A stretch of 64,000 nt of DNA from Citrobacter sp. Cu233 (lineage in GTDB: Bacteria > Pseudomonadota > Gammaproteobacteria > Enterobacterales > Enterobacteriaceae). Within the stretch, counting starts at the first letter, position 1; each line of letters opens with the position of its first letter. The position numbers and the translations under genes are program-made. The stretch spans positions 1 to 64,000 of the forward strand of contig NZ_JAOWIF010000021.1 in assembly GCF_030332225.1 (NCBI RefSeq), given 5' to 3'. Positions 1-64,000 of this stretch are shown piece after piece. The notes below the pieces were generated by a model. That model was not told the origin of the DNA and searched no databases. It saw nothing but the letters and a program-made list of their open reading frames with translations.

Positions 1-24
1 TCCGGCCAGTAAAAGCTTGTCCTG

Positions 25-462
25 CTACCCGCGCACGAGGTTGAGTAACGGGTACGGTTGTCCGAGATCGTCCACTTCTGAACGTCCCGCCACGTTAAAT
101 CCCATCTTCTTATAAAACCCCACCGCCTGATCATTTTGTTCGTTAACGTCAGTCGTCAGTGTCGATGCTAACGATAAAGCATGTTCAATCAGCAACTTAC
201 CGACACCGCTACCGCGCATATCCGGATCAACAAACAGAGCATCTATATGCTGTTCGGTCAGCAGCATAAATGCGACTGGCTCATCCTTTTCCGTTACCGC
301 AACCCAGAGCGGAGCTTCTGGCAAAAACGAACGTACCAGCTCTTCCAGCTCAGTTCGGTAATCAGGTGAGAGAAAATGGTGCGTGGCATCGACTGAACGA
401 CACCAGATAGAAACTAACTTCTCACCTTCATCCCGGCGTGAACGACGAATGGTCAGAGCCAT
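25..462 (-). CDS. yjaB: GNAT family N-acetyltransferase YjaB
   Basis: 145-aa ORF; translation matches remembered YjaB along its length; sits upstream of metA as in K-12. Confidence 0.85.
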   Translation of the reverse strand: MALTIRRSRRDEGEKLVSIWCRSVDATHHFLSPDYRTELEELVRSFLPEAPLWVAVTEKDEPVAFMLLTEQHIDALFVDPDMRGSGVGKLLIEHALSLASTLTTDVNEQNDQAVGFYKKMGFNVAGRSEVDDLGQPYPLLNLVRG

Positions 463-576
463 AGCATTCTCCTTTTATATTTACTGCACTATTCTACAGC
501 AAGGAACCGTGAAACTTTCTCAACTTGAACATGCAAGCTCGACATTCACGTGATTCCTGGGTATCTTCAGCTATCT

Positions 577-600
577 GGATGTCTAAACGTTTAAACGTAT
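577..600 (+). promoter_or_regulatory. Three tandem MetJ-box-like octamers (GGATGTCT AAACGTTT AAACGTAT) upstream of metA
   Basis: Three contiguous 8-mers each matching AGACGTCT at 6/8; metA is a known MetJ target. Confidence 0.5.
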
Positions 601-619
601 GTAGTGAGGTTATCAGGCT

Positions 620-1549
620 ATGCCAATTCGCGTGCAGGACGAGCTACCCGCCGTCAGTTTCTTACGTGAGGAAAACGTCTTTGTCATGACGACATCCCGC
701 GCTTCCGGCCAGGAAATTCGTCCACTGAAGGTGCTTATCCTCAACCTGATGCCGAAGAAGATTGAAACGGAAAACCAGTTCCTGCGTTTACTGTCGAACT
801 CCCCCCTGCAGGTGGATGTTCAGCTGTTACGCATTGATGCCCGCGAGTCACGCAACACGCCAACGGAACATCTGAATAACTTCTACTGTAATTTCGAGGA
901 TATCAGCGATCAGAACTTTGACGGATTGATCGTGACCGGTGCGCCACTGGGCCTGGTTGAGTTTAACGATGTGGCATACTGGCCGCAGATTAAACAGGTG
1001 CTTGAATGGGCCAAAGATCACGTCACATCGACGCTATTTGTCTGTTGGGCGGTACAAGCCGCACTGAATATTCTTTATGGCATTCCAAAGCAAACCCGCA
1101 CAGACAAACTCTCTGGCGTTTATGAGCACCATATTCTGCATCCTCATGCGTTGTTGACGCGTGGTTTTGATGATGCCTTTCTGGCTCCCCACTCTCGCTA
1201 TGCCGATTTCCCTGCTGCACTTATCAGGGACTACACCGATCTTGAGATCTTTGCGGAAACAGAAGAAGGGGATGCCTACCTGTTTGCCAGCAAAGATAAG
1301 CGTATTGCATTCGTGACGGGCCATCCGGAATATGATGCCCACACATTGGGGAGTGAGTATTTTCGTGATGTAGAGGCGGGTTTAACACCGGAAGTACCGT
1401 ATAACTACTTCCCAAAAAATGATCCGCAAAACAAACCGCGAGCGACCTGGCGTAGCCATGGCAATTTGCTGTTTACCAACTGGCTCAACTATTACGTCTA
1501 CCAGATCACGCCATATGATCTGCGTCACATGAATCCAACGCTGGATTAA
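620..1549 (+). CDS. metA: Homoserine O-succinyltransferase
   Basis: 309-aa [24 protein letters not shown]..., matches MetA in length and sequence. Confidence 0.95.
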
Positions 1550-1594
1550 TCTTCTGCGATAAACGATCCTTAAGCGTTTCAGCATGTTGAATCA

Positions 1595-1620
1595 GGCACC
1601 TTCGGGTGCCTTTTTTATTT
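1595..1620 (+). terminator. Rho-independent terminator after metA
   Basis: GGCACC-TTCG-GGTGCC hairpin followed by TTTTTTATTT. Confidence 0.6.
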
Positions 1621-1689
1621 CCGAAATGCACCTCACGGTGTAATTAATTTTTATTTTTATTGTTATCAATAAGTTAACATATAATTAAA

Positions 1690-1745
1690 TTAAAAATGGA
1701 AATTGTTTTTGATTTTGAAATTTAAATGGGTAGTCTTAGTTGTGC
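1690..1745 (+). promoter_or_regulatory. aceB promoter / IclR operator region (AT-rich, TGGAAATTGTTTTTGATTTTGAAATTT)
   Basis: AT-rich block with a GGAAAT...GAAATTT repeat just upstream of aceB; K-12 aceBAK is IclR-repressed here. Confidence 0.35.
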
Positions 1746-1817
1746 TGAACGAAAACCGCACAACGATCCTTCGTTCGCATTGGGGATGTGTTTGGATCAA
1801 TGACGAGGAACTACGCA

Positions 1818-3419
1818 ATGAATCAACAGGCAACAACAACCGATGAACTGGTCTTTACCAGGCCGCATGGCGAGCAGGAACAGCAAATTCTGACTGCAGA
1901 GGCGGTTGAGTTTCTGACTGAACTGGTGACCCGATTTACGCCAAAGCGCAATAAACTTCTCGCTGCTCGTATCCAGCAGCAGCAGGATATTGATGACGGT
2001 AAGTTGCCTGATTTTATTTCGGAAACAGCTTCCATTCGTGATGGTAACTGGAAAATTCGCGGTATTCCTGATGATTTACTGGATCGCCGTGTAGAGATCA
2101 CCGGGCCTGTTGAGCGCAAGATGGTGATCAACGCACTGAATGCGAACGTTAAAGTTTTTATGGCTGACTTTGAGGATTCGCTGGCACCTGAATGGAGCAA
2201 AGTTATCGACGGGCAGATTAACCTGCGCGATGCGGTGAATGGCACCATCAGCTACACCAATGAAGCCGGTAAAATTTACCAACTTAAACCTGACCCGGCC
2301 CTGCTGGTGTGTCGTGTGCGCGGTCTGCATTTGCCGGAAAAACACGTCACCTGGCGTGGAGAAGCGATCCCTGGCAGCTTGTTCGACTTTGCCCTCTATT
2401 TCTTCCACAACTACAAAGCGTTGCTGGCAAAAGGTAGTGGTCCCTATTTCTATCTGCCAAAAACACAGGCCTGGCAAGAAGCGGCCTGGTGGAGCGAAGT
2501 ATTCAGTTATGCAGAAGACCGCTTTAACCTGCCGCGCGGTACCATTAAAGCCACGCTGCTGATTGAAACGCTGCCGGCCGTCTTCCAGATGGACGAAATC
2601 CTGCATGCCCTGCGTGACCATATTGTGGGACTCAACTGCGGTCGCTGGGATTACATTTTTAGCTATATCAAAACCCTGAAAAATCACCCAGACCGCGTTT
2701 TGCCTGACCGTCAGGTGGTGACGATGGATAAGCCTTTCCTCAGCGCCTATTCACGTCTGCTGATTAAAACCTGCCATAAACGTGGTGCCTTTGCGATGGG
2801 CGGAATGGCTGCGTTCATTCCCAGCAAAGACGCCGAGCGTAACAACCAGGTTCTGGCCAAAGTAAAAGCCGATAAATCGCTGGAGGCCAATAACGGTCAT
2901 GACGGGACCTGGGTTGCACACCCTGGGCTGGCTGATACCGCGATGGCGATTTTCGATGAGGTACTGGGCGATCACAAAAACCAGCTGTTCGTGACCCGCA
3001 ATGAAGATGCCCCGATTACCGCAGAACAGCTGTTGGCACCGTGTGAGGGGGAACGCACCGAAGAAGGCATGCGCGCCAATATCCGCGTTGCCGTGCAGTA
3101 CATCGAAGCGTGGATCTCAGGCAACGGCTGCGTACCGATTTATGGCCTGATGGAAGATGCAGCAACGGCTGAAATTTCACGTACTTCCATCTGGCAGTGG
3201 ATCCACCACCAGAAAACGCTCAGCAACGGCAAGCCGGTCACCAAACCGCTGTTCCGCCAAATGCTGGCCGAAGAAATGCTGGTGATTCAGGACGAACTGG
3301 GCGAGCACCGCTACAGCAGCGGGCGTTTTGATGATGCCGCGCGCCTGATGGAGCAAATCACTACATCCGACGAGTTAATTGATTTCCTTACGTTACCGGG
3401 CTATCGCCTGTTGGCCTAA
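1818..3419 (+). CDS. aceB: Malate synthase A
   Basis: 533 aa from [16 protein letters not shown]...; the ORF-track start at 1788 is an upstream extension. Confidence 0.95.
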
Positions 3420-3450
3420 CTCACCACATAACAATATGGAGCATCTGCAC

Positions 3451-4755
3451 ATGAAAACCCGTACTCAACAAATCGAAGAATTACAGAAAGAATGGACACA
3501 ACCGCGCTGGGAGGGCATCACTCGCCCCTATAGCGCGGAGGAAGTGGTGAAATTACGTGGCTCGATTAACCCGGAATGCACGCTGGCGCAACTGGGTGCC
3601 GCGAAAATGTGGCGTTTACTGCACGGTGAGTCGAAGAAAGGGTATATCAACAGCCTTGGCGCGCTGACGGGAGGTCAGGCACTGCAGCAGGCGAAAGCGG
3701 GCATTGAGGCGGTCTATCTTTCTGGCTGGCAGGTCGCGGCGGATGCCAACCTGGCGTCCAGCATGTACCCGGACCAGTCACTGTATCCGGCGAACTCTGT
3801 CCCGGCTGTGGTGGATCGGATCAACAACACTTTCCGTCGTGCGGATCAGATCCAGTGGTCAACCGGCATTGAGCCGAACGATCCGCGCTACGTGGATTAC
3901 TTCCTGCCGATCGTGGCCGATGCTGAAGCGGGTTTTGGTGGCGTACTGAACGCGTTCGAACTGATGAAGTCGATGATTGAGGCCGGTGCAGCGGCCGTTC
4001 ACTTCGAAGATCAGCTCGCATCCGTCAAAAAATGCGGCCATATGGGCGGCAAAGTGCTGGTGCCGACCCAGGAAGCTATCCAGAAACTGGTAGCCGCTCG
4101 CCTGGCGGCTGACGTGATGGGCGTACCGACACTGGTGATTGCCCGTACCGATGCCGATGCGGCAGATTTGATCACCTCCGACTGCGATCCGTATGACAGT
4201 GAATTCATCACTGGTGAACGCACCAGTGAAGGCTTCTACCGTACGCATGCGGGTATTGAGCAGGCGATCAGCCGTGGTCTGGCGTATGCGCCGTATGCGG
4301 ACCTGGTATGGTGTGAAACTTCCACGCCGGATCTCGAACTGGCTAAGCGTTTTGCCGATGCGATCCACGCTAAGTACCCTGGTAAACTGCTGGCCTATAA
4401 CTGCTCGCCGTCATTTAACTGGCAGAAAAATCTGGACGATAAAACCATCGCCAGCTTCCAGCAGCAGCTGTCTGACATGGGCTATAAATACCAGTTTATT
4501 ACCCTGGCGGGCATCCACAGCATGTGGTTCAACATGTTCGACCTCGCACATTCCTATGCGCAGGGTGAAGGCATGCGTCACTACGTTGAGAAAGTTCAGC
4601 AACCAGAATTTGCTGCAGCCAAAGACGGGTATACCTTCGTTTCCCACCAGCAGGAAGTGGGGACGGGCTACTTCGATAAAGTGACGACCATCATTCAGGG
4701 GGGGGCCTCTTCAGTGACCGCATTAACGGGCTCTACCGAAGAATCGCAGTTCTGA
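3451..4755 (+). CDS. aceA: Isocitrate lyase
   Basis: 434 aa from [15 protein letters not shown]...; the ORF-track start at 3379 is an N-terminal extension overlapping the aceB stop. Confidence 0.95.
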
Positions 4756-4759
4756 TCAA

Positions 4760-6582
<1,823 letters not shown>

Positions 6583-6629
6583 TTCTCCGTAGGCCGGGTA
6601 AGGCGTAGCCGCTACCCGGCAACCCCATC
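6583..6629. repeat. REP element between aceK and iclR
   Basis: gtaggccgggtaaggcgtagccgctacccggcaa; convergent gene ends. Confidence 0.5.
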
Positions 6630-7454
6630 TTAACGAAACCCGCCGTACGCCAGTGTCACCTCTTTTGCTGCTTTGATAGCCAGTGCGCCAAACTCGGTAA
6701 CGCGGTCGTCGGTAATACGTGAGATTGGCCCTGAGATAGAGATGGCGGCGAACGGCTCGCGGTGCTCGTCATAGATGCACGATGCCACGCAGCGCAAACC
6801 CAGCGCATGTTCTTCATCATCAAACGAATAGCCACGTTTACGTGTTTGCGCGAGATCTTCTTTCAGATGGACGGGAGAAACCAGCGTAGCGTGAGTGTAG
6901 GCGTGTAATCCTTTTCGGTGCAGCAGGCCGGTAACCTGTTCTTCGCTCAGTTGGGATAAAAACGCCTTACCCGCGCCAGAGGCGTGCATCGGCAGTTTGC
7001 CACCGATGGGCGCGGACATACGCATCAGCTGGGTACACTGAACCTGATCGATAATAATGGCCTGATGGTCGCTCTGATCCAGCACGGCCAGATTTACCGT
7101 CTCACCAGAGTCTTCCATCAGCTTGCGCAGAATCGGGTGGACAATCGCCAGCAGGTTGCGGCTTTGCAAAAAGCTGCTGCCAACAATAAACGCGTGTGCG
7201 CCGACGGCCCAGTGTCCTAATTCACCCACCTGGCGGACAAAACCCTGCTGCTGCATGGTCGTCAACAACCGGTGAGTGGTGGAGTTAGGCAAGCCAGCCT
7301 GTTGTGCCAGCTCGGTCAGCGCTACGCTACCGTTGGATTCTGCAATCCACTCAAGTAGCTTCAGGCCTCGGGTCAAAGACTGAACCTGCCCGGTTGCGGG
7401 CGTAGTAGTGGCAGCGGGTTTTCTACCGCGTTTCGCGGGGACAGTGGCAACCAT
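6630..7454 (-). CDS. iclR: Glyoxylate shunt repressor IclR
   Basis: 274 aa, IclR-family HTH plus effector domain, matches IclR. Confidence 0.95.
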   Translation of the reverse strand: MVATVPAKRGRKPAATTTPATGQVQSLTRGLKLLEWIAESNGSVALTELAQQAGLPNSTTHRLLTTMQQQGFVRQVGELGHWAVGAHAFIVGSSFLQSRNLLAIVHPILRKLMEDSGETVNLAVLDQSDHQAIIIDQVQCTQLMRMSAPIGGKLPMHASGAGKAFLSQLSEEQVTGLLHRKGLHAYTHATLVSPVHLKEDLAQTRKRGYSFDDEEHALGLRCVASCIYDEHREPFAAISISGPISRITDDRVTEFGALAIKAAKEVTLAYGGFR

Positions 7455-7649
7455 GGCAGACTCCTTTTCTGTATCGTGGAAATCATTTTCGTTTTATTCG
7501 ATTATAATGCAAGAATTCCTGCACTGATCGGATGAGTGAAGCTGAACATGTCTCATGTTGCCCGTTGTTTGCTTTTCCGTCTCTCAGGTTTGTGCCAGTA
7601 TGACCTGTTGAGTTTTTTTCGGTCTGGTTGAGCGTTGTCGGGAGCGAGT

Positions 7650-10600
7650 GTGAGCAGCAAAGTTGAACAATTACGTCAGCAGTTAAAAGAACGTATTCTG
7701 GTATTGGACGGCGGTATGGGCACCATGATCCAGGGTTACCGTCTGAGTGAAGAAGATTTCCGCGGCGAACGCTTTGCCGACTGGCCATGCGATCTAAAAG
7801 GCAACAACGACCTGTTGGTGCTGAGCAAGCCGGAGGTGATCACCGCGATTCATAACGCCTACTTTGAAGCTGGCGCGGATATCATCGAAACCAATACCTT
7901 CAACTCGACGACCATCGCCATGGCGGATTACCAGATGGAATCCCTGTCGGCGGAAATCAACTTTGCCGCTGCGAAACTGGCGCGCGCCTGCGCGGATGAG
8001 TGGACGGCCCGTACACCGGAAAAACCGCGCTACGTCGCTGGCGTGCTTGGCCCAACCAACCGCACGGCATCTATCTCGCCAGACGTAAATGACCCGGCTT
8101 ACCGCAATATTACCTTTGATCAGCTGGTGGCCGCCTACCGCGAATCCACCAAAGCGCTGGTGGAAGGCGGCAGTGACCTGATCCTGATTGAAACTGTTTT
8201 CGATACCCTCAACGCCAAGGCGGCGATTTTTGCGGTGAAAACAGAATTTGAAGCACTGGGTGTTGAGCTGCCGATCATGCTCTCCGGCACTATCACCGAT
8301 GCCTCCGGACGTACGCTCTCCGGCCAGACTACCGAAGCGTTTTATAACTCGCTGCGCCACGCCGATGCGCTGACCTTTGGTCTGAACTGCGCATTAGGCC
8401 CGGACGAGCTGCGCCAGTATGTGCAGGAACTGTCGCGCATTGCCGACTGCTATGTCACCGCACACCCGAACGCCGGTTTGCCAAACGCCTTCGGTGAGTA
8501 CGATCTCGACGCGGACACCATGGCGAAGCAAATCCGTGAATGGGCCGAAGCGGGCTTCCTTAACGTAGTGGGGGGGTGCTGCGGTACCACACCAGAACAT
8601 ATTGCCGCGATGAGTCGCGCGGTTGATGGCTTACCACCGCGCCAGCTGCCGGAAATCCCGGTGGCCTGCCGTCTGTCCGGCCTTGAGCCGCTGAACATTG
8701 GCGACGACAGTTTGTTCGTTAACGTTGGTGAACGTACCAACGTCACCGGTTCTGCCAAATTTAAGCGACTGATTAAAGAAGAGAAGTACAGTGAAGCGCT
8801 GGATGTTGCCCGTCAGCAGGTGGAAAGCGGCGCGCAGATTATCGATATCAACATGGATGAGGGGATGCTTGACGCCGAAGCGGCGATGGTGCGTTTTCTC
8901 AACCTGATCGCCGGGGAACCGGATATCGCCCGTGTACCGATTATGATCGACTCCTCGAAGTGGGAAGTCATCGAAAAAGGGCTGAAGTGCATTCAGGGTA
9001 AAGGCATCGTTAACTCCATCTCGATGAAAGAGGGGGTTGAAACCTTTATCCATCATGCGAAGCTGCTGCGTCGCTACGGCGCCGCGGTGGTGGTGATGGC
9101 TTTTGATGAGCAGGGGCAGGCCGACACCCGCGCGCGTAAAATCGAGATCTGCCGTCGGGCATACAAAATTCTTACCGAAGAGGTGGGTTTCCCGCCGGAA
9201 GACATCATCTTCGACCCGAACATCTTTGCGGTTGCAACGGGTATCGACGAGCACAACAACTATGCTCAGGACTTTATCGGTGCGTGCGAAGATATTAAAC
9301 GTGAACTGCCGCATGCACTGATCTCTGGCGGCGTCTCCAACGTGTCGTTCTCGTTCCGTGGTAACGACCCGGTGCGCGAAGCGATCCACGCCGTGTTCCT
9401 CTATTACGCTATTCGTAACGGCATGGATATGGGGATCGTTAACGCAGGACAGTTGGCAATTTACGACGACCTGCCTGCAGAACTGCGAGATGCGGTTGAA
9501 GATGTGATCCTCAACCGTCGTGACGATGGTACCGAGCGTCTGCTGGAGCTGGCCGAAAAGTACCGCGGCAGTAAAACTGACGACACCGCCAACACCCAAC
9601 TGGCGGAATGGCGTAGCTGGGACGTGAAAAAACGCCTCGAGTACTCGCTGGTGAAAGGCATTACTGAATTTATTGAGCTGGATACCGAAGAAGCGCGTCA
9701 GCTGGCTGCCCGTCCAATCGAAGTTATCGAAGGGCCACTAATGGATGGCATGAACGTCGTTGGCGACCTGTTTGGCGAAGGCAAAATGTTCCTGCCGCAG
9801 GTGGTGAAATCTGCCCGCGTAATGAAGCAGGCAGTGGCCTACCTCGAACCGTACATTGAAGCCAGCAAAGAGAAAGGTTCCAGCAACGGCAAGATGGTCA
9901 TTGCCACCGTGAAAGGTGATGTACACGACATTGGCAAAAACATCGTCGGCGTGGTGCTGCAGTGTAACAACTACGAAATCGTCGATCTTGGCGTGATGGT
10001 TCCCGCGGAGAAAATCCTCCGAACGGCGCGCGAAGTGAATGCCGATTTGATTGGTCTTTCCGGACTGATTACTCCGTCACTGGACGAAATGGTCAACGTG
10101 GCGAAAGAGATGGAACGTCAGGGCTTCACCATTCCGCTGTTGATTGGTGGAGCGACCACCTCCAAAGCGCATACGGCGGTGAAAATCGAGCAGAACTACA
10201 GTGGCCCGACGGTGTATGTGCAAAACGCCTCGCGTACCGTTGGCGTTGTTGCCGCGTTGCTTTCCGATACCCAGCGTGACGACTTCGTTGCCCGTACACG
10301 TAAAGAGTACGAAACCGTGCGTATCCAGCATGCGCGTAAAAAACCGCGCACCCCACCGGTCACACTGGCCGCGGCGCGTGAAAACGATCTGGCCTTTGAC
10401 TGGGAAAGTTATACCCCGCCGGTGGCCCATCGCCTGGGCGTACAGGAAGTTGAAGCCAGTATCGAAACGCTGCGTAATTACATCGACTGGACGCCATTCT
10501 TTATGACCTGGTCGCTGGCTGGAAAATATCCACGTATCCTGGAAGATGAAGTGGTGGGTGAAGAGGCGAAGCGCCTGTTCAAAGATGCCAACGATATGCT

Positions 10601-11333
10601 GGATAAACTCAGCGCTGAGAAGACGCTGAATCCGCGTGGCGTTGTGGGTCTGTTCCCGGCCAACCGCGTCGGCGATGACATCGAGATCTACCGTGATGAA
10701 ACACGTACGCACGTGCTTAACGTGAGTCATCATCTGCGTCAGCAAACGGAAAAAGTTGGTTTCGCCAACTATTGCCTGTCTGACTTCGTGGCTCCGAAAC
10801 TGAGCGGCAAGGCGGATTATATCGGTGCTTTTGCGGTCACTGGTGGCCTGGAAGAAGACGCGCTGGCGGATGCTTTCGAAGCGCAGCATGACGACTACAA
10901 CAAGATCATGGTGAAAGCGATAGCCGACCGTCTGGCTGAAGCGTTCGCGGAATATCTGCATGAGCGCGTGCGTAAAGTCTACTGGGGCTACGCGGCGAAT
11001 GAAAACCTCAGCAACGAGGAGCTGATCCGCGAAAATTACCAGGGGATTCGCCCGGCACCGGGCTACCCGGCGTGCCCTGAGCACACCGAGAAGGCGACTA
11101 TCTGGGAACTGCTGGATGTGGAAACGCACACCGGGATGAAGCTGACCGAGTCCTACGCCATGTGGCCAGGTGCATCGGTCTCTGGCTGGTATTTCAGTCA
11201 TCCGGACAGCAAGTACTACGCCGTGGCGCAAATCCAGCGCGATCAGGTTGAAGACTATGCGTTCCGTAAAGGGATGAGCGTAGCGGAGGTTGAGCGCTGG
11301 TTAGCGCCGAATCTCGGCTACGATGCCGATTGA
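7650..11333 (+). CDS. metH: Cobalamin-dependent methionine synthase
   Basis: GTG start giving [28 protein letters not shown]...; 1227 aa; Hcy-binding, pterin, B12 and AdoMet domains. Confidence 0.95.
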
Positions 11334-11365
11334 TTCACAAAACTGTCATCTTTCTTTACAACAAA

Positions 11366-11398
11366 CAGGGCGCTCAATGAGTGCCCTGTCTCTTTCTT
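11366..11398 (+). terminator. Rho-independent terminator after metH
   Basis: CAGGGCGCTC-aatg-AGTGCCCTG hairpin then TCTCTTTCTT. Confidence 0.5.
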
Positions 11399-11445
11399 AC
11401 GTTTAAACCCGTATACTGAAGGGAAAACGATAATAAGGAGAATCC

Positions 11446-13074
11446 GTGTTAACGTTGTTACACCTGCTTTCTGCCGTGGCTATGCTGGTTTGGGGTACGC
11501 ATATTGTGCGTACCGGTGTGATGCGCGTCTTTGGTGCCCGCTTACGTACTGTGCTCAGCCGTAGTGTTGAAAAGAAACCACTCGCCTTCTGTGCCGGTAT
11601 CGGCGTAACTGCTCTGGTACAAAGCAGCAACGCAACCACCATGCTGGTCACCTCGTTCGTCGCGCAGGACCTGGTGGCACTTACCCCTGCACTGGTGATT
11701 GTACTCGGCGCTGACGTGGGGACCGCGCTGATGGCGCGTATTCTGACTTTCGATCTCTCCTGGCTGTCGCCCTTGCTGATTTTTATCGGCGTCATTTTCT
11801 TTCTTGGGCGCAAGCAGTCTCGTGCCGGACAGTTGGGCCGGGTCGGTATTGGTCTGGGGTTGATTTTGCTGGCGCTGGAGCTGATTGTGCAGGCGGTAAC
11901 GCCGATCACCCAGGCTAACGGTGTACAGGTTATTTTCGCCTCGCTCACCGGCGATATCATGCTTGATGCGCTGATTGGCGCAATGTTCGCGATTATCAGC
12001 TACTCCAGTCTGGCGGCAGTTTTGCTGACGGCAACGCTGACCGCGGCGGGCATTATTTCGTTCCCGGTGGCGCTGTGTCTGGTGATTGGCGCTAACCTCG
12101 GCTCTGGCCTGTTGGCGATGCTCAACAACAGTGCTGCGAACGCCGCAGCCCGTCGTGTGGCGCTCGGCAGCCTGCTGTTTAAACTGGTGGGTAGCCTGAT
12201 TATCCTGCCATTTGTTCATCCGTTGGCGAATCTGATGGATGAACTACCGCTGCCGAAATCCGAACTGGTTATCTACTTCCACGTGTTCTACAACCTGGTG
12301 CGCTGCGTGGCGATGGTGCCGTTTGCCGAACCGATGGCGCGTTTTTGTAAACGCATCATCCGCGATGAACCCGAACTGGACATGCATCTGAAACCCAAGC
12401 ATCTGGATGTCAGCGCGCTGGATACACCAACGCTCGCTCTGGCTAATGCTGCCCGTGAAGCTCTGCGTATTGGCGATGCGATGGAGCAAATGATGGAGGG
12501 GTTAAAGAAGGTGATGCATGGCGAACCGCGCGAAGAGAAAGAGCTGCGCAGGATGGCCGATGACATCAACGTATTGTATACGGCCATCAAGCTCTATCTG
12601 GCGCGCATGCCTAAAGATGAGCTGGCGGAAGAAGAGTCGCGTCGCTGGGCAGAAATTATCGAAATGTCACTCAACCTCGAGCAGGCTTCTGATATCGTTG
12701 AACGTATGGGCAGCGAGATTGCCGATAAGTCGCTGGCTGCGCGGCGGGCATTTTCTGTCGAAGGGTTAAAAGAACTGGATGCGCTCTACGATCTACTGCT
12801 CAGCAATCTGCAGCTGGCGATGTCGGTGTTCTTCTCTGGTGATGTGACCAGCGCCCGTCGTCTGCGTCGTAGCAAGCACCGCTTTCGCATTCTGAACCGT
12901 CGTTATTCGCACGCGCACGTTGACCGTCTGCATCAGCAGAACGTGCAGAGCATTGAGACCAGCTCCCTGCACCTCGCGCTACTGGGCGACATGCAGCGTC
13001 TGAACTCGCTGTTTTGTTCCGTGGCCTACAGCGTACTGGAACAACCGGATGAGGATGATGAGCGTGAGTATTAA
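11446..13074 (+). CDS. yjbB: Na/Pi-cotransporter family inner membrane protein YjbB
   Basis: 542 aa; polytopic N-terminal half and PhoU-like C-terminal half; position as in K-12. Confidence 0.9.
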   Translation: MLTLLHLLSAVAMLVWGTHIVRTGVMRVFGARLRTVLSRSVEKKPLAFCAGIGVTALVQSSNATTMLVTSFVAQDLVALTPALVIVLGADVGTALMARILTFDLSWLSPLLIFIGVIFFLGRKQSRAGQLGRVGIGLGLILLALELIVQAVTPITQANGVQVIFASLTGDIMLDALIGAMFAIISYSSLAAVLLTATLTAAGIISFPVALCLVIGANLGSGLLAMLNNSAANAAARRVALGSLLFKLVGSLIILPFVHPLANLMDELPLPKSELVIYFHVFYNLVRCVAMVPFAEPMARFCKRIIRDEPELDMHLKPKHLDVSALDTPTLALANAAREALRIGDAMEQMMEGLKKVMHGEPREEKELRRMADDINVLYTAIKLYLARMPKDELAEEESRRWAEIIEMSLNLEQASDIVERMGSEIADKSLAARRAFSVEGLKELDALYDLLLSNLQLAMSVFFSGDVTSARRLRRSKHRFRILNRRYSHAHVDRLHQQNVQSIETSSLHLALLGDMQRLNSLFCSVAYSVLEQPDEDDEREY

Positions 13075-13202
13075 CGAGGACCGGTGAAATGTTGCCCGGT
13101 GGCGCTGATGCTTACCGGGCCTACGGATAACCGTCAATGTTGTCGTCTACCTTGTAGGCCGGATAAGGCGAAGCCGCCATCCGGCATCAGACAACCCATC
13201 AA
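13075..13202. repeat. BIME (two REP copies) between yjbB and pepE
   Basis: cccggtggcgctgatgcttaccgggcctac ... gtaggccggataaggcgaagccgccatccggca. Confidence 0.6.
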
Positions 13203-13895
13203 CTAAAAGCAGTGACCTGCCTCAACGGCAACCGCCTCTTCACCTGCTTTAAAGATGTACGTGGTGTTCGGGCCACCAAGAACGGCCTGATCGTTGCTTA
13301 CCTTGATCCAGTTGCCTTCCGGCAGGCCAATCACCGTCAGCTCCGGCGCGACAACCAGCAGCTCGCGAATACGCTGTTCACGCGTTTCGCCTTTGTGGCC
13401 TTCCGGCAGCGCGTTGGTGAAGTGCGGGTTAATCTGTAGTGGGAACAGACCCAGGGCATCAAAGCCTTTTGGATCGACAATCGGCATGTCGTTAGTGGTG
13501 CGGATAGTCTGGCAGGCGAGGTTGGAACCGGCACTCCAGCCGATGTACAGCGCACCGCGTTTGACGACATCCACAATCGGGGCCAGCAACCCGCGCTCGC
13601 GGCTCTCTTTCAGTAACTGGAAGGTGTTCCCCCCACCGACAATCACCAGCTCTGCGTTTTCAATCGCCGCAACCGGATCGGCAACGGTATGAATACCGGT
13701 AACGTTGACGCCCATTGGCGCAAAGATGGCAGCCGTTTTCGCCGTGTACTCATCCCAGGTTTGCGTGACGCCTGCAAACGGAATAAACACCGCCGTGCGG
13801 CGACCATTCAGTTGCTCAGCAATCAGCGGCAGCGCGTGTTCCATCCAGCCTTTGCCTGGCAGCGTCGAGTTACTCAATAAAAGCAGTTCCATCAT
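13203..13895 (-). CDS. pepE: Alpha-aspartyl dipeptidase (peptidase E)
   Basis: 230 aa [20 protein letters not shown]..., S51 peptidase. Confidence 0.9.
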
Positions 13896-14142
13896 TTCTC
13901 CAGATAATCAGTAAATTACAAACCACAGTAATGCTACCACTATCAGTCTAACACCTCACTGATATGGCTCACGATGTTGGAAGTGGAGTTCTGGAAAGCG
14001 CCTCGCAGACTTGTTCTTCGGGGCGTGACAGGCCTGTGCAACCACCTTAGTGTGGCATGATGATTTTCTGGTCAGGGAATAGAAAATGCTCGCTTATTAC
14101 GCTAACCTTAGATATGCCATGCGCACTGCTATGGGGGTTATC

Positions 14143-14379
14143 ATGCGCACTGTGTCTAAGGTAAAAAAATCAGTCAATGTCTCTCTGGATCCAGAAATAC
14201 TGGAAGAGGCGCGCAAGCTTAAAATCAATCTCTCGGCTGTTTTAACCGAAGCCCTAATCGAAAAATTCCGCGAGAATAAACGTGAAGAATGGTTGCGGGA
14301 TAATAAAAAATCGATAGAAGCATTAAATCAATGGGTGGAAGAAAACGGTTCGTTCAGTGATTTTCAAAGGACATTCTGA
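14143..14379 (+). CDS. ccdA: CcdA-like antitoxin
   Basis: 78 aa from MRTVSKVKKSVNVSLD...; aligns to F-plasmid CcdA including the NGSF(S/A)D C-terminal motif; 4-nt ATGA overlap with the downstream toxin. Confidence 0.7.
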   Translation: MRTVSKVKKSVNVSLDPEILEEARKLKINLSAVLTEALIEKFRENKREEWLRDNKKSIEALNQWVEENGSFSDFQRTF

Positions 14380-14696
14380 TGGAGCAGTATTGCGCTTATG
14401 AGAACACCGGAAGTGGAAAAAGTGTTTACCCGTTTTTAATCAGCTTACAGCATCCGGTCGCCGCGGTTTTGCAGCATGTACTGGTTGCACCCGTTATAGC
14501 GCTAAGTCAGTTCCCTGACGAAGTACCGCCAGCTAAAATTTGTCCTGTTGTTAGCATTGACGGGCAAGCTTATGTGGTGATGACGCATATGATGACAGGC
14601 ATGCCTTTGAAAAATATGGGTAATTGTGTGGGTGACCTGACCGCAAACAGGGCTGAACTTCGGGATGCGATTAATTTCCTGATTAACGGTTATTAG
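14379..14696 (+). CDS. ccdB: CcdB-like toxin (gyrase-poison family)
   Basis: 105 aa; aligns to F CcdB (PVV...M.T..M...P core; C-terminal ...R.ELRDAINFLINGY versus ...ENDIKNAINLMFWGI). Confidence 0.7.
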   Translation: MEQYCAYENTGSGKSVYPFLISLQHPVAAVLQHVLVAPVIALSQFPDEVPPAKICPVVSIDGQAYVVMTHMMTGMPLKNMGNCVGDLTANRAELRDAINFLINGY

Positions 14697-14722
14697 AGCG
14701 CCCCTCCAGGCGCTCTTTCCCT
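14695..14722. terminator. Bidirectional hairpin between ccdB-like and the minus-strand sor cluster
   Basis: AGAGCGCC-cctcca-GGCGCTCT stem followed by TTTCCC. Confidence 0.45.
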
Positions 14723-14729
14723 TTCCCCC

Positions 14730-15542
14730 TCACCCCGCTCGCGCAAATTCTGCGGCTTCGGCTATCAGCGCGTCATCCGGGCGCACGCCGGTGTACATGG
14801 CGAATTGCTCCACGGCCTGTAAGGCTATGACCTCTGCACCGCTGAGGGTCTTTTTACCCAACTGCTGCGCCAGCTTAATCACCGGTGTTTCCGGCGGCAG
14901 GGCGACCACGTCAAACACTACGCTGGCGGCGGCGACCATCGCTTCGCTGTAGGCCAGTTCGTCGCGCTCTTTACCGCCCGCCATGCCGATGGGCGTCACG
15001 TTGACCAGAATATCGCAGGCAATCCCTTCCGGCTGTGGCTGCCACTGATACCCATATTGTTTTGCCAGCGCCGGGCCGTTCTCGCGGTTACGTGCGGCAA
15101 TAATCACATCACGAAAACCGGCATCGCGAAACGCGGCGATGACGGCTTTGCCCATTCCACCACTGCCACGGATCATGACGCGTGCGCGGTTATCGAGCTG
15201 GTGGCTGGCAATCAGCTTTTTCACCGCAATGTAGTCGGTGTTAAAGCCTGTCAGCGTGCCGTTGTCATTGACGATAGTGTTGACGGAATCAATGGCGCTT
15301 GCGGAAGGATCGATGGCATCCAGAAACGGCATGCAGCTCTCTTTAAACGGCATCGAGACCGCGCAGCCACGGATACCTAATGCCCGTACGCCTTTCACTG
15401 CGGCCTCAATATCCTGCGTAGTAAAGGCTTTATAAATAAAATCTAATCCCAGTTTTTCATACAGATAGTTGTGAAAGCGCGTGCCAAAGTTACCGGGGCG
15501 ACCGGCAAGCGACATGCACAATTGGGTGTCGCGGTTAATCAT
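14730..15542 (-). CDS. AroE/YdiB-like shikimate-family NAD(P)-dependent dehydrogenase
   Basis: about 271 aa from MINRDTQLCMSLAGRPG...; SDH-family fold with a central G-rich dinucleotide motif (GSGGMGKAV); start lies 1 nt after the sorE-like stop. Confidence 0.7.
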   Translation of the reverse strand: MINRDTQLCMSLAGRPGNFGTRFHNYLYEKLGLDFIYKAFTTQDIEAAVKGVRALGIRGCAVSMPFKESCMPFLDAIDPSASAIDSVNTIVNDNGTLTGFNTDYIAVKKLIASHQLDNRARVMIRGSGGMGKAVIAAFRDAGFRDVIIAARNRENGPALAKQYGYQWQPQPEGIACDILVNVTPIGMAGGKERDELAYSEAMVAAASVVFDVVALPPETPVIKLAQQLGKKTLSGAEVIALQAVEQFAMYTGVRPDDALIAEAAEFARAG

Positions 15543-15543
15543 G

Positions 15544-16794
15544 TTAAATCTCCCCGGCGTGAGACAATACGTACTGCTCGGCTTCCTGTGACCAAATCCC
15601 CTGATGACGTTCCAGGATATCGCGTAAGGCCGGATCGTCAATCTGCGTGAGTGCGGTTAGCGGTAACGCTTTGCCGGTGTAGACCAGCTTTTTTCCGCCG
15701 CCGACTTTTGGCAATTCCAGCGTTGTTTCACCTGCCGCATTCAGCCCCAGGATGTGCGTCACCACTTTTGCAGCCTGGACCTTCTTCTCTTCAATCAGTT
15801 TTACCGCCGCGCGCATATCGTCGGTATTGCCGCCAGATGTGCCAACGTAATGGGTAAAAGCATAATGGACGTCATAGAAGTTAATCGGCGCGCTAAACTG
15901 CTTATCCTGCGGGCCGGCAAAGAAATTCATACAGCCATCGGCGGCAAGCAGGGAAGAGGCCAGTGTGACCAACTGTTCATTGGGCACAAACACAAAGATG
16001 TCGTCAAACCCGTGACCGCCGCTCAGCGCCATCAGCGTGTCGTAAGCCGCATCCTGGGCGTGGAGGTAGTGGATCAGCGTTTGTGGTTCTGACGGATAGT
16101 GCTTGCGGGCGTAGCTCAATTTATCGTTGTTGGTGTCGGTCACCACCAGTAGCGCCGGATTTACCGGACCGTGCAATGCGTAGTCGATCGCCAGCAGTCC
16201 CATTGGTCCTGTACCGCCGAGGATCAGCGTGCGCCCTTGCGGACGAATGCCCATCTTATGGTTATAAGTGCCTTCCTGCAGATGATAGTTGGCATTGAAT
16301 GCGCCAATCACGCAGGAAAGCGGCTCAACCAGCGAGCCTTCAAAATAGGTTTCACCTTCGTAGGCCAGCAGGCAATCCTGCTCCATCACCTCATTGGGAA
16401 TGACGACATGCGTAGCTTCGCCGCCCACCCAGGGGAAGGAGTAGCCGGGGCAGTCCGGGCGATCCGGCAGTTGCAGGTTGGCCTGAATCACATAGCGCTG
16501 GCCGGGCTGAAACTTATGCTGCCATTTTTTCCCCACGGCGAGAATATCGCCGCAGAACTCGTGGCCGATGATGATCGGGTTGGTCGCCACATCGTCCGGC
16601 ACCTTTTTGTGGTTCTCACCCTGATTCGCCTCTTTCCAGGAAGAAAGGCACAGGCTGTCAGTCACGACGGAAGCCAAAATTTCATCGTCCTGCATTTCGG
16701 GAAGGTCGAAGGTTTCCAGACGCAGATCGCGTTTACCGTATAATCTCAGAGCTGTTGTTTGCATTGTTACCACCTCTTCCTCTTTTGAGGACAA
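15544..16794 (-). CDS. sorE: Zn-dependent MDR dehydrogenase, L-sorbose-1-phosphate reductase-like
   Basis: about 406–416 aa; GHEFCG zinc-ADH motif; last gene of a sorCDFBAME-type cluster. Confidence 0.75.
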   Translation of the reverse strand: MSSKEEEVVTMQTTALRLYGKRDLRLETFDLPEMQDDEILASVVTDSLCLSSWKEANQGENHKKVPDDVATNPIIIGHEFCGDILAVGKKWQHKFQPGQRYVIQANLQLPDRPDCPGYSFPWVGGEATHVVIPNEVMEQDCLLAYEGETYFEGSLVEPLSCVIGAFNANYHLQEGTYNHKMGIRPQGRTLILGGTGPMGLLAIDYALHGPVNPALLVVTDTNNDKLSYARKHYPSEPQTLIHYLHAQDAAYDTLMALSGGHGFDDIFVFVPNEQLVTLASSLLAADGCMNFFAGPQDKQFSAPINFYDVHYAFTHYVGTSGGNTDDMRAAVKLIEEKKVQAAKVVTHILGLNAAGETTLELPKVGGGKKLVYTGKALPLTALTQIDDPALRDILERHQGIWSQEAEQYVLSHAGEI

Positions 16795-16832
16795 TTTGTT
16801 GAAGTTGCCCCGACATCGCCGGGGCGGAAAAA

Positions 16833-17657
16833 TCAGGACAGGAAGCCCAGCGCGTTACCAATAATCCCCAGCGCAAACAGGGCGAAGATCAGCCATACCG
16901 GATTAATTTTCTTGTTGAGCAGTCGCACCATCAGCAGCGTCAGGCCCAGCGCCAGCAGACCAGGGCAGAGCTGATCGAGTATGTTCTGCACGGTCATGGT
17001 GACGGTGGTACCGTCTGCGCCTGGCGTTTGCGATACCACCAGTGGCACGTTGATACTGGTCCATTTGGTGACCAGTACGCCCATCACAAACAGGCCGAGA
17101 ATCGATGCTCCCTCGGTCAGCTTTTGCAGCAGATTGCCGCCCATATCACTGACGATGTTGACCCCTTTACGAAAGCCAAGTTGTAAGCCATACCACTTCA
17201 TCGCCAGACGTACCGCATTGAAAATAAAGAAGAACAATAACGGGCCGAGAATGTTGCCGGAGAGCGCCAAAGATGCGCCGAGCGCGGCGGTAATCGGGCG
17301 CAACGTTCCCCATACCAACGGGTCACCGACGCCGGCCAGCGGGCCCATCAGCCCGACTTTGATGCCGTTGATTGCGCCATCGTCAATTTCTGCTCCGTTG
17401 GCACGCGCTTCTTCCATCGCAGCGGTGACGCCAATTACCGGACCGCAAACGGCAGGAGTGGTATTGAAGAACACCAGATGACGTTTCAGTGCCGCAACCT
17501 GATCCTCTTTCAGTGGATACAGGCGCTTAATGGCGGGGATCATGTCGTAGCAAAAACCCAGCCCATGAATACGTTCAAAGTTGAATGACGCCTGTTGCAG
17601 GTTGGAGCGAACAAACATGCTAAACAGGTCGGATTTGGTCAGTTTTTTCTGTTCCAT
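16833..17657 (-). CDS. sorM: PTS mannose/sorbose-family EIID component
   Basis: about 274 aa from MEQKKLTKSDLFSMFVRSNLQQASFNFERIHGLGF..., typical IID N-terminus. Confidence 0.8.
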   Translation of the reverse strand: MEQKKLTKSDLFSMFVRSNLQQASFNFERIHGLGFCYDMIPAIKRLYPLKEDQVAALKRHLVFFNTTPAVCGPVIGVTAAMEEARANGAEIDDGAINGIKVGLMGPLAGVGDPLVWGTLRPITAALGASLALSGNILGPLLFFFIFNAVRLAMKWYGLQLGFRKGVNIVSDMGGNLLQKLTEGASILGLFVMGVLVTKWTSINVPLVVSQTPGADGTTVTMTVQNILDQLCPGLLALGLTLLMVRLLNKKINPVWLIFALFALGIIGNALGFLS

Positions 17658-17668
17658 GGTCGGCTCCA

Positions 17669-18466
17669 TTAGTCTTCAAGCTGGTCGAGGGCATCAGGGG
17701 AGGTGGCTTGTGCCTGTGGTTCGGCTTTACGCCACTGCGGGTTCAACTGGATGTAAACCAGCGCGATAATCACGCCTACGCCACCGAAAGCCAGCAGGCT
17801 TAAATCGAGATAACCCCCGGCGATAAACCCGAGGAAGAAGAAAGGCATCAGGTACTTCACACCCATCATGCGCAGCACCATGGCGTAACCGACCACCACG
17901 ATAAAACCACCGGCAATCTGCAACCCACGGGTGACGAATTCCGGGATGGCGTTCAGCATGTTGCTGACCATATCGGCACTGACAAACAGCGAGACAACCA
18001 ACGCCGGAATGGCGACACGCAGCGCCTGCACACCGAGCGCGGAAACGTGGAGCATATCGATGGTGCGAAAGCGTGCGTCTTCCGCGGCTTTATCCGCCGC
18101 ATGCTGAAATACCACAGTGATGGTACGGGCGAAGACTGTCAGCACCTGGCCTGCCGCCGCCACCGGCAGGGCGATAGCGATGCCGGTGGCAATACTCTGC
18201 TGGCCGACGATAACCAGAATGGCGGAAATAATACTGGCGAGCGCCGAATCGGGGGACTGCGCGGCACCGACGTTCATCCAACCCAGAGCAATCAACTCCA
18301 GCGTGCCGCCGAGCATAATCCCGGTTTTTAAATCACCAAGGATCAGGCCGATAACGGTACAGGCGATGAGCGGGCGGTGGGTCTGGAACTCATCCAGCAC
18401 GCTGCCCATTCCGGCAATACAGGAAAATATAAATATGGCGATAATTTGTAGGGTACTTATTTCCAT
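17669..18466 (-). CDS. sorA: PTS mannose/sorbose-family EIIC component
   Basis: 265-aa polytopic membrane protein; stop abuts the IID start. Confidence 0.8.
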   Translation of the reverse strand: MEISTLQIIAIFIFSCIAGMGSVLDEFQTHRPLIACTVIGLILGDLKTGIMLGGTLELIALGWMNVGAAQSPDSALASIISAILVIVGQQSIATGIAIALPVAAAGQVLTVFARTITVVFQHAADKAAEDARFRTIDMLHVSALGVQALRVAIPALVVSLFVSADMVSNMLNAIPEFVTRGLQIAGGFIVVVGYAMVLRMMGVKYLMPFFFLGFIAGGYLDLSLLAFGGVGVIIALVYIQLNPQWRKAEPQAQATSPDALDQLED

Positions 18467-18531
18467 GATATGTCACCTTAAAGATATGACGATCCCTGCC
18501 TGTTACGGCATATTTCTACAGGCGCTATTTA

Positions 18532-19026
18532 TTATTTGCTAACGGACTGCTCTTTTATTTTCTCAAGAATATTAATTGCTGGGTCGGAGGCAACGACGCG
18601 TAAATCCAGTTTCACTCCCAACTGGTCCAGTTTGTGAAAAGCATTAATATCGTCATCATCTAAAGAAACGGCTTTGGTTAATTGCTTTTTACCCGGTCGC
18701 CAGGCCATGCCGCCAATATTTAATGTGGCGATTTTTACCCCTTGCTTTACCATGGCCAGCGCATCCTGCGGGCGGGTAAAGAGATAAAAAACGGTTTCAT
18801 TCTGATATTGCGGATTATGATAAACCGCCACCGCCTTTTCGATATTCACGACATTGACCTTCATCCCCGGCGGGGCAGCCTGGCGTAATAATGTTCGGCG
18901 AACTTCATCGTTATAGACCTCATCATTGCAGATAATAATCCGCTGGGCGTTTGCCACTTTCGACCAGACGGTAGTGACCTGGCCGTGGATCAGGCGGTCA
19001 TCAATACGGGCAAGGGTAATGTTCAT
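18532..19026 (-). CDS. sorB: PTS mannose/sorbose-family EIIB component
   Basis: 164 aa from MNITLARIDDRLIHGQV (IIB-Man phospho-His motif); start overlaps the EIIA stop (TGATG). Confidence 0.8.
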   Translation of the reverse strand: MNITLARIDDRLIHGQVTTVWSKVANAQRIIICNDEVYNDEVRRTLLRQAAPPGMKVNVVNIEKAVAVYHNPQYQNETVFYLFTRPQDALAMVKQGVKIATLNIGGMAWRPGKKQLTKAVSLDDDDINAFHKLDQLGVKLDLRVVASDPAINILEKIKEQSVSK

Positions 19027-19433
19027 CAAAAATCCTCTTCGGTCGTTGCCAGTGGCTTCCAGACAACGCAGGTTTGTTGAGCAATGGTCGTCAGGTGTTC
19101 GCACAGTTCATCCACATTCATACTGCTCTGGTTGTCAACCAGCTCCAGTGCCAGCGGCAGTGACAACCCGCTAATAACCCGTATCGACGGGTTTTGCATC
19201 GCCAGCGTCGCGGCGGCATTCCATGGACTGCCACACTGCAGATCGACGGCAATCAGCCATTCATCATTGGTGTGAACGCTTACTAACTCTTTCAGTTTTG
19301 CCACGATATCGCTGGCGTTTTCACCGGGGACAAATTCCACGGCTTCAACGTTGGTCTCACCGTAGACCATCTGCACCGATTCCAGCATGGCGCAGGCCAG
19401 TTTGCCGTGGGCGCAGAAGATTGCATTGACCAT
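19026..19433 (-). CDS. sorF: PTS mannose/sorbose-family EIIA component
   Basis: 135 aa MVNAIFCAHGKLA...; His10 in an IIA-Man context. Confidence 0.8.
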   Translation of the reverse strand: MVNAIFCAHGKLACAMLESVQMVYGETNVEAVEFVPGENASDIVAKLKELVSVHTNDEWLIAVDLQCGSPWNAAATLAMQNPSIRVISGLSLPLALELVDNQSSMNVDELCEHLTTIAQQTCVVWKPLATTEEDF

Positions 19434-19442
19434 AAAACCTCC

Positions 19443-20255
19443 TTAGCCGCGCGTTTTTCCGCCCGCAATGTTAGTGGTTACTCCGGTGATGTAGCTGGCG
19501 CGTTCAGACAACAGATAACAAACAAAATCAGCCACTTCCCCCAACCTTCCTGAACGACCAATGGGGATCGAGTTTTTGGTATAACCCTCGCGCAGCTGCT
19601 CGACGGTGATATTGCGGGTCCAGGCCAGCGCTTCTTCATATTCGGGGGTGCGCAGCCCGGTTTTTTCCAGAATGCCAGGCGCAATACCAACCACACGAAT
19701 CCCGTGTTTGCCCAGCTCTTTTGACCACGAGCGGGTAAAGCTATTCAGCGCGGCTTTGGTGGCGGCGTAGCAGCTCTGACCTTCAGAACCTTCCAGTCCG
19801 CTTTCTGAAGAGACATTCACAATCACGCCGTCATGCTGTGTTACCATCTGGCGCGCTACCGCTTGCGACATTAAAAAAACGCCTTTTTGGTTGATATTGA
19901 CCATTTTTTCAAAAGCGGCTTCATTGAGTTCATATTGCCCGGCCGGGGCTTTTTCATCGACCAGCAGGCGCGGGAAATTAACCCCCGCGTTATTCACCAG
20001 CCCATCAATACGGCCGAAACGCCGGATAATTTCAGCAACGGTGTGGCTGACTTCTTTGGCGCTGGAAATATCCGTCGGCCAGAAATGATATTTGCTGTGG
20101 TCGGTATATTTACCGTCGCCACCATGAATATCTGCCATCTGTACATTAGCACCTTGCGCTAATAACTCTTCAACAATGGCCAGGCCAATTCCTGATGCGC
20201 CACCGGTAACAATAATGACTTTATCCTGCAGATTTAACCACGTTTGCATAATCAA
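19443..20255 (-). CDS. sorD: SDR-family dehydrogenase, D-glucitol(sorbitol)-6-phosphate dehydrogenase-like
   Basis: about 268 aa; TGGASGIG Rossmann motif and YAATKAAL catalytic motif. Confidence 0.8.
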   Translation of the reverse strand: MIMQTWLNLQDKVIIVTGGASGIGLAIVEELLAQGANVQMADIHGGDGKYTDHSKYHFWPTDISSAKEVSHTVAEIIRRFGRIDGLVNNAGVNFPRLLVDEKAPAGQYELNEAAFEKMVNINQKGVFLMSQAVARQMVTQHDGVIVNVSSESGLEGSEGQSCYAATKAALNSFTRSWSKELGKHGIRVVGIAPGILEKTGLRTPEYEEALAWTRNITVEQLREGYTKNSIPIGRSGRLGEVADFVCYLLSERASYITGVTTNIAGGKTRG

Positions 20256-20319
20256 CTCCCAATTTCAGATAAGGGGATCCTGCATAAAATAAATTATGTC
20301 AGGATCAATTCGAATATAT

Positions 20320-21273
20320 TTACTTCAACAACAATTCAGCGGTATGACTGTTAGTGACTAAACCGTTAATATAATTCCCACGTAATGCACCAAGTATTCC
20401 ATTCAGTTTTTCTTCCCCCATGGCAATGCCGATGGAGTAACGCGCCTGCTTTAATTTATTGGTTTCGATCGAGAGTGTTTTTTCACTCATACTGGTCTCT
20501 ACCGTCACGCCGTTGATATCATAAAAGCGCGAGCAAATGTCTCCGGCGACATGGCGGGCATGCAGGTCATCACTCTCTTCGCTGCCGTAAAAGGCGTGCC
20601 AGTTGGCACCGTCCCTAATCGCCGGGGAGCCAATTCCGACCAGCGCGACGTCCAGATTATCCCAGTAGGCGGAAATTGAGCGGAAGTGTCGGGACTGCAT
20701 AATCCCGTTACGGATCAGCGGGTTTTCCAGAAGCGCCGGGAAATCTGCCAGGTGCGATTCCCCTTTGAGCTTTGCCGCTGCACCGTAGGTCAGCGTATTG
20801 ACGTGGTAACGGCTTTCAAGCTTGCCGGAGGGACCGCCGATAATCGGCACACAGATCAACTGGCGTGACTGGCTGGCCGGGGATAATCCTTCGACCAGCC
20901 CCCGAACGGCGCGCCCCCATGAGAAGCCGATAATATCGCCGGGTTCCAGTAAGCGCTCCAGCAGCTGTGCGCCGTGCACACCCATCATCGCGAGTTGTTC
21001 GTCTTCCTGTTCGCTGTCGCAGGAGACCACCACCGCTTCTTTCAGGCCAAATTTCTGTTTTAGCTGCTGTTCCAGCCACAGGTTTTCGTTGAAATCGTAA
21101 TTGATGGCAATGGTAACGATGCCTGATTCGCGGCCACGTTTTAGCAGGCGGCTGATAGTGGTGCGATAAATTCCCAGCTCGCGGGCGATTTGCGCTTGCG
21201 TCATATCCTGTTCGTAATAGAGCTGCGCTATTTTTACGATCAGGCGGATATCATCGCTGTTTTCCGTTGCCAT
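20320..21273 (-). CDS. sorC: SorC-family transcriptional regulator of the sorbose operon
   Basis: 317 aa from MATENSDDIRLIVKIAQLYYEQDMTQAQIARELGIYRTTISRLLK (HTH) plus a sugar-phosphate-binding domain; AGGAG SD 6 nt upstream. Confidence 0.8.
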   Translation of the reverse strand: MATENSDDIRLIVKIAQLYYEQDMTQAQIARELGIYRTTISRLLKRGRESGIVTIAINYDFNENLWLEQQLKQKFGLKEAVVVSCDSEQEDEQLAMMGVHGAQLLERLLEPGDIIGFSWGRAVRGLVEGLSPASQSRQLICVPIIGGPSGKLESRYHVNTLTYGAAAKLKGESHLADFPALLENPLIRNGIMQSRHFRSISAYWDNLDVALVGIGSPAIRDGANWHAFYGSEESDDLHARHVAGDICSRFYDINGVTVETSMSEKTLSIETNKLKQARYSIGIAMGEEKLNGILGALRGNYINGLVTNSHTAELLLK

Positions 21274-21742
21274 CTTTAGGCTCCTGCACATTTGTGCAAA
21301 TCACGAAATTGTCTTCTTGATCTGATATAACCCCATCGATGGCCCAGTTCAAAGTAATTTTCTCTTCTTTCAGCGCCATGAACTGGCAGTTTGTGTTGCA
21401 CATTTGATGTACCGATAGTGCGTTGTCGGCACATATGAGCTTATTGATGTAATACCTTGATTCTGTGTATTTTCGCGCAACAAAATTGCAGGCATGGGTT
21501 GCGGACACTTTTGTGTCGAAAGGTGTGACGGATCACAAATAGCGCCCGGGCGTTAGAACACGACTATTTTTTATCGCCCGCAAGGTAGGGTATATTTCGC
21601 TTTTAATACACAAAATCATTCAAGTTGTATCACGGCGGCAAGGGAGCAAACCCCTGGGAGCATAGATGGCTATGTGACCCGGGTGAGTGAGGGCAGCCAG
21701 CGCAGAGACAGTTTGAAGGATGCAGTGTATACAGGAGAAATT

Positions 21743-22624
21743 ATGCTGCCCGACTCATCCATCCGATTAAATAAATACATCAGTGAAAGCGGAATCTGCT
21801 CGCGTCGCGAAGCGGATCGCTTTATCGAACAAGGGAATGTCTTCCTGAATGGCAAACGCGCCACCATTGGCGATCAGGTGATGCCTGGCGACGTCGTGAA
21901 AGTAAATGGTCGGTTGATTGAGCCGCGTGAAGCGGAAGATCTGGTTTTTATTGCGCTGAACAAGCCAGTGGGGATTGTCAGTACCACTGAAGACAGCGAA
22001 CGCGACAACATTGTTGATTTTGTTAACCACAGCAAGCGTGTGTTCCCGATTGGTCGTCTGGACAAAGATTCTCAGGGACTTATCTTTCTGACCAACCACG
22101 GCGATCTGGTGAATAAGATCCTGCGTGCCGGTAACGATCACGAAAAAGAGTATCTGGTGACGGTAGATAAACCCGTCACCGACGACTTTATCCGTGGGAT
22201 GGGAGCCGGTGTGCCCATTCTCGGCACCGTTACCAAAAAATGTAAGGTGAAGAAAGAAGCGCCGTTTGTTTTCCGCATTACGCTGATTCAGGGGCTGAAC
22301 CGCCAGATCCGTCGTATGTGCGAGCACTTCGGTTATGAAGTGACGAAGCTTGAGCGCACACGCATCATGAACGTCAGTTTGTCCGGCCTGCCGCTGGGCG
22401 AATGGCGTGATCTGACGGGGGACGAACTGATCGAACTGTTCAAGCTGATTGAGAATTCTTCTTCAGAAGCTAAACCGAAGGCGAAAGCGAAGCCAAAAGC
22501 AACCACCGCAGGCATCAAGCGCCCGGTGGTGAAAATCGAAAAATCGGCGGAGAAAGAGAAATCGCGCCCGGCGGCAAACGGTAAGCGTTTTACCTCGCCG
22601 GGGCGAAAGAAGAAAGGGCGTTAA
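21743..22624 (+). CDS. rluF: 23S rRNA pseudouridine(2604) synthase
   Basis: from [26 protein letters not shown]... (S4 domain) plus RluA/RsuA-type catalytic domain; K/A-rich C-terminal tail. Confidence 0.9.
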
Positions 22625-22893
22625 CGTCTGCCGCGCGTTGGCGTATTCGCTGACCAGGAAAATGATGCTTCCGTATCCGGTTTATAAGCCTGCTTTTTCT
22701 TCAACTGGCGGGCTTTTTTGGCCTCTGCTTCGCGCAAGGCCATCAGCTTATCGATGTACTCTTTCTTAATGCTGTTGGTCTCAGCGTTGGTGAGCAGTCG
22801 ACCATGCGCAATACGCGCGCGGTCGAGCAGTGTTTTCAGTTCGCGCTGTTCGCGCTCGGTCATCTCTTTTTGGGTAATGCGGGGGAGTGCCAT
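22621..22893 (-). CDS. yjbD: DUF3811 protein YjbD
   Basis: 90 aa [34 protein letters not shown]..., convergent with rluF. Confidence 0.8.
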
Positions 22894-23063
22894 ACGGTTG
22901 CCCTCAGTTAGCCAGAGGTTCCAGTGTACGGGAAATCATGCGAAAGAAACTAATTCTGAAAGCGCATCGCAGATTATTTCTTTCCCAAGTGACGAATAAC
23001 ACCGCCTGAATTAGCGTAATGCCCGTATTGAGACAGGGTATGTGAAAATGACATCTCTCTTTG

Positions 23064-23081
23064 TGTATAAAATTTTATACA
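23064..23081. promoter_or_regulatory. Perfect 18-bp palindrome TGTATAAAATTTTATACA, putative TA operator/promoter
   Basis: Perfect inverted repeat 10 nt upstream of the toxin start codon, adjacent to an AAGGA SD. Confidence 0.5.
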
Positions 23082-23091
23082 AGGATGTGCT

Positions 23092-23448
23092 ATGCTTTCA
23101 GTCAGGCAAGCGTCGAAGCCTATTGCCTGGGTCGGCCGGTCATTCGATGATTTATGCCGTTTCCCGGAAGAGGTGCGTAAAGACGCAGGGTATCAGTTAC
23201 ATCGTTTGCAGGCTGGCCTGGAAGCGGCAGACTGGAAACCGATGACAGAAATTGGGCCGGGTGTTGAAGAGGTTCGATTACGGCATGTTTGCGGAATTTA
23301 TCGGATTATCTATTTTGCCCGCCTCGAGGATGCTGTTTATGTGTTGCACTGTTTCGGCAAAAAGACACAGCGCGCTTCTGAGCAGGATAAACGTATTGCA
23401 AAAGCCCGTTATCAGGCGGTACAGCAAGAGCTAAGGAAACGAAAATGA
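23092..23448 (+). CDS. Gp49/HigB-like (RelE/ParE superfamily) toxin
   Basis: 118 aa; GIYRIIYFARLEDAVYVLHCFGKKTQRASEQDKRIA matches the phage Gp49/DUF891 HigB-like toxin signature; toxin-first order; ATGA overlap with the downstream HTH gene. Confidence 0.65.
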   Translation: MLSVRQASKPIAWVGRSFDDLCRFPEEVRKDAGYQLHRLQAGLEAADWKPMTEIGPGVEEVRLRHVCGIYRIIYFARLEDAVYVLHCFGKKTQRASEQDKRIAKARYQAVQQELRKRK

Positions 23449-23783
23449 GCCCCTCCATTGATGTCAAAATCCATCACGTGACGCCTGCGGATGCCAATAT
23501 TTTTTCTGAGCTGGGGTTTAGTGGCGAGGAATCCCAACGGCTTTATCAGGATGCCGAACGAGAAGTTGAGCAACTTATTGCGCTTAAACAGCAGCTGATG
23601 CAGGAAATTTCCGTCTGGATTGACGAACACAAACTGAAACAGGCAGACGCCGCCCTGAAATTAAATATCTCCCGACCACGGGTTTCGGATGTTGTGAACC
23701 AGAAAACCAACAAATTTACCCTGGACGCTTTGGTCATGATGCTGGTGAAACTTGGCAAGCCAGTAACGCTGCAAGTGGGTTAG
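23445..23783 (+). CDS. XRE-family HTH antitoxin (HigA-like)
   Basis: 112 aa; C-terminal HTH (QADAALKLNISRPRVSDVVNQK); partner of the upstream toxin. Confidence 0.65.
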   Translation: MSPSIDVKIHHVTPADANIFSELGFSGEESQRLYQDAEREVEQLIALKQQLMQEISVWIDEHKLKQADAALKLNISRPRVSDVVNQKTNKFTLDALVMMLVKLGKPVTLQVG

Positions 23784-23854
23784 ACCCGGTTTCTGCATCC
23801 TCCGGGTCAACTGGCTTCCCATGTAGGCCGGGTAAGCTTTCACTACCCGGCACT

Positions 23855-24799
23855 TTATTCGTTTTCTTCCGCCGTCTGATGCGGTTTCTCTTCAATCGGC
23901 TTACCGGACCAGTAACCCGCCAGCAGCGAGCCGGAAAGGTTATGCCAGACGGAGAACAGCGCGCCGGGCAGGGCGGCGAGCGGACCGAAGTAGATTTTGC
24001 CCAGTGCAGCGGCAAGCCCTGAATTCTGCATACCGACTTCAATCGCCAGTGTGCGGCAGGTGGATTCATCAAAGCCGAAGAGTTTTCCGCCCCAGTAGCC
24101 GCCGAGCAAACCAATGGTGTTATGCAGAATAACGGCGATAATCACCACAAAGCCGACTGACGCAATGTGCGAGGCGGAACCCGCCACGACGGCGCTGATG
24201 ATCGCCAGGATGCACACCATAGAAAACGCGGGCAGATACGGCTCCACGGCTTTTACGACGCGCGGGAACAGATGGTGAATGACCAGGCCTAAAGCAATCG
24301 GAATAACCACGATCTGCAGAATACTCAGCAGCATACCCATAACATCCACCTGAATATGCGCATCGACGTAAAGACGGGTGAGCAGTGGCGTGGCGACGAC
24401 ACCGACCAGCGTTGAAACCGATGAAATCGTCACGGAGAGCGCCACATCACCCTTCGCCAGATAGATCATTACGTTTGATGCCGTTCCGCTGGCTACGCTA
24501 CCGACCAGCACCATACCTGCGGACAATTCCGGCGGCATATTAAAAGCCAGCGCCAAAATCCATGCGGCGAGCGGCATCACCAGATAGTGCAGGAAAATAC
24601 CTGCAGCAACCGGTGCAGGGCGTGAGAGTACGCGTTTAAAGTCATCTACCTTCAGGTGAACACCCATGCCGAACATAATCAGCATCAGTAATGACGGCAC
24701 GAATGGCCCGACTGGCGTAAAGGTGGGGGGCGTGTAATACGCAATAACAGAGAGCAGCAGCGCCCATAACGGGAACAGCCGCGTGAGAGTAGCGAGCAT
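23855..24799 (-). CDS. Bile acid:sodium symporter (BASS/SBF) family transporter
   Basis: 314-aa polytopic protein with BASS-like topology and motifs ([17 protein letters not shown]...; [11 protein letters not shown]). Confidence 0.7.
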
Positions 24800-24835
24800 G
24801 TTGTATTCCTTGCGATTGAAATGTGTTGTGTTGTT

Positions 24836-24862
24836 ATAAAAAAGCCGGGATCGAGCCCGGCC
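24836..24862 (-). terminator. Hairpin plus U-run downstream of the rtcR-like gene (minus strand)
   Basis: On the minus strand: GCCGGGCTCGATCCCGGC followed by TTTTTTATAA. Confidence 0.45.
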
Positions 24863-24910
24863 ATAGTTATTGTTTATCGCGTGATGGAATATTATTCAAA
24901 CAAATTATGT

Positions 24911-26491
24911 TCATGTTCCGCAGCGAACGCTTTCCCAGCTCAGTCCAAAACGGGCGAGATATTTTCGCAGGCGATCGGCATCGTTAGGATTGGCTTTTTT
25001 CTGCCGCGAAACGGCAAACAGTTCGCGTCCGGCTTCCGACAGCGACGCACAGCGGCGGCACACTTCCAGCACCGTTTCTAACTGGCGGCGATCGAACAGG
25101 TCAATGTCCATGTTCAGTTCAGGTTGCGAAGCGGCGATCTGCCAGCTCTCCTTTAACAGCGCAATCTCTTCTTCGACAAGGGATAAGGTGATGCGACCTT
25201 GTTCGGCAAGTGTCGCCATGCGCGCGATGGATGAGCTTAGCTCGCGAAAATTGCCGCGCCATTGCGCCTGTGGGGAGCAGGCAAATGCCAGATAGCAAAC
25301 ACGTGCCTCTTTATCGAAACGGATCTGCGTCTGTTTATTGCTGGAAAAACGTTGCAGTTCATACTCGACGTTCGGGGCGATATCTTCCCGCCGCTGCGCC
25401 AGACCGGGTAGGGCGAAGCTCCACATATTGATACGCGCGTAGAGATCCTCGCGAAAACGGCCCTCAGCGACCCACTGTGACATGTTGCGATGGGTTCCGG
25501 CAATCAGCTGAAAATCGCTGTGTACTTCTTTGTCCGACCCAAACGGGAAAAAGGTTTTTTCTTCAATCGCTTTTAGCAGCATGGCCTGCTCATCCAGCCC
25601 CAACTCGGCAATCTCATCGAGAAACAGCACGCCGCCATCCGCTTCTCGCAGCAATCCGCTACGTGCCGTGAGTGCGCCAGTAAACGCCCCCTTCACATGA
25701 CCAAATAACGTGGACATCGCATTATCGCCGCGTAGGGTCGCGCAGTTGACTGCGACCAGTTTTCCCGCCATCAGATGCCGCGACTGGCGCAGCTGAAAAA
25801 TACGTTTCGCGAGGAAGGATTTGCCCGCGCCGGTAGGGCCGGTCAGCAGGATCGGGTCGGTCGAACGCAGAGCCACCCGCTCAATGCGATCGATCAGTTT
25901 ATTGAACGTGGCGTTGCGCGTATCAATCCCGGCTTTCAAAAAAGAGACCGACTGCTGCTGCTCGCGCTGAAAGCGACTGGTGAGCGTGGCATAGCGACTT
26001 AAATCGAGGTCGATAACCGAGCAGACGCCAGCAGCGACGGCTTCATCAGTAGAACCTTTTGGCGCCGGGCTGGTTTGCAGCAGGCTGGCGGGCAGGTAGC
26101 GCGCTTCCGTCAGCAAAAACCAGCAGATCTGCGCCACGTGAGTGCCGGTGGTGATGTGCACCAGATACTCTTCGTTTTCCGTATCAAATTCATAATTCGT
26201 GGCAAAGTCGAGAAACGCGGCGTAGACCTCTTCAAAATCCCACGGATCGTTAATGGTTACGGTATGCGGGCGGACTTCGGTGTGAGGCGAAAGCAGCACA
26301 ACGTCTTCAATCAATCTTTGCACCATGCTCTCATCGCGTGGCTGGTGGAGGAGTTCCAGCCTGTCGACAGGGAAATCAGGCTGTTGGCATAGCCCAACTG
26401 TGGGGCGCCACTTCTTAAACCGATTGGCTCGCTTGCCGCGTTTATCCAGCACCGTTCCCAGTACGCCAATCACTACCCGTCGCTTCTTCAT
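24911..26491 (-). CDS. RtcR-like sigma-54-dependent transcriptional activator (N-terminal CARF-like domain + AAA+ GAFTGA domain + C-terminal HTH)
   Basis: 526 aa; N-terminus MKKRRVVIGVLGTVLDKRGKRANRFKKWRPTVGLCQQ resembles RtcR CARF; Walker A GPTGAGKS, GAFTGA, Walker B FLDEI; second paralog besides the canonical rtcR locus. Confidence 0.8.
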   Translation of the reverse strand: MKKRRVVIGVLGTVLDKRGKRANRFKKWRPTVGLCQQPDFPVDRLELLHQPRDESMVQRLIEDVVLLSPHTEVRPHTVTINDPWDFEEVYAAFLDFATNYEFDTENEEYLVHITTGTHVAQICWFLLTEARYLPASLLQTSPAPKGSTDEAVAAGVCSVIDLDLSRYATLTSRFQREQQQSVSFLKAGIDTRNATFNKLIDRIERVALRSTDPILLTGPTGAGKSFLAKRIFQLRQSRHLMAGKLVAVNCATLRGDNAMSTLFGHVKGAFTGALTARSGLLREADGGVLFLDEIAELGLDEQAMLLKAIEEKTFFPFGSDKEVHSDFQLIAGTHRNMSQWVAEGRFREDLYARINMWSFALPGLAQRREDIAPNVEYELQRFSSNKQTQIRFDKEARVCYLAFACSPQAQWRGNFRELSSSIARMATLAEQGRITLSLVEEEIALLKESWQIAASQPELNMDIDLFDRRQLETVLEVCRRCASLSEAGRELFAVSRQKKANPNDADRLRKYLARFGLSWESVRCGT

Positions 26492-26626
26492 GGTTTATCC
26501 AAAAAGATAAATAAGAGAATAAAAGATAAAAAATTTAACCCATCAAGACAATCGTCATTATTGGTGGAGGTAATTTAAATAATAAAAATCAATTAATTAA
26601 AAATTAATTATGCCAATGTTAATTCC

Positions 26627-26642
26627 TGGCACGCTTCTGGCA
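26627..26642 (+). promoter_or_regulatory. Sigma-54 (-24/-12) promoter TGGCACGCTTCTGGCA driving the SPFH/NTase operon
   Basis: Matches TGGCAC-N5-TTGCA at GG/GC with correct 12-nt spacing; lies between the divergent rtcR-like gene and the operon; preceded by an AT-rich stretch at 26500–26620. Confidence 0.55.
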
Positions 26643-26939
26643 ATAACACTTTAGTCAATCACGCTGAAAGCGCAGGGGGTTAAACCCCGCCGGCACGTCA
26701 GGAACTGCACAGGCTGTTTTCCGGGAGTGTTCCGTCAGCCGATGACCACCCAACGGGTTCGATTCCCGATTCATTCTCCCAATGAAACTGGTTGTTAATC
26801 ATAGAAATAAAACGGAGCAATGCGCAGTTAGCACGCTCCAGAACAGGCTGCCGGTAAAGATGCCGTGCGACAGGCAAAAGGGAATTCCCCTGCCGCTTCG
26901 CCCCTGCACCCGCGCCTGGCTCACAATAAGGAATAATAA

Positions 26940-28067
26940 ATGATGAAGAAAATCACTATACAAAAAGCGCAGTTAGGTCTTTTATCCCGCGAGGGCGATT
27001 ACTATCAGGCACTGGAAGCGGGTCAGCACCGTTTACCGTGGTTTAACACCCCGGAAGTGCTGATCGTTAATAGGGATGGCAGCGAAGTACCGGAAGCGTT
27101 AGCGGAGTATTTGCGCCGCTTTCAGCCCTCCTGGGTGGAACGTTACTGCCTGGTCGCGGATACGACGGACACCGAAGCCGGGGCGCTGTATGTCAATGGC
27201 GTTTTGCAGGAGATCCTGCCACCGGCAACGCGCCGTCTGTACTGGCAGGCCGATGAGGCACTGAACCTGGTGCGCATGGATACGCGTCAGGTTCAGGTAC
27301 CACCGGACGTTATGAATGCAGTATTACAGCCACGCCGCAGCGGTACAGTAAAAGGCCGTGACGCGATCTTAACGGTGCAGGTTCCGGCGTGGCACGTCGG
27401 CGTGTTGAAAATCGATGGCGAAACCCAGGCGCTGTTGCCGCCAGGATTAACAGCTTACTGGAAGGTAAACCATCTGATTGAAGCGGAAGTCGTTGATACC
27501 CGTTTACAAGTTCTGGAGGTCGGCGGCCAGGAGATCCTGACCAAAGATAAGGTCAACCTGCGTTTAAACCTGGCGGCGAACTGGCGTTACAGCGATGTGT
27601 TGCTGGCTTTTGGCCAACTGACTAAACCGCTGGAGCACCTTTACCGCGAGTTGCAGTTTGCGCTGCGTGAGGCTGTCGGTACTCGAACGCTGGACGAGCT
27701 GCTGGAAGATAAGCAGGTGATTGACGATGTGGTGAGCACGCAGGTGAAAACCCGCATGACGCCGTTTGGTATCGAGGTGGATTCGCTGGGCGTGAAAGAT
27801 ATCGTCCTGCCGGGCGATATGAAAGCCATTTTGTCGCAACTGGTTGAAGCGGAAAAATCCGCCCAGGCCAACGTCATTCGTCGACGCGAAGAAACCGCCG
27901 CGACGCGATCGCTGTTGAATACCGCAAAAGTGATGGAAAACAACCCGGTGGCGCTGCGTTTAAAAGAGCTGGAAACCCTCGAAAGAGTGGCGGAGCGTAT
28001 CGATAAAATCTCGGTATTCGGTGGCCTTGACCAGGTGCTGCACGGTCTGGTGAATATAAAAGGATAA
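26940..28067 (+). CDS. SPFH/band-7 (slipin-like) domain protein, apparently lacking a TM anchor
   Basis: 375 aa; SPFH core about residues 190–330 (ILTKDKVNLRLNL...; coiled C-terminus); AAGGA SD; no hydrophobic helix evident. Confidence 0.75.
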   Translation: MMKKITIQKAQLGLLSREGDYYQALEAGQHRLPWFNTPEVLIVNRDGSEVPEALAEYLRRFQPSWVERYCLVADTTDTEAGALYVNGVLQEILPPATRRLYWQADEALNLVRMDTRQVQVPPDVMNAVLQPRRSGTVKGRDAILTVQVPAWHVGVLKIDGETQALLPPGLTAYWKVNHLIEAEVVDTRLQVLEVGGQEILTKDKVNLRLNLAANWRYSDVLLAFGQLTKPLEHLYRELQFALREAVGTRTLDELLEDKQVIDDVVSTQVKTRMTPFGIEVDSLGVKDIVLPGDMKAILSQLVEAEKSAQANVIRRREETAATRSLLNTAKVMENNPVALRLKELETLERVAERIDKISVFGGLDQVLHGLVNIKG

Positions 28068-28072
28068 GTGAA

Positions 28073-28858
28073 ATGAGCGACAACGGAGTGAATGCCGCGA
28101 TGCGCGAACGGGTGTTTCGCCAGCTAAAAGAAGTGGAGCGGCGCTATAACGTCAAAGTGCTATACGCCTGCGAATCCGGCAGCCGTGGCTGGGGATTTGC
28201 CTCGCCGGACAGCGATTACGACGTGCGATTTCTCTATGTTCATCCCCCCGAATGGTATCTGCGGGTCGAAGCGCCACGAGATGTTATCGAACTGCCGATA
28301 GATGATGAGCTGGACGTGTGCGGCTGGGAATGGCGCAAGGCGCTGGGGTTGCTCAAAGACGCAAACCCGACGCTTATCGAGTGGCTGGATTCGCCGGTGA
28401 TCTATCTGCAGGACGAAGTGGCGGTGTCGGCGTTGAAAACGTTGGTGCCTAAATGGTTTTCCCCGCTACGTGCCCGCTGGCACTACTATTCGATGGCGCG
28501 GAAAAACTTTCGCGGTTATCTGCAGGGTGACGACGTGCGATTGAAGAAGTACTTCTACGTTCTGCGACCACTGTTGGCGGTGCGTTGGGTGGAAGCAGGG
28601 AAGGGTGTGCCGCCGATGCGTTTTGCCGATCTGCTGGTGGGAAGTGAACTGGATGCGCCATTGTGTCAGGAAATCGACGAATTGTTGGCACGCAAACAGC
28701 GGTCAGGTGAGGCTGAGTATGGTCCGCGTCGTCCATTGCTACATGCGTTTATCCGCGCCGAACTGGAGAGAGGAGAAATCCCACCGACGTTACCGGACAG
28801 CCGGGAAGGGGATGCCAGGGAACTGGACAGACTGTTATATGACACGGTGATGCGGTGA
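28073..28858 (+). CDS. Pol-beta superfamily nucleotidyltransferase domain protein
   Basis: 261 aa; GSRGWGFASPDSDYDV (GS-x9-D-x-D NTase motif); starts 5 nt after the SPFH stop, so translationally coupled. Confidence 0.7.
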   Translation: MSDNGVNAAMRERVFRQLKEVERRYNVKVLYACESGSRGWGFASPDSDYDVRFLYVHPPEWYLRVEAPRDVIELPIDDELDVCGWEWRKALGLLKDANPTLIEWLDSPVIYLQDEVAVSALKTLVPKWFSPLRARWHYYSMARKNFRGYLQGDDVRLKKYFYVLRPLLAVRWVEAGKGVPPMRFADLLVGSELDAPLCQEIDELLARKQRSGEAEYGPRRPLLHAFIRAELERGEIPPTLPDSREGDARELDRLLYDTVMR

Positions 28859-28863
28859 AAATA

Positions 28864-28888
28864 CCCGATGGCGTAAGAACCATCGGGC
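28864..28888. terminator. Hairpin between the NTase gene and convergent lysC
   Basis: CCCGATGG-cgtaagaa-CCATCGGG; the U-run is on the minus-strand (lysC) side (TATTTTCACC). Confidence 0.45.
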
Positions 28889-28900
28889 GTTGACTTCTAC

Positions 28901-30250
28901 TTATTCAAACAAATTGTGGTGCAGCTTCTGGACGACCAACTCGGCTTCGGCGCCCGGGACCAGGAAGCACAGGTTATGGCTGGATGCGCCGTAGCAAATC
29001 ATGCGAATGTTAAATGGCTCCAGTACACCGAACACCTCTTTGCCTACGCCACAGGCTTTTGACAGGTCATTACCAATCAGCGCGACCAGCGCCAGACCTT
29101 CTTCAACTTCAACCCGACACAGTGCAGACAGTTCCATCAGCAGAGACTGTGTTAACAGCGTATCGCCGGTGGAGGTGGAGCCTGTGGTGTCCAGCGTCAG
29201 CGCCACGCTGACTTCGGATGTGGTGATCAAATCTACCGAGATATTGTGGCGTGCCAGGATACCGAACACTTCCGCTAAAAATCCGCGAGAGTGCAGCATA
29301 TTCAGGCTATGCAGCGTCAACAGTGTTTGTTTGCGGCGCAGGGCCAGCGCCCGGAACAGCGGTGGATTCGCGGTTTTATTGCACACCAGCGTGCCGCCTG
29401 CTTTGGGATCTTTGCTGGAGCCAACAAATACCGGAATATCGCTACGTACGGCAGGTAACAGGGTTGCCGGGTGCAGGACTTTCGCACCGAAGGTGGCCAT
29501 TTCCGCGGCCTCTTCGAAGGCAATCTCATCGATACGCTGCGCTGCGGGAACAACGCGTGGATCGGTCGTGTAAATGCCGGGAACATCGGTCCAGATATCG
29601 ACGCGCGTTGCGTGCAGCGCTTCGGCCAGCAGGGCTGCTGTATAATCGCTGCCGCCGCGTCCCAGTGTGGTGGTGCGGCCTTTGCTTTCGCTACCGATAA
29701 AGCCCTGAGTAATGACCAGACCTTCGCTTAACCGCGGGGCAAGCTGGATGGCTGCCAGTTCGGCCAGCGCCGCTACATCTGGCTCAGCACGACCAAAGCG
29801 ATCGTTGGTGCGCATCACTTTGCGTACATCAAACCATTGGGCCTGAACGTTACGCTCGCGCAGGATCTCAACAAACAGCAGGGTAGACATCAGTTCACCG
29901 TGGCTGACCAGTTCATCCGTCAGCGCCGTGGAGGTAGCCAGTGAGGCCGCCTCGGCCAGCGTAGTGATGTTTTCCAGCAGACGCTCAATTTCTTCGCGGA
30001 TCACGTTCGGATAACGCAGGCGTTCCAGAATATTGAACTGAATTTGACGAATGGCGTCGAGTTTCTCGAAGCGCTCAGTCGGCTCCAGCCCTTCTGCCAG
30101 TGCAACCAGGAGATTGGTAATGCCTGCTGAAGCGGAAAGCACCACTAAGCGGACGTTAGTATCGGAAAGTACGACATCCGCGCTGCGATTCATGGCGTCA
30201 AAATCCGCCACGCTGGTACCACCAAACTTGGAGACAACTACATCAGTCAT
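28901..30250 (-). CDS. lysC: Lysine-sensitive aspartokinase III
   Basis: 449 aa MTDVVVSKFGGTSVADFDAMNRSA... Confidence 0.95.
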   Translation of the reverse strand: MTDVVVSKFGGTSVADFDAMNRSADVVLSDTNVRLVVLSASAGITNLLVALAEGLEPTERFEKLDAIRQIQFNILERLRYPNVIREEIERLLENITTLAEAASLATSTALTDELVSHGELMSTLLFVEILRERNVQAQWFDVRKVMRTNDRFGRAEPDVAALAELAAIQLAPRLSEGLVITQGFIGSESKGRTTTLGRGGSDYTAALLAEALHATRVDIWTDVPGIYTTDPRVVPAAQRIDEIAFEEAAEMATFGAKVLHPATLLPAVRSDIPVFVGSSKDPKAGGTLVCNKTANPPLFRALALRRKQTLLTLHSLNMLHSRGFLAEVFGILARHNISVDLITTSEVSVALTLDTTGSTSTGDTLLTQSLLMELSALCRVEVEEGLALVALIGNDLSKACGVGKEVFGVLEPFNIRMICYGASSHNLCFLVPGAEAELVVQKLHHNLFE

Positions 30251-30261
30251 AACTACCTCGT

Positions 30262-30520
30262 GTCAGGGAATAAATAGAGCGACCATGGCACATAAGGCAG
30301 AACAGAAACCGGTGCAGGCGCAAATGCAAATACCGTATTTATAAATAAAATGTGTAGCCTGTACTGTCAACGCTGGGATTATGCGGATTTTTCATGCTGC
30401 ATTAGCGCTGAGTAACAGTGCTTATAACAGCCCTACACGTCATCCTTCAAACTGCCTCTGTGTTGACTGCGCCTGCTCACCTCAGCCACATACTTCAGTA
30501 AACTTCTGGGGACGCACCGG
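30262..30520 (-). ncRNA. lysC 5' leader with lysine riboswitch (L-box), approximate bounds
   Basis: Established: E. coli lysC carries a roughly 300-nt leader with a lysine riboswitch; about 420-nt non-coding gap between lysC and pgi here; motifs not verified by eye. Confidence 0.5.
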
Positions 30521-30623
30521 CTTGTCGCCTTGACGCAGGTTGAAAGATTTTGTGTATATACTTTTTACCCGGGTTCGATGGACACAAGGGCAATGGCATT
30601 AAAACAATCACACTTTTCGGTGA

Positions 30624-32327
<1,704 letters not shown>

Positions 32328-32329
32328 TA

Positions 32330-32400
32330 GCGCTGCGCTTATCCGGCCTGCAGGTACATACCCTGTAGGCCGGATAAGGCGTTTCGCCGCCATCCGGCAA
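32330..32400. repeat. REP elements after pgi
   Basis: cttatccggcctgcagg...ctgtaggccggataaggcg...ccatccggca. Confidence 0.5.
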
Positions 32401-32413
32401 GCAAGAATGAAAT

Positions 32414-32445
32414 AAAAAAGCCGATATTAATATCGGCTTTTTTTA
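32414..32445 (+). terminator. Rho-independent terminator (pgi)
   Basis: AAAAAGCCGATA-ttaa-TATCGGCTTTTTTT. Confidence 0.6.
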
Positions 32446-32752
32446 TAAGATTACTCCGGGATATTTACGTTTTTTCTTCATCTTTTAATTGAGCTTAATC
32501 CTAAAATAATTTATTCAACGTTGCTCTATTTCTAATGTTTTCAGATTTACCGGATATTGTGTTTTTTATTATCATATTTTAATTAATTGATTTTAATTAT
32601 TTTTATTATTTGTTGTTAATCATTTTCTCTCTCGTTATCTAATTGTCCTAAATTCCCTCCCGACCTAATTTGCACACTTCGCTTGTGTATACTCGACCTC
32701 GCCCGAAATTCTTTTGGGTAAATCTCCATTCATGCAATGAAGGGAATTTGTG

Positions 32753-32995
32753 ATGAAAAAAGTTCTGTATGGCCTGTGGGCTATATCTGCGCTTACGGCG
32801 ACCTCTGTTTATGCCGCCCCCGTTCAGGTGGGGGAGGCCGCAGGGTCGGCAGCTGCGTCGGTTTCGGCAGGAAGTTCCTCCGCAACCAGCGTGAGCACCG
32901 TAAGTTCTGCGGTGGGTGTCGCCCTGGCGGCGACCGGTGGTGGCGATGGTTCTAATACCGGAACGACCACCACCACAACCACCAGTACCCAGTAA
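32753..32995 (+). CDS. yjbE: Secreted low-complexity Ser/Thr/Gly-rich protein YjbE
   Basis: Signal peptide [21 protein letters not shown], then S/A/G/T-rich; first gene of yjbEFGH; preceded by about 300 bp of very AT-rich DNA. Confidence 0.75.
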
Positions 32996-33099
32996 TACCG
33001 GTACGTTTAACCATAACCACACTTCGGTGTGGTTATTTTGGATTGTCATACGCCTGTGGGATTTGTAGGCCGGGTAAACATAGCGTCACCCCGGCAATA

Positions 33100-33753
33100 A
33101 TGCGGAGAAGCGTCGTGAAGCGACCAGCGCTGATATTGGTTTGCCTGTTATTACAAGCGTGTTCAGCTACCACCGAAGGGCTGGGTCATTCGCTGTGGGA
33201 GAGTGTGTTTGAGTCACCCGGCGTTCTGATGACGGATGATGAAATCCAAAATATGCCTTACGCCAGCCAGTATATGCAGCTCAACGGCGGTCCCCAGCTG
33301 TTTGTCGTGCTCGCTTTTACCGAAAACGGGCAGCAGAAATGGGTGACTCAGGATCAGGCTATTCTCGTGACGCAGCATGGGCGACTGGTGAAAACGCAAC
33401 TCGGTGGCGACAACCTGATCGAGGTGAATAATCTGGCGGCTGATCCACTGATCAAGCCCAATCAGATAGTCGATGGCGTAACGTGGACTCGCACGATGGG
33501 CTGGACCGAGTATCAGCAGGTGCGCTACGCCATCGCTCGTTCCGTCTTCAAATGGGATGGCCCTGATAGCATCAGCGTGGGCAGCGAAGAGACCGCGGTT
33601 CGGGTGCTGGTCGAAGAAGTGACGACCGATCAGGCGCACTGGCATAACCGCTACTGGATCGACAGTGAAGGACAAATCCGTCAGTCAGAGCAGTATCTGG
33701 GCGCACATTTCTTCCTGGTGAAAACCACGCTGATTAAGGCGGCAAAACCATGA
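33100..33753 (+). CDS. yjbF: Lipoprotein YjbF (start uncertain)
   Basis: MRRSVVKRPALILVCLLLQACSA lipobox; ORF track extends to 33043. Confidence 0.7.
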   Translation: MRRSVVKRPALILVCLLLQACSATTEGLGHSLWESVFESPGVLMTDDEIQNMPYASQYMQLNGGPQLFVVLAFTENGQQKWVTQDQAILVTQHGRLVKTQLGGDNLIEVNNLAADPLIKPNQIVDGVTWTRTMGWTEYQQVRYAIARSVFKWDGPDSISVGSEETAVRVLVEEVTTDQAHWHNRYWIDSEGQIRQSEQYLGAHFFLVKTTLIKAAKP

Positions 33754-34487
33754 TGAAACAGACAATTACCGCGTTGCTCGTCAGTCTGAGCATGTCATCT
33801 GTTTTTGCCGCTGGTGACGTAAACGTGATGATCGCAGGCCACTCAGAACCGCAGACGTTGACCGGTGCTGAACATCTGATCGATCTGGTGGGGCAGCCAC
33901 GATTAAGCAACAGCTGGTGGCCGGCAGCGGCTCTCGGTGAAGCGCAAGCCACTATCACGGCGCAACGTCAGCAGCAGGCATTACTGGCACGCCTGGCGGC
34001 GCTGAGTGCAGAGGAAAGTGGTGAGGATGCTGCAGCGATTAACGCGCTACGCCAGCAGATTCAGGCAGTGAAGATAACCGGCAGGCAGAAGATTAACCTC
34101 GACCCGGATGTTGTGCGCGTCAGCGAACGAGGCAACCCGCCGTTGCAGGGCAATTACACGCTGTGGGTTGGTCCACAGCCAACGGAGATAACGCTATTTG
34201 GCTTGCTAAGTCGTCCGGGTAAACAACCGTTTATGCCCGGCCGCGATGTGGCCAGTTATCTCGCTGAACAATATCGGCTCAGCGGTGCAGATCGTAGCTA
34301 CGCCTGGGTCGTCTATCCCGACGGACGCACACAAAAAGTACCGGTCGCCTACTGGAACAAACGTCACATTGAGCCGATGCCCGGCAGCATCATTTTTGTC
34401 GGACTTTCCGAAGCCGTCTGGAGCAACGTTCCAGATGAAATCAATGCCGATGTTCTTCGCACCCTGACTCAGCGGATCCCTGAATAA
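33750..34487 (+). CDS. yjbG: Capsule biosynthesis GfcC-like protein YjbG
   Basis: 245 aa with signal peptide; overlaps the yjbF stop. Confidence 0.85.
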
Positions 34488-36583
34488 TGAGAAAAACTTA
34501 TCTGCTCAGCCTGTTGGGGCTGGGCGTGAGCGTTGCCTGCCACGGTGAAACCTGGCCTGCACCTGTTGGACCATCACAGTCCGATTTTGGCGGCGTGGGG
34601 CTGCTGCAAACCCCGACTGCGCGGATGGCCCGTGAAGGTGAAATGAGCTTCAACTACCGCGATAACGATCAATACCGTTACTACTCAGGGTCGGTGCAGC
34701 TTTTCCCCTGGCTGGAAACCACGCTGCGCTATACCGATGTTCGCACTAAAAAGTACAGCAGTGTGGCGTCGTTTTCTGGCGATCAGACATACAAGGATAA
34801 GGCGTTTGACCTCAAACTGCGGTTGTGGGAAGAGAGCTACTGGATGCCGCAGGTCGCGGTTGGTGCACGGGATATTGGTGGAACCGGTTTGTTTGATGCG
34901 GAGTACATTGTGGCGAGTAAAACCTGGGGACCGTTTGATTTCTCACTGGGCCTTGGCTGGGGGTATCTCGGGACCAGCGGTAATGTCAGCAACCCGCTGT
35001 GTTCCTACAGCGATAAATTCTGTTATCGCGACAATAGCTACAAACAGGCGGGTTCTATCGATGGTAGTCAGATGTTCCATGGTCCGGCATCGTTGTTTGG
35101 CGGTGTGGAATATCAAACACCCTGGCAGCCGCTGCGTTTGAAGCTGGAGTATGAAGGCAATAATTATCAGCAGGATTTTGCGGGTAAGCTGGATCAGAAG
35201 AGCAAGTTTAACGTCGGCGCTATTTATCGCGTCACCGATTGGGCCGACGTTAACCTCAGCTACGAACGCGGCAACACTTTTATGTTTGGCTTCACGCTGC
35301 GTACCAACTTTAACGATCTGCGACCCGCGTATAATGACAATGCCCGCCCGAAATATCAGCCCCAGCCCCAGGATGCCATCCTGCAACATTCGGTGGTGGC
35401 GAATCAGCTAACGCTGCTGAAATACAACGCCGGCCTGGCAGACCCTAAAATCCAGGTACAGGGCGATACGCTGTACGTCACCGGTGAACAGATGAAATAT
35501 CGGGACTCACGTGAAGGGATCGAACGTGCCAACCGGATCGTGATGAACGATCTCCCCGACGGGATCCGCACGATCCGCATTACGGAGAATCGCCTGAACC
35601 TGCCGCAGGTGACGACCGAAACGGAGGTTTCCAGCCTCAAGCGCCATCTGGAAGGCGAGCCGTTGGGCCATGAAACCCAACTGGCGCAAAAACGCATCGA
35701 GCCTGTCGTGCCACAAACCACTGAGCAGGGCTGGTATATCGACAAATCACGTTTTGATTTTCATATCGATCCGGTTCTTAACCAGTCGGTGGGCGGCCCG
35801 GAAAACTTCTATATGTATCAACTGGGCGTGATGGGAACGGCGGATTTGTGGGTCACGGATCACCTGCTGACCACCGGTAGCTTGTTTGCCAACCTCGCCA
35901 ATAACTACGACAAGTTTAACTACACTAACCCACCGCAGGACTCGCATTTACCGCGGGTGCGTACCCATGTGCGTGAGTATGTACAGAACGACGTCTACGT
36001 GAATAACCTGCAGGCCAATTACTTCCAGTCTCTCGGTAATGGATTCTACGGACAGGTTTATGGCGGTTATCTGGAAACCATGTATGGCGGGGTGGGTGCG
36101 GAAGTGTTGTACCGCCCATTGGACGGTAACTGGGCGTTTGGCATTGACGCCAACTACGTGAAACAGCGTGACTGGCGTAGCGCACAGGACATGATGAAGT
36201 TCACCGACTACAGCGTGAAGACCGGGCATTTGACGGCTTACTGGAATCCTTCGTTTGCTCAGGATGTTCTGGTGAAAGCCAGTGTGGGTCAGTATCTGGC
36301 CGGGGATAAAGGTGGAACGCTGGAGATCGCCAAACGCTTCGATAGCGGCGTGGTAGTTGGCGGCTATGCGACCATGACCAATGCATCGCCGGACGAGTAC
36401 GGAGAGGGGGATTTCACCAAAGGGGTGTACGTTTCCGTGCCGCTGGATCTGTTCTCCTCTGGCCCAACCCGCAGCCGTGCGGCGATAGGCTGGACACCGT
36501 TAACGCGTGATGGTGGTCAGCAGCTTGGGCGTAAGTTTGGTTTGTACGATATGACCAGTGACAGGAGTGAGAACTTCCGTTGA
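34487..36583 (+). CDS. yjbH: Outer-membrane beta-barrel porin-like protein YjbH
   Basis: 698 aa with signal peptide; last gene of yjbEFGH. Confidence 0.85.
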
Positions 36584-36589
36584 TGTGAA

Positions 36590-36670
36590 TGTTGATCGCC
36601 TGGTGGCGCAATGCTTACCGGGCCTACGGTAGGCCGGATAAGGCAAGCCACTATCCGGCAAGAATCTTTG
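36590..36670. repeat. REP/BIME after yjbH
   Basis: ggcgcaatgcttaccgggcctac ggtaggccggataaggcaagccactatccggca. Confidence 0.5.
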
Positions 36671-36757
36671 TGCGAACAAAATATAAACAAAAAATGTAGA
36701 TCTCTGTCACATTTTTGCGTTATACAGGAACCTCGCCACTGAGTAAGAGGTGCTGTT

Positions 36758-37168
36758 ATGACGTCGCTATCTCGTCCGCGCGTGGAGTTTATCTCCACCA
36801 TCTTGCAGACCGTGCTGAATCTGGGGCTGCTGAGTTTGGGCCTGATCCTGGTCGTATTCCTCGGGAAAGAAACGCTGCATCTGGCAGATGTGTTGTTCGC
36901 GCCGGAACAAACCAGCAAATATGAGCTGGTGGAAGGGCTGGTGGTTTATTTTCTGTACTTTGAATTTATCGCGCTGATTGTGAAGTACTTTCAGTCAGGG
37001 TTTCACTTTCCGCTACGCTACTTTGTCTATATTGGGATCACTGCGATTGTGCGGTTGATCATTGTCGATCATAAAGCACCCATGGATGTGCTGATCTATT
37101 CTGCGGCGATCCTGCTGCTGGTGATCACCCTGTGGCTGTGCAACTCGAAGCGGTTGAAGCGAGAGTAA
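36758..37168 (+). CDS. psiE: Phosphate-starvation-inducible protein PsiE
   Basis: 136-aa membrane protein [21 protein letters not shown]... Confidence 0.85.
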
Positions 37169-37209
37169 AAAAATAACACGCCGTTGAGGCGGCGTGTTGC
37201 AGGTCAGTC

Positions 37210-38685
37210 TTATTGTGCAGAGACAGGTCTGGTTTTCTCTGCTGCGGGTTCCCACAGCTCTTCAAGTTCTTCCAGTGTTTTGCCTTTGGTTTCCGGCACG
37301 AACTTCCACATGAACAGCGCAGCCAGAATGCCCATACAACCGTAAATCCAGTAGGAGAAACCGTTGTGGAAATGGGAAACTAACCAGGAGTTTTTGTCCA
37401 TCATCGGGAAGGTCCAGGAGACGAAGTAGTTCGCCAGCCACTGGGCCGCGACCGCAATGGCGAGTGCTTTACCGCGAATCGCGTTCGGGAAGATTTCTGC
37501 CAGCAATACCCAACACACCGGTCCCCAGGACATAGCGAATGCTGCGACATAAAACAGCATCGACAGTAGCGCCACCAGGCCGGAAGCCTGCGTATAAAAT
37601 GCAGTGCCGAGGCTGAACATCCCAATTGCCATGCCGAGTGCGCCAATGATCTGCAGCGGTTTGCGACCAAATTTGTCCACCGTCATGATAGCCAGCACGG
37701 TGAAGCTTAGGTTGATTACGCCGACAATAATGGTCTGCAATAGCGCCACATCGGTGCTAGCGCCAAGCGTTTTGAAGACTTCAGGTGCGTAGTACAGTAC
37801 GACATTGATGCCGACAAACTGCTGGAAGATGGATAGCATCACGCCGATGACGATCACGCCTGCACCAAACATCAACAGACGACCACCGGTTTTGCGGCCA
37901 TGTTCGAGTGACTGATTAATCTCCTGCATTGCCTGAGTGGCGAGTGTGCTGCCCATAATCTTGCGCAGAATACCTTCTGCCTGCTCATGTCTGCCGCGCG
38001 CCATCAGCCAACGTGGGCTTTCTGGTACGGTATACAGCAGCAGTAAAAACAGCAGGGCGGGGATACTTTCGGAGGCAAACATATATCGCCAGCCATCGGT
38101 ATTCAGCCAGTTGGCATCACCAGAACGGGCAATAAAATAGTTAACACAGTACACCAGCAACTGGCCAAAAATAATCGCGAATTGGTTAAAGGAAACCAGT
38201 TTCCCACGAATGTGTGCCGGAGCCAGCTCAGCAATATACATAGGTGAAAGCATGGAAGCTAAACCTACGCCAATACCACCGATGATGCGATAAATAACGA
38301 ATTCGGGGACGTATCCTGCTAAATAAACAGGCACAGCATTATCGGGGTTTATGGTGGTAAAACCTAATTCTGGCCATGCGGAACCGATGCCTGAAATAAA
38401 AAATAACAGCGCGGCGATTTTCAGAGAATCCCGGCGACCAAACCGGTTACTGCAATATCCGCCAAGCGCACCGCCGATGATACAGCCAATCAGTGCACTG
38501 GCAACACAGAAACCCAACAGCGAGTTAGCAGCGGATTCACTGAGGTTTTGTGGGGCAACAAAAACGGTATTTAAGGACTCTACCGTACCGGATATGACCG
38601 CCGTGTCATAACCAAATAATAGGCCTCCTAATGTAGCCACTAGCGTAATCGAAAATATATAGCTGGAATTATATTGGGTATTCAT
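37210..38685 (-). CDS. xylE: D-xylose:H+ symporter (MFS)
   Basis: 491 aa MNTQYNSSYIFSITLVATLGGLLFGYDTAVISG... Confidence 0.9.
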   Translation of the reverse strand: MNTQYNSSYIFSITLVATLGGLLFGYDTAVISGTVESLNTVFVAPQNLSESAANSLLGFCVASALIGCIIGGALGGYCSNRFGRRDSLKIAALLFFISGIGSAWPELGFTTINPDNAVPVYLAGYVPEFVIYRIIGGIGVGLASMLSPMYIAELAPAHIRGKLVSFNQFAIIFGQLLVYCVNYFIARSGDANWLNTDGWRYMFASESIPALLFLLLLYTVPESPRWLMARGRHEQAEGILRKIMGSTLATQAMQEINQSLEHGRKTGGRLLMFGAGVIVIGVMLSIFQQFVGINVVLYYAPEVFKTLGASTDVALLQTIIVGVINLSFTVLAIMTVDKFGRKPLQIIGALGMAIGMFSLGTAFYTQASGLVALLSMLFYVAAFAMSWGPVCWVLLAEIFPNAIRGKALAIAVAAQWLANYFVSWTFPMMDKNSWLVSHFHNGFSYWIYGCMGILAALFMWKFVPETKGKTLEELEELWEPAAEKTRPVSAQ

Positions 38686-39020
38686 TCAGACCTGCCTTAG
38701 ACGATACAGCTCTTTTTATCAGTGTTGGAGATGGTGGATTTAACAGGCAGGGAAGACAATTATCATTTTTTACATTGCAATTACGTTTTGTCTTTTCTGT
38801 GATCTTAGCTCTGTTTAATATGTTGCAAGCCAGGTGGGGAATTGAATTGCAGTGATGGAGAGCACGAAAGGAAATAATCATAACGGTAATGCAAAATAAC
38901 ATAAAAAAAGGGCGCTCCGTAGAGCGCCGAATAACAGTCACAGGTTGGGATAACATAAGTTGAGGGTTGCAGTGGCATTGCCCGTTGCCGGGCGGGGTAA
39001 CACAACTACTTTGATGAAAC

Positions 39021-39911
39021 TTAACCTTTCACACCACCCGCGGTCAGGCCGTTGACCAGCCAGCGCTGCGCCAACAGGAATACCAGCGTGATCGGAATGG
39101 CGGAAAGTACAGCTGCGGCGGCAAAGTCGCCCCACAAATAGTTCTGTGGATTGAGGTACTGCTGCATGCCTACCGCAAGGGTGTAGCTGTTCACATCACG
39201 CAGCAGCAGTGATGCGACCGGGACTTCAGTAATTGCGGCAATGAACGACAGAATAAACACGACCGCCAGAATCGGTACCGAGAGCGGCAACAACACCAGG
39301 CGGAAAGCCTGCCACGGCGTGGCGCCATCCAACGCGGCCGCTTCTTCCAGCGAACCATCGATGGTTTCGAAATAGCCTTTAATCGTCCACACATGCAGTG
39401 CGATACCGCCAAGATAAGCGAAGATCACGCCGCCATGGGTGTTGAGACCAATAAACGGAATATATTGGCCCAGACGGTCAAACAACGCGTATAACGCCAC
39501 CAGAGACAGCACCGCCGGGAACATCTGGAAAATTAGCATCCCTTTCAGCAGTGTTGCTTTGCCCGGGAAACGCATGCGGGCAAAGGCATAAGCACAAGTG
39601 GTGGAGAGTGTCACGATACCGATCGCGGTAATGGTGGCCACCTTCACTGAGTTCCACAGCCACAACAGCACCGGGAAAGGCGGTGGCGTCACACGGCCAT
39701 CCGCGTGCTCTACGCTAAAGCCCAGCGCCAGTTTCCAGTGCTCCCAGGAGATCGTTTCCGGAATCAGACTGCCGGTGGCAAAGTTACCCTCACGTAGCGA
39801 GATGGCAATAACCATCAGCAGCGGAAACATGATCGCCGCGATAAAAATCAGCAGCAGCAGGTGCGTTGTTAAGAGACGCAGTTTCTGAGATTTGGGTTGT
39901 ACCATAGCCAT
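39021..39911 (-). CDS. malG: Maltose ABC transporter permease MalG
   Basis: 296 aa [17 protein letters not shown]... Confidence 0.95.
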
Positions 39912-39925
39912 GTTCGTTGTCTCCC

Positions 39926-41470
39926 TTAATCAAACTTCATACGTGTGGCTTTCAGGTTCACGATGGCCAGTGCGCCTACCAGCAGGAAGATCAGTGTGGC
40001 AATCGCGGCCGCCAGACCGAAGTCCTGCCCGCCACCACCTTCAAAGGCAATACGGTAGGTGTAGCTCACGAGCAGGTCGGTATAACCGGCAGGCGTGGTG
40101 GTGCCAAGTCGATCCGGGCCACCGTTGGTCAACAGCTGAATCAGCACGAAGTTGTTAAAGTTAAAGGCAAAGCTGGCAATCATCAGCGGCGTTAGCGGCT
40201 TAATCAGCAACGGCAGCGTAATCTTAAAGAAGTTCTGGAACGGGCCTGCGCCATCCATTGCTGAGGCTTCGTACAGGTCGTCCGGAATCGCCTTCAGCAG
40301 GCCCATGCACAGGATCATCATGTACGGATAGCCCAACCAGGTGTTGACGATGATAATCATCGAACGGGCAGTGGTCGGGTCGCTGAACCAGGCCGGTTTG
40401 ACGCCAAACAGCGCACTCAGCATCATGTTGATTTCACCAAAGCTCTGGTTGAACAAGCCTTTGAAAATCAGGATCGAGATAAACGACGGGACGGCGTAGG
40501 GCAGGATCAGCAGGACGCGGTAAATCGCTTTGCCTTTCAGGGATTCCCACTGCACCAGACAGGCCAGAACCATCCCTACCGCAACGGTGAGGATTACCGT
40601 CAGGACTGAGAACACCACTGTCCAGACGAAGATGGCGAAGAACGGCTTCTGGATGCCTTCATCGGTAAAGACGCGGGTGAAGTTGTCCCACCCAATAGCG
40701 ACGGTATAGCCTGGACTGAGTTTTTCTGTCCCCCAGCTTCCGTCAGCGTTAATTGCCTGATAGTAACCAACATCGTTGTTAGCACGGTATTTTACGCCGC
40801 TCTGGTTATTGGTAAGCGTGCCGTCATCAGCCAGGGAGTAGAGCGGCTGCGTGCCGGAGAACTGACGCAGTGAACTCATGATAACTTTGCTTTCATCCGG
40901 CAGAATGGCCGTTAACTGCGTCAGCGCCTGACGATTCTGGGTGATGGTACGCAGCGTCGCGCGTTCGCCAGTTGGCAGTGCATCAGCGTCCTTCAGTTGC
41001 AGTTTTTGCTCGCCGCCAAATTTAAAGGCGTCGGAAACGTAATTTTTTCCTGTTTCACCGTCGGTAAGGGCCAGTTGCCACTCATCACCCGCCGGATACA
41101 AGCCGAAATTATAGGTTTTGCCTGCCTGATATGAACGCTCCATCAGAACTTGTTGAGCGCGTTCAAAGGTCAGCTGGTTAGTACTGCTGTAGTTGGTAAA
41201 AGCAATGGCGATGGTGCAAACCAGCGGGAACAGGACAAACAGTCCCATACCGGCGACGCCAGGATAAACATAGCGCCAGGCATAAGTTTTACGGTTAGCG
41301 AAAATATACAGGCCAGCAGAGCTTAAAATCAGCGTCATGATGGCAAACAGGTACTCCCCCTGAGCATACATCAAAACAACAAGGTAACCGACCAGTAGCC
41401 CAAGCAGACCCATCACTGACCATTTCAGCGTGTCGCTTTGCCACCAGTGTTTCTTTTTAATGACATCCAT
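39926..41470 (-). CDS. malF: Maltose ABC transporter permease MalF
   Basis: 514 aa from [13 protein letters not shown]... Confidence 0.95.
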
Positions 41471-41656
41471 GGGGTTCAATCCTCTTTACGCTTTATCTTT
41501 CGCACTACCTCTTTGTTGGCTGCGGAAGCGCACCCCAGTCACTTACTTATGTAAGCTCCTGGGGATTTGCCTCCTTGCCGCCTCGATGTAGCGCGAATGG
41601 TTTGCGTAACAACGTATTCAATAAACCTGATTCCCTAAGAAATAAGGGAAACCGTA

Positions 41657-42883
<1,227 letters not shown>

Positions 42884-42939
42884 TTAACGGTTACTAGTTT
42901 CTTTATACGACAACCTCTTTCCATCCTCCTTACCCCTAC

Positions 42940-43200
42940 GCCCCACCGGTTCTTTATGTGATCTGTGTTACATAAATGTGAGTAATGCGTACTGGCGCAC
43001 ATAAAAACCCAGTGATTTTTGCAACCGACATCACGAAATTCCTCCACGGCGTACAGCCAGGGTCTCAGACGCTGTTCTCTCATCCTCCCGCCTCCTCCCC
43101 CATAAAAAAGCTGGGGGGTGGAGGATTTACGCAGTTAAGGGATAACGCATAGTCAATCCATCAATGAATGTTGCTGTCGATGACAGGTTGTAACGAAGGG
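42940..43200. promoter_or_regulatory. Divergent malEp/malKp control region with MalT boxes and CRP sites
   Basis: Several GGAGGA/TCCTCC hexamers (tcatcctcccgcctcctccccc...ggtggaggat) and TGTGA-containing CRP-like sites (aatgtgagtaatgcg...cgcacata). Confidence 0.55.
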
Positions 43201-43208
43201 AGAAGGGC

Positions 43209-44318
43209 ATGGCGAGCGTACAGCTGCGAAATGTAACGAAAGCCTGGGGTGACGTGGTGGTATCGAAAGATATCAATCTCGACATTCACGAAGGGGAATT
43301 CGTGGTGTTTGTCGGACCGTCAGGCTGCGGTAAGTCAACCTTGCTGCGTATGATCGCCGGACTTGAAACAATCACCAGTGGTGATTTGTTTATCGGGGAG
43401 ACCCGGATGAACGATATCCCGCCCGCCGAACGTGGTGTGGGGATGGTCTTCCAGTCCTATGCGCTGTATCCCCATTTGTCCGTCGCAGAAAACATGTCAT
43501 TCGGCCTCAAACTCGCTGGTGCGAAAAAAGAGGTGATGAACCAGCGTGTTAATCAGGTTGCGGAGGTGCTGCAACTGGCCCATCTGCTGGAGCGTAAACC
43601 CAAAGCGCTCTCCGGTGGACAACGTCAGCGTGTGGCGATTGGCCGAACGTTGGTTGCAGAGCCGCGTGTCTTTCTGTTGGACGAACCGCTGTCAAACCTC
43701 GATGCCGCACTGCGCGTGCAGATGCGTATAGAAATCTCCCGCCTGCATAAGCGTCTTGGTCGCACGATGATTTACGTCACCCACGATCAGGTCGAAGCGA
43801 TGACCCTGGCCGATAAAATTGTGGTGCTGGATGCCGGTCGCGTTGCGCAGGTTGGCAAACCCCTGGAGCTGTACCACTACCCGGCAGACCGCTTTGTTGC
43901 CGGGTTTATTGGTTCGCCAAAGATGAACTTCCTGCCGGTGAAAGTGACGGCAACGGCGATCGATCAGGTTCAGGTTGAGCTGCCTAACCGCCAGCAAATA
44001 TGGCTACCAGTGGAAAGCCGCGCGGTGCAGGTCGGCGCCAATATGTCTTTAGGTATCCGCCCGGAACATCTGCTGCCCAGCGATATTGCTGATGTCACCC
44101 TCGAAGGTGAAGTACAGGTAGTCGAGCAGCTGGGTCACGAAACACAAATCCATATCCAGATCCCCGCCATCCGTCAGAACCTGGTTTACCGCCAGAACGA
44201 CGTGGTGTTGGTAGAAGAGGGTGCCACATTCGCTATCGGCCTGCCGCCAGAGCGTTGCCATCTGTTCCGTGAGGATGGCACTGCATGTCGTCGGTTGCAT
44301 CAGGAGCCGGGCGTTTAA
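43209..44318 (+). CDS. malK: Maltose ABC transporter ATP-binding protein
   Basis: 369 aa; Walker [10 protein letters not shown] and LSGGQRQR signature. Confidence 0.95.
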
Positions 44319-44379
44319 GGTCCCCATAAAAAAACGAAACGCAAAACCATTCGTAGTTGCAGAAGGTGGCAGCGTTTAA

Positions 44380-45765
<1,386 letters not shown>

Positions 45766-45790
45766 TCCGGCATTAACCTGACGTAATGAC

Positions 45791-45825
45791 CTAAAGAGGG
45801 GCGTAAGCCCCTCTTACTTACGGTT
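45791..45825 (+). terminator. lamB–malM intergenic hairpin
   Basis: AAGAGGGGC-gtaa-GCCCCTCTT followed by ACTTACGGTTT. Confidence 0.4.
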
Positions 45826-45878
45826 TAGCGCGCTATTGCCTGGCCACCGCTGAACCCATGCTATCTGAGGTGATAACA

Positions 45879-46826
45879 ATGAAAATGAAGAAAAGTCTCG
45901 TTGCCCTTTGTTTATCGGCAGGGTTATTTGCCAGCGTCCCTGGAATCAGCCTGGCCGATGTGAATATCGTTCCGCAGGACACCGCCGCTGCACCGTCGAT
46001 TCCGACGGCTGCGTTGCAACAGCTGGCCTGGACGCCAGTCGATCAATCGAAAACCCAGTCAACCCCGTTGGCGACAGCGGGGCAGCGTCTGGACATTGCT
46101 GGTATTAGCGGCCCGGTTGCCGCCTATAGCGTACCGGCCAACATTGGTGAACTGACCCTGACACTGAGCAGTGAAGTTAACAAACAAACCAGTGTATTTG
46201 CGCCAAACGTCTTAATTCTTGATCAGAATATGACGCCATCTGCGTTCTTCCCCAGCAGTTACTTTACCTACCAGGCTCCGGGTGTGATGAGTGCGGATCG
46301 CCTGGAAGGGGTGATGCGTCTGACGCCAGCGCTGGGACAGCAGAAGCTTTATGTTCTGGTCTTTACCACCGAGAAAGATCTCCAGCAGACCACCACCCTG
46401 CTTGACCCGGCGAAAGCGTATGCCAAGGGCGTGGGCAACGCTGTTCCGGATATTCCGGACCCGATTGCCCGCCATACTACCGATGGTCTGGTGAAACTAC
46501 AGGTGAAAACTAACAGCACCTCCAGCGTGCTGGTTGGGCCGTTATTTGGTTCCTCTGGCCCAGGTCCAGTGACGGTGGGTAATACCGCAGCGCCTGCAGT
46601 AGCCTATGCGGCTCCGGCTACCGCGGTCGCCGCGCCGGCACCGCAACCGGTGAAGAAAAGCGAACCGATGCTGAATGACACTGAGAACTATTTTAACCAG
46701 GCGATTAAAGATGCCGTGGCGAAAGGTGATGTTGATAAAGCGCTGAAGCTGCTTGATGAAGCTGAACGTCTGGGATCAAAATCTGCCCGTTCCACCTTTA
46801 TCAGCAGTGTAAAAGGCAAGGGGTAA
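45879..46826 (+). CDS. malM: Periplasmic maltose-operon protein MalM
   Basis: from MKMKKSLVALCLSAGLFASVPGISLA. Confidence 0.85.
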   Translation: MKMKKSLVALCLSAGLFASVPGISLADVNIVPQDTAAAPSIPTAALQQLAWTPVDQSKTQSTPLATAGQRLDIAGISGPVAAYSVPANIGELTLTLSSEVNKQTSVFAPNVLILDQNMTPSAFFPSSYFTYQAPGVMSADRLEGVMRLTPALGQQKLYVLVFTTEKDLQQTTTLLDPAKAYAKGVGNAVPDIPDPIARHTTDGLVKLQVKTNSTSSVLVGPLFGSSGPGPVTVGNTAAPAVAYAAPATAVAAPAPQPVKKSEPMLNDTENYFNQAIKDAVAKGDVDKALKLLDEAERLGSKSARSTFISSVKGKG

Positions 46827-46859
46827 CCATCTCCCCACATTGTTGATTTTGCAACAACT

Positions 46860-46887
46860 GGTGCGTCTCCTGGCGCACCTTTTTTTA
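46860..46887 (+). terminator. Rho-independent terminator after malM
   Basis: GGTGCG-tctcctg-CGCACC then TTTTTTTAT. Confidence 0.55.
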
Positions 46888-47006
46888 TCCTTCGATGCTG
46901 ATTGTTACACTTATGTTGCTCTACCGATCACTTAATCGTGTTTGCTCACCCCGCAAAGCCTTTTCTGCGATACAATGCCCTCAGGTTATGAATCGGAGAG
47001 TAAGGC

Positions 47007-47504
47007 ATGCCACACCCCGCGTTAACGCAACTGCGTGCTCTGCGTTATTTTGATGCGATCCCGTCGCTTGCCCCCCAATTGCTCGACTGGTTGTTACTGG
47101 AAGATTCCATGACCAAACGTTTTGAGCAGCAGGGAAAACAGGTCACCGTAACATTGATACGAGAAGGATTCGTTGGGCAAAATGAGGTCGCTGAAGAGTT
47201 GACGTTGCTGCCGACAGAACCCCGCTATTGGTTGCGGGAAATCCTGTTATGCGCAGATGGTGAGCCGTGGCTTGCCGGTCGGACCGTAGTGCCGGAATCC
47301 ACCTTGTGCGGCCCCGAACTGGCTTTACAAAATCTGGGGAAAACTCCGCTCGGGCGCTATCTGTTTACATCATCGACATTGACCCGCGATTTTATTGAGA
47401 TTGGCCGCGATGCAGCGCTATGGGGGCGTCGTTCCCGCCTGCGGCTGAGCGGTAAGCCGCTGATGCTTACCGAGCTTTTTTTGCCTGCATCGCCGTTGTA
47501 CTGA
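47007..47504 (+). CDS. ubiC: Chorismate pyruvate-lyase
   Basis: 165 aa [19 protein letters not shown]... Confidence 0.9.
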
Positions 47505-47517
47505 GAGGAAGATAAAG

Positions 47518-48390
47518 ATGGAGTGGAGTCTGACGCAGAATAAGCTGCTGGCGTTTCACCGCTTGATGCGTACGGATAAGCCAATCGGTGCCTTACTGCT
47601 GCTCTGGCCGACGCTGTGGGCGCTGTGGGTAGCGACCCCTGGCGTACCGCAATTGTGGATACTGGCGGTGTTTGTCGCCGGTGTGTGGCTGATGCGCGCC
47701 GCCGGATGCGTCGTGAATGATTATGCCGACCGCAAATTTGACGGACACGTCAAACGCACGGCAAACCGACCGCTGCCGAGCGGTGCGGTGACAGAGAAAG
47801 AAGCCCGAATACTGTTTGTTGTGCTGGTGTTGCTCGCCTTCCTGCTGGTTCTGACGCTTAACACGATGACGATTTTGTTGTCCGTTGCGGCGTTAGCACT
47901 GGCGTGGGTTTATCCCTTTATGAAACGCTATACACACCTGCCGCAAGTGGTGTTGGGGGCGGCGTTTGGCTGGTCTATTCCCATGGCGTTCGCCGCCGTC
48001 AGTGAATCTGTACCGCTGAGCTGCTGGTTGATGTTCCTCGCCAATATTCTCTGGGCGGTGGCTTATGATACCCAGTACGCGATGGTTGATCGTGATGACG
48101 ATCTGAAGATTGGCATTAAATCGACCGCCATTTTGTTTGGTCAGAACGATAAGCTGATTATTGGCATTCTGCAGGTTGGTGTTTTGGCGCTGATGGCGAT
48201 GGTGGGCTGGTTGAATGGCTTAGGACTGGGCTATTACTGGTCACTACTGGTGGCGGGCGCGCTGTTTGTCTATCAGCAGAAACTGATTGTCGATCGTGAA
48301 CGGGATGCCTGCTTTAAAGCGTTTATGAACAATAACTATGTGGGGTTGGTGCTGTTCTTAGGGCTGGCGATGAGCTACTGGCACCTTTGA
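47518..48390 (+). CDS. ubiA: 4-hydroxybenzoate octaprenyltransferase
   Basis: 290 aa; UbiA prenyltransferase Asp-rich motif NDYADRKFD. Confidence 0.95.
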
Positions 48391-48411
48391 TTCTGGGTTA
48401 ACCTGCAAAAT

Positions 48412-48446
48412 AAAAACCGGTCAGTTCATTTTGACCGGTTTTTTTA
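48412..48446. terminator. Bidirectional terminator between ubiA and plsB
   Basis: ACCGGTCA-gttcatt-TGACCGGT flanked by an A-run and a T-run. Confidence 0.6.
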
Positions 48447-48449
48447 TGC

Positions 48450-50870
48450 TTACTCGCCCTGCGTTGCGCTTTCGATGGTCAGACGCACATCGGATGTGAC
48501 CAGCTCGGCCAGCATCTGATAGATCTTCATCGTTTCTTCCGGTTCGGCATCACCGGTATCGCTGATGTAGCCCTCGTCACGCAGCGTCAGCACCAGAGAG
48601 CTGAACACGGCTTTATCGAAGAACTCAGGCGCGTTGATACCGTGCAGTACGGAAAGACGTTGCGCCACGGTACGGCTCTCTTTCTCCAGCGTACTGCGGT
48701 TGATGGACGGGTTTGCACTCAGCAGCCAGAAGGTAATGGCATAGCGCTGTAGTGTTTCACGCGCGCCCGCAGCCAACAGCTGAAGCGTGCGAGAGTGAAC
48801 CGGGTTGATATGCAGCTCATCGTTCTGCAGAGTTATCAGACCCTGACGCTGCATTTCGTTGGCCAGCTCGTCAATCACGCCGGCAAGCTCATCGCGCTCC
48901 CAACGCAGGAACAGCTCTGCTTTCAGCATCGGGTACAGCGCGTCAATATGCTGTTGTAATGCGGCGCGTGAAATCCGACGGTGCTGAGTTACAATCGCTG
49001 CCATCAACGAAGGCAGAACCAGCATGTGCGCAATGTTGTTGCGGTAGTAGGTCATCAGTACCGCCTGCTCACGCGGCAGAATGATGATGTCACCGATGGT
49101 GTCTTTCTCAACCTCAAACTTGTTCATCTGCAAGGCGTGGTCGATCAGTTCACTGGCGCTTTGTGTGGGAACTGTCGAATCCGCAGCATACGGTACATTG
49201 CGTAGCAGGCTCAGGTAGCAATCGAGCTGTTCGGTTAGCTGCTCGCGAGTCAGAGAACGCTGACGGGAAGCCAGTAACGCGGTACAGCACAGGTTCATGG
49301 CGTTTGCTGCGCCCGCGTTGTTAATGCGTACCATCAGATCGGCAGCAATGTTATTCACTGTCGGCGTCAGCCAGGCCGGGCGAATAGACTCGATAGGATC
49401 GATAGATTCGCGCCACTCCGGCACATGCTGATTCAGGTAGGTCATCAATGGCATCGGTTCGCCAAAGTTAACGTAGCCCTGACCCAGATTACGTAGCTTG
49501 CTCAAACCGCGTAGCATTTGCGGCAGACTCTCTTTCTCTTTAGTCGCGCCACGCAGCTCTTTTGCGTAAGTCCCCACTTCCATCACGTGCTCGTAGCCGA
49601 TGTAGATAGGCACCAGTGTAATGGGACGCGTACCGCCGCGCAGCATCGCCTGGATGGTCATCGACAGCGTGCCGGTTTTCGGGTCAAGCAGACGGCCGGT
49701 ACGTGAGCGGCCACCTTCGACAAAGTATTCAACCGAGTAACCACGGCTGAACAACTCGCCCAGGTATTCGCGGAATACGGTGGAATAGAGCTTATTGCCT
49801 TTAAACGTACGACGAATAAAGAATGCGCCCAGACGGCGGAAAATCGGACCAGCCGGCCAGAAGTTCAGGTTGATCCCTGCAGCGATGTGCGGTGGAACCA
49901 GCCCCTGATGGTACAGAACATACGACAGCAGCATGTAGTCCATATGGCTGCGGTGGCACGGCACATAGACGATTTCATGCCCGTCGTGCGCCAGTTGGCG
50001 TACGCGCTCGGCATTGTGAACGTTAATTCCCTGGTACAGTCGGTTCCAGGTAAAGCCCAGGATACGGTCTGTCAGGCGGATCATCTCATAGGAGAAATTC
50101 GCGGCAATCTCTTCCATCAATGCGATAGCGTTTTGCTGCGCTTTTTCATGGGAGATTTTTTTGCTGCGAGCTTCATCTTCCACCGCGCGCGCGATGGCTT
50201 TTGAGGCCAGCAGTTTATTAAACAGATCCTGGCGGGCAGGGAGGCGAGGGCCAACCGCGGCTAAGCGCTGGCGGGCAAAGTGCATACGCGCGACGCGTGC
50301 CAGTTTCTGTGCGATGGTTTTATCTGTGCCGTGTTCGTCTGCCATGCGGCGCAGGGAGACGGAAGGTGAGAAGCGGACAAAACTGTCGCGTCCCAGCCAG
50401 GAGACGGCAAAGAATTTCTGTACGCCATTCAGCATGCGAAGTGGCGGATTGACCTCGCCTTTCTCGCGCCCTGGGGCACGGCCAAACATCACCGATACCG
50501 GCACCATCTGCACATCCAAATCGGGGTTGCTGCGATGCAGATCGAGATAGTTATGGAACAGCTTGATGGACTCTTCTTTTGGCGTGTAATAGGTGAATAC
50601 ACGCGGGCCGCCGTGTATAAACACGTAGCGCGGCAGCAAAGTCCCGTCTATCTCCAGCGGTTCCAGGGGATCGGGGAGGTCGTGCACCAGACATTGGGCA
50701 CGCAGTGTCAGCAAGTCAGCTTTTGAGTTGTACGGTAAGACGTACATAATGGGACGAGAGGTATCGAGTCCCAATTCCGGGGCGGGTTCCGCCGGGATAG
50801 ACTTGCTTTTTACCAGGATGCTTAATGGTAAATTCAGTAATTTGTAGTAAATTCGTGGCCAGCCGGACAT
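48450..50870 (-). CDS. plsB: Glycerol-3-phosphate acyltransferase
   Basis: 806 aa [23 protein letters not shown]... Confidence 0.95.
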
Positions 50871-51038
50871 AAACGATGTAAAGCCTCTGGTTAATAATGC
50901 AAATGCGCTGCAAGGATATCAGAAAGTTTAGTGAATTTCTGTGGTATCCCGTCATACTTCGCGCAGCTTTGCTTATGCCCTGAAACAAACAGGGTAACGA
51001 TACAATGATACTAACGCTAATAATGTAAAAAGGTTCTT

Positions 51039-51410
51039 TTGATGGCCAATAATACCACTGGATTCACTCGGATTATCAAAGCAGCAGGCTATTCCTGGAA
51101 AGGTTTCCGCGCCGCATGGATCAATGAGGCGGCATTCCGTCAGGAAAGCGTTGCCGTACTGTTGGGGGTAGCAATTGCCTGCTGGCTGGACGTTGACGCG
51201 ATTACCCGCGTACTGCTGATTGGTTCGGTGATGCTGGTGATGATCGTTGAAATTCTGAACAGCGCCATTGAGGCGGTCGTCGACCGGATTGGTTCTGAGT
51301 ATCATGAGCTTTCTGGCCGGGCGAAAGATATGGGATCGGCTGCGGTATTGCTTTCTATTTTTGTCGCTCTGATCACCTGGGGCATCCTGTTGTGGTCGCA
51401 TTTGCGATAA
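51039..51410 (+). CDS. dgkA: Diacylglycerol kinase
   Basis: 123 aa MANNTTGFTRIIKAAGYSWKG... Confidence 0.9.
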   Translation: MMANNTTGFTRIIKAAGYSWKGFRAAWINEAAFRQESVAVLLGVAIACWLDVDAITRVLLIGSVMLVMIVEILNSAIEAVVDRIGSEYHELSGRAKDMGSAAVLLSIFVALITWGILLWSHLR

Positions 51411-51474
51411 AGATTCCACAACTTCATAAATCTCCTGTTTTTTGTGCAGTTTGCGGTTCCAAATTCGCCTTTAG

Positions 51475-51511
51475 CTGTATATACTCACAGCATAACTGTA
51501 TATACACCCAG
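51475..51511 (+). promoter_or_regulatory. Two tandem LexA (SOS) boxes CTGTATATACTCACAG and CTGTATATACACCCAG
   Basis: Both fit CTGT-N8-ACAG; located just upstream of lexA as in K-12. Confidence 0.8.
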
Positions 51512-51519
51512 GGGGCGGA

Positions 51520-52128
51520 ATGAAAGCGTTAACGGCCAGGCAGCAAGAGGTGTTTGATCTCATTAGAGATCACATCAGCCAGACAGGTATGCCACCGACG
51601 CGTGCGGAGATCGCGCAGCGTTTGGGGTTCCGTTCCCCAAACGCGGCTGAAGAACACCTGAAAGCGCTGGCACGTAAAGGTGTGCTGGAAATCGTTTCTG
51701 GCGCATCGCGTGGTATTCGCCTGCTGCAGGAAGAAGAGGAAGGTTTACCGCTTGTTGGTCGTGTCGCGGCCGGTGAGCCACTTCTGGCACAGCAGCACAT
51801 TGAAGGTCATTACCAGGTTGACCCATCACTGTTCAAACCGAACGCCGATTTTCTGCTGCGCGTCAGCGGCATGTCGATGAAAGATATCGGGATTATGGAT
51901 GGCGATTTACTGGCTGTGCATAAAACGCAGGACGTGCGCAATGGCCAGGTTGTTGTTGCCCGTATTGATGATGAAGTCACGGTTAAGCGCCTGAAAAAGC
52001 AGGGCAATAAGGTTGAACTTCTGCCAGAAAACAGCGAGTTCAAACCGATCATCGTTGACCTGCGTGAGCAAAGCTTCACTATTGAAGGGTTGGCTGTCGG
52101 CGTGATTCGTAACGGTGAATGGCTGTAA
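51520..52128 (+). CDS. lexA: SOS repressor LexA
   Basis: 202 aa [33 protein letters not shown]... Confidence 0.95.
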
Positions 52129-52139
52129 TGATCTGCTGA

Positions 52140-52222
52140 TTTCCTGTAGGCCGGAAAAGGCGTTTATATCGCTTTCCGGCAAGTTGCCCGATGACGTTAC
52201 GCTTGTCGGGCCTACAAAAACG
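52140..52222. repeat. REP elements between lexA and dinF
   Basis: ctgtaggccgga...cgctttccggca...cttgtcgggcctacaaaaacg. Confidence 0.5.
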
Positions 52223-52249
52223 CGTTAATTCCTTTTCAGGCTCCTTTCC

Positions 52250-53569
52250 ATGCCTTTCTTTACCTCCTCTGATAAAGCACTTTGGCACCTTGCCTTACCG
52301 ATGATTTTCTCCAACATCACTGTTCCACTGCTGGGGCTGGTGGATACGGCGGTGATTGGTCATCTGGATAGCCCGGTCTACCTTGGTGGCGTTGCCGTTG
52401 GCGCAACAGCGACCAGTTTTCTCTTTATGTTACTGCTGTTTTTACGCATGAGTACCACCGGTCTGACAGCTCAGGCGTTCGGCGCGAAAAATCCGCAGGC
52501 ACTGGCACGAGCGCTGGTTCAGCCGCTGATGCTGGCGTTGGGTGCCGGATTGCTTATCGCACTGTTTCGTACACCGGTTATCAGCCTGGCGTTGCATATC
52601 GTGGGAGGTAGTGAAGCGGTGCTGGAGCAGGCCAGACGTTTCCTTGAAATCCGTTGGCTCAGCGCGCCCGCCTCACTGGCCAATCTGGTGCTGCTTGGCT
52701 GGCTGCTTGGCGTCCAGTATGCACGCGCGCCAGTGATCCTGCTGATTGTTGGCAATGTGCTTAACATCGCGCTCGATTTGTGGCTGGTGATGGGCCTGCA
52801 TATGAACGTGCAGGGCGCGGCGTTGGCGACGGTGATTGCTGAATATGTCACGTTACTGATCGGCCTGATGATGGTACGCAACGTTCTGCATTTGCGTGGG
52901 GTTTCGCTGGCGATGTTGAAGCTTGCGTGGCGCGGCAACTTCCGTCGTTTACTGGCGCTTAACCGTGACATTATGCTGCGTTCGCTGCTGTTACAACTCT
53001 GCTTTGGTGCTATCACGGTACTCGGGGCTCGCCTCGGTAGCGATGTCATTGCTGTCAATGCCGTTCTGATGACCCTGCTGACGTTCACCGCTTACGCGCT
53101 GGACGGATTTGCCTATGCCGTGGAAGCACATTCTGGTCAGGCTTATGGCGCGCGGGATGGCAGCCAACTGCTGGATGTCTGGCGGGCGGCTTGCCGGCAG
53201 TCGGGTATCGTGGCGATCCTGTTTTCCCTGGTCTATGCCCTGTTCGGCGAGCAGATCATTGCGCTATTGACCTCATTGCCGCAGATCCAACTGCTGGCCG
53301 ATCGCTATCTCATCTGGCAGGTGATTTTACCGCTGGTAGGCGTCTGGTGTTATCTGCTGGACGGGATGTTTATTGGCGCAACGCGTGCTGCGGAAATGCG
53401 TAACAGCATGGCCGTTGCGGCCGCGGGTTTCGCGTTAACGCTACTGGCTTTACCGCTGCTGGGAAACCACGGCTTGTGGCTGGCGTTAACCGTTTTTCTC
53501 GCGCTGCGCGGGCTTTCACTGGCCTTCATCTGGCGACGTCACTGGCGTAAGGGTACCTGGTTTGCCTGA
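52250..53569 (+). CDS. dinF: MATE-family efflux protein DinF
   Basis: 439 aa MPFFTSSDKALWHLALPMIFSN... Confidence 0.9.
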   Translation: MPFFTSSDKALWHLALPMIFSNITVPLLGLVDTAVIGHLDSPVYLGGVAVGATATSFLFMLLLFLRMSTTGLTAQAFGAKNPQALARALVQPLMLALGAGLLIALFRTPVISLALHIVGGSEAVLEQARRFLEIRWLSAPASLANLVLLGWLLGVQYARAPVILLIVGNVLNIALDLWLVMGLHMNVQGAALATVIAEYVTLLIGLMMVRNVLHLRGVSLAMLKLAWRGNFRRLLALNRDIMLRSLLLQLCFGAITVLGARLGSDVIAVNAVLMTLLTFTAYALDGFAYAVEAHSGQAYGARDGSQLLDVWRAACRQSGIVAILFSLVYALFGEQIIALLTSLPQIQLLADRYLIWQVILPLVGVWCYLLDGMFIGATRAAEMRNSMAVAAAGFALTLLALPLLGNHGLWLALTVFLALRGLSLAFIWRRHWRKGTWFA

Positions 53570-53705
53570 TGCCTATGGTTAAAAATTCTGAATAGTAAAT
53601 AAAACCCAGAATCCCTGACTACACTTATTATCACGCCCGGCAAAAACAGCATGTATCCGGGCGCAGCACTCTCGCTATTCACAACCTAACGATGAGGACT
53701 TGATG

Positions 53706-53915
53706 ATGAATAAAGACGAAGTCAGCGGTAACTGGAAACAGTTCAAAGGTAAAGTGAAAGAGCAATGGGGCAAACTGACCGATGATGATATGACGGTCAT
53801 TGAAGGTAAACGCGACCAGTTGGTAGGTAAAGTCCAGGAACGATACGGGTACGCGAAAGATCAGGCGGAGAAAGAAGTTAAAGATTGGGAAAAACGCAAC
53901 GATTACCGCTGGTAA
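53706..53915 (+). CDS. yjbJ: CsbD-family stress protein YjbJ
   Basis: 69 aa MNKDEVSGNWKQFKGKVKEQWGKLTDDDM... Confidence 0.8.
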   Translation: MNKDEVSGNWKQFKGKVKEQWGKLTDDDMTVIEGKRDQLVGKVQERYGYAKDQAEKEVKDWEKRNDYRW

Positions 53916-53959
53916 TTCACCCCTCCCTCCTGAGAGTACAAGGATGTACGCTCTTTTAT

Positions 53960-54478
53960 TTACCGCCCGACTTTCTTCTTCACCTGAATGGTATGGTCAT
54001 GCTGGCAATCGCCAGGATGGCGGCATGATTCAACTTCCACACATGCCGGACACAGGCCGTGGGCTTCGATCACGTTATGGCGCAGAGCAAATCCCATTTT
54101 AGCTGCCAGCGTATGCATAATATCTTCCACGCCTTCCGCACACTCTTCTTTTACCACACCACAGCGGTCACAAATAAACATTGCCGAGCTATGGGTTGGC
54201 TGATCGAACAGATGACAGAGCACATAGCTGTTGGTGGACTCTACTTTGTGCACAAAACCTTGTTCAAGCAGAAAATCAAGCGCACGATACACTGTCGGGG
54301 GTTTGGCCTGCGGCTCGGTTTCCCGCAGCAGATCAAGCAGATCATAGGCGCTGATCGCACCTTCCTGCAGGCTCATCAGGCGCAGCACTTCGAGGCGTTG
54401 TGGCGTTAGTCGCACGTTACGTTGCACACAGAGTTTTTCAGCTTGAGCCAATAACTCCTGCGTGGTGGTTTTGTCCAT
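53960..54478 (-). CDS. zur: Zinc uptake regulator Zur
   Basis: 172 aa; Fur-family with CxxC pairs. Confidence 0.9.
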   Translation of the reverse strand: MDKTTTQELLAQAEKLCVQRNVRLTPQRLEVLRLMSLQEGAISAYDLLDLLRETEPQAKPPTVYRALDFLLEQGFVHKVESTNSYVLCHLFDQPTHSSAMFICDRCGVVKEECAEGVEDIMHTLAAKMGFALRHNVIEAHGLCPACVEVESCRHPGDCQHDHTIQVKKKVGR

Positions 54479-54593
54479 TTGGCGCCTCGATTTGTGTGGA
54501 AGGTTAATCCCTTACTTTATCATGTTCTGCTTAAAACGCCGAGATCCACCGCTGTGTGCTATACCTGACGCATCGCAACACTGGAAAATTACC

Positions 54594-55082
54594 ATGAAAA
54601 AACCCGATTGTATTCGCCACTGGCGTGAAGTTGAGGGGGCTGATGACTCCACCTATCCAGGCAGCGATGAGCTTTTTTCTATTGGCGCGCCGCTGGCCCG
54701 CAGGTTGGGGTTAGGGCGATTAGGCATTCATCACGAACGTCTGCCGCCGGGGCGTCGTACTTCTTATCCACACGCTGAAAGTGATGAAGAAGAGTTTATC
54801 TACGTGCTGGAAGGCTACCCGGAAGCCTGGATAAATGGTTACTTATGGAAGCTGGAACCCGGCGATAGCGTCGGTTTTCCGGCAGGAACCGGTGTGTGCC
54901 ACACTTTTATCAACAACACCAGTGATGAGGTGCGGCTGCTGGTCGTCGGTGAAGCGAACAAGAAGCATAACCGCATCTACTATCCGCTCAATCCGGTGTA
55001 TGCGGCCACGCGCGAAGATCGCTGGGTTGACCATCCGCCACAGTTTTTTGGTCCACACGACGGAAAACCCGGACGGAAATGA
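54594..55082 (+). CDS. Cupin-domain protein (strain-variable locus between zur and dusA)
   Basis: 162 aa from MKKPDCIRHWREVEG...; cupin barrel motifs (GRRTSYPHAESDEEEFIYVLEG; PAGTGVCHTF). Confidence 0.55.
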   Translation: MKKPDCIRHWREVEGADDSTYPGSDELFSIGAPLARRLGLGRLGIHHERLPPGRRTSYPHAESDEEEFIYVLEGYPEAWINGYLWKLEPGDSVGFPAGTGVCHTFINNTSDEVRLLVVGEANKKHNRIYYPLNPVYAATREDRWVDHPPQFFGPHDGKPGRK

Positions 55083-55188
55083 CGATCTACGCGGACGAAG
55101 AGCGCTATCCACGATGATGTGGCTCACTATCGCAACGGTCTATGCTATAGTAGCGCCCCTTTTTTAACCGGATGCTTGAATATTCGCC

Positions 55189-56187
55189 ATGCTGCCTGAA
55201 TCTCAGTCTACCGCTTTTCCCGCTCATCGTTTTTCTATCGCGCCGATGCTTGACTGGACGGACAGACACTGCCGTTACTTTTTGCGCCTGCTGTCCCGCC
55301 AGACGTTGCTCTATACGGAGATGGTGACCACCGGGGCAATCATTCATGGCAAAGGCGACTATCTGGCGTATAGCGACGAAGAGCATCCGATAGCCTTACA
55401 GCTGGGCGGAAGCGACCCGGCGGCACTGGCCCAGTGCGCAAAGCTGGCTGAGGCACGAGGCTATGACGAGATTAACCTCAACGTCGGCTGCCCTTCCGAT
55501 CGCGTACAAAACGGGATGTTTGGCGCTTGCCTGATGGGGAATGCGCAACTGGTCGCCGATTGTGTGAAAGCGATGCGTGATGTGGTGTCGATTCCGGTGA
55601 CGGTTAAAACGCGTATCGGTATCGATGATCAGGACAGCTACGAATTCCTGTGTGACTTCATCAATACGGTTTCCGGTAAAGGTGAATGTGAGATGTTTAT
55701 CATCCACGCCCGCAAGGCCTGGCTGTCCGGGCTAAGCCCGAAAGAGAACCGTGAGATCCCGCCGCTGGATTATGACCGTGTTTATCAGTTGAAGCGTGAT
55801 TTTCCGCACCTGACGATGTCGATAAACGGTGGAATTAAATCATTGGAAGAAGCAAAGACGCATCTGCAATATATGGACGGCGTAATGGTGGGCCGGGAAG
55901 CCTATCAAAACCCGGGTATTCTGGCATCGGTCGACCGTGAAATTTTTGCTGCGACCACTCCGGATGCTGACCCTGTCGCCGTGGTGCGTGCCATGTACCC
56001 GTATATTGAGCGTGAACTGAGCCAGGGGACCTATCTGGGGCATATTACCCGCCATATGCTGGGGTTGTTCCAGGGCATTCCAGGCGCACGCCAATGGCGT
56101 CGTTATCTGAGCGAAAATGCGCATAAAGCCGGGGCCGATATTAACGTTCTGGAACATGCGCTGAAACTGGTAGCGGATAAGCGTTAA
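55189..56187 (+). CDS. dusA: tRNA-dihydrouridine synthase A
   Basis: 332 aa; [19 protein letters not shown]...; Dus family. Confidence 0.9.
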
Positions 56188-56269
56188 GTTCTCACCAAAA
56201 GTTAGTCAATTTCACCACGCCCTGCGTTTTGTCGCGGGGCATTTTCTTTATAAATCAAAGTATTAATTT

Positions 56270-56285
56270 TGGCATGTTTCTTGTA
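56270..56285 (+). promoter_or_regulatory. Possible sigma-54 promoter of pspG (TGGCATGTTTCTTGTA)
   Basis: GG at -24 with correct 12-nt spacing, but GT instead of GC at -12; pspG is a known PspF/sigma-54 target. Confidence 0.35.
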
Positions 56286-56320
56286 ATGCAATGGAGAGAA
56301 TTTCATTTCGGGAGAGTATC

Positions 56321-56563
56321 ATGCTGGAACTACTTTTTGTGATTGGCTTTTTTGTCATGCTGATGGTCACTGGCATATCACTGTTGGGCATCCTCGCCGC
56401 GCTGATGGTGGCGACGGCAGTGATGTTCCTCGGCGGGATGTTTGCGTTGATGATTAAACTGTTACCCTGGCTGTTACTGGCTGTCGCCGTCGTGTGGGCG
56501 ATCAAGGCGATAAAAGCGCCAAAAGTCCCACAGTATCAGCGCAATAACCGTCGGTTTTACTAA
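56321..56563 (+). CDS. pspG: Phage shock protein G
   Basis: 80 aa MLELLFVIGFFVMLMVTGISLLG... Confidence 0.75.
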   Translation: MLELLFVIGFFVMLMVTGISLLGILAALMVATAVMFLGGMFALMIKLLPWLLLAVAVVWAIKAIKAPKVPQYQRNNRRFY

Positions 56564-56833
56564 GGTATTGAGCGGTGCGTCACAACCTGAAACATTGCCT
56601 TTAGAACCAAATAGGAATTGATAATCAAATCTGTCACTATTGCGCGGTTAACGAATTCATCGAGCTGTACCCTACATACAGCCGAACTAAAAAAAGAAAG
56701 GGCTTCCTGCGGGAAGCCCTAATTCTTTCCCCATCATAATTCAAACTTCAGGTGTGTTGGCTGCTTTCATTCACCCCAGTCACTGACTCCAGTAAGCGCC
56801 TGGGGATTGAATTATTTAGGGGACATGATGGCG

Positions 56834-57817
56834 TTACGGTATCAGCAAACTCGACCCCTGCGTGGCGCGGCTTTCCAGCACTTCATGGGCACGCCGCGCG
56901 TCGTGCAGCGCGAATGTCTGACCAGGCGCGACATCCACTTTAATCACCCCGCTGGCAATCAATGAGAAAAGCTCATTGCTGGCTTCAGTTAATTCATGGC
57001 GGTTGGTGATGTAACCCTGCAGAGAAGGGCGCGTTACATACAGTGAGCCTTTCTGATTCAGAATACCTAAGTTAACGCCGGTTACCGGCCCGGAGGCGTT
57101 GCCAAAGCTGACCATCAATCCCCGGCGTTGCAGGCAATCCAGTGAGGCTTCCCAGGTATCTTTTCCCACCGAGTCGTATACCACCCGCACTTTTTTACCA
57201 CCGGTGATCTCCTTAACCCGTTCGACGATACTTTCTTCACGGTAGTTAATCACTTGCCATGCCCCGGCCTGCTGCGCTATTTGCGCCTTCTGCGCATTGC
57301 CGACAGTACCAATCAGCTTCGCTCCCAGCGCTTTTGCCCACTGGCAGGCAATCAGCCCGACGCCGCCCGCTGCAGCATGGAACAAGAAGGGCTCATTGGG
57401 CTGGATTTCGTAGGTTTTACGTAACAGATAAAAAACGGTTAACCCTTTCAGAAATGAGGCTGCTGCCTGCTCAAAAGAGATGGCATTAGGCAGAATGGCG
57501 GCTTTATCGGCTGGCACGTTGTGCACAGAACTGTACGCGCCAAGTGTTGACTGGGCATAAACCACACGATCGCCAACGTTAATGTGCGTCACTTTGCTGC
57601 CGACTTTACTGACCACGCCTGCTGCTTCTGTGCCCAGACCACTGGGTAACGAGGGGGGCGGATAAAGTCCACTGCGGATGTAGGTGTCGATGTAGTTGAT
57701 GCCAATCGCTTTGTTCTCGACCTGGATTTCATGTTCCGCCGGGTCAACGGGCGTAAACTCCACAGCCTTCAGTACATCAGGGCCGCCGTGCTTGTGAAAT
57801 TCAATACGTGTTGCCAT
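56834..57817 (-). CDS. qorA: NADPH:quinone oxidoreductase
   Basis: 327 aa from MATRIEFHKHGGPDVLK...; MDR family. Confidence 0.9.
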   Translation of the reverse strand: MATRIEFHKHGGPDVLKAVEFTPVDPAEHEIQVENKAIGINYIDTYIRSGLYPPPSLPSGLGTEAAGVVSKVGSKVTHINVGDRVVYAQSTLGAYSSVHNVPADKAAILPNAISFEQAAASFLKGLTVFYLLRKTYEIQPNEPFLFHAAAGGVGLIACQWAKALGAKLIGTVGNAQKAQIAQQAGAWQVINYREESIVERVKEITGGKKVRVVYDSVGKDTWEASLDCLQRRGLMVSFGNASGPVTGVNLGILNQKGSLYVTRPSLQGYITNRHELTEASNELFSLIASGVIKVDVAPGQTFALHDARRAHEVLESRATQGSSLLIP

Positions 57818-57878
57818 GCTTCCTCCAGAAATGTGGTAATCTTTCGACCCAATCATTATCTCGGTAACTCCATTCACT

Positions 57879-59294
57879 ATGGCAGGAAATAAACCCTTCA
57901 ACAAACAACAGACTGATGCTCGTGAGCGCGATCTCCAGGTCGCCGGGCTGAAAGTACCGCCGCACTCGATTGAAGCGGAACAGTCGGTGTTGGGCGGTTT
58001 AATGCTGGATAACGAACGCTGGGACGATGTGGCCGAGCGCGTGGTTGCGGAGGATTTCTACACCCGCCCGCATCGGCATATTTTCACCGAAATGCATCGC
58101 CTGCAGGAGATGGGAAAACCTATCGACCTGATTACGCTGGCAGAGTCGCTGGAGGTTCAGGGACAGCTGGATAGCGTCGGCGGTTTTGCATACCTGGCTG
58201 AGTTATCTAAAAACACGCCAAGTGCGGCGAATATTAGCGCCTATGCTGATATCGTCCGCGAACGCGCCGTTGTTCGTGACATGATTTCGGTGGCCCATGA
58301 AATTGCGGAAGCCGGTTTCGATCCGCAAGGGCGCTCCAGTGAAGACCTGCTGGATCTCGCGGAATCCCGTGTCTTTAAAATCGCCGAAAGCCGCGCCAAT
58401 AAAGACGAAGGCCCGAAAAATATTACCGATGTACTCGACGCCACCGTCGCGCGTATTGAACAGTTGTTCCAGCAGCCGCACGACGGCGTCACCGGGGTGA
58501 ATACCGGCTATGACGACCTCAACAAAAAGACCGCGGGTCTACAGCCGTCGGACTTGATTATTGTCGCGGCACGTCCGTCGATGGGGAAAACGACATTTGC
58601 GATGAACCTCGTCGAAAATGCGGCGATGTTGCAGGATAAGCCGGTTCTTATCTTCAGTCTCGAAATGCCATCAGAACAGATCATGATGCGTTCTCTGGCC
58701 TCGCTTTCGCGCGTGGACCAGACCAAAATCCGTACGGGTCAACTGGATGATGAAGACTGGGCGCGGATTTCCGGAACAATGGGTATTTTGCTGGAGAAAC
58801 GAAACATCTATATTGATGATTCCTCCGGTCTGACGCCAACGGAAGTGCGATCGCGCGCACGCCGTATCGCCCGTGAACACGGCGGTATCGGACTGATCAT
58901 GATCGACTACCTGCAGTTGATGCGTGTACCGTCACTCTCCGATAACCGTACGCTGGAAATTGCAGAAATTTCCCGCTCGCTGAAAGCGTTAGCGAAAGAA
59001 CTGCATGTGCCGGTGGTGGCGCTGTCACAGCTTAACCGTTCTCTGGAACAACGTGCTGACAAGCGCCCGGTTAACTCAGATTTGCGTGAATCAGGCTCCA
59101 TCGAGCAGGATGCTGACTTAATCATGTTTATCTATCGTGATGAGGTTTATCACGAGAACAGCGACCTGAAAGGGATCGCTGAAATTATTATTGGTAAGCA
59201 ACGTAACGGTCCAATCGGTACGGTGCGTCTGACGTTTAATGGTCAATGGTCGCGCTTTGATAACTATGCGGGCCCTCAGTATGATGATGAGTAA
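57879..59294 (+). CDS. dnaB: Replicative DNA helicase
   Basis: 471 aa MAGNKPFNKQQTDARERDLQVAGLKVPPHSIEAEQ... Confidence 0.95.
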   Translation: MAGNKPFNKQQTDARERDLQVAGLKVPPHSIEAEQSVLGGLMLDNERWDDVAERVVAEDFYTRPHRHIFTEMHRLQEMGKPIDLITLAESLEVQGQLDSVGGFAYLAELSKNTPSAANISAYADIVRERAVVRDMISVAHEIAEAGFDPQGRSSEDLLDLAESRVFKIAESRANKDEGPKNITDVLDATVARIEQLFQQPHDGVTGVNTGYDDLNKKTAGLQPSDLIIVAARPSMGKTTFAMNLVENAAMLQDKPVLIFSLEMPSEQIMMRSLASLSRVDQTKIRTGQLDDEDWARISGTMGILLEKRNIYIDDSSGLTPTEVRSRARRIAREHGGIGLIMIDYLQLMRVPSLSDNRTLEIAEISRSLKALAKELHVPVVALSQLNRSLEQRADKRPVNSDLRESGSIEQDADLIMFIYRDEVYHENSDLKGIAEIIIGKQRNGPIGTVRLTFNGQWSRFDNYAGPQYDDE

Positions 59295-59310
59295 TTTCTA
59301 AGGAACACAA

Positions 59311-60390
59311 ATGCAAGCGGCAACTGTAGTCATTAACCGCCGCGCTCTGCGACACAACCTGCAACGTCTGCGTGAACTGGCACCCGCCAGTAAACTGGTT
59401 GCGGTCGTGAAAGCGAACGCTTACGGCCATGGTCTGTTAGAGACCGCGCGAACGCTCCCTGATGCGGACGCTTTTGGTGTCGCTCGTCTTGAAGAAGCCC
59501 TGCGGCTACGCGCGGGAGGGATCACGCAGCCCATCCTGCTGCTGGAGGGATTTTTTGATGCAGCCGATCTGCCGACGATATCCGCGCAGCGTCTGCATAC
59601 TGCCGTACATAACCAGGAGCAGCTCGATGCTCTGGAAGCGGCCGAGCTGGCTGAACCTGTCACGGTCTGGATGAAGCTCGATACGGGTATGCACCGCCTG
59701 GGTGTACGTCCGGAGCAGGCTGAGGCGTTTTATCAGCGCTTAACGCAATGTGAAAACGTGCGCCAGCCGGTCAATATCGTTAGCCACTTTGCCCGTGCCG
59801 ACGAACCTGAGTGTGGCGCGACCGAAAAGCAGCTCGATATCTTCAATAGCTTTTGCGAAGGTAAACCGGGGCAGCGATCAATTGCTGCATCAGGCGGTAT
59901 TTTGCTGTGGCCGCAGTCTCACTTCGACTGGGCGCGTCCGGGTCTGATTCTGTATGGTGTATCGCCGCTGGAAAATCACTCCATCGGAGAAGATTTTGGC
60001 TGCCAGCCCGTGATGTCACTGACATCGAGCCTGATTGCTGTGCGAGAGCATAAAGCAGGTGAGCCAGTGGGTTATGGTGGCACATGGCAGAGCGAACGCG
60101 ACACACGTCTCGGCGTGGTGGCGATGGGGTATGGCGATGGTTATCCACGCGCTGCGCCGTCGGGTACGCCGGTGCTGGTTAACGGCCGTGAAGTGCCGAT
60201 TGTCGGTCGTGTTGCGATGGATATGATCTGCGTGGATTTAGGCCCAGAGGCGCAGGATAAAGCGGGCGATCCCGTGATCCTGTGGGGCGATGGCCTGCCT
60301 GTGGAACGCATCGCAGAAATGACGAAAGTAAGTGCTTACGAACTTATCACTCGCCTGACATCAAGGGTTGCGATGAAATATATCGATTAA
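59311..60390 (+). CDS. alr: Alanine racemase (biosynthetic)
   Basis: 359 aa; PLP site [10 protein letters not shown]. Confidence 0.95.
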
Positions 60391-60394
60391 TTAC

Positions 60395-60445
60395 CTGATA
60401 TGCCGGATAAGGCTCTACCGCCGCCATCCGGCAATATTCTCACCA
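60395..60445. repeat. REP element after alr
   Basis: atgccggataaggctctaccgccgccatccggca. Confidence 0.5.
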
Positions 60446-60526
60446 ACGGCAACATCCTCTCGATCTTCTCCCGCTTCCGGTTTATTGTGTTCTTACCCCA
60501 CTGCCTGTAAACCTGGAGAACCACAC

Positions 60527-61720
60527 GTGTTTCAAAAAGTTGACGCCTACGCTGGCGACCCGATTTTATCGCTCATGGAGCGCTTTAAAGAGGATTCACG
60601 TAGCGACAAAGTGAACCTCAGCATTGGTCTGTATTACAACGAAGAGGGGATTATTCCTCAGCTTAAAGCCGTTGCAGAAGCGGAAGCTCGTCTCAATGCG
60701 AAGCCGCATGGCGCTTCGCTGTATCTGCCGATGGAAGGCCTGAACACGTATCGCCATACCATTGCGCCGCTACTGTTTGGGGCGCAGCATCCGGTACTCC
60801 AGCAACAACGCGTGGCAACGATTCAGACGCTGGGGGGGTCTGGTGCGTTAAAAGTAGGTGCGGACTTCCTGAAGCGTTACTTCCCTGATTCTGGCGTATG
60901 GGTCAGCGATCCGACGTGGGAAAACCATATCGCGATTTTTGAAGGTGCGGGATTCGAAGTAAGTACTTACCCATGGTATGACGACGCGACTAATGGCGTT
61001 CGTTTCAACGACCTGCTGGCAACATTGAGCACCTTACCGGCACGTAGCATTGTGCTGCTGCATCCGTGCTGCCATAACCCGACGGGTGCGGATTTAACAC
61101 CAGCACAGTGGGATGCGGTTATTGAGATCCTGAAAGCGCGCGACCTGATCCCGTTCCTCGACATTGCCTACCAGGGTTTTGGTGGCGGAATGGAAGATGA
61201 TGCGTACGCCATCCGCGCGATTGCGAGTGCTGGTTTACCGACTCTGGTTAGCAACTCATTCTCTAAAATTTTCTCATTGTATGGCGAACGTGTTGGCGGG
61301 CTTTCTGTGGTGTGTGAAGACGCAGATACCGCGAGTCGTGTTCTGGGGCAGCTAAAAGCGACGGTTCGTCGTAACTACTCCAGCCCGCCAAACTTTGGCG
61401 CACAGGTCGTTGCCGCGGTACTGGGTGATGAAGAGCTGAAAGCCAGCTGGCTGGCGGAAGTTGAGGTCATGCGTACCCGCATTCTGGCGATGCGTCAGGA
61501 ACTGGTAAACGTGCTGAACGCTGAGATTCCGGGCCGTAATTTCGACTACCTGCTGCAACAGCGTGGTATGTTCAGCTATACCGGGCTGAGTGCGGCTCAG
61601 GTTGACCGCCTGCGTGATGAGTTTGGTGTTTACCTGATTGCCAGCGGACGCATGTGCGTTGCGGGCTTAAATCACGGCAACGTGAAGCGGGTTGCGAAGG
61701 CATTCGCCGCAGTCATGTAA
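60527..61720 (+). CDS. tyrB: Aromatic amino acid aminotransferase
   Basis: GTG start giving [23 protein letters not shown]..., 397 aa. Confidence 0.95.
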
Positions 61721-61734
61721 CCGGGTTTGTCATT

Positions 61735-61835
61735 TATCGGACTGTGATGCCGGATGGCGGCGTAAATGCCTTATCCGGCCTACAAGGACATATGGATTTT
61801 TCATTTGTAGGCCTGATAAATGCAGCGCCATCAGG
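61735..61835. repeat. BIME/REP cluster after tyrB
   Basis: gatgccggatggcggcgtaaatgccttatccggcctac ... gtaggcctgataaatgcagcgccatcaggca. Confidence 0.55.
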
Positions 61836-61958
61836 CACGCTTTCCTGTGTGATCATCCTCTTTTTCTGTAACAAAACCAGAGAAAATCCTTCCTTTCCCT
61901 TCCCTCAGGGGGTAAGGTCAGATAGTTTTTTGACCAGTTGTTAAATAAAAAATCATAA

Positions 61959-62696
<738 letters not shown>

Positions 62697-62823
62697 GGTC
62701 ACCGAATGCGGATTGGTGATTTTTTAAACAAAATTACGTTGCCGGCTTTTACCTTTTGCGGACTTGCTGCACACTGAATAAATGATGTTCTCATTAGGCG
62801 ACTTGCTGGTAAGGGGAATAAAA

Positions 62824-63180
62824 ATGACGAATTCGGAGTTGCTGCAATACTGCATGGCGAAAACCGGTGCGGAGCAGAGCGTGCACAGTGACTGGAAAGC
62901 CACACAAATCAAAGTCGAAGATGTGCTCTTTGCCATGGTAAAAGAGGTGGAAGAACGCCCGGCGGTCTCTCTGAAAACCAGTCCGGAACTGGCGGAGTTG
63001 TTACGCCAGCAGCATAGTGATGTCCGACCAAGCCGGCATCTGAACAAAGCACACTGGAGTACGGTGTATCTGGATGGCTCGTTGCCGGATTCGCAAATTT
63101 ATTATCTGGTCGATGCCTCTTATCAACAGGCGGTGAACACGCTGCCGGAAGATAAACGCCGGATACTGGCGCAGCCCTGA
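62824..63180 (+). CDS. yjbR: DUF419 (MmcQ/YjbR-family) protein
   Basis: 118 aa from MTNSELLQYCMAKTGAEQSVHSDWKATQIK... Confidence 0.8.
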   Translation: MTNSELLQYCMAKTGAEQSVHSDWKATQIKVEDVLFAMVKEVEERPAVSLKTSPELAELLRQQHSDVRPSRHLNKAHWSTVYLDGSLPDSQIYYLVDASYQQAVNTLPEDKRRILAQP

Positions 63181-63320
63181 TCTGTTTCGCCGGATGCGGC
63201 GCAAGCACCTTATCCGGCCTACAGCTATTTATCGATTTTCGAGCCGATTCGTAGGCCTGATAAGCACCGCGCCATCAGGCACAGCTTTTATGCCTATACT
63301 GCAGGCCTGATCAGCGCAGC
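63181..63320. repeat. BIME (three REP copies) between yjbR and uvrA
   Basis: gccggatgcggcgcaagcaccttatccggcctac ... gtaggcctgataagcaccgcgccatcaggca ... gcaggcctgatcagcgcagcgcg. Confidence 0.55.
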
Positions 63321-63324
63321 GCGA

Positions 63325-64000
63325 TTACAGCAGCGGTTTGAGGAAGCGGGCCGTGTGTGAGGCTTCACACTCAGCAACTGTTTCTGGCGTACCGGAAACC
63401 AGAATTTCGCCGCCGCCGCTACCCCCTTCCGGACCGAGATCGACAATCCAGTCGGCTGTTTTAATCACGTCCAGATTGTGCTCAATCACCACAATGGTGT
63501 TGCCCTGATCCCTGAGCTGATGCAACACGTCAAGCAGTTGCTGAATATCGGCAAAATGTAGCCCGGTTGTGGGCTCATCGAGAATATACAGCGTCTGTCC
63601 GGTGCCGCGTTTTGACAACTCACGCGCCAGCTTCACACGCTGGGCTTCACCGCCAGAAAGCGTGGTCGCGGACTGGCCCAGTCGAATGTACGTCAAGCCA
63701 ACATCCATCAGCGTTTGCAGCTTACGCGCCAGCGCAGGAACAGCATCGAAGAACTCGCGAGCTTCTTCAATCGTCATATCCAGCACTTCGTGGATGGTCT
63801 TGCCCTTGTACTTAATCTCCAGCGTTTCACGGTTATAACGCTTACCTTTACACTGGTCGCACGGCACGTAAATATCTGGCAGGAAATGCATTTCGACTTT
63901 GATCACGCCATCGCCCTGGCAGGCCTCGCAGCGTCCACCACGAACGTTAAAGCTGAAACGACCTGGCGTGTAACCACGCGCACGGGATTCCGGTACGCCG
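63325..64000 (-). CDS. uvrA: Excinuclease ABC subunit A, C-terminal portion (gene runs off the window)
   Basis: C-terminal ABC domain ...[36 protein letters not shown]...; reading frame continues to the window end. Confidence 0.9.

Follow-up and report, generated by a model that had tools for sequence, protein, structure and literature searches.

The closest described systems are operons controlled by the regulator RtcR. In the canonical arrangement of E. coli and K. oxytoca, which lies between glpR and malT, rtcR is divergent from its targets rtcBA, which encode a ligase (RtcB) and a cyclase (RtcA). This arrangement includes no Band-7 protein, RlaP or T-arm RNA, and the rtcBA leader is short in E. 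coli. Through its CARF domain, Salmonella RtcR binds 5' tRNA halves that carry a terminal cyclic phosphate (PMC7790460), and activation needs RtcA in Salmonella and both RtcA and RtcB in E. coli (PMC7790460; PMC9650030). The Salmonella rsr-yrlBA-rtcBA operon likewise depends on RtcR and sigma-54, and in it the gene for a ring or scaffold protein, TROVE/Ro60, is co-transcribed with tRNA-mimicking noncoding Y RNAs. A further type, common in Pseudomonas and Burkholderiales, places rtcR opposite a Band-7-RtcB-RlaP-RtcA operon. The association of Band-7 with RtcB and a tRNA-like RNA (b7a-tRNA) was predicted by Burroughs and Aravind in 2016, and b7a-tRNA and YrlA have been proposed to be functionally redundant (bioRxiv 10.1101/312249). 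In P. aeruginosa the Band-7 protein PaFlo8 is encoded within the rtc locus (PMC13086221); strains deleted for paFlo8 showed no phenotype in general assays. RlaP extends 3'-OH ends of RNA by one or two NMPs and restores aminoacylation-competent tRNA in vitro. Its products end in 3'-OH and cannot be joined by RtcB, a problem raised by the authors themselves, and relatives are known in phages, T4 included (bioRxiv 10.64898/2025.12.29.696909, 2025 preprint).

The locus described here was found in a window of 64,000 nucleotides, the whole stretch of Citrobacter sp. Cu233 DNA that was analyzed. Comparison with the systems above makes it probable that this is a reduced, ligase-less RNA-damage-response operon of the Band-7 rtc type. 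As the first-pass annotation had it, with the same coordinates for all three open reading frames, rtcR is divergent from a two-gene operon (Table 1). A gap of 5 nt (TAA-gtgaa-ATG) separates the Band-7 gene from the RlaP gene, and the RlaP ribosome binding site (RBS), AAAGGA, falls within the 3' end of the Band-7 gene, so the translational coupling claimed for them is plausible. The operon likely ends at the hairpin that separates RlaP from the convergent lysC gene; a terminator scan does not call this hairpin because the + strand has no T-run there. The 448-bp intergenic region and its structured leader were absent from the earlier account. On one flank are yjbD (DUF3811), a Gp49/HigB-like and HTH_37 pair and PanS, and on the other lysC and pgi, in agreement with the insertion beside a toxin-antitoxin pair noted before. 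Among 5426 complete genomes of E. coli, just 403 (7%) have Band-7-RlaP inserted at the yjbD/lysC site. In E. coli C11, a zeta-toxin gene adjoins it.

Table 1. Coordinates of features at the rtcR/Band-7/RlaP locus (window positions unless residues are given)
Feature	Position	Strand	Remarks
Terminator-like hairpin and T-run	24843..24862	-	3' of rtcR; terminator scan; GGCCGGGCTCGATCCCGGCT TTTTTATAAC on - strand
rtcR	24911-26491	-	526 aa
Candidate RtcR upstream activator site	26495..26510	.	Palindrome TTATCCAAAAAGATAA; 132 nt upstream of promoter
Additional AAAGATAA copy	26522-26529		
IHF-like site	26587..26599	+	AATCAATTAATTA (WATCAANNNNTTR); 40 nt upstream of promoter
Sigma-54 promoter	26627..26642	+	-24/-12 elements TGGCACGCTTCTGGCA; sole match in window
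Leader RNA, ~290 nt	26654..26939	+	Predicted; co-transcribed with Band-7 and RlaP
Leader 5' domain	26663..26739	+	Enclosing stem 26663-67/26735-39
Small T-loop-like hairpin	26672-26690		In 5' domain; GGGGG-UUAAA-CCCC, then CGCCGGCAC
Long hairpin	26692-26731		In 5' domain
tRNA T-arm mimic	26754-26768	+	In leader; CGGG-UUCGAUU-CCCG
Adjacent hairpin	26770-26786	+	UUCAUU-CUCCC-AAUGAA; directly 3' of T-arm mimic
Leader 3' domain	26816..26917	+	Hairpin 26816-26839 and long bipartite stem
Bipartite stem	26846-55/26908-17 and 26862-78/26885-26901		In 3' domain
Band-7 RBS	26928-26932		AAGGA; from sequence; 10 nt past end of 3' domain
Band-7 gene	26940-28067	+	375 aa
Band-7 beta repeats, ~45 aa each	residues 2-44, 70-114, 143-186		Followed by SPFH domain and long C-terminal helix
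RlaP nucleotidyltransferase gene	28073-28858	+	261 aa; contains GSRGWGFASPDSDYDV
8-bp hairpin	28864..28887	.	CCCGATGG-N8-CCATCGGG; from sequence; between RlaP and lysC

All three proteins match family models at levels that far exceed chance, and by these matches the regulator is a true RtcR. It scores 820 bits against the NCBIfam equivalog NF038308 (cutoff 650) and 865 bits against PADLOC RtcR--CARF_AAA_HTH, and matches Pfam RtcR PF06956 (2e-81, residues 3-188), Sigma54_activat (3e-48) and AAA_lid_14. The architecture first described, a CARF domain (RtcR_N), a sigma-54 AAA+ core and a C-terminal HTH, is thus borne out, and GAFTGA and the Walker A sequence GPTGAGKS are seen in the translation. 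Identity to canonical E. coli RtcR is 62% over the full length and about 70% in the highly conserved HTH region. Compared with the RtcRs of Band-7-RtcB-RlaP-RtcA operons, the enterobacterial RtcR forms a clade of its own. The protein had been called a second RtcR. However, the window contains a single rtcR, rtcB and rtcA were not found in it by tblastn, the canonical site is empty in Citrobacter, and no Citrobacter-named RtcB occurs among the 120 best RtcB relatives. Judged from this one empty syntenic site and the names of those 120 proteins, the regulator is probably the sole RtcR of its host.

A survey of 80 Band-7 loci in reference genomes places the operon among its relatives. Proteobacterial loci nearest the window typically read rtcR(-) Band-7 RtcB RlaP RtcA, whereas six enterobacterial loci, the window included, read rtcR(-) Band-7 RlaP. 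This three-gene layout is kept in Citrobacter, Klebsiella, Superficieibacter, Mangrovibacter and Lonsdalea with 67-94% protein identity. Operons of the longer type, such as that of P. aeruginosa PA14 with PaFlo8 and PaRlaP (others are loci L011, L013, L018, L020, L029, L034 and L036), share the divergent layout, RtcR (62-65% identity), Band-7 (53-60%) and RlaP (56-62%). They also share the sigma-54 promoter, the IHF-like site, a TTATC-N6-GATAA palindrome, a leader 5' hairpin with a CYGGYRC motif and a T-loop element. They differ in carrying rtcB and rtcA, a leader of ~500 nt and one or two complete tRNA-like genes in place of one T-arm remnant. Band-7 and RlaP are therefore standard parts of this operon in many Proteobacteria, and the enterobacterial locus is a reduced form from which rtcB and rtcA have dropped out. 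The idea that an RtcR chassis had been rewired to a different effector pair gives way to truncation. Of 82 loci, 43 have tRNA-like genes, with odd anticodons, on the upstream side of Band-7. In distant bacteria, the RNA and Band-7 also occur alone with unrelated neighbors, so the pair can evidently work where no ligase is encoded in cis.

The 261-aa protein is a full-length Pol-beta nucleotidyltransferase of the RlaP family, as judged by its match to positions 1-249 of 249 of PF10127 (3e-96). Its sequence is that of WP_286627873.1 (Citrobacter sp. Cu233), and it is 56-62% identical to RlaPs encoded within RtcB operons. With an RlaP activity described and the association of Band-7, tRNA-like RNA and RtcB predicted, the earlier statement that the combination has no characterized function no longer applies.

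The Band-7 protein matches Band_7 PF01145 (2e-24, residues 147-318). Its solubility, already proposed, is supported by the lack of a transmembrane segment (maximum Kyte-Doolittle 19-residue mean, 0.99). Its close structural matches are all ring- or cage-forming SPFH proteins. Unlike the membrane assemblies of stomatin/slipin-NfeD, HflK/C, prohibitin and QmcA-YbbJ, it has no membrane anchor and no NfeD or FtsH partner; the genes are not a housekeeping slipin/NfeD pair. It further differs in ~190 extra N-terminal residues, folded as three beta repeats, and in a genomic context of RNA repair. The eukaryotic vault (major vault protein and vault RNA) has nine repeats rather than three; identity is just 12-15%, with a large rmsd and with scores below those of stomatin. 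The likeness may serve as a lead only.

The layout of the promoter region is conserved far beyond what chance would give. In orthologous loci the sigma-54 promoter keeps its sequence and its place, 310-580 nt upstream of the Band-7 gene, and its E. coli rtcBA counterpart is TGGCACGACGGTTGCA. No sigma-70-like promoter facing the Band-7-RlaP operon was found. An IHF-like match near -41 occurs in 16 of 28 promoter-bearing loci (1.2% of shuffles), consistent with IHF binding as judged from the consensus. The palindrome [TC]TAT[CA]-N6-GATA[AG] occurs at -104 to -147 in 15 of these 28 loci (0.4% of shuffles), and GATA/TATC-type palindromes likewise stand beside the rtcR start in canonical loci. RtcR is predicted to bind it.

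Transcription would start near 26654 and yield a leader that is homologous, in reduced form, to the 'band-7-associated tRNA' region. The leader is conserved end to end in seven enterobacterial loci (alignment A4). For the 61 pairs tested, 92.3% of cells are paired (~45% in slid controls) and 30 pairs show compensatory changes (4-10 in controls), values matched by none of 500 shuffles; the contrast is inflated, as one alignment served both to predict the structure and to count covariation, but covariation support is strong. Its single-sequence folding energy is unremarkable, its sole sizeable open reading frame is not conserved, and Rfam contains no family matching the whole leader and no matching Y RNA.

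Compensatory changes fall in helices 1-3 of the 5' domain (12 pairs), the T stem (helix 4) and helices 5-7 of the 3' domain (16 pairs). A model of the 5' domain (R2) recovers it, where expected, in Dechloromonas (L016, 33.7 bits) and in three other loci (L025, L022 and L012), and a hairpin with the CYGGYRC motif precedes the T-loops by 110-130 nt in most proteobacterial loci. When a covariance model built from 44 b7a-tRNAs is run on the leader, the match is confined to T-arm positions 50-64 (14 bits, E ~1e-4), and the Rfam tmRNA T-arm matches partially. The T-arm and an adjacent 5-7 bp hairpin fold in all seven enteric leaders. The stem sequences of the hairpin differ, and RNAalifold does not call it because its register shifts. 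In enterics, the tRNA-like gene of the leader has thus shrunk to these two elements.

The distribution of rtcR suggests that one RtcR regulon can be split over two sites. The 403 E. coli Band-7-RlaP loci lack rtcR there, yet keep the sigma-54 promoter and the palindrome (L001), and rtcBA is present in 5424 of 5426 genomes. Superficieibacter sp. 1612_C1 shows the reciprocal loss: its rtcR sits at Band-7-RlaP (L008), and its orphan rtcBA retains both palindromes and the sigma-54 promoter. K. oxytoca has both loci with an rtcR at each.

If these parts act as their relatives do, broken tRNAs with 2',3'-cyclic-phosphate ends would bind the CARF domain as in Salmonella, and RtcR would oligomerize and activate sigma-54 transcription. 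Band-7 would assemble into a large soluble ring or cage, like every solved SPFH protein, and with the co-transcribed, possibly processed, tRNA-mimic RNA would form a scaffold or cofactor that collects damaged tRNA-like substrates. RlaP would extend their 3'-OH ends by one or two nucleotides. Sealing, if any, would fall to a ligase encoded elsewhere, for which E. coli, K. oxytoca and Superficieibacter have their native rtcBA. In Citrobacter no such ligase turned up at the canonical site or among the names of the 120 best RtcB relatives, so its module may heal or tag the 3' ends of RNA and leave them unligated. The requirement of RtcR for RtcA, in E. coli together with RtcB, counts against this explanation in a Citrobacter without both, unless toxins directly supply cyclic-phosphate ends. 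The 3'-OH products of RlaP, unsuitable for RtcB, and the absent phenotype of the paFlo8 deletion count against it too.

The lack of a ligase in cis, and apparently anywhere in Citrobacter, also accommodates RNA quality control, in which a Band-7-RNA particle and RlaP would 3'-tail broken RNAs for exonucleases much as Ro60 and Y RNA tether PNPase. RtcB cannot use the 3'-OH product of RlaP, and Rsr/Y RNA, the equivalent of Band-7/b7a-tRNA in other rtc operons, degrades RNA with PNPase (bioRxiv 10.1101/312249). This reading is unlikely: most genomes encode these proteins in operons with RtcB, repaired tRNA was better aminoacylated in vitro after extension by RlaP, and the locus has no nuclease gene. 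The Salmonella operon, for its part, keeps ligase and cyclase.

Equally doubtful is an anti-phage or abortive-infection module in a defense island, as first suggested, with RtcR sensing phage-induced RNA damage and the SPFH protein and nucleotidyltransferase killing or arresting the cell or modifying phage RNA. No signature of a defense system was found: PADLOC does include RtcR models, but none of its models matches Band-7 or RlaP, and Band-7 is not membrane-anchored. The accessory insertion, the adjoining toxin genes (a HigB/HigA-like pair here, zeta-toxin in E. coli C11), the phage relatives of RlaP and a literature that generally sees RNA repair as a counter-measure in toxin and phage conflicts would fit defense. 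However, orthologues are encoded in one operon with RtcB and RtcA, both repair enzymes, which points to healing rather than killing; RlaP restores aminoacylation-competent tRNA in vitro; GC content equals that of the flanks and no mobility genes are present. A decaying, pseudogenizing remnant whose leader is conserved through recent ancestry only is very improbable: ligase, cyclase and most of the tRNA-like gene are gone, the E. coli version has lost rtcR and the P. aeruginosa Band-7 gene has no known phenotype, but the three reading frames are intact and full length against family models, the layout persists in five genera, RNA and Band-7 persist alone in distant bacteria, promoter, IHF-like site and palindrome are retained, and leader changes are compensatory, not random.

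The regulator encoded divergently from the Band-7 operon is, judged by its sequence, a true RtcR, more than the RtcR-like protein that the first-pass annotation had described. The architecture proposed there, consisting of an N-terminal CARF domain, a sigma-54 AAA+ core with GAFTGA and a C-terminal helix-turn-helix (HTH), is borne out by profile searches. The CARF profile PF06956 matches residues 3-188 at 2.2e-81, covering profile positions 1-183 of 183, and the Pfam Sigma54_activat match reaches 3e-48. The NCBIfam equivalog for RtcR, the RNA repair transcriptional activator (NF038308), scores 820 bits over residues 3-523 against a cutoff of 650, and the motifs GAFTGA and GPTGAGKS are readable in the translation. 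E. coli RtcR is 62% identical over the full length, and the C-terminal 47 residues, which include the HTH region, are especially conserved (about 70% identity). CARF ligand binding has been established for Salmonella RtcR (PMC7790460) and, given its 62% identity, would be expected of the window RtcR as well. tblastn finds no RtcB, RtcA or second RtcR encoded anywhere in the 64-kb window, so rtcB and rtcA are not local targets of this regulator. Its gene diverges from a region with a candidate sigma-54 promoter, an IHF-like site and a conserved palindrome.

Features of the rtcR–Band-7–RlaP locus, in window coordinates
Feature	Position	Strand	Description
rtcR	24911-26491	−	526 aa; Pfam RtcR, Sigma54_activat and AAA_lid_14 matches
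rtcR–Band-7 gap	between 26491 and 26940		448 bp; layout of a classical σ54-dependent promoter
Sigma-54 promoter	26627-26642	+	TGGCACGCTTCTGGCA; sole match of the pattern in the window
Leader 5' domain	26663-26739	+	small T-loop-like hairpin, then CGCCGGCAC, then long hairpin
T-arm	26754-26768	+	CGGGUUCGAUUCCCG; 14 bits, E about 1e-4
Leader 3' domain	26816-26917	+	ends 10 nt ahead of the ribosome binding site (RBS)
Band-7/SPFH protein	26940-28067	+	375 aa; Band_7 2e-24
RlaP	28073-28858	+	261 aa; Pfam PF10127, full length

The three open reading frames (526, 375 and 261 aa) agree exactly with those first described. Band-7 and RlaP are separated by 5 nt, and an RBS lies within the end of the Band-7 gene. 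As had been proposed, the SPFH/band-7 protein is soluble; its hydropathy maximum of 0.99 leaves no membrane-spanning hydrophobic segment. Current annotation names the two proteins only as 'slipin family protein' and 'nucleotidyltransferase domain-containing protein'. Unlike stomatin/slipin-NfeD systems, which have an N-terminal anchor and an NfeD partner, this Band-7 protein has neither and its neighbours are RtcR and RlaP. The operon genes are thus not slipin/NfeD housekeeping genes. The closest Band-7 relatives are Citrobacter proteins (94% identity), and the Band-7 genes of RtcB operons are 53-60% identical over their full length.

The 261-aa protein, recognized at the outset as a pol-beta nucleotidyltransferase, is a full-length RlaP. 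PF10127, for which the Pfam text reads 'RNA repair pathway DNA polymerase beta family', matches it at 3.2e-96 over positions 1-249 of 249, and the Pol-beta G[SG]...DxD catalytic motif reads GSRGWGFASPDSDYD in the translation. Its sequence is identical to WP_286627873.1 (Citrobacter sp. Cu233) and has no sequence match in the PDB. Burroughs & Aravind (2016) named RlaP for being linked to RNA ligases. In P. aeruginosa and P. fluorescens, the gene lies between rtcB and rtcA under RtcR control, and RlaP orthologues that adjoin RtcB elsewhere are 56-62% identical to the window protein. No RNA ligase accompanies RlaP in the operon or in the 64-kb window. The P. fluorescens and P. aeruginosa enzymes add 1-2 NMP to RNA 3'-OH ends (preprint bioRxiv 10.64898/2025.12.29.696909), an activity that the window RlaP, by analogy, may share.

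The wider context of these genes was surveyed in 80 loci from reference genomes, collected with an alignment of 40 diverse full-length Band-7 relatives and annotated by tblastn. Loci from Pseudomonas, Burkholderiales, Rhodocyclales and related groups have, with small variations, rtcR(−) divergent from Band-7–RtcB–RlaP–RtcA. Those of Klebsiella, Superficieibacter, Mangrovibacter, Lonsdalea and the window have rtcR(−) divergent from Band-7–RlaP, and Providencia and Gilliamella loci carry rtcR, Band-7 and RtcB. These arrangements mark Band-7 and RlaP as regular accessory components of a particular type of rtc operon. Read by gene order, the window locus is a version of this operon that has lost its ligase and cyclase. 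[quoted passage not shown] Such an RNA was predicted beside these Band-7 genes in 2016 and was still without experimental validation by 2018 (bioRxiv 10.1101/312249).

In more distant bacteria, the RNA and Band-7 occur as a pair alone among unrelated neighbours. This makes the pair the apparent core unit, with RtcB, RlaP, RtcA and RtcR as variable additions. Distant Band-7 loci including cyanobacterial ones (41-47% identity) contain neither RtcR nor RtcB, nor the RNA motifs. The cyanobacterial loci L052-L074, from Nostoc, Chlorogloeopsis and others, encode full-length Band-7 relatives at 44-45% identity. They have no RtcR, RtcB or σ54 promoter and no T-loop RNA within 750 nt, and they look like a separate branch of the soluble SPFH family. 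In P. aeruginosa, the SPFH protein PaFlo8 is embedded within the rtc locus (PMC13086221), and its deletion has no known phenotype. According to one recent paper, Enterobacterales have no PaFlo8-type proteins; the enterobacterial Band-7 loci contradict this.

The σ54 promoter ahead of the leader is kept in orthologous loci and can be compared with that of E. coli rtcBA, TGGCACGACGGTTGCA. The strict pattern TGGCAC-N5-TTGC has no match; the −12 element reads TGGCA, and a K is needed at that pattern position for the σ54 match. The promoter is preceded at 40 nt by an IHF-like site, AATCAATTAATTA (WATCAANNNNTTR), and sites of this kind occur at about −41 in 16 of 28 promoter-bearing loci versus 1.2% of shuffled sequences. 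The palindrome TTATCCAAAAAGATAA, a candidate RtcR binding site, adjoins the rtcR start codon, at a distance of 132 nt from the promoter on its upstream side. Its motif recurs at −104 to −147 in 15 of the 28 loci versus 0.4% of shuffles. A promoter scan finds no σ70-like promoter facing the Band-7–RlaP operon. The sole σ70-like match in the region (TTGCCA-16-TAACAT, 26616-26643) is on the minus strand, as is rtcR, and overlaps the oppositely oriented σ54 promoter. Should this match be genuine, transcription of rtcR might hinder activation of the operon and vice versa.

The leader RNA is related to the b7a-tRNAs without being one of them. ARAGORN, applied to the 750 nt upstream of Band-7 in 82 loci, finds 54 tRNA-like genes in 43 of these loci. 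Canonical D- and T-arms are combined with anticodon loops that are heterogeneous or malformed, and CCA is absent from most; these features fit the predicted b7a-tRNA. The same program finds no complete tRNA-like gene in the window leader or in the enterobacterial loci, and a covariance model from 44 b7a-tRNA-like genes matches the window at T-arm positions 50-64 only. Nevertheless, the leader around this T-arm is homologous to the leaders of b7a-tRNA loci. Rfam searches of 9 kb around the locus, and of the leader alone at E ≤ 10, give no family match; apart from noise, the sole hit is a tmRNA T-arm fragment of 15 nt.

Seven enterobacterial loci conserve the leader from promoter to ATG, and RNAalifold predicts extensive pairing in their alignment. 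Once pairs involving the promoter are excluded, 61 pairs can be tested. They are paired in 92.3% of cells versus 37-49% when partners are slid by 1-3 columns, and 30 of the 61 show compensatory changes versus 4-10 in the slid controls, an excess of double changes that is still large after allowing for bias in favour of a structure derived from the alignment used for counting. None of 500 column shuffles attained the observed values. An enteric-trained model recovers the 5' domain in Dechloromonas, P. entomophila and Burkholderiales loci, and a hairpin with a CYGGYRC signature precedes the T-loops of most proteobacterial loci.

A 5-7-bp hairpin directly follows the T-arm. Its stem sequence varies by genus and folds in all seven sequences; register shifts hid it from RNAalifold, and folding the sequences singly revealed it. 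Stacking of the T-arm on this capped hairpin would reproduce the geometry of a tRNA acceptor/T minihelix. In some genera, covariation is seen in an acceptor-like stem flanking the T-arm (GCGAA/TTCGC, UGAUA/UAUCG, GAUGA/UCAUC). It was not adopted because the pairing breaks down in E. coli and K. oxytoca and is in competition with the hairpin downstream. A leader peptide was also rejected: the only sizeable leader ORF (53 aa, 26782-26943) is not conserved.

The distribution of rtcR across genera bears on whether this regulator is a 'second' RtcR, as first described. That label suits K. oxytoca, which has a Band-7–RlaP locus with rtcR (L006) as well as the canonical glpR | rtcR ⇄ rtcB–rtcA | malT; the two RtcR types are about 60% identical. 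It probably does not suit Citrobacter, where the canonical site holds no rtc genes: in the C. freundii/braakii complex glpR and malT are direct neighbours, and in C. amalonaticus the space between them is taken up by unrelated catabolic genes. No Citrobacter-named protein is among the best 120 relatives of E. coli RtcB, down to 71% identity, and a literature search on rtcB in Citrobacter found nothing relevant. Thus, the window RtcR is probably the sole RtcR in Citrobacter, and no ligase was found there in the window, at the canonical rtc site or among those 120 relatives. On the K. oxytoca canonical rtc locus (L086 7830-8000), the rtcB leader extends about 170 nt after the σ54 promoter, versus about 45 nt in E. 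coli. It contains a CCGG-UUCAG-CCGG hairpin followed by CG, resembling the T-loop-like 5' hairpin of Band-7 leaders.

E. coli and Superficieibacter have lost rtcR in reciprocal fashion. In E. coli, leader–Band-7–RlaP lies at yjbD|lysC without an adjacent rtcR in 403 of 5426 complete genomes; the insertion retains the σ54 promoter and the TTATCTTTCTTGATAA palindrome, and rtcBA is present in 5424 of the 5426. Superficieibacter sp. 1612_C1 shows the reverse. Its rtcB–rtcA occupy the canonical site without rtcR, keeping the CTATC-N6-GATAA and CGATA-N6-TATCG palindromes and the TGGCAT-N5-TTGCA promoter, and its rtcR is located at the Band-7–RlaP locus (L008). This reciprocal loss suggests a single regulon comprising both loci, which either regulator can serve.

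Family assignments, operon homology, promoter architecture, the conserved structured leader and distribution patterns are direct observations; the mechanism that follows is an inference. Transcription from the σ54 promoter would yield the leader RNA, Band-7 and RlaP. Band-7 and the tRNA-mimic RNA would act as scaffold or cofactor, RlaP would add 1-2 nucleotides to damaged RNA 3'-OH ends, and ligation, if any, would proceed through an RtcB encoded elsewhere. Three points are difficult to accommodate: RtcR activation needs RtcA in Salmonella (PMC7790460) and RtcA/RtcB in E. coli (PMC9650030), the products of RlaP are not substrates of RtcB (bioRxiv 10.64898/2025.12.29.696909), and no phenotype is known for deletion of paFlo8. 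The tagging of RNA for decay instead of repair is a less likely alternative, of most relevance to Citrobacter. The defence or abortive-infection role towards which the first-pass annotation leaned fits the accessory nature of the locus and the toxin genes nearby. However, Band-7 and RlaP match no PADLOC-DB 2.0 family (the sole match is to the RtcR regulator model), the Band-7 protein is soluble and its orthologues, like those of RlaP, keep company with RtcB in rtc operons elsewhere, leaving such a role unlikely. A decaying remnant is unlikely because the genes are intact across five genera and the leader shows compensatory evolution.

A confident AlphaFold2 model of Band-7 (pLDDT 88.7) has three β repeats of about 45 residues, an SPFH domain and a long helix. 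The protein would form a soluble oligomeric scaffold. The domain order resembles the repeats–shoulder–cap-helix of major vault protein (MVP), which gives the longest structural alignments to the model, with scores lower than those of stomatin. A vault-like cage could follow from this likeness and is a lead only. There is a small chance that Band-7 is a miniature bacterial counterpart of MVP forming a soluble cage round the co-transcribed tRNA-mimic RNA, and that together with RlaP it makes up a complete ligase-independent pathway in Citrobacter. An RtcR-induced particle and RlaP would then capture broken tRNAs and heal or tag their 3' ends. If true, this would be a second mode of RNA-damage response apart from RtcB ligation and a prokaryotic model of vault-type RNPs. 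Many Band-7 relatives (P0122, P0125, P0127, P0130 and others) reach 500-560 aa and align with the query over two separate segments. These suggest extra N-terminal copies of the beta repeat, and hence a repeat number that varies within the family.

The complete novelty first claimed for this gene combination was overstated, since a computational prediction of it dates from 2016 and in vitro characterization of RlaP has followed. Four aspects appear to be new. The enterobacterial variant lacks a ligase; its leader has degenerated to the T-arm alone within a larger structured RNA that is conserved; natural genomes have lost rtcR reciprocally, which points to a split regulon; and the scaffold protein combines repeats, an SPFH domain and a helix. 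Since 2016 the Band-7/b7a-tRNA arm of bacterial RNA repair has existed only as a computational prediction, lacking both a validated RNA and a phenotype. Its enterobacterial variant is the simplest form, with one regulator, one structured RNA and two proteins, and is found in hosts that are amenable to genetics (Citrobacter, Klebsiella and about 7% of E. coli). Informative natural genotypes include both loci each with rtcR (K. oxytoca), rtcR at rtcBA only (E. coli), rtcR at Band-7–RlaP only (Superficieibacter) and no rtcBA found (Citrobacter). They make the role of the SPFH protein and tRNA mimic, the dependence of RlaP on a ligase and RtcR activation without RtcA/RtcB directly testable.

Other genes in and near the yjbD|lysC insertion are worth noting. 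Directly downstream of rtcR is panS (23855-24799, −), which encodes a ketopantoate/pantoate/pantothenate transporter (NCBIfam equivalog, 547 bits) and is missing from the E. coli insertion. Between yjbD and panS is a toxin-antitoxin-like pair (23092-23783, +) with a 4-nt overlap, encoding a Gp49/HigB-like protein (PF05973, 4e-23) and an HTH_37 antitoxin-like protein (PF13744, 3e-16) that weakly matches PDC-M64C in PADLOC. In E. coli C11, a zeta-toxin family gene separates RlaP from lysC (L001 9281-10207). Cargo of the island therefore differs by genus, with rtcR, panS and higBA on the other side in the window. Farther away, a sorbose/mannose-type PTS and dehydrogenase cluster with a SorC-family regulator (14730-20249 and 20320-21291, both −) lies upstream of rluF and is accessory relative to the E. 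coli order metH-yjbB-pepE-rluF.

Follow-up and report, generated by a model that had tools for sequence, protein, structure and literature searches.

Gene content and organization of the locus

The locus described here lies within a 64,000-nucleotide stretch of Citrobacter DNA (the window, which denotes the whole stretch analyzed) and comprises a regulatory gene, a divergent intergenic region with a sigma-54-type promoter element, a long leader, and two co-oriented genes. The three genes are as follows:

24911..26491, minus strand: rtcR, encoding a sigma-54 enhancer-binding activator with CARF, AAA+, and HTH regions (Pfam RtcR, 2.2e-81; Sigma54_activat, 3.1e-48)
26940..28067, plus strand: a gene for a SPFH/Band-7 (slipin) protein of 375 aa (Pfam Band_7, 1.9e-24)
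28073..28858, plus strand: rlaP, encoding an RlaP (PF10127) Pol-beta nucleotidyltransferase of 261 aa (Pfam RlaP, 3.2e-96, full length)

An earlier note on this DNA had referred to the divergent gene product as an RtcR-like activator. It can now be called a true RtcR on the basis of both Pfam and the NCBIfam RtcR equivalog model, which it passes with 820 bits against a cut-off of 650. The protein is 62% identical to RtcR of E. coli K-12, and the C-terminal HTH is near-identical. The SPFH protein, whose closest counterparts are from Citrobacter (94% identity), is without a hydrophobic anchor, its highest 19-residue hydropathy being 0.99. Matches to stomatin structures in the PDB cover residues 181-373 only, and the first 150 residues match nothing solved; an AlphaFold2 model built with 14 close homologues was rejected (pLDDT 37). 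Enzymes of the RlaP family extend RNA 3'-OH ends by one or two nucleotides and have been linked to RNA-repair ligases (PMC12776372). The next gene after rlaP is lysC, in convergent orientation.

From the promoter to lysC, inspection of open reading frames and Pfam searches found the SPFH and RlaP genes alone, with rtcB and rtcA absent from this interval. Because both are absent here, "RNA repair" by this operon would need a ligase encoded elsewhere. For comparison, related loci were sampled at one genome per species, with 29 across the Enterobacteriaceae plus one from Providencia; E. coli C11 was added, and 30 loci were examined. In 15 relatives, a gene of ~1.24 kb, whose translations are RtcB, lies between the SPFH gene and rlaP, and rtcB is missing in the window and 13 relatives (14 of 31 sequences). 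More distant metagenomic loci show the order SPFH-rtcB-rlaP, again with rtcR divergent. The rtcR gene is divergent and adjacent in 28 of the 30 loci and gone in both Escherichia loci, which keep a stump of its 5' end together with the upstream motifs, the promoter, and the leader. Here, SPFH and RlaP are intact, full-length reading frames, and one truncated SPFH was seen among the relatives (locus L022). A SPFH gene is also contained in the rtc locus of P. aeruginosa (PMC13086221). Judged by its gene content, the operon is an apparent rtcB-less derivative of the RtcR/Band-7/RtcB/RlaP RNA-repair operon.

A conserved sigma-54 promoter element

The intergenic region contains the following element:

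26627..26642, plus strand: sigma-54 -24/-12 promoter element TGGCACGCTTCTGGCA (motif, and conservation across related loci)

Its sequence and its position at 26627-26642 had been given exactly by the earlier note, and the consensus match and spacing proposed there, oriented toward the SPFH gene, are borne out by comparison. The GG falls at 26628-29 and the GC at 26640-41, which is the canonical spacing, and 15 of the 16 positions of TGGCACGCTTCTGGCA fit TGGCACG-N4-TTGCW. The sole mismatch is a G for T at 26639; this -14 base is G here and C in E. coli and relatives, the consensus being T. The assignment of the -12 element to 26639-26641 stands as regards the GC at 26640-41 and is otherwise one base too generous.

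A scan of the 64-kb window for the consensus with one mismatch allowed returned two matches against 1.03 expected, and at least two were found in 26 of 100 shuffles. Since the motif count alone is not above chance, the significance of the promoter comes from its conservation across loci. All 30 related loci carry TGGCA(C/T)-N5-T(G/C)GC(A/T) at 308-349 nt upstream of the SPFH start, and T1, G2, G3, C4, A5, T12, G14, and C15 are invariant in 31 aligned sequences. Identity over the 16-mer is 88-100% to seven relatives, and that of the AT-rich spacer falls to 40-56% in the six more distant of these. The megablast match to E. coli starts at 26621, right at the promoter, and the element is also kept in several of the distant metagenome loci. 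No sigma-70-like site was found on the plus strand. We infer that 26627-26642 is an RpoN-type promoter facing the SPFH gene and, by analogy with known promoters of this kind, that its activity would depend on RpoN and RtcR.

The E. coli rtcBA promoter is reportedly controlled by RtcR and sigma-54, according to Genschik and colleagues in 1998. In that promoter (PrtcBA) and in the one described here, a divergent rtcR lies ~135 bp from the -24 element, followed by an AT-rich spacer, an IHF site, and TGGCACG-N4-T(T/G)GCA, and GATA-type motifs occur at -130, -112, and -103. The two differ in the -12 element, which is a perfect TTGCA in K-12 and TGGCA here; in the leader, which is ~35 nt in K-12 and a structured 287 nt here; and in the genes that follow, which are rtcB-rtcA in K-12 and SPFH-rlaP without rtcB or rtcA here. 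Kotta-Loizou et al. (2022) described an RtcR UAS and an IHF site in PrtcBA, used an ApC primer at -1/+1, and reported the consensus-matching K-12 promoter to be very weak in vitro (PMC9650030). By analogy with that primer, and because an AC lies 11-12 nt past the GC in K-12, the start here was placed at A26653 (+/-1), one base before helix P1 of the leader described below. This gives a leader of 287 nt to the ATG at 26940, in good agreement with the ~290 nt expected in the earlier note.

Candidate enhancer and IHF sites upstream

Two candidate sites were recognized between rtcR and the promoter:

26495..26533, strand not assigned: candidate RtcR enhancer (UAS), formed by the palindrome TTATCCAAAAAGATAA at 26495-26510 and the direct repeat AAAAGATAAA at 26502-14 and 26521-33
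26587..26599, plus strand: IHF-consensus site AATCAATTAATTA (consensus WATCAANNNNTTR), at about -66 to -54 from the predicted start

The candidate UAS adjoins the rtcR start codon and spans -158 to -120 from the predicted start. Its direct repeat AAAAGATAAA has a spacing of 19 nt, and GATAA motifs are found at 26506-10 and 26525-29. The stretch from the rtcR ATG to the promoter was aligned across all loci, with the K-12 rtcR-rtcB intergenic region included (32 sequences). In the 31 SPFH-type sequences aligned, the palindrome TTATCC-N5-GATAA lies at -131 to -135 from the T of the -24 element, and GATA(A/T) motifs repeat 3' of it at ~10-bp phasing; GATA-like motifs also occur at the same offsets in K-12 PrtcBA. 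The palindrome pattern is found once in the 64-kb window, against 0.02 expected. At the IHF-consensus site, the ATCA is nearly invariant across the 32 sequences, and the strict consensus is present at the same offset in 14 of them.

The inverted repeat AATTAATT/AATTAATT (26591-98 and 26602-09) overlaps this IHF-consensus site. It is the aattaatt-type repeat of the earlier note and is real. The A+T content of 26500-26620, put there at ~85%, was computed as 79.3%. That an AT-rich region would hold both IHF and enhancer sites agrees with the presence of both types of candidate; the aattaatt repeat, however, belongs to the IHF-like site, and the enhancer candidates lie at 26495-26533. The order of candidate UAS, IHF-consensus site, and -24/-12 element matches, at the level of sequence, the layout of the E. 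coli rtcBA promoter, and RtcR and IHF would presumably bind at the respective candidate sites.

A conserved non-coding leader

Transcription from the predicted start would produce the following:

26653..26939, plus strand: leader RNA, 287 nt, non-coding (predicted start; identity compared with fourfold degenerate sites)

The identity of this leader to relatives is 54-98%, compared with 42-68% at fourfold degenerate sites of the SPFH gene. Four examples are given here:

C. pasteurii: leader 98%; SPFH fourfold sites 68%
K. michiganensis: leader 83%; SPFH fourfold sites 54%
E. coli: leader 69%; SPFH fourfold sites 47%
E. bugandensis: leader 71%; SPFH fourfold sites 43%

The leader is far better conserved than the synonymous sites and, on this comparison, appears to be under selection. 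A small open reading frame within it (53 aa in the window) was rejected as a gene, its length, frame, and sequence all being unconserved. A search of the leader for an intrinsic terminator found none. Rfam 15, queried at the gathering threshold for the whole window and at E<=10 for 26450-27000, returned no family, its sole match being a 15-nt fragment of the T arm of the tmRNA model.

Secondary structure of the leader

Folded as a single sequence, the leader does not surpass shuffles in minimum free energy (z = -0.42), so that the case for structure rests on comparison and covariation only. Three measures were used: the share of alignment cells in standard pairs, the same share after the partners were shifted by 1-3 columns (slid), and how many pairs were changed on both sides (compensatory pairs). 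The results were as follows:

5' part plus T arm: 85.5% paired, 36-49% when slid; 22 compensatory pairs, 5-13 when slid
5' domain alone, in a cleaner alignment: 91.5% paired, 39-51% when slid; 13 compensatory pairs, 3-5 when slid
3' part: 87.9% paired, 34-50% when slid; 22 compensatory pairs, 5-12 when slid

The predicted elements of the leader, from 5' to 3', are:

26654..26746, plus strand: 5' domain of four helices, P1-P4 (covariation)
26654-60/26741-46, plus strand: helix P1
26663-67/26735-39, plus strand: helix P2
26672-78/26685-90, plus strand: hairpin P3
26691-26708/26713-34, plus strand: long hairpin P4
26754..26768, plus strand: mimic of a tRNA T arm, CGGG-UUCGAUU-CCCG, with a covarying stem
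26770..26796, plus strand: hairpin UUCAU-UCUCCCA-AUGAA (closed acceptor-like stem), then a conserved CUGGUUG (RNAfold prediction)
26814..26839, plus strand: hairpin H5 (7 of 8 pairs compensatory; 67% of cells paired in the MAFFT alignment)
26846..26917, plus strand: long 3' hairpin H6 (95-97% of cells paired; 15 of 22 pairs compensatory)

For the 5' domain, the covariance model R1 finds a single match in the window, at 97.6 bits. The T-arm mimic is co-oriented with the SPFH gene and precedes its ATG by 186 nt; GGGTTCGATTCCC, the sequence of the mimic, occurs once in the window against 0.09 expected, and GGTTCGAWTCC is present in 28 of 30 loci. Directly 3' of the T arm, the closed hairpin is predicted by RNAfold in 24 of 31 sequences. 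Covariation of this stem is weak (64% paired in the MAFFT alignment), owing to a poorly aligned register. H6 ends 10 nt before the Shine-Dalgarno sequence AAGGA (26928-32). The corresponding covariance model, R2, finds only Providencia outside the Enterobacteriaceae and none of the distant loci; we therefore make no claim of deep conservation for the 3' hairpin, which is undetectable beyond Enterobacterales.

The helices flanking the T arm are ambiguous. Three partners are available to GAUGAC: the 5' end (forming P1), the strand 3' of the T arm, and GUUAAUCAU. P1, an "S stem" of GAUGAC with GUUAAUCAU, and an upstream acceptor pairing of GAUGA with UCAUC have similar energies, and the sequences are too conserved to decide among them; we favor P1 on the grounds that it is retained in E. 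coli and shows covariation among the distant loci. A pairing of the promoter with the Shine-Dalgarno region, proposed by RNAalifold from the full alignment, was rejected as an artefact, the promoter being untranscribed. A crude all-against-all helix scan was likewise discarded, as it was swamped by GGGG/CCCC pairs that tolerate G-U.

The earlier note had raised the possibility that so long a leader might itself be regulatory. The leader turns out to be more distinctive than was suggested there: it is a conserved structured RNA with a tRNA-like arm. That tRNA-like element and the absence of rtcB are both additions to the earlier description.

Relationship to tandem tRNA-like units

Burroughs and Aravind are said to have predicted, in 2016, a "b7a-tRNA" for Band-7 RNA-repair operons. 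As summarized by Wang et al. (2018), this "band 7-associated tRNA" is an unvalidated prediction located beside Band-7 and RtcB genes, and it strongly resembles a real tRNA (10.1101/312249). Among loci of SPFH homologues at 52-64% identity, 31 of 39 carry two copies of GGTTCRANTCC, spaced ~75 nt from each other and situated 230-440 nt 5' of the gene. ARAGORN predicts tRNA-like genes in 20 of 30 distant loci, with anticodons that are unrelated or malformed, and one such unit is matched by the Rfam tRNA model at 58.5 bits. In these loci, the 5' domain is followed by two units, of which the second is a full tRNA-like unit and the first either likewise full or a mini unit consisting of acceptor and T arm. 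The R1 model matches 18 distant loci, in every case on the gene strand and just 5' of the tRNA-like units (E = 5e-4 to 0.16, which are rough values). In an alignment fitted to the model, the distant 5' domains show pairing in 92% of cells and compensatory changes in 23 of 31 pairs.

As the distant loci have the same 5' domain followed by tRNA-like units, the enterobacterial leader appears to be a reduced relative. Neither the window nor any of 20 enterobacterial loci yielded a tRNA with ARAGORN. The leader is thus best described as an enterobacterial version, probably reduced, of the tandem tRNA-like units ("b7a-tRNA"), with one T arm and neither D arm nor anticodon arm. Superficieibacter, Franconibacter, Siccibacter, Kosakonia, and locus L067 still have a pairing of an upstream GCGAA (GCAAA in Siccibacter) with UUCGC (UUUGC in Siccibacter) past the T arm. 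The window has lost this upstream GCGAA-type strand, and the strand past the T arm finds its partner downstream, which leads to the closed-stem topology of YrlA.

As far as the published summary describes it, the b7a-tRNA resembles the element reported here in being non-coding, tRNA-like, co-oriented, and directly 5' of a Band-7 gene, in an RtcR-controlled operon with RlaP. The distant SPFH homologues, with one or two tRNA-like units at that position and the same 5' domain before them, would fit the same summary. In the window, by contrast, the tRNA-like part is limited to a T arm and the stem next to it, with no full cloverleaf according to ARAGORN and Rfam, and rtcB is absent. A further difference, as far as that summary goes, is that the tRNA-like element of the window forms part of a larger RNA that also includes a conserved 5' domain and a 3' hairpin.

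A further resemblance is to YrlA, as described in PMC4201824 and by Wang et al. (2018). Both RNAs seem to share a UUCGA-type T-arm loop, a closed acceptor-like hairpin, and then a GG-containing segment, and both are encoded in an RtcR-controlled RNA-repair operon. In contrast to YrlA, taken by its description, the leader has no D stem, and its linker is AC rather than UA. The CUGGUUG that follows the closed stem is not shared by the Franconibacter/Siccibacter/Kosakonia group. YrlA has a Ro-binding motif, GNCGAAN0-1G, which does not occur in the window and was found in 1 of 31 sequences. A Pfam scan for Rsr/Ro60 revealed no TROVE domain in six genes around the promoter.

Proposed function and alternative explanations

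RtcR-controlled RNA repair is a stress and anti-toxin response. We know of no tested role for SPFH/Band-7, RlaP, or the associated tRNA-like RNA. Work in Salmonella and E. coli has identified tRNA fragments ending in 2',3'-cyclic phosphate as the ligand of the RtcR CARF domain (PMC7790460). By analogy, RNA damage at the present locus would release such fragments, which would bind the CARF domain and switch RtcR on. With RtcR on the GATAA palindrome and repeats (26495-26533) and a bend introduced by IHF at 26587-99, the AAA+ domain of RtcR would then open the closed complex of E-sigma54, allowing transcription from about 26653. The transcript would consist of the structured leader RNA followed by the SPFH/Band-7 and RlaP message. 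As to the function of the leader, we infer that it may act as a cofactor or substrate mimic for an SPFH scaffold and RlaP, in the manner proposed for b7a-tRNA and for Ro/Y RNA. Taken as a whole, an RtcR-dependent sigma-54 promoter driving an rtcB-less operon together with its own structured RNA, a reduced form of the b7a-tRNA, is in our view the probable explanation of the locus.

A different account accepts the promoter as real and regards the leader as purely cis-acting, i.e., as an attenuator, switch, or processing platform for SPFH/RlaP translation or mRNA stability, with no separate RNA or cofactor. The leader is indeed physically part of the mRNA, with no internal terminator, and H6 ends just 10 nt before the Shine-Dalgarno sequence; moreover, the AUGA/UCAU segments at 26742-45, 26771-74, 26783-86, and 26799-802 permit mutually exclusive pairings of an attenuator-like kind. 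However, no predicted helix covers the Shine-Dalgarno sequence or start codon once the untranscribed promoter is left out, and E. coli is without the alternative pairings, keeping only P1 and the closed stem. The distant homologues, furthermore, hold near-authentic tRNAs at this place, and cells normally excise tRNAs as stable RNAs. We consider an exclusively cis-acting leader unlikely. A further view, which we consider very unlikely, is that the operon is on its way to being lost and that the leader is what remains of decaying tRNA-like genes, its structure being without present function. Decay would account for the lost cloverleaf, for the loss of rtcB from 14 of 31 sequences including the window and of rtcR from Escherichia, for the truncated SPFH in L022, and for the MFE z-score of -0.42, but it sits poorly with a leader that far exceeds synonymous sites in identity (for example, 98% vs 68%, 83% vs 54%, and 69% vs 47%), with dozens of compensatory pair changes, and with intact SPFH and RlaP reading frames.

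Even less credible is that the -24/-12 motif is a chance match and that the SPFH gene is transcribed from another promoter. One-mismatch matches do occur at the chance rate in the window, and a sigma-70-like hexamer pair is present on the opposite strand. Yet the motif stands in the same place in 30 of 30 loci, its GG and GC invariant, while the flanks drift to 40-56% identity; its cognate activator RtcR is adjacent, and the plus strand has no sigma-70-like site. The promoter itself is ordinary and well supported, a new example of a well-known type.

The RtcR-dependent, rtcB-less operon with its own structured RNA can be developed further, in a version that we put forward as speculation and regard as rather unlikely in its full detail. 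Here, the leader would be an uncatalogued composite non-coding RNA, made up of a 5' domain kept as far as SPFH homologues of 52-60% identity and a mimic of the tRNA "top half." Once released after transcription and loaded onto the anchor-less SPFH protein, it might form a cytoplasmic vault- or Ro/Y-like RNP in which damaged tRNA ends are offered to RlaP and to an RtcB encoded in trans. Or it might be a built-in bait that is cleaved by tRNA-targeting toxins, giving cyclic-phosphate fragments that switch RtcR on.

Significance and distribution

The locus is a variant of the known Band-7 RNA-repair operon. It has no rtcB, and its tRNA-like element is a reduced one, set within a larger conserved RNA for which Rfam has no family; it is this leader RNA, rather than the promoter, that is of interest. 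It illustrates that tandem tRNA-like genes can shrink to a T-arm module with a closed acceptor stem, the topology of YrlA. As a compact and genetically tractable version from the Enterobacteriaceae, with one promoter, one structured RNA, two proteins, and no ligase in cis, the locus makes two questions testable: whether there is a stable Band-7-associated tRNA-like RNA, and what role SPFH, the RNA, and RlaP play without RtcB. Within E. coli, the cassette is carried by 403 of 5426 complete genomes (~7%). The "plasmid" label on some of the cassette matches was rejected, as these are mislabelled chromosomes.

Gene content of the cassette in relatives

The two Escherichia loci that carry the cassette (E. 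coli C11, L001, and a second locus, L013) have lost rtcR, of which about 12 nt of the 5′ end are kept, and still retain the GATAA motifs that form the candidate RtcR enhancer, the sigma-54 promoter, and the leader. Because these elements have been kept while rtcR has been lost, the RtcR that controls the Escherichia cassette is likely the one encoded at rtcBA, a separate locus. The regions concerned in E. coli C11 are as follows:

5792-6020, E. coli C11 (L001)
8281-9207, E. coli C11 (L001)

A gene of the zeta-toxin family was also found to be inserted between rlaP and lysC in this strain.

In Citrobacter murliniae (L022, 4001-5026), the cassette is probably decaying: the SPFH match extends only to residue 342, and rlaP is missing downstream of the SPFH gene. 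This locus still has the leader and the promoter, the latter with a C-to-T change (TGGCAT).

The presence of rtcB also varies among relatives. In 15 of them, this gene sits between SPFH and rlaP (for example, at 5125-6367 of L008); it is cleanly missing from this position in the window and in 13 relatives, and in the window the SPFH stop and the rlaP start are separated by only 5 nt (28067-28073).

A possible promoter for rtcR

On the rtcR strand, the window contains a pair of sigma-70-like hexamers that overlaps the sigma-54 -12 element:

26616-26643, minus strand: TTGCCA-16-TAACAT, a possible rtcR promoter

Were rtcR transcribed from this site, the IHF and enhancer sites would fall within its 5′ UTR. 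The match does not rise above chance, and its -10 hexamer is not conserved.

The lysC flank and other features of the window

Searches at the gathering threshold and at E<=1 detected no lysine riboswitch (RF00168) 5′ of lysC in the window (30251-30680, minus strand), and the element is likewise missing 5′ of lysC in three Citrobacter loci (L002, L003, and L012). At the corresponding place, E. coli has RF00168 with a score of 99.5 bits, and Klebsiella michiganensis has it with 91.3 bits. When the lysC-pgi intergenic region of the window was compared with that of E. coli, both ends could be aligned, whereas the middle could not.

Across the 64 kb of the window, STnc430, an enterobacterial sRNA, was the only Rfam family to score at or above its gathering threshold (125.9 bits). 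It is listed here with two overlapping ORFs, of which the minus-strand one is most likely a shadow ORF:

30672-32327, plus strand: 551-aa ORF, antisense to the 557-aa ORF, at the position of pgi in E. coli
30720-32393, minus strand: 557-aa ORF with no Pfam domain
32407-32568, minus strand: STnc430

Distant Band-7 loci

In five distant loci on metagenome contigs (L095, L100, L103, L104, and L108), the Band-7 gene is preceded, at a distance of 1-2.5 kb, by arrays of 5-11 ordinary-looking tRNA genes, and three others (L077, L084, and L090) carry a second rtcB upstream. A mobile or phage-like setting, connected with conflict in which tRNAs are targeted, may underlie these arrangements.
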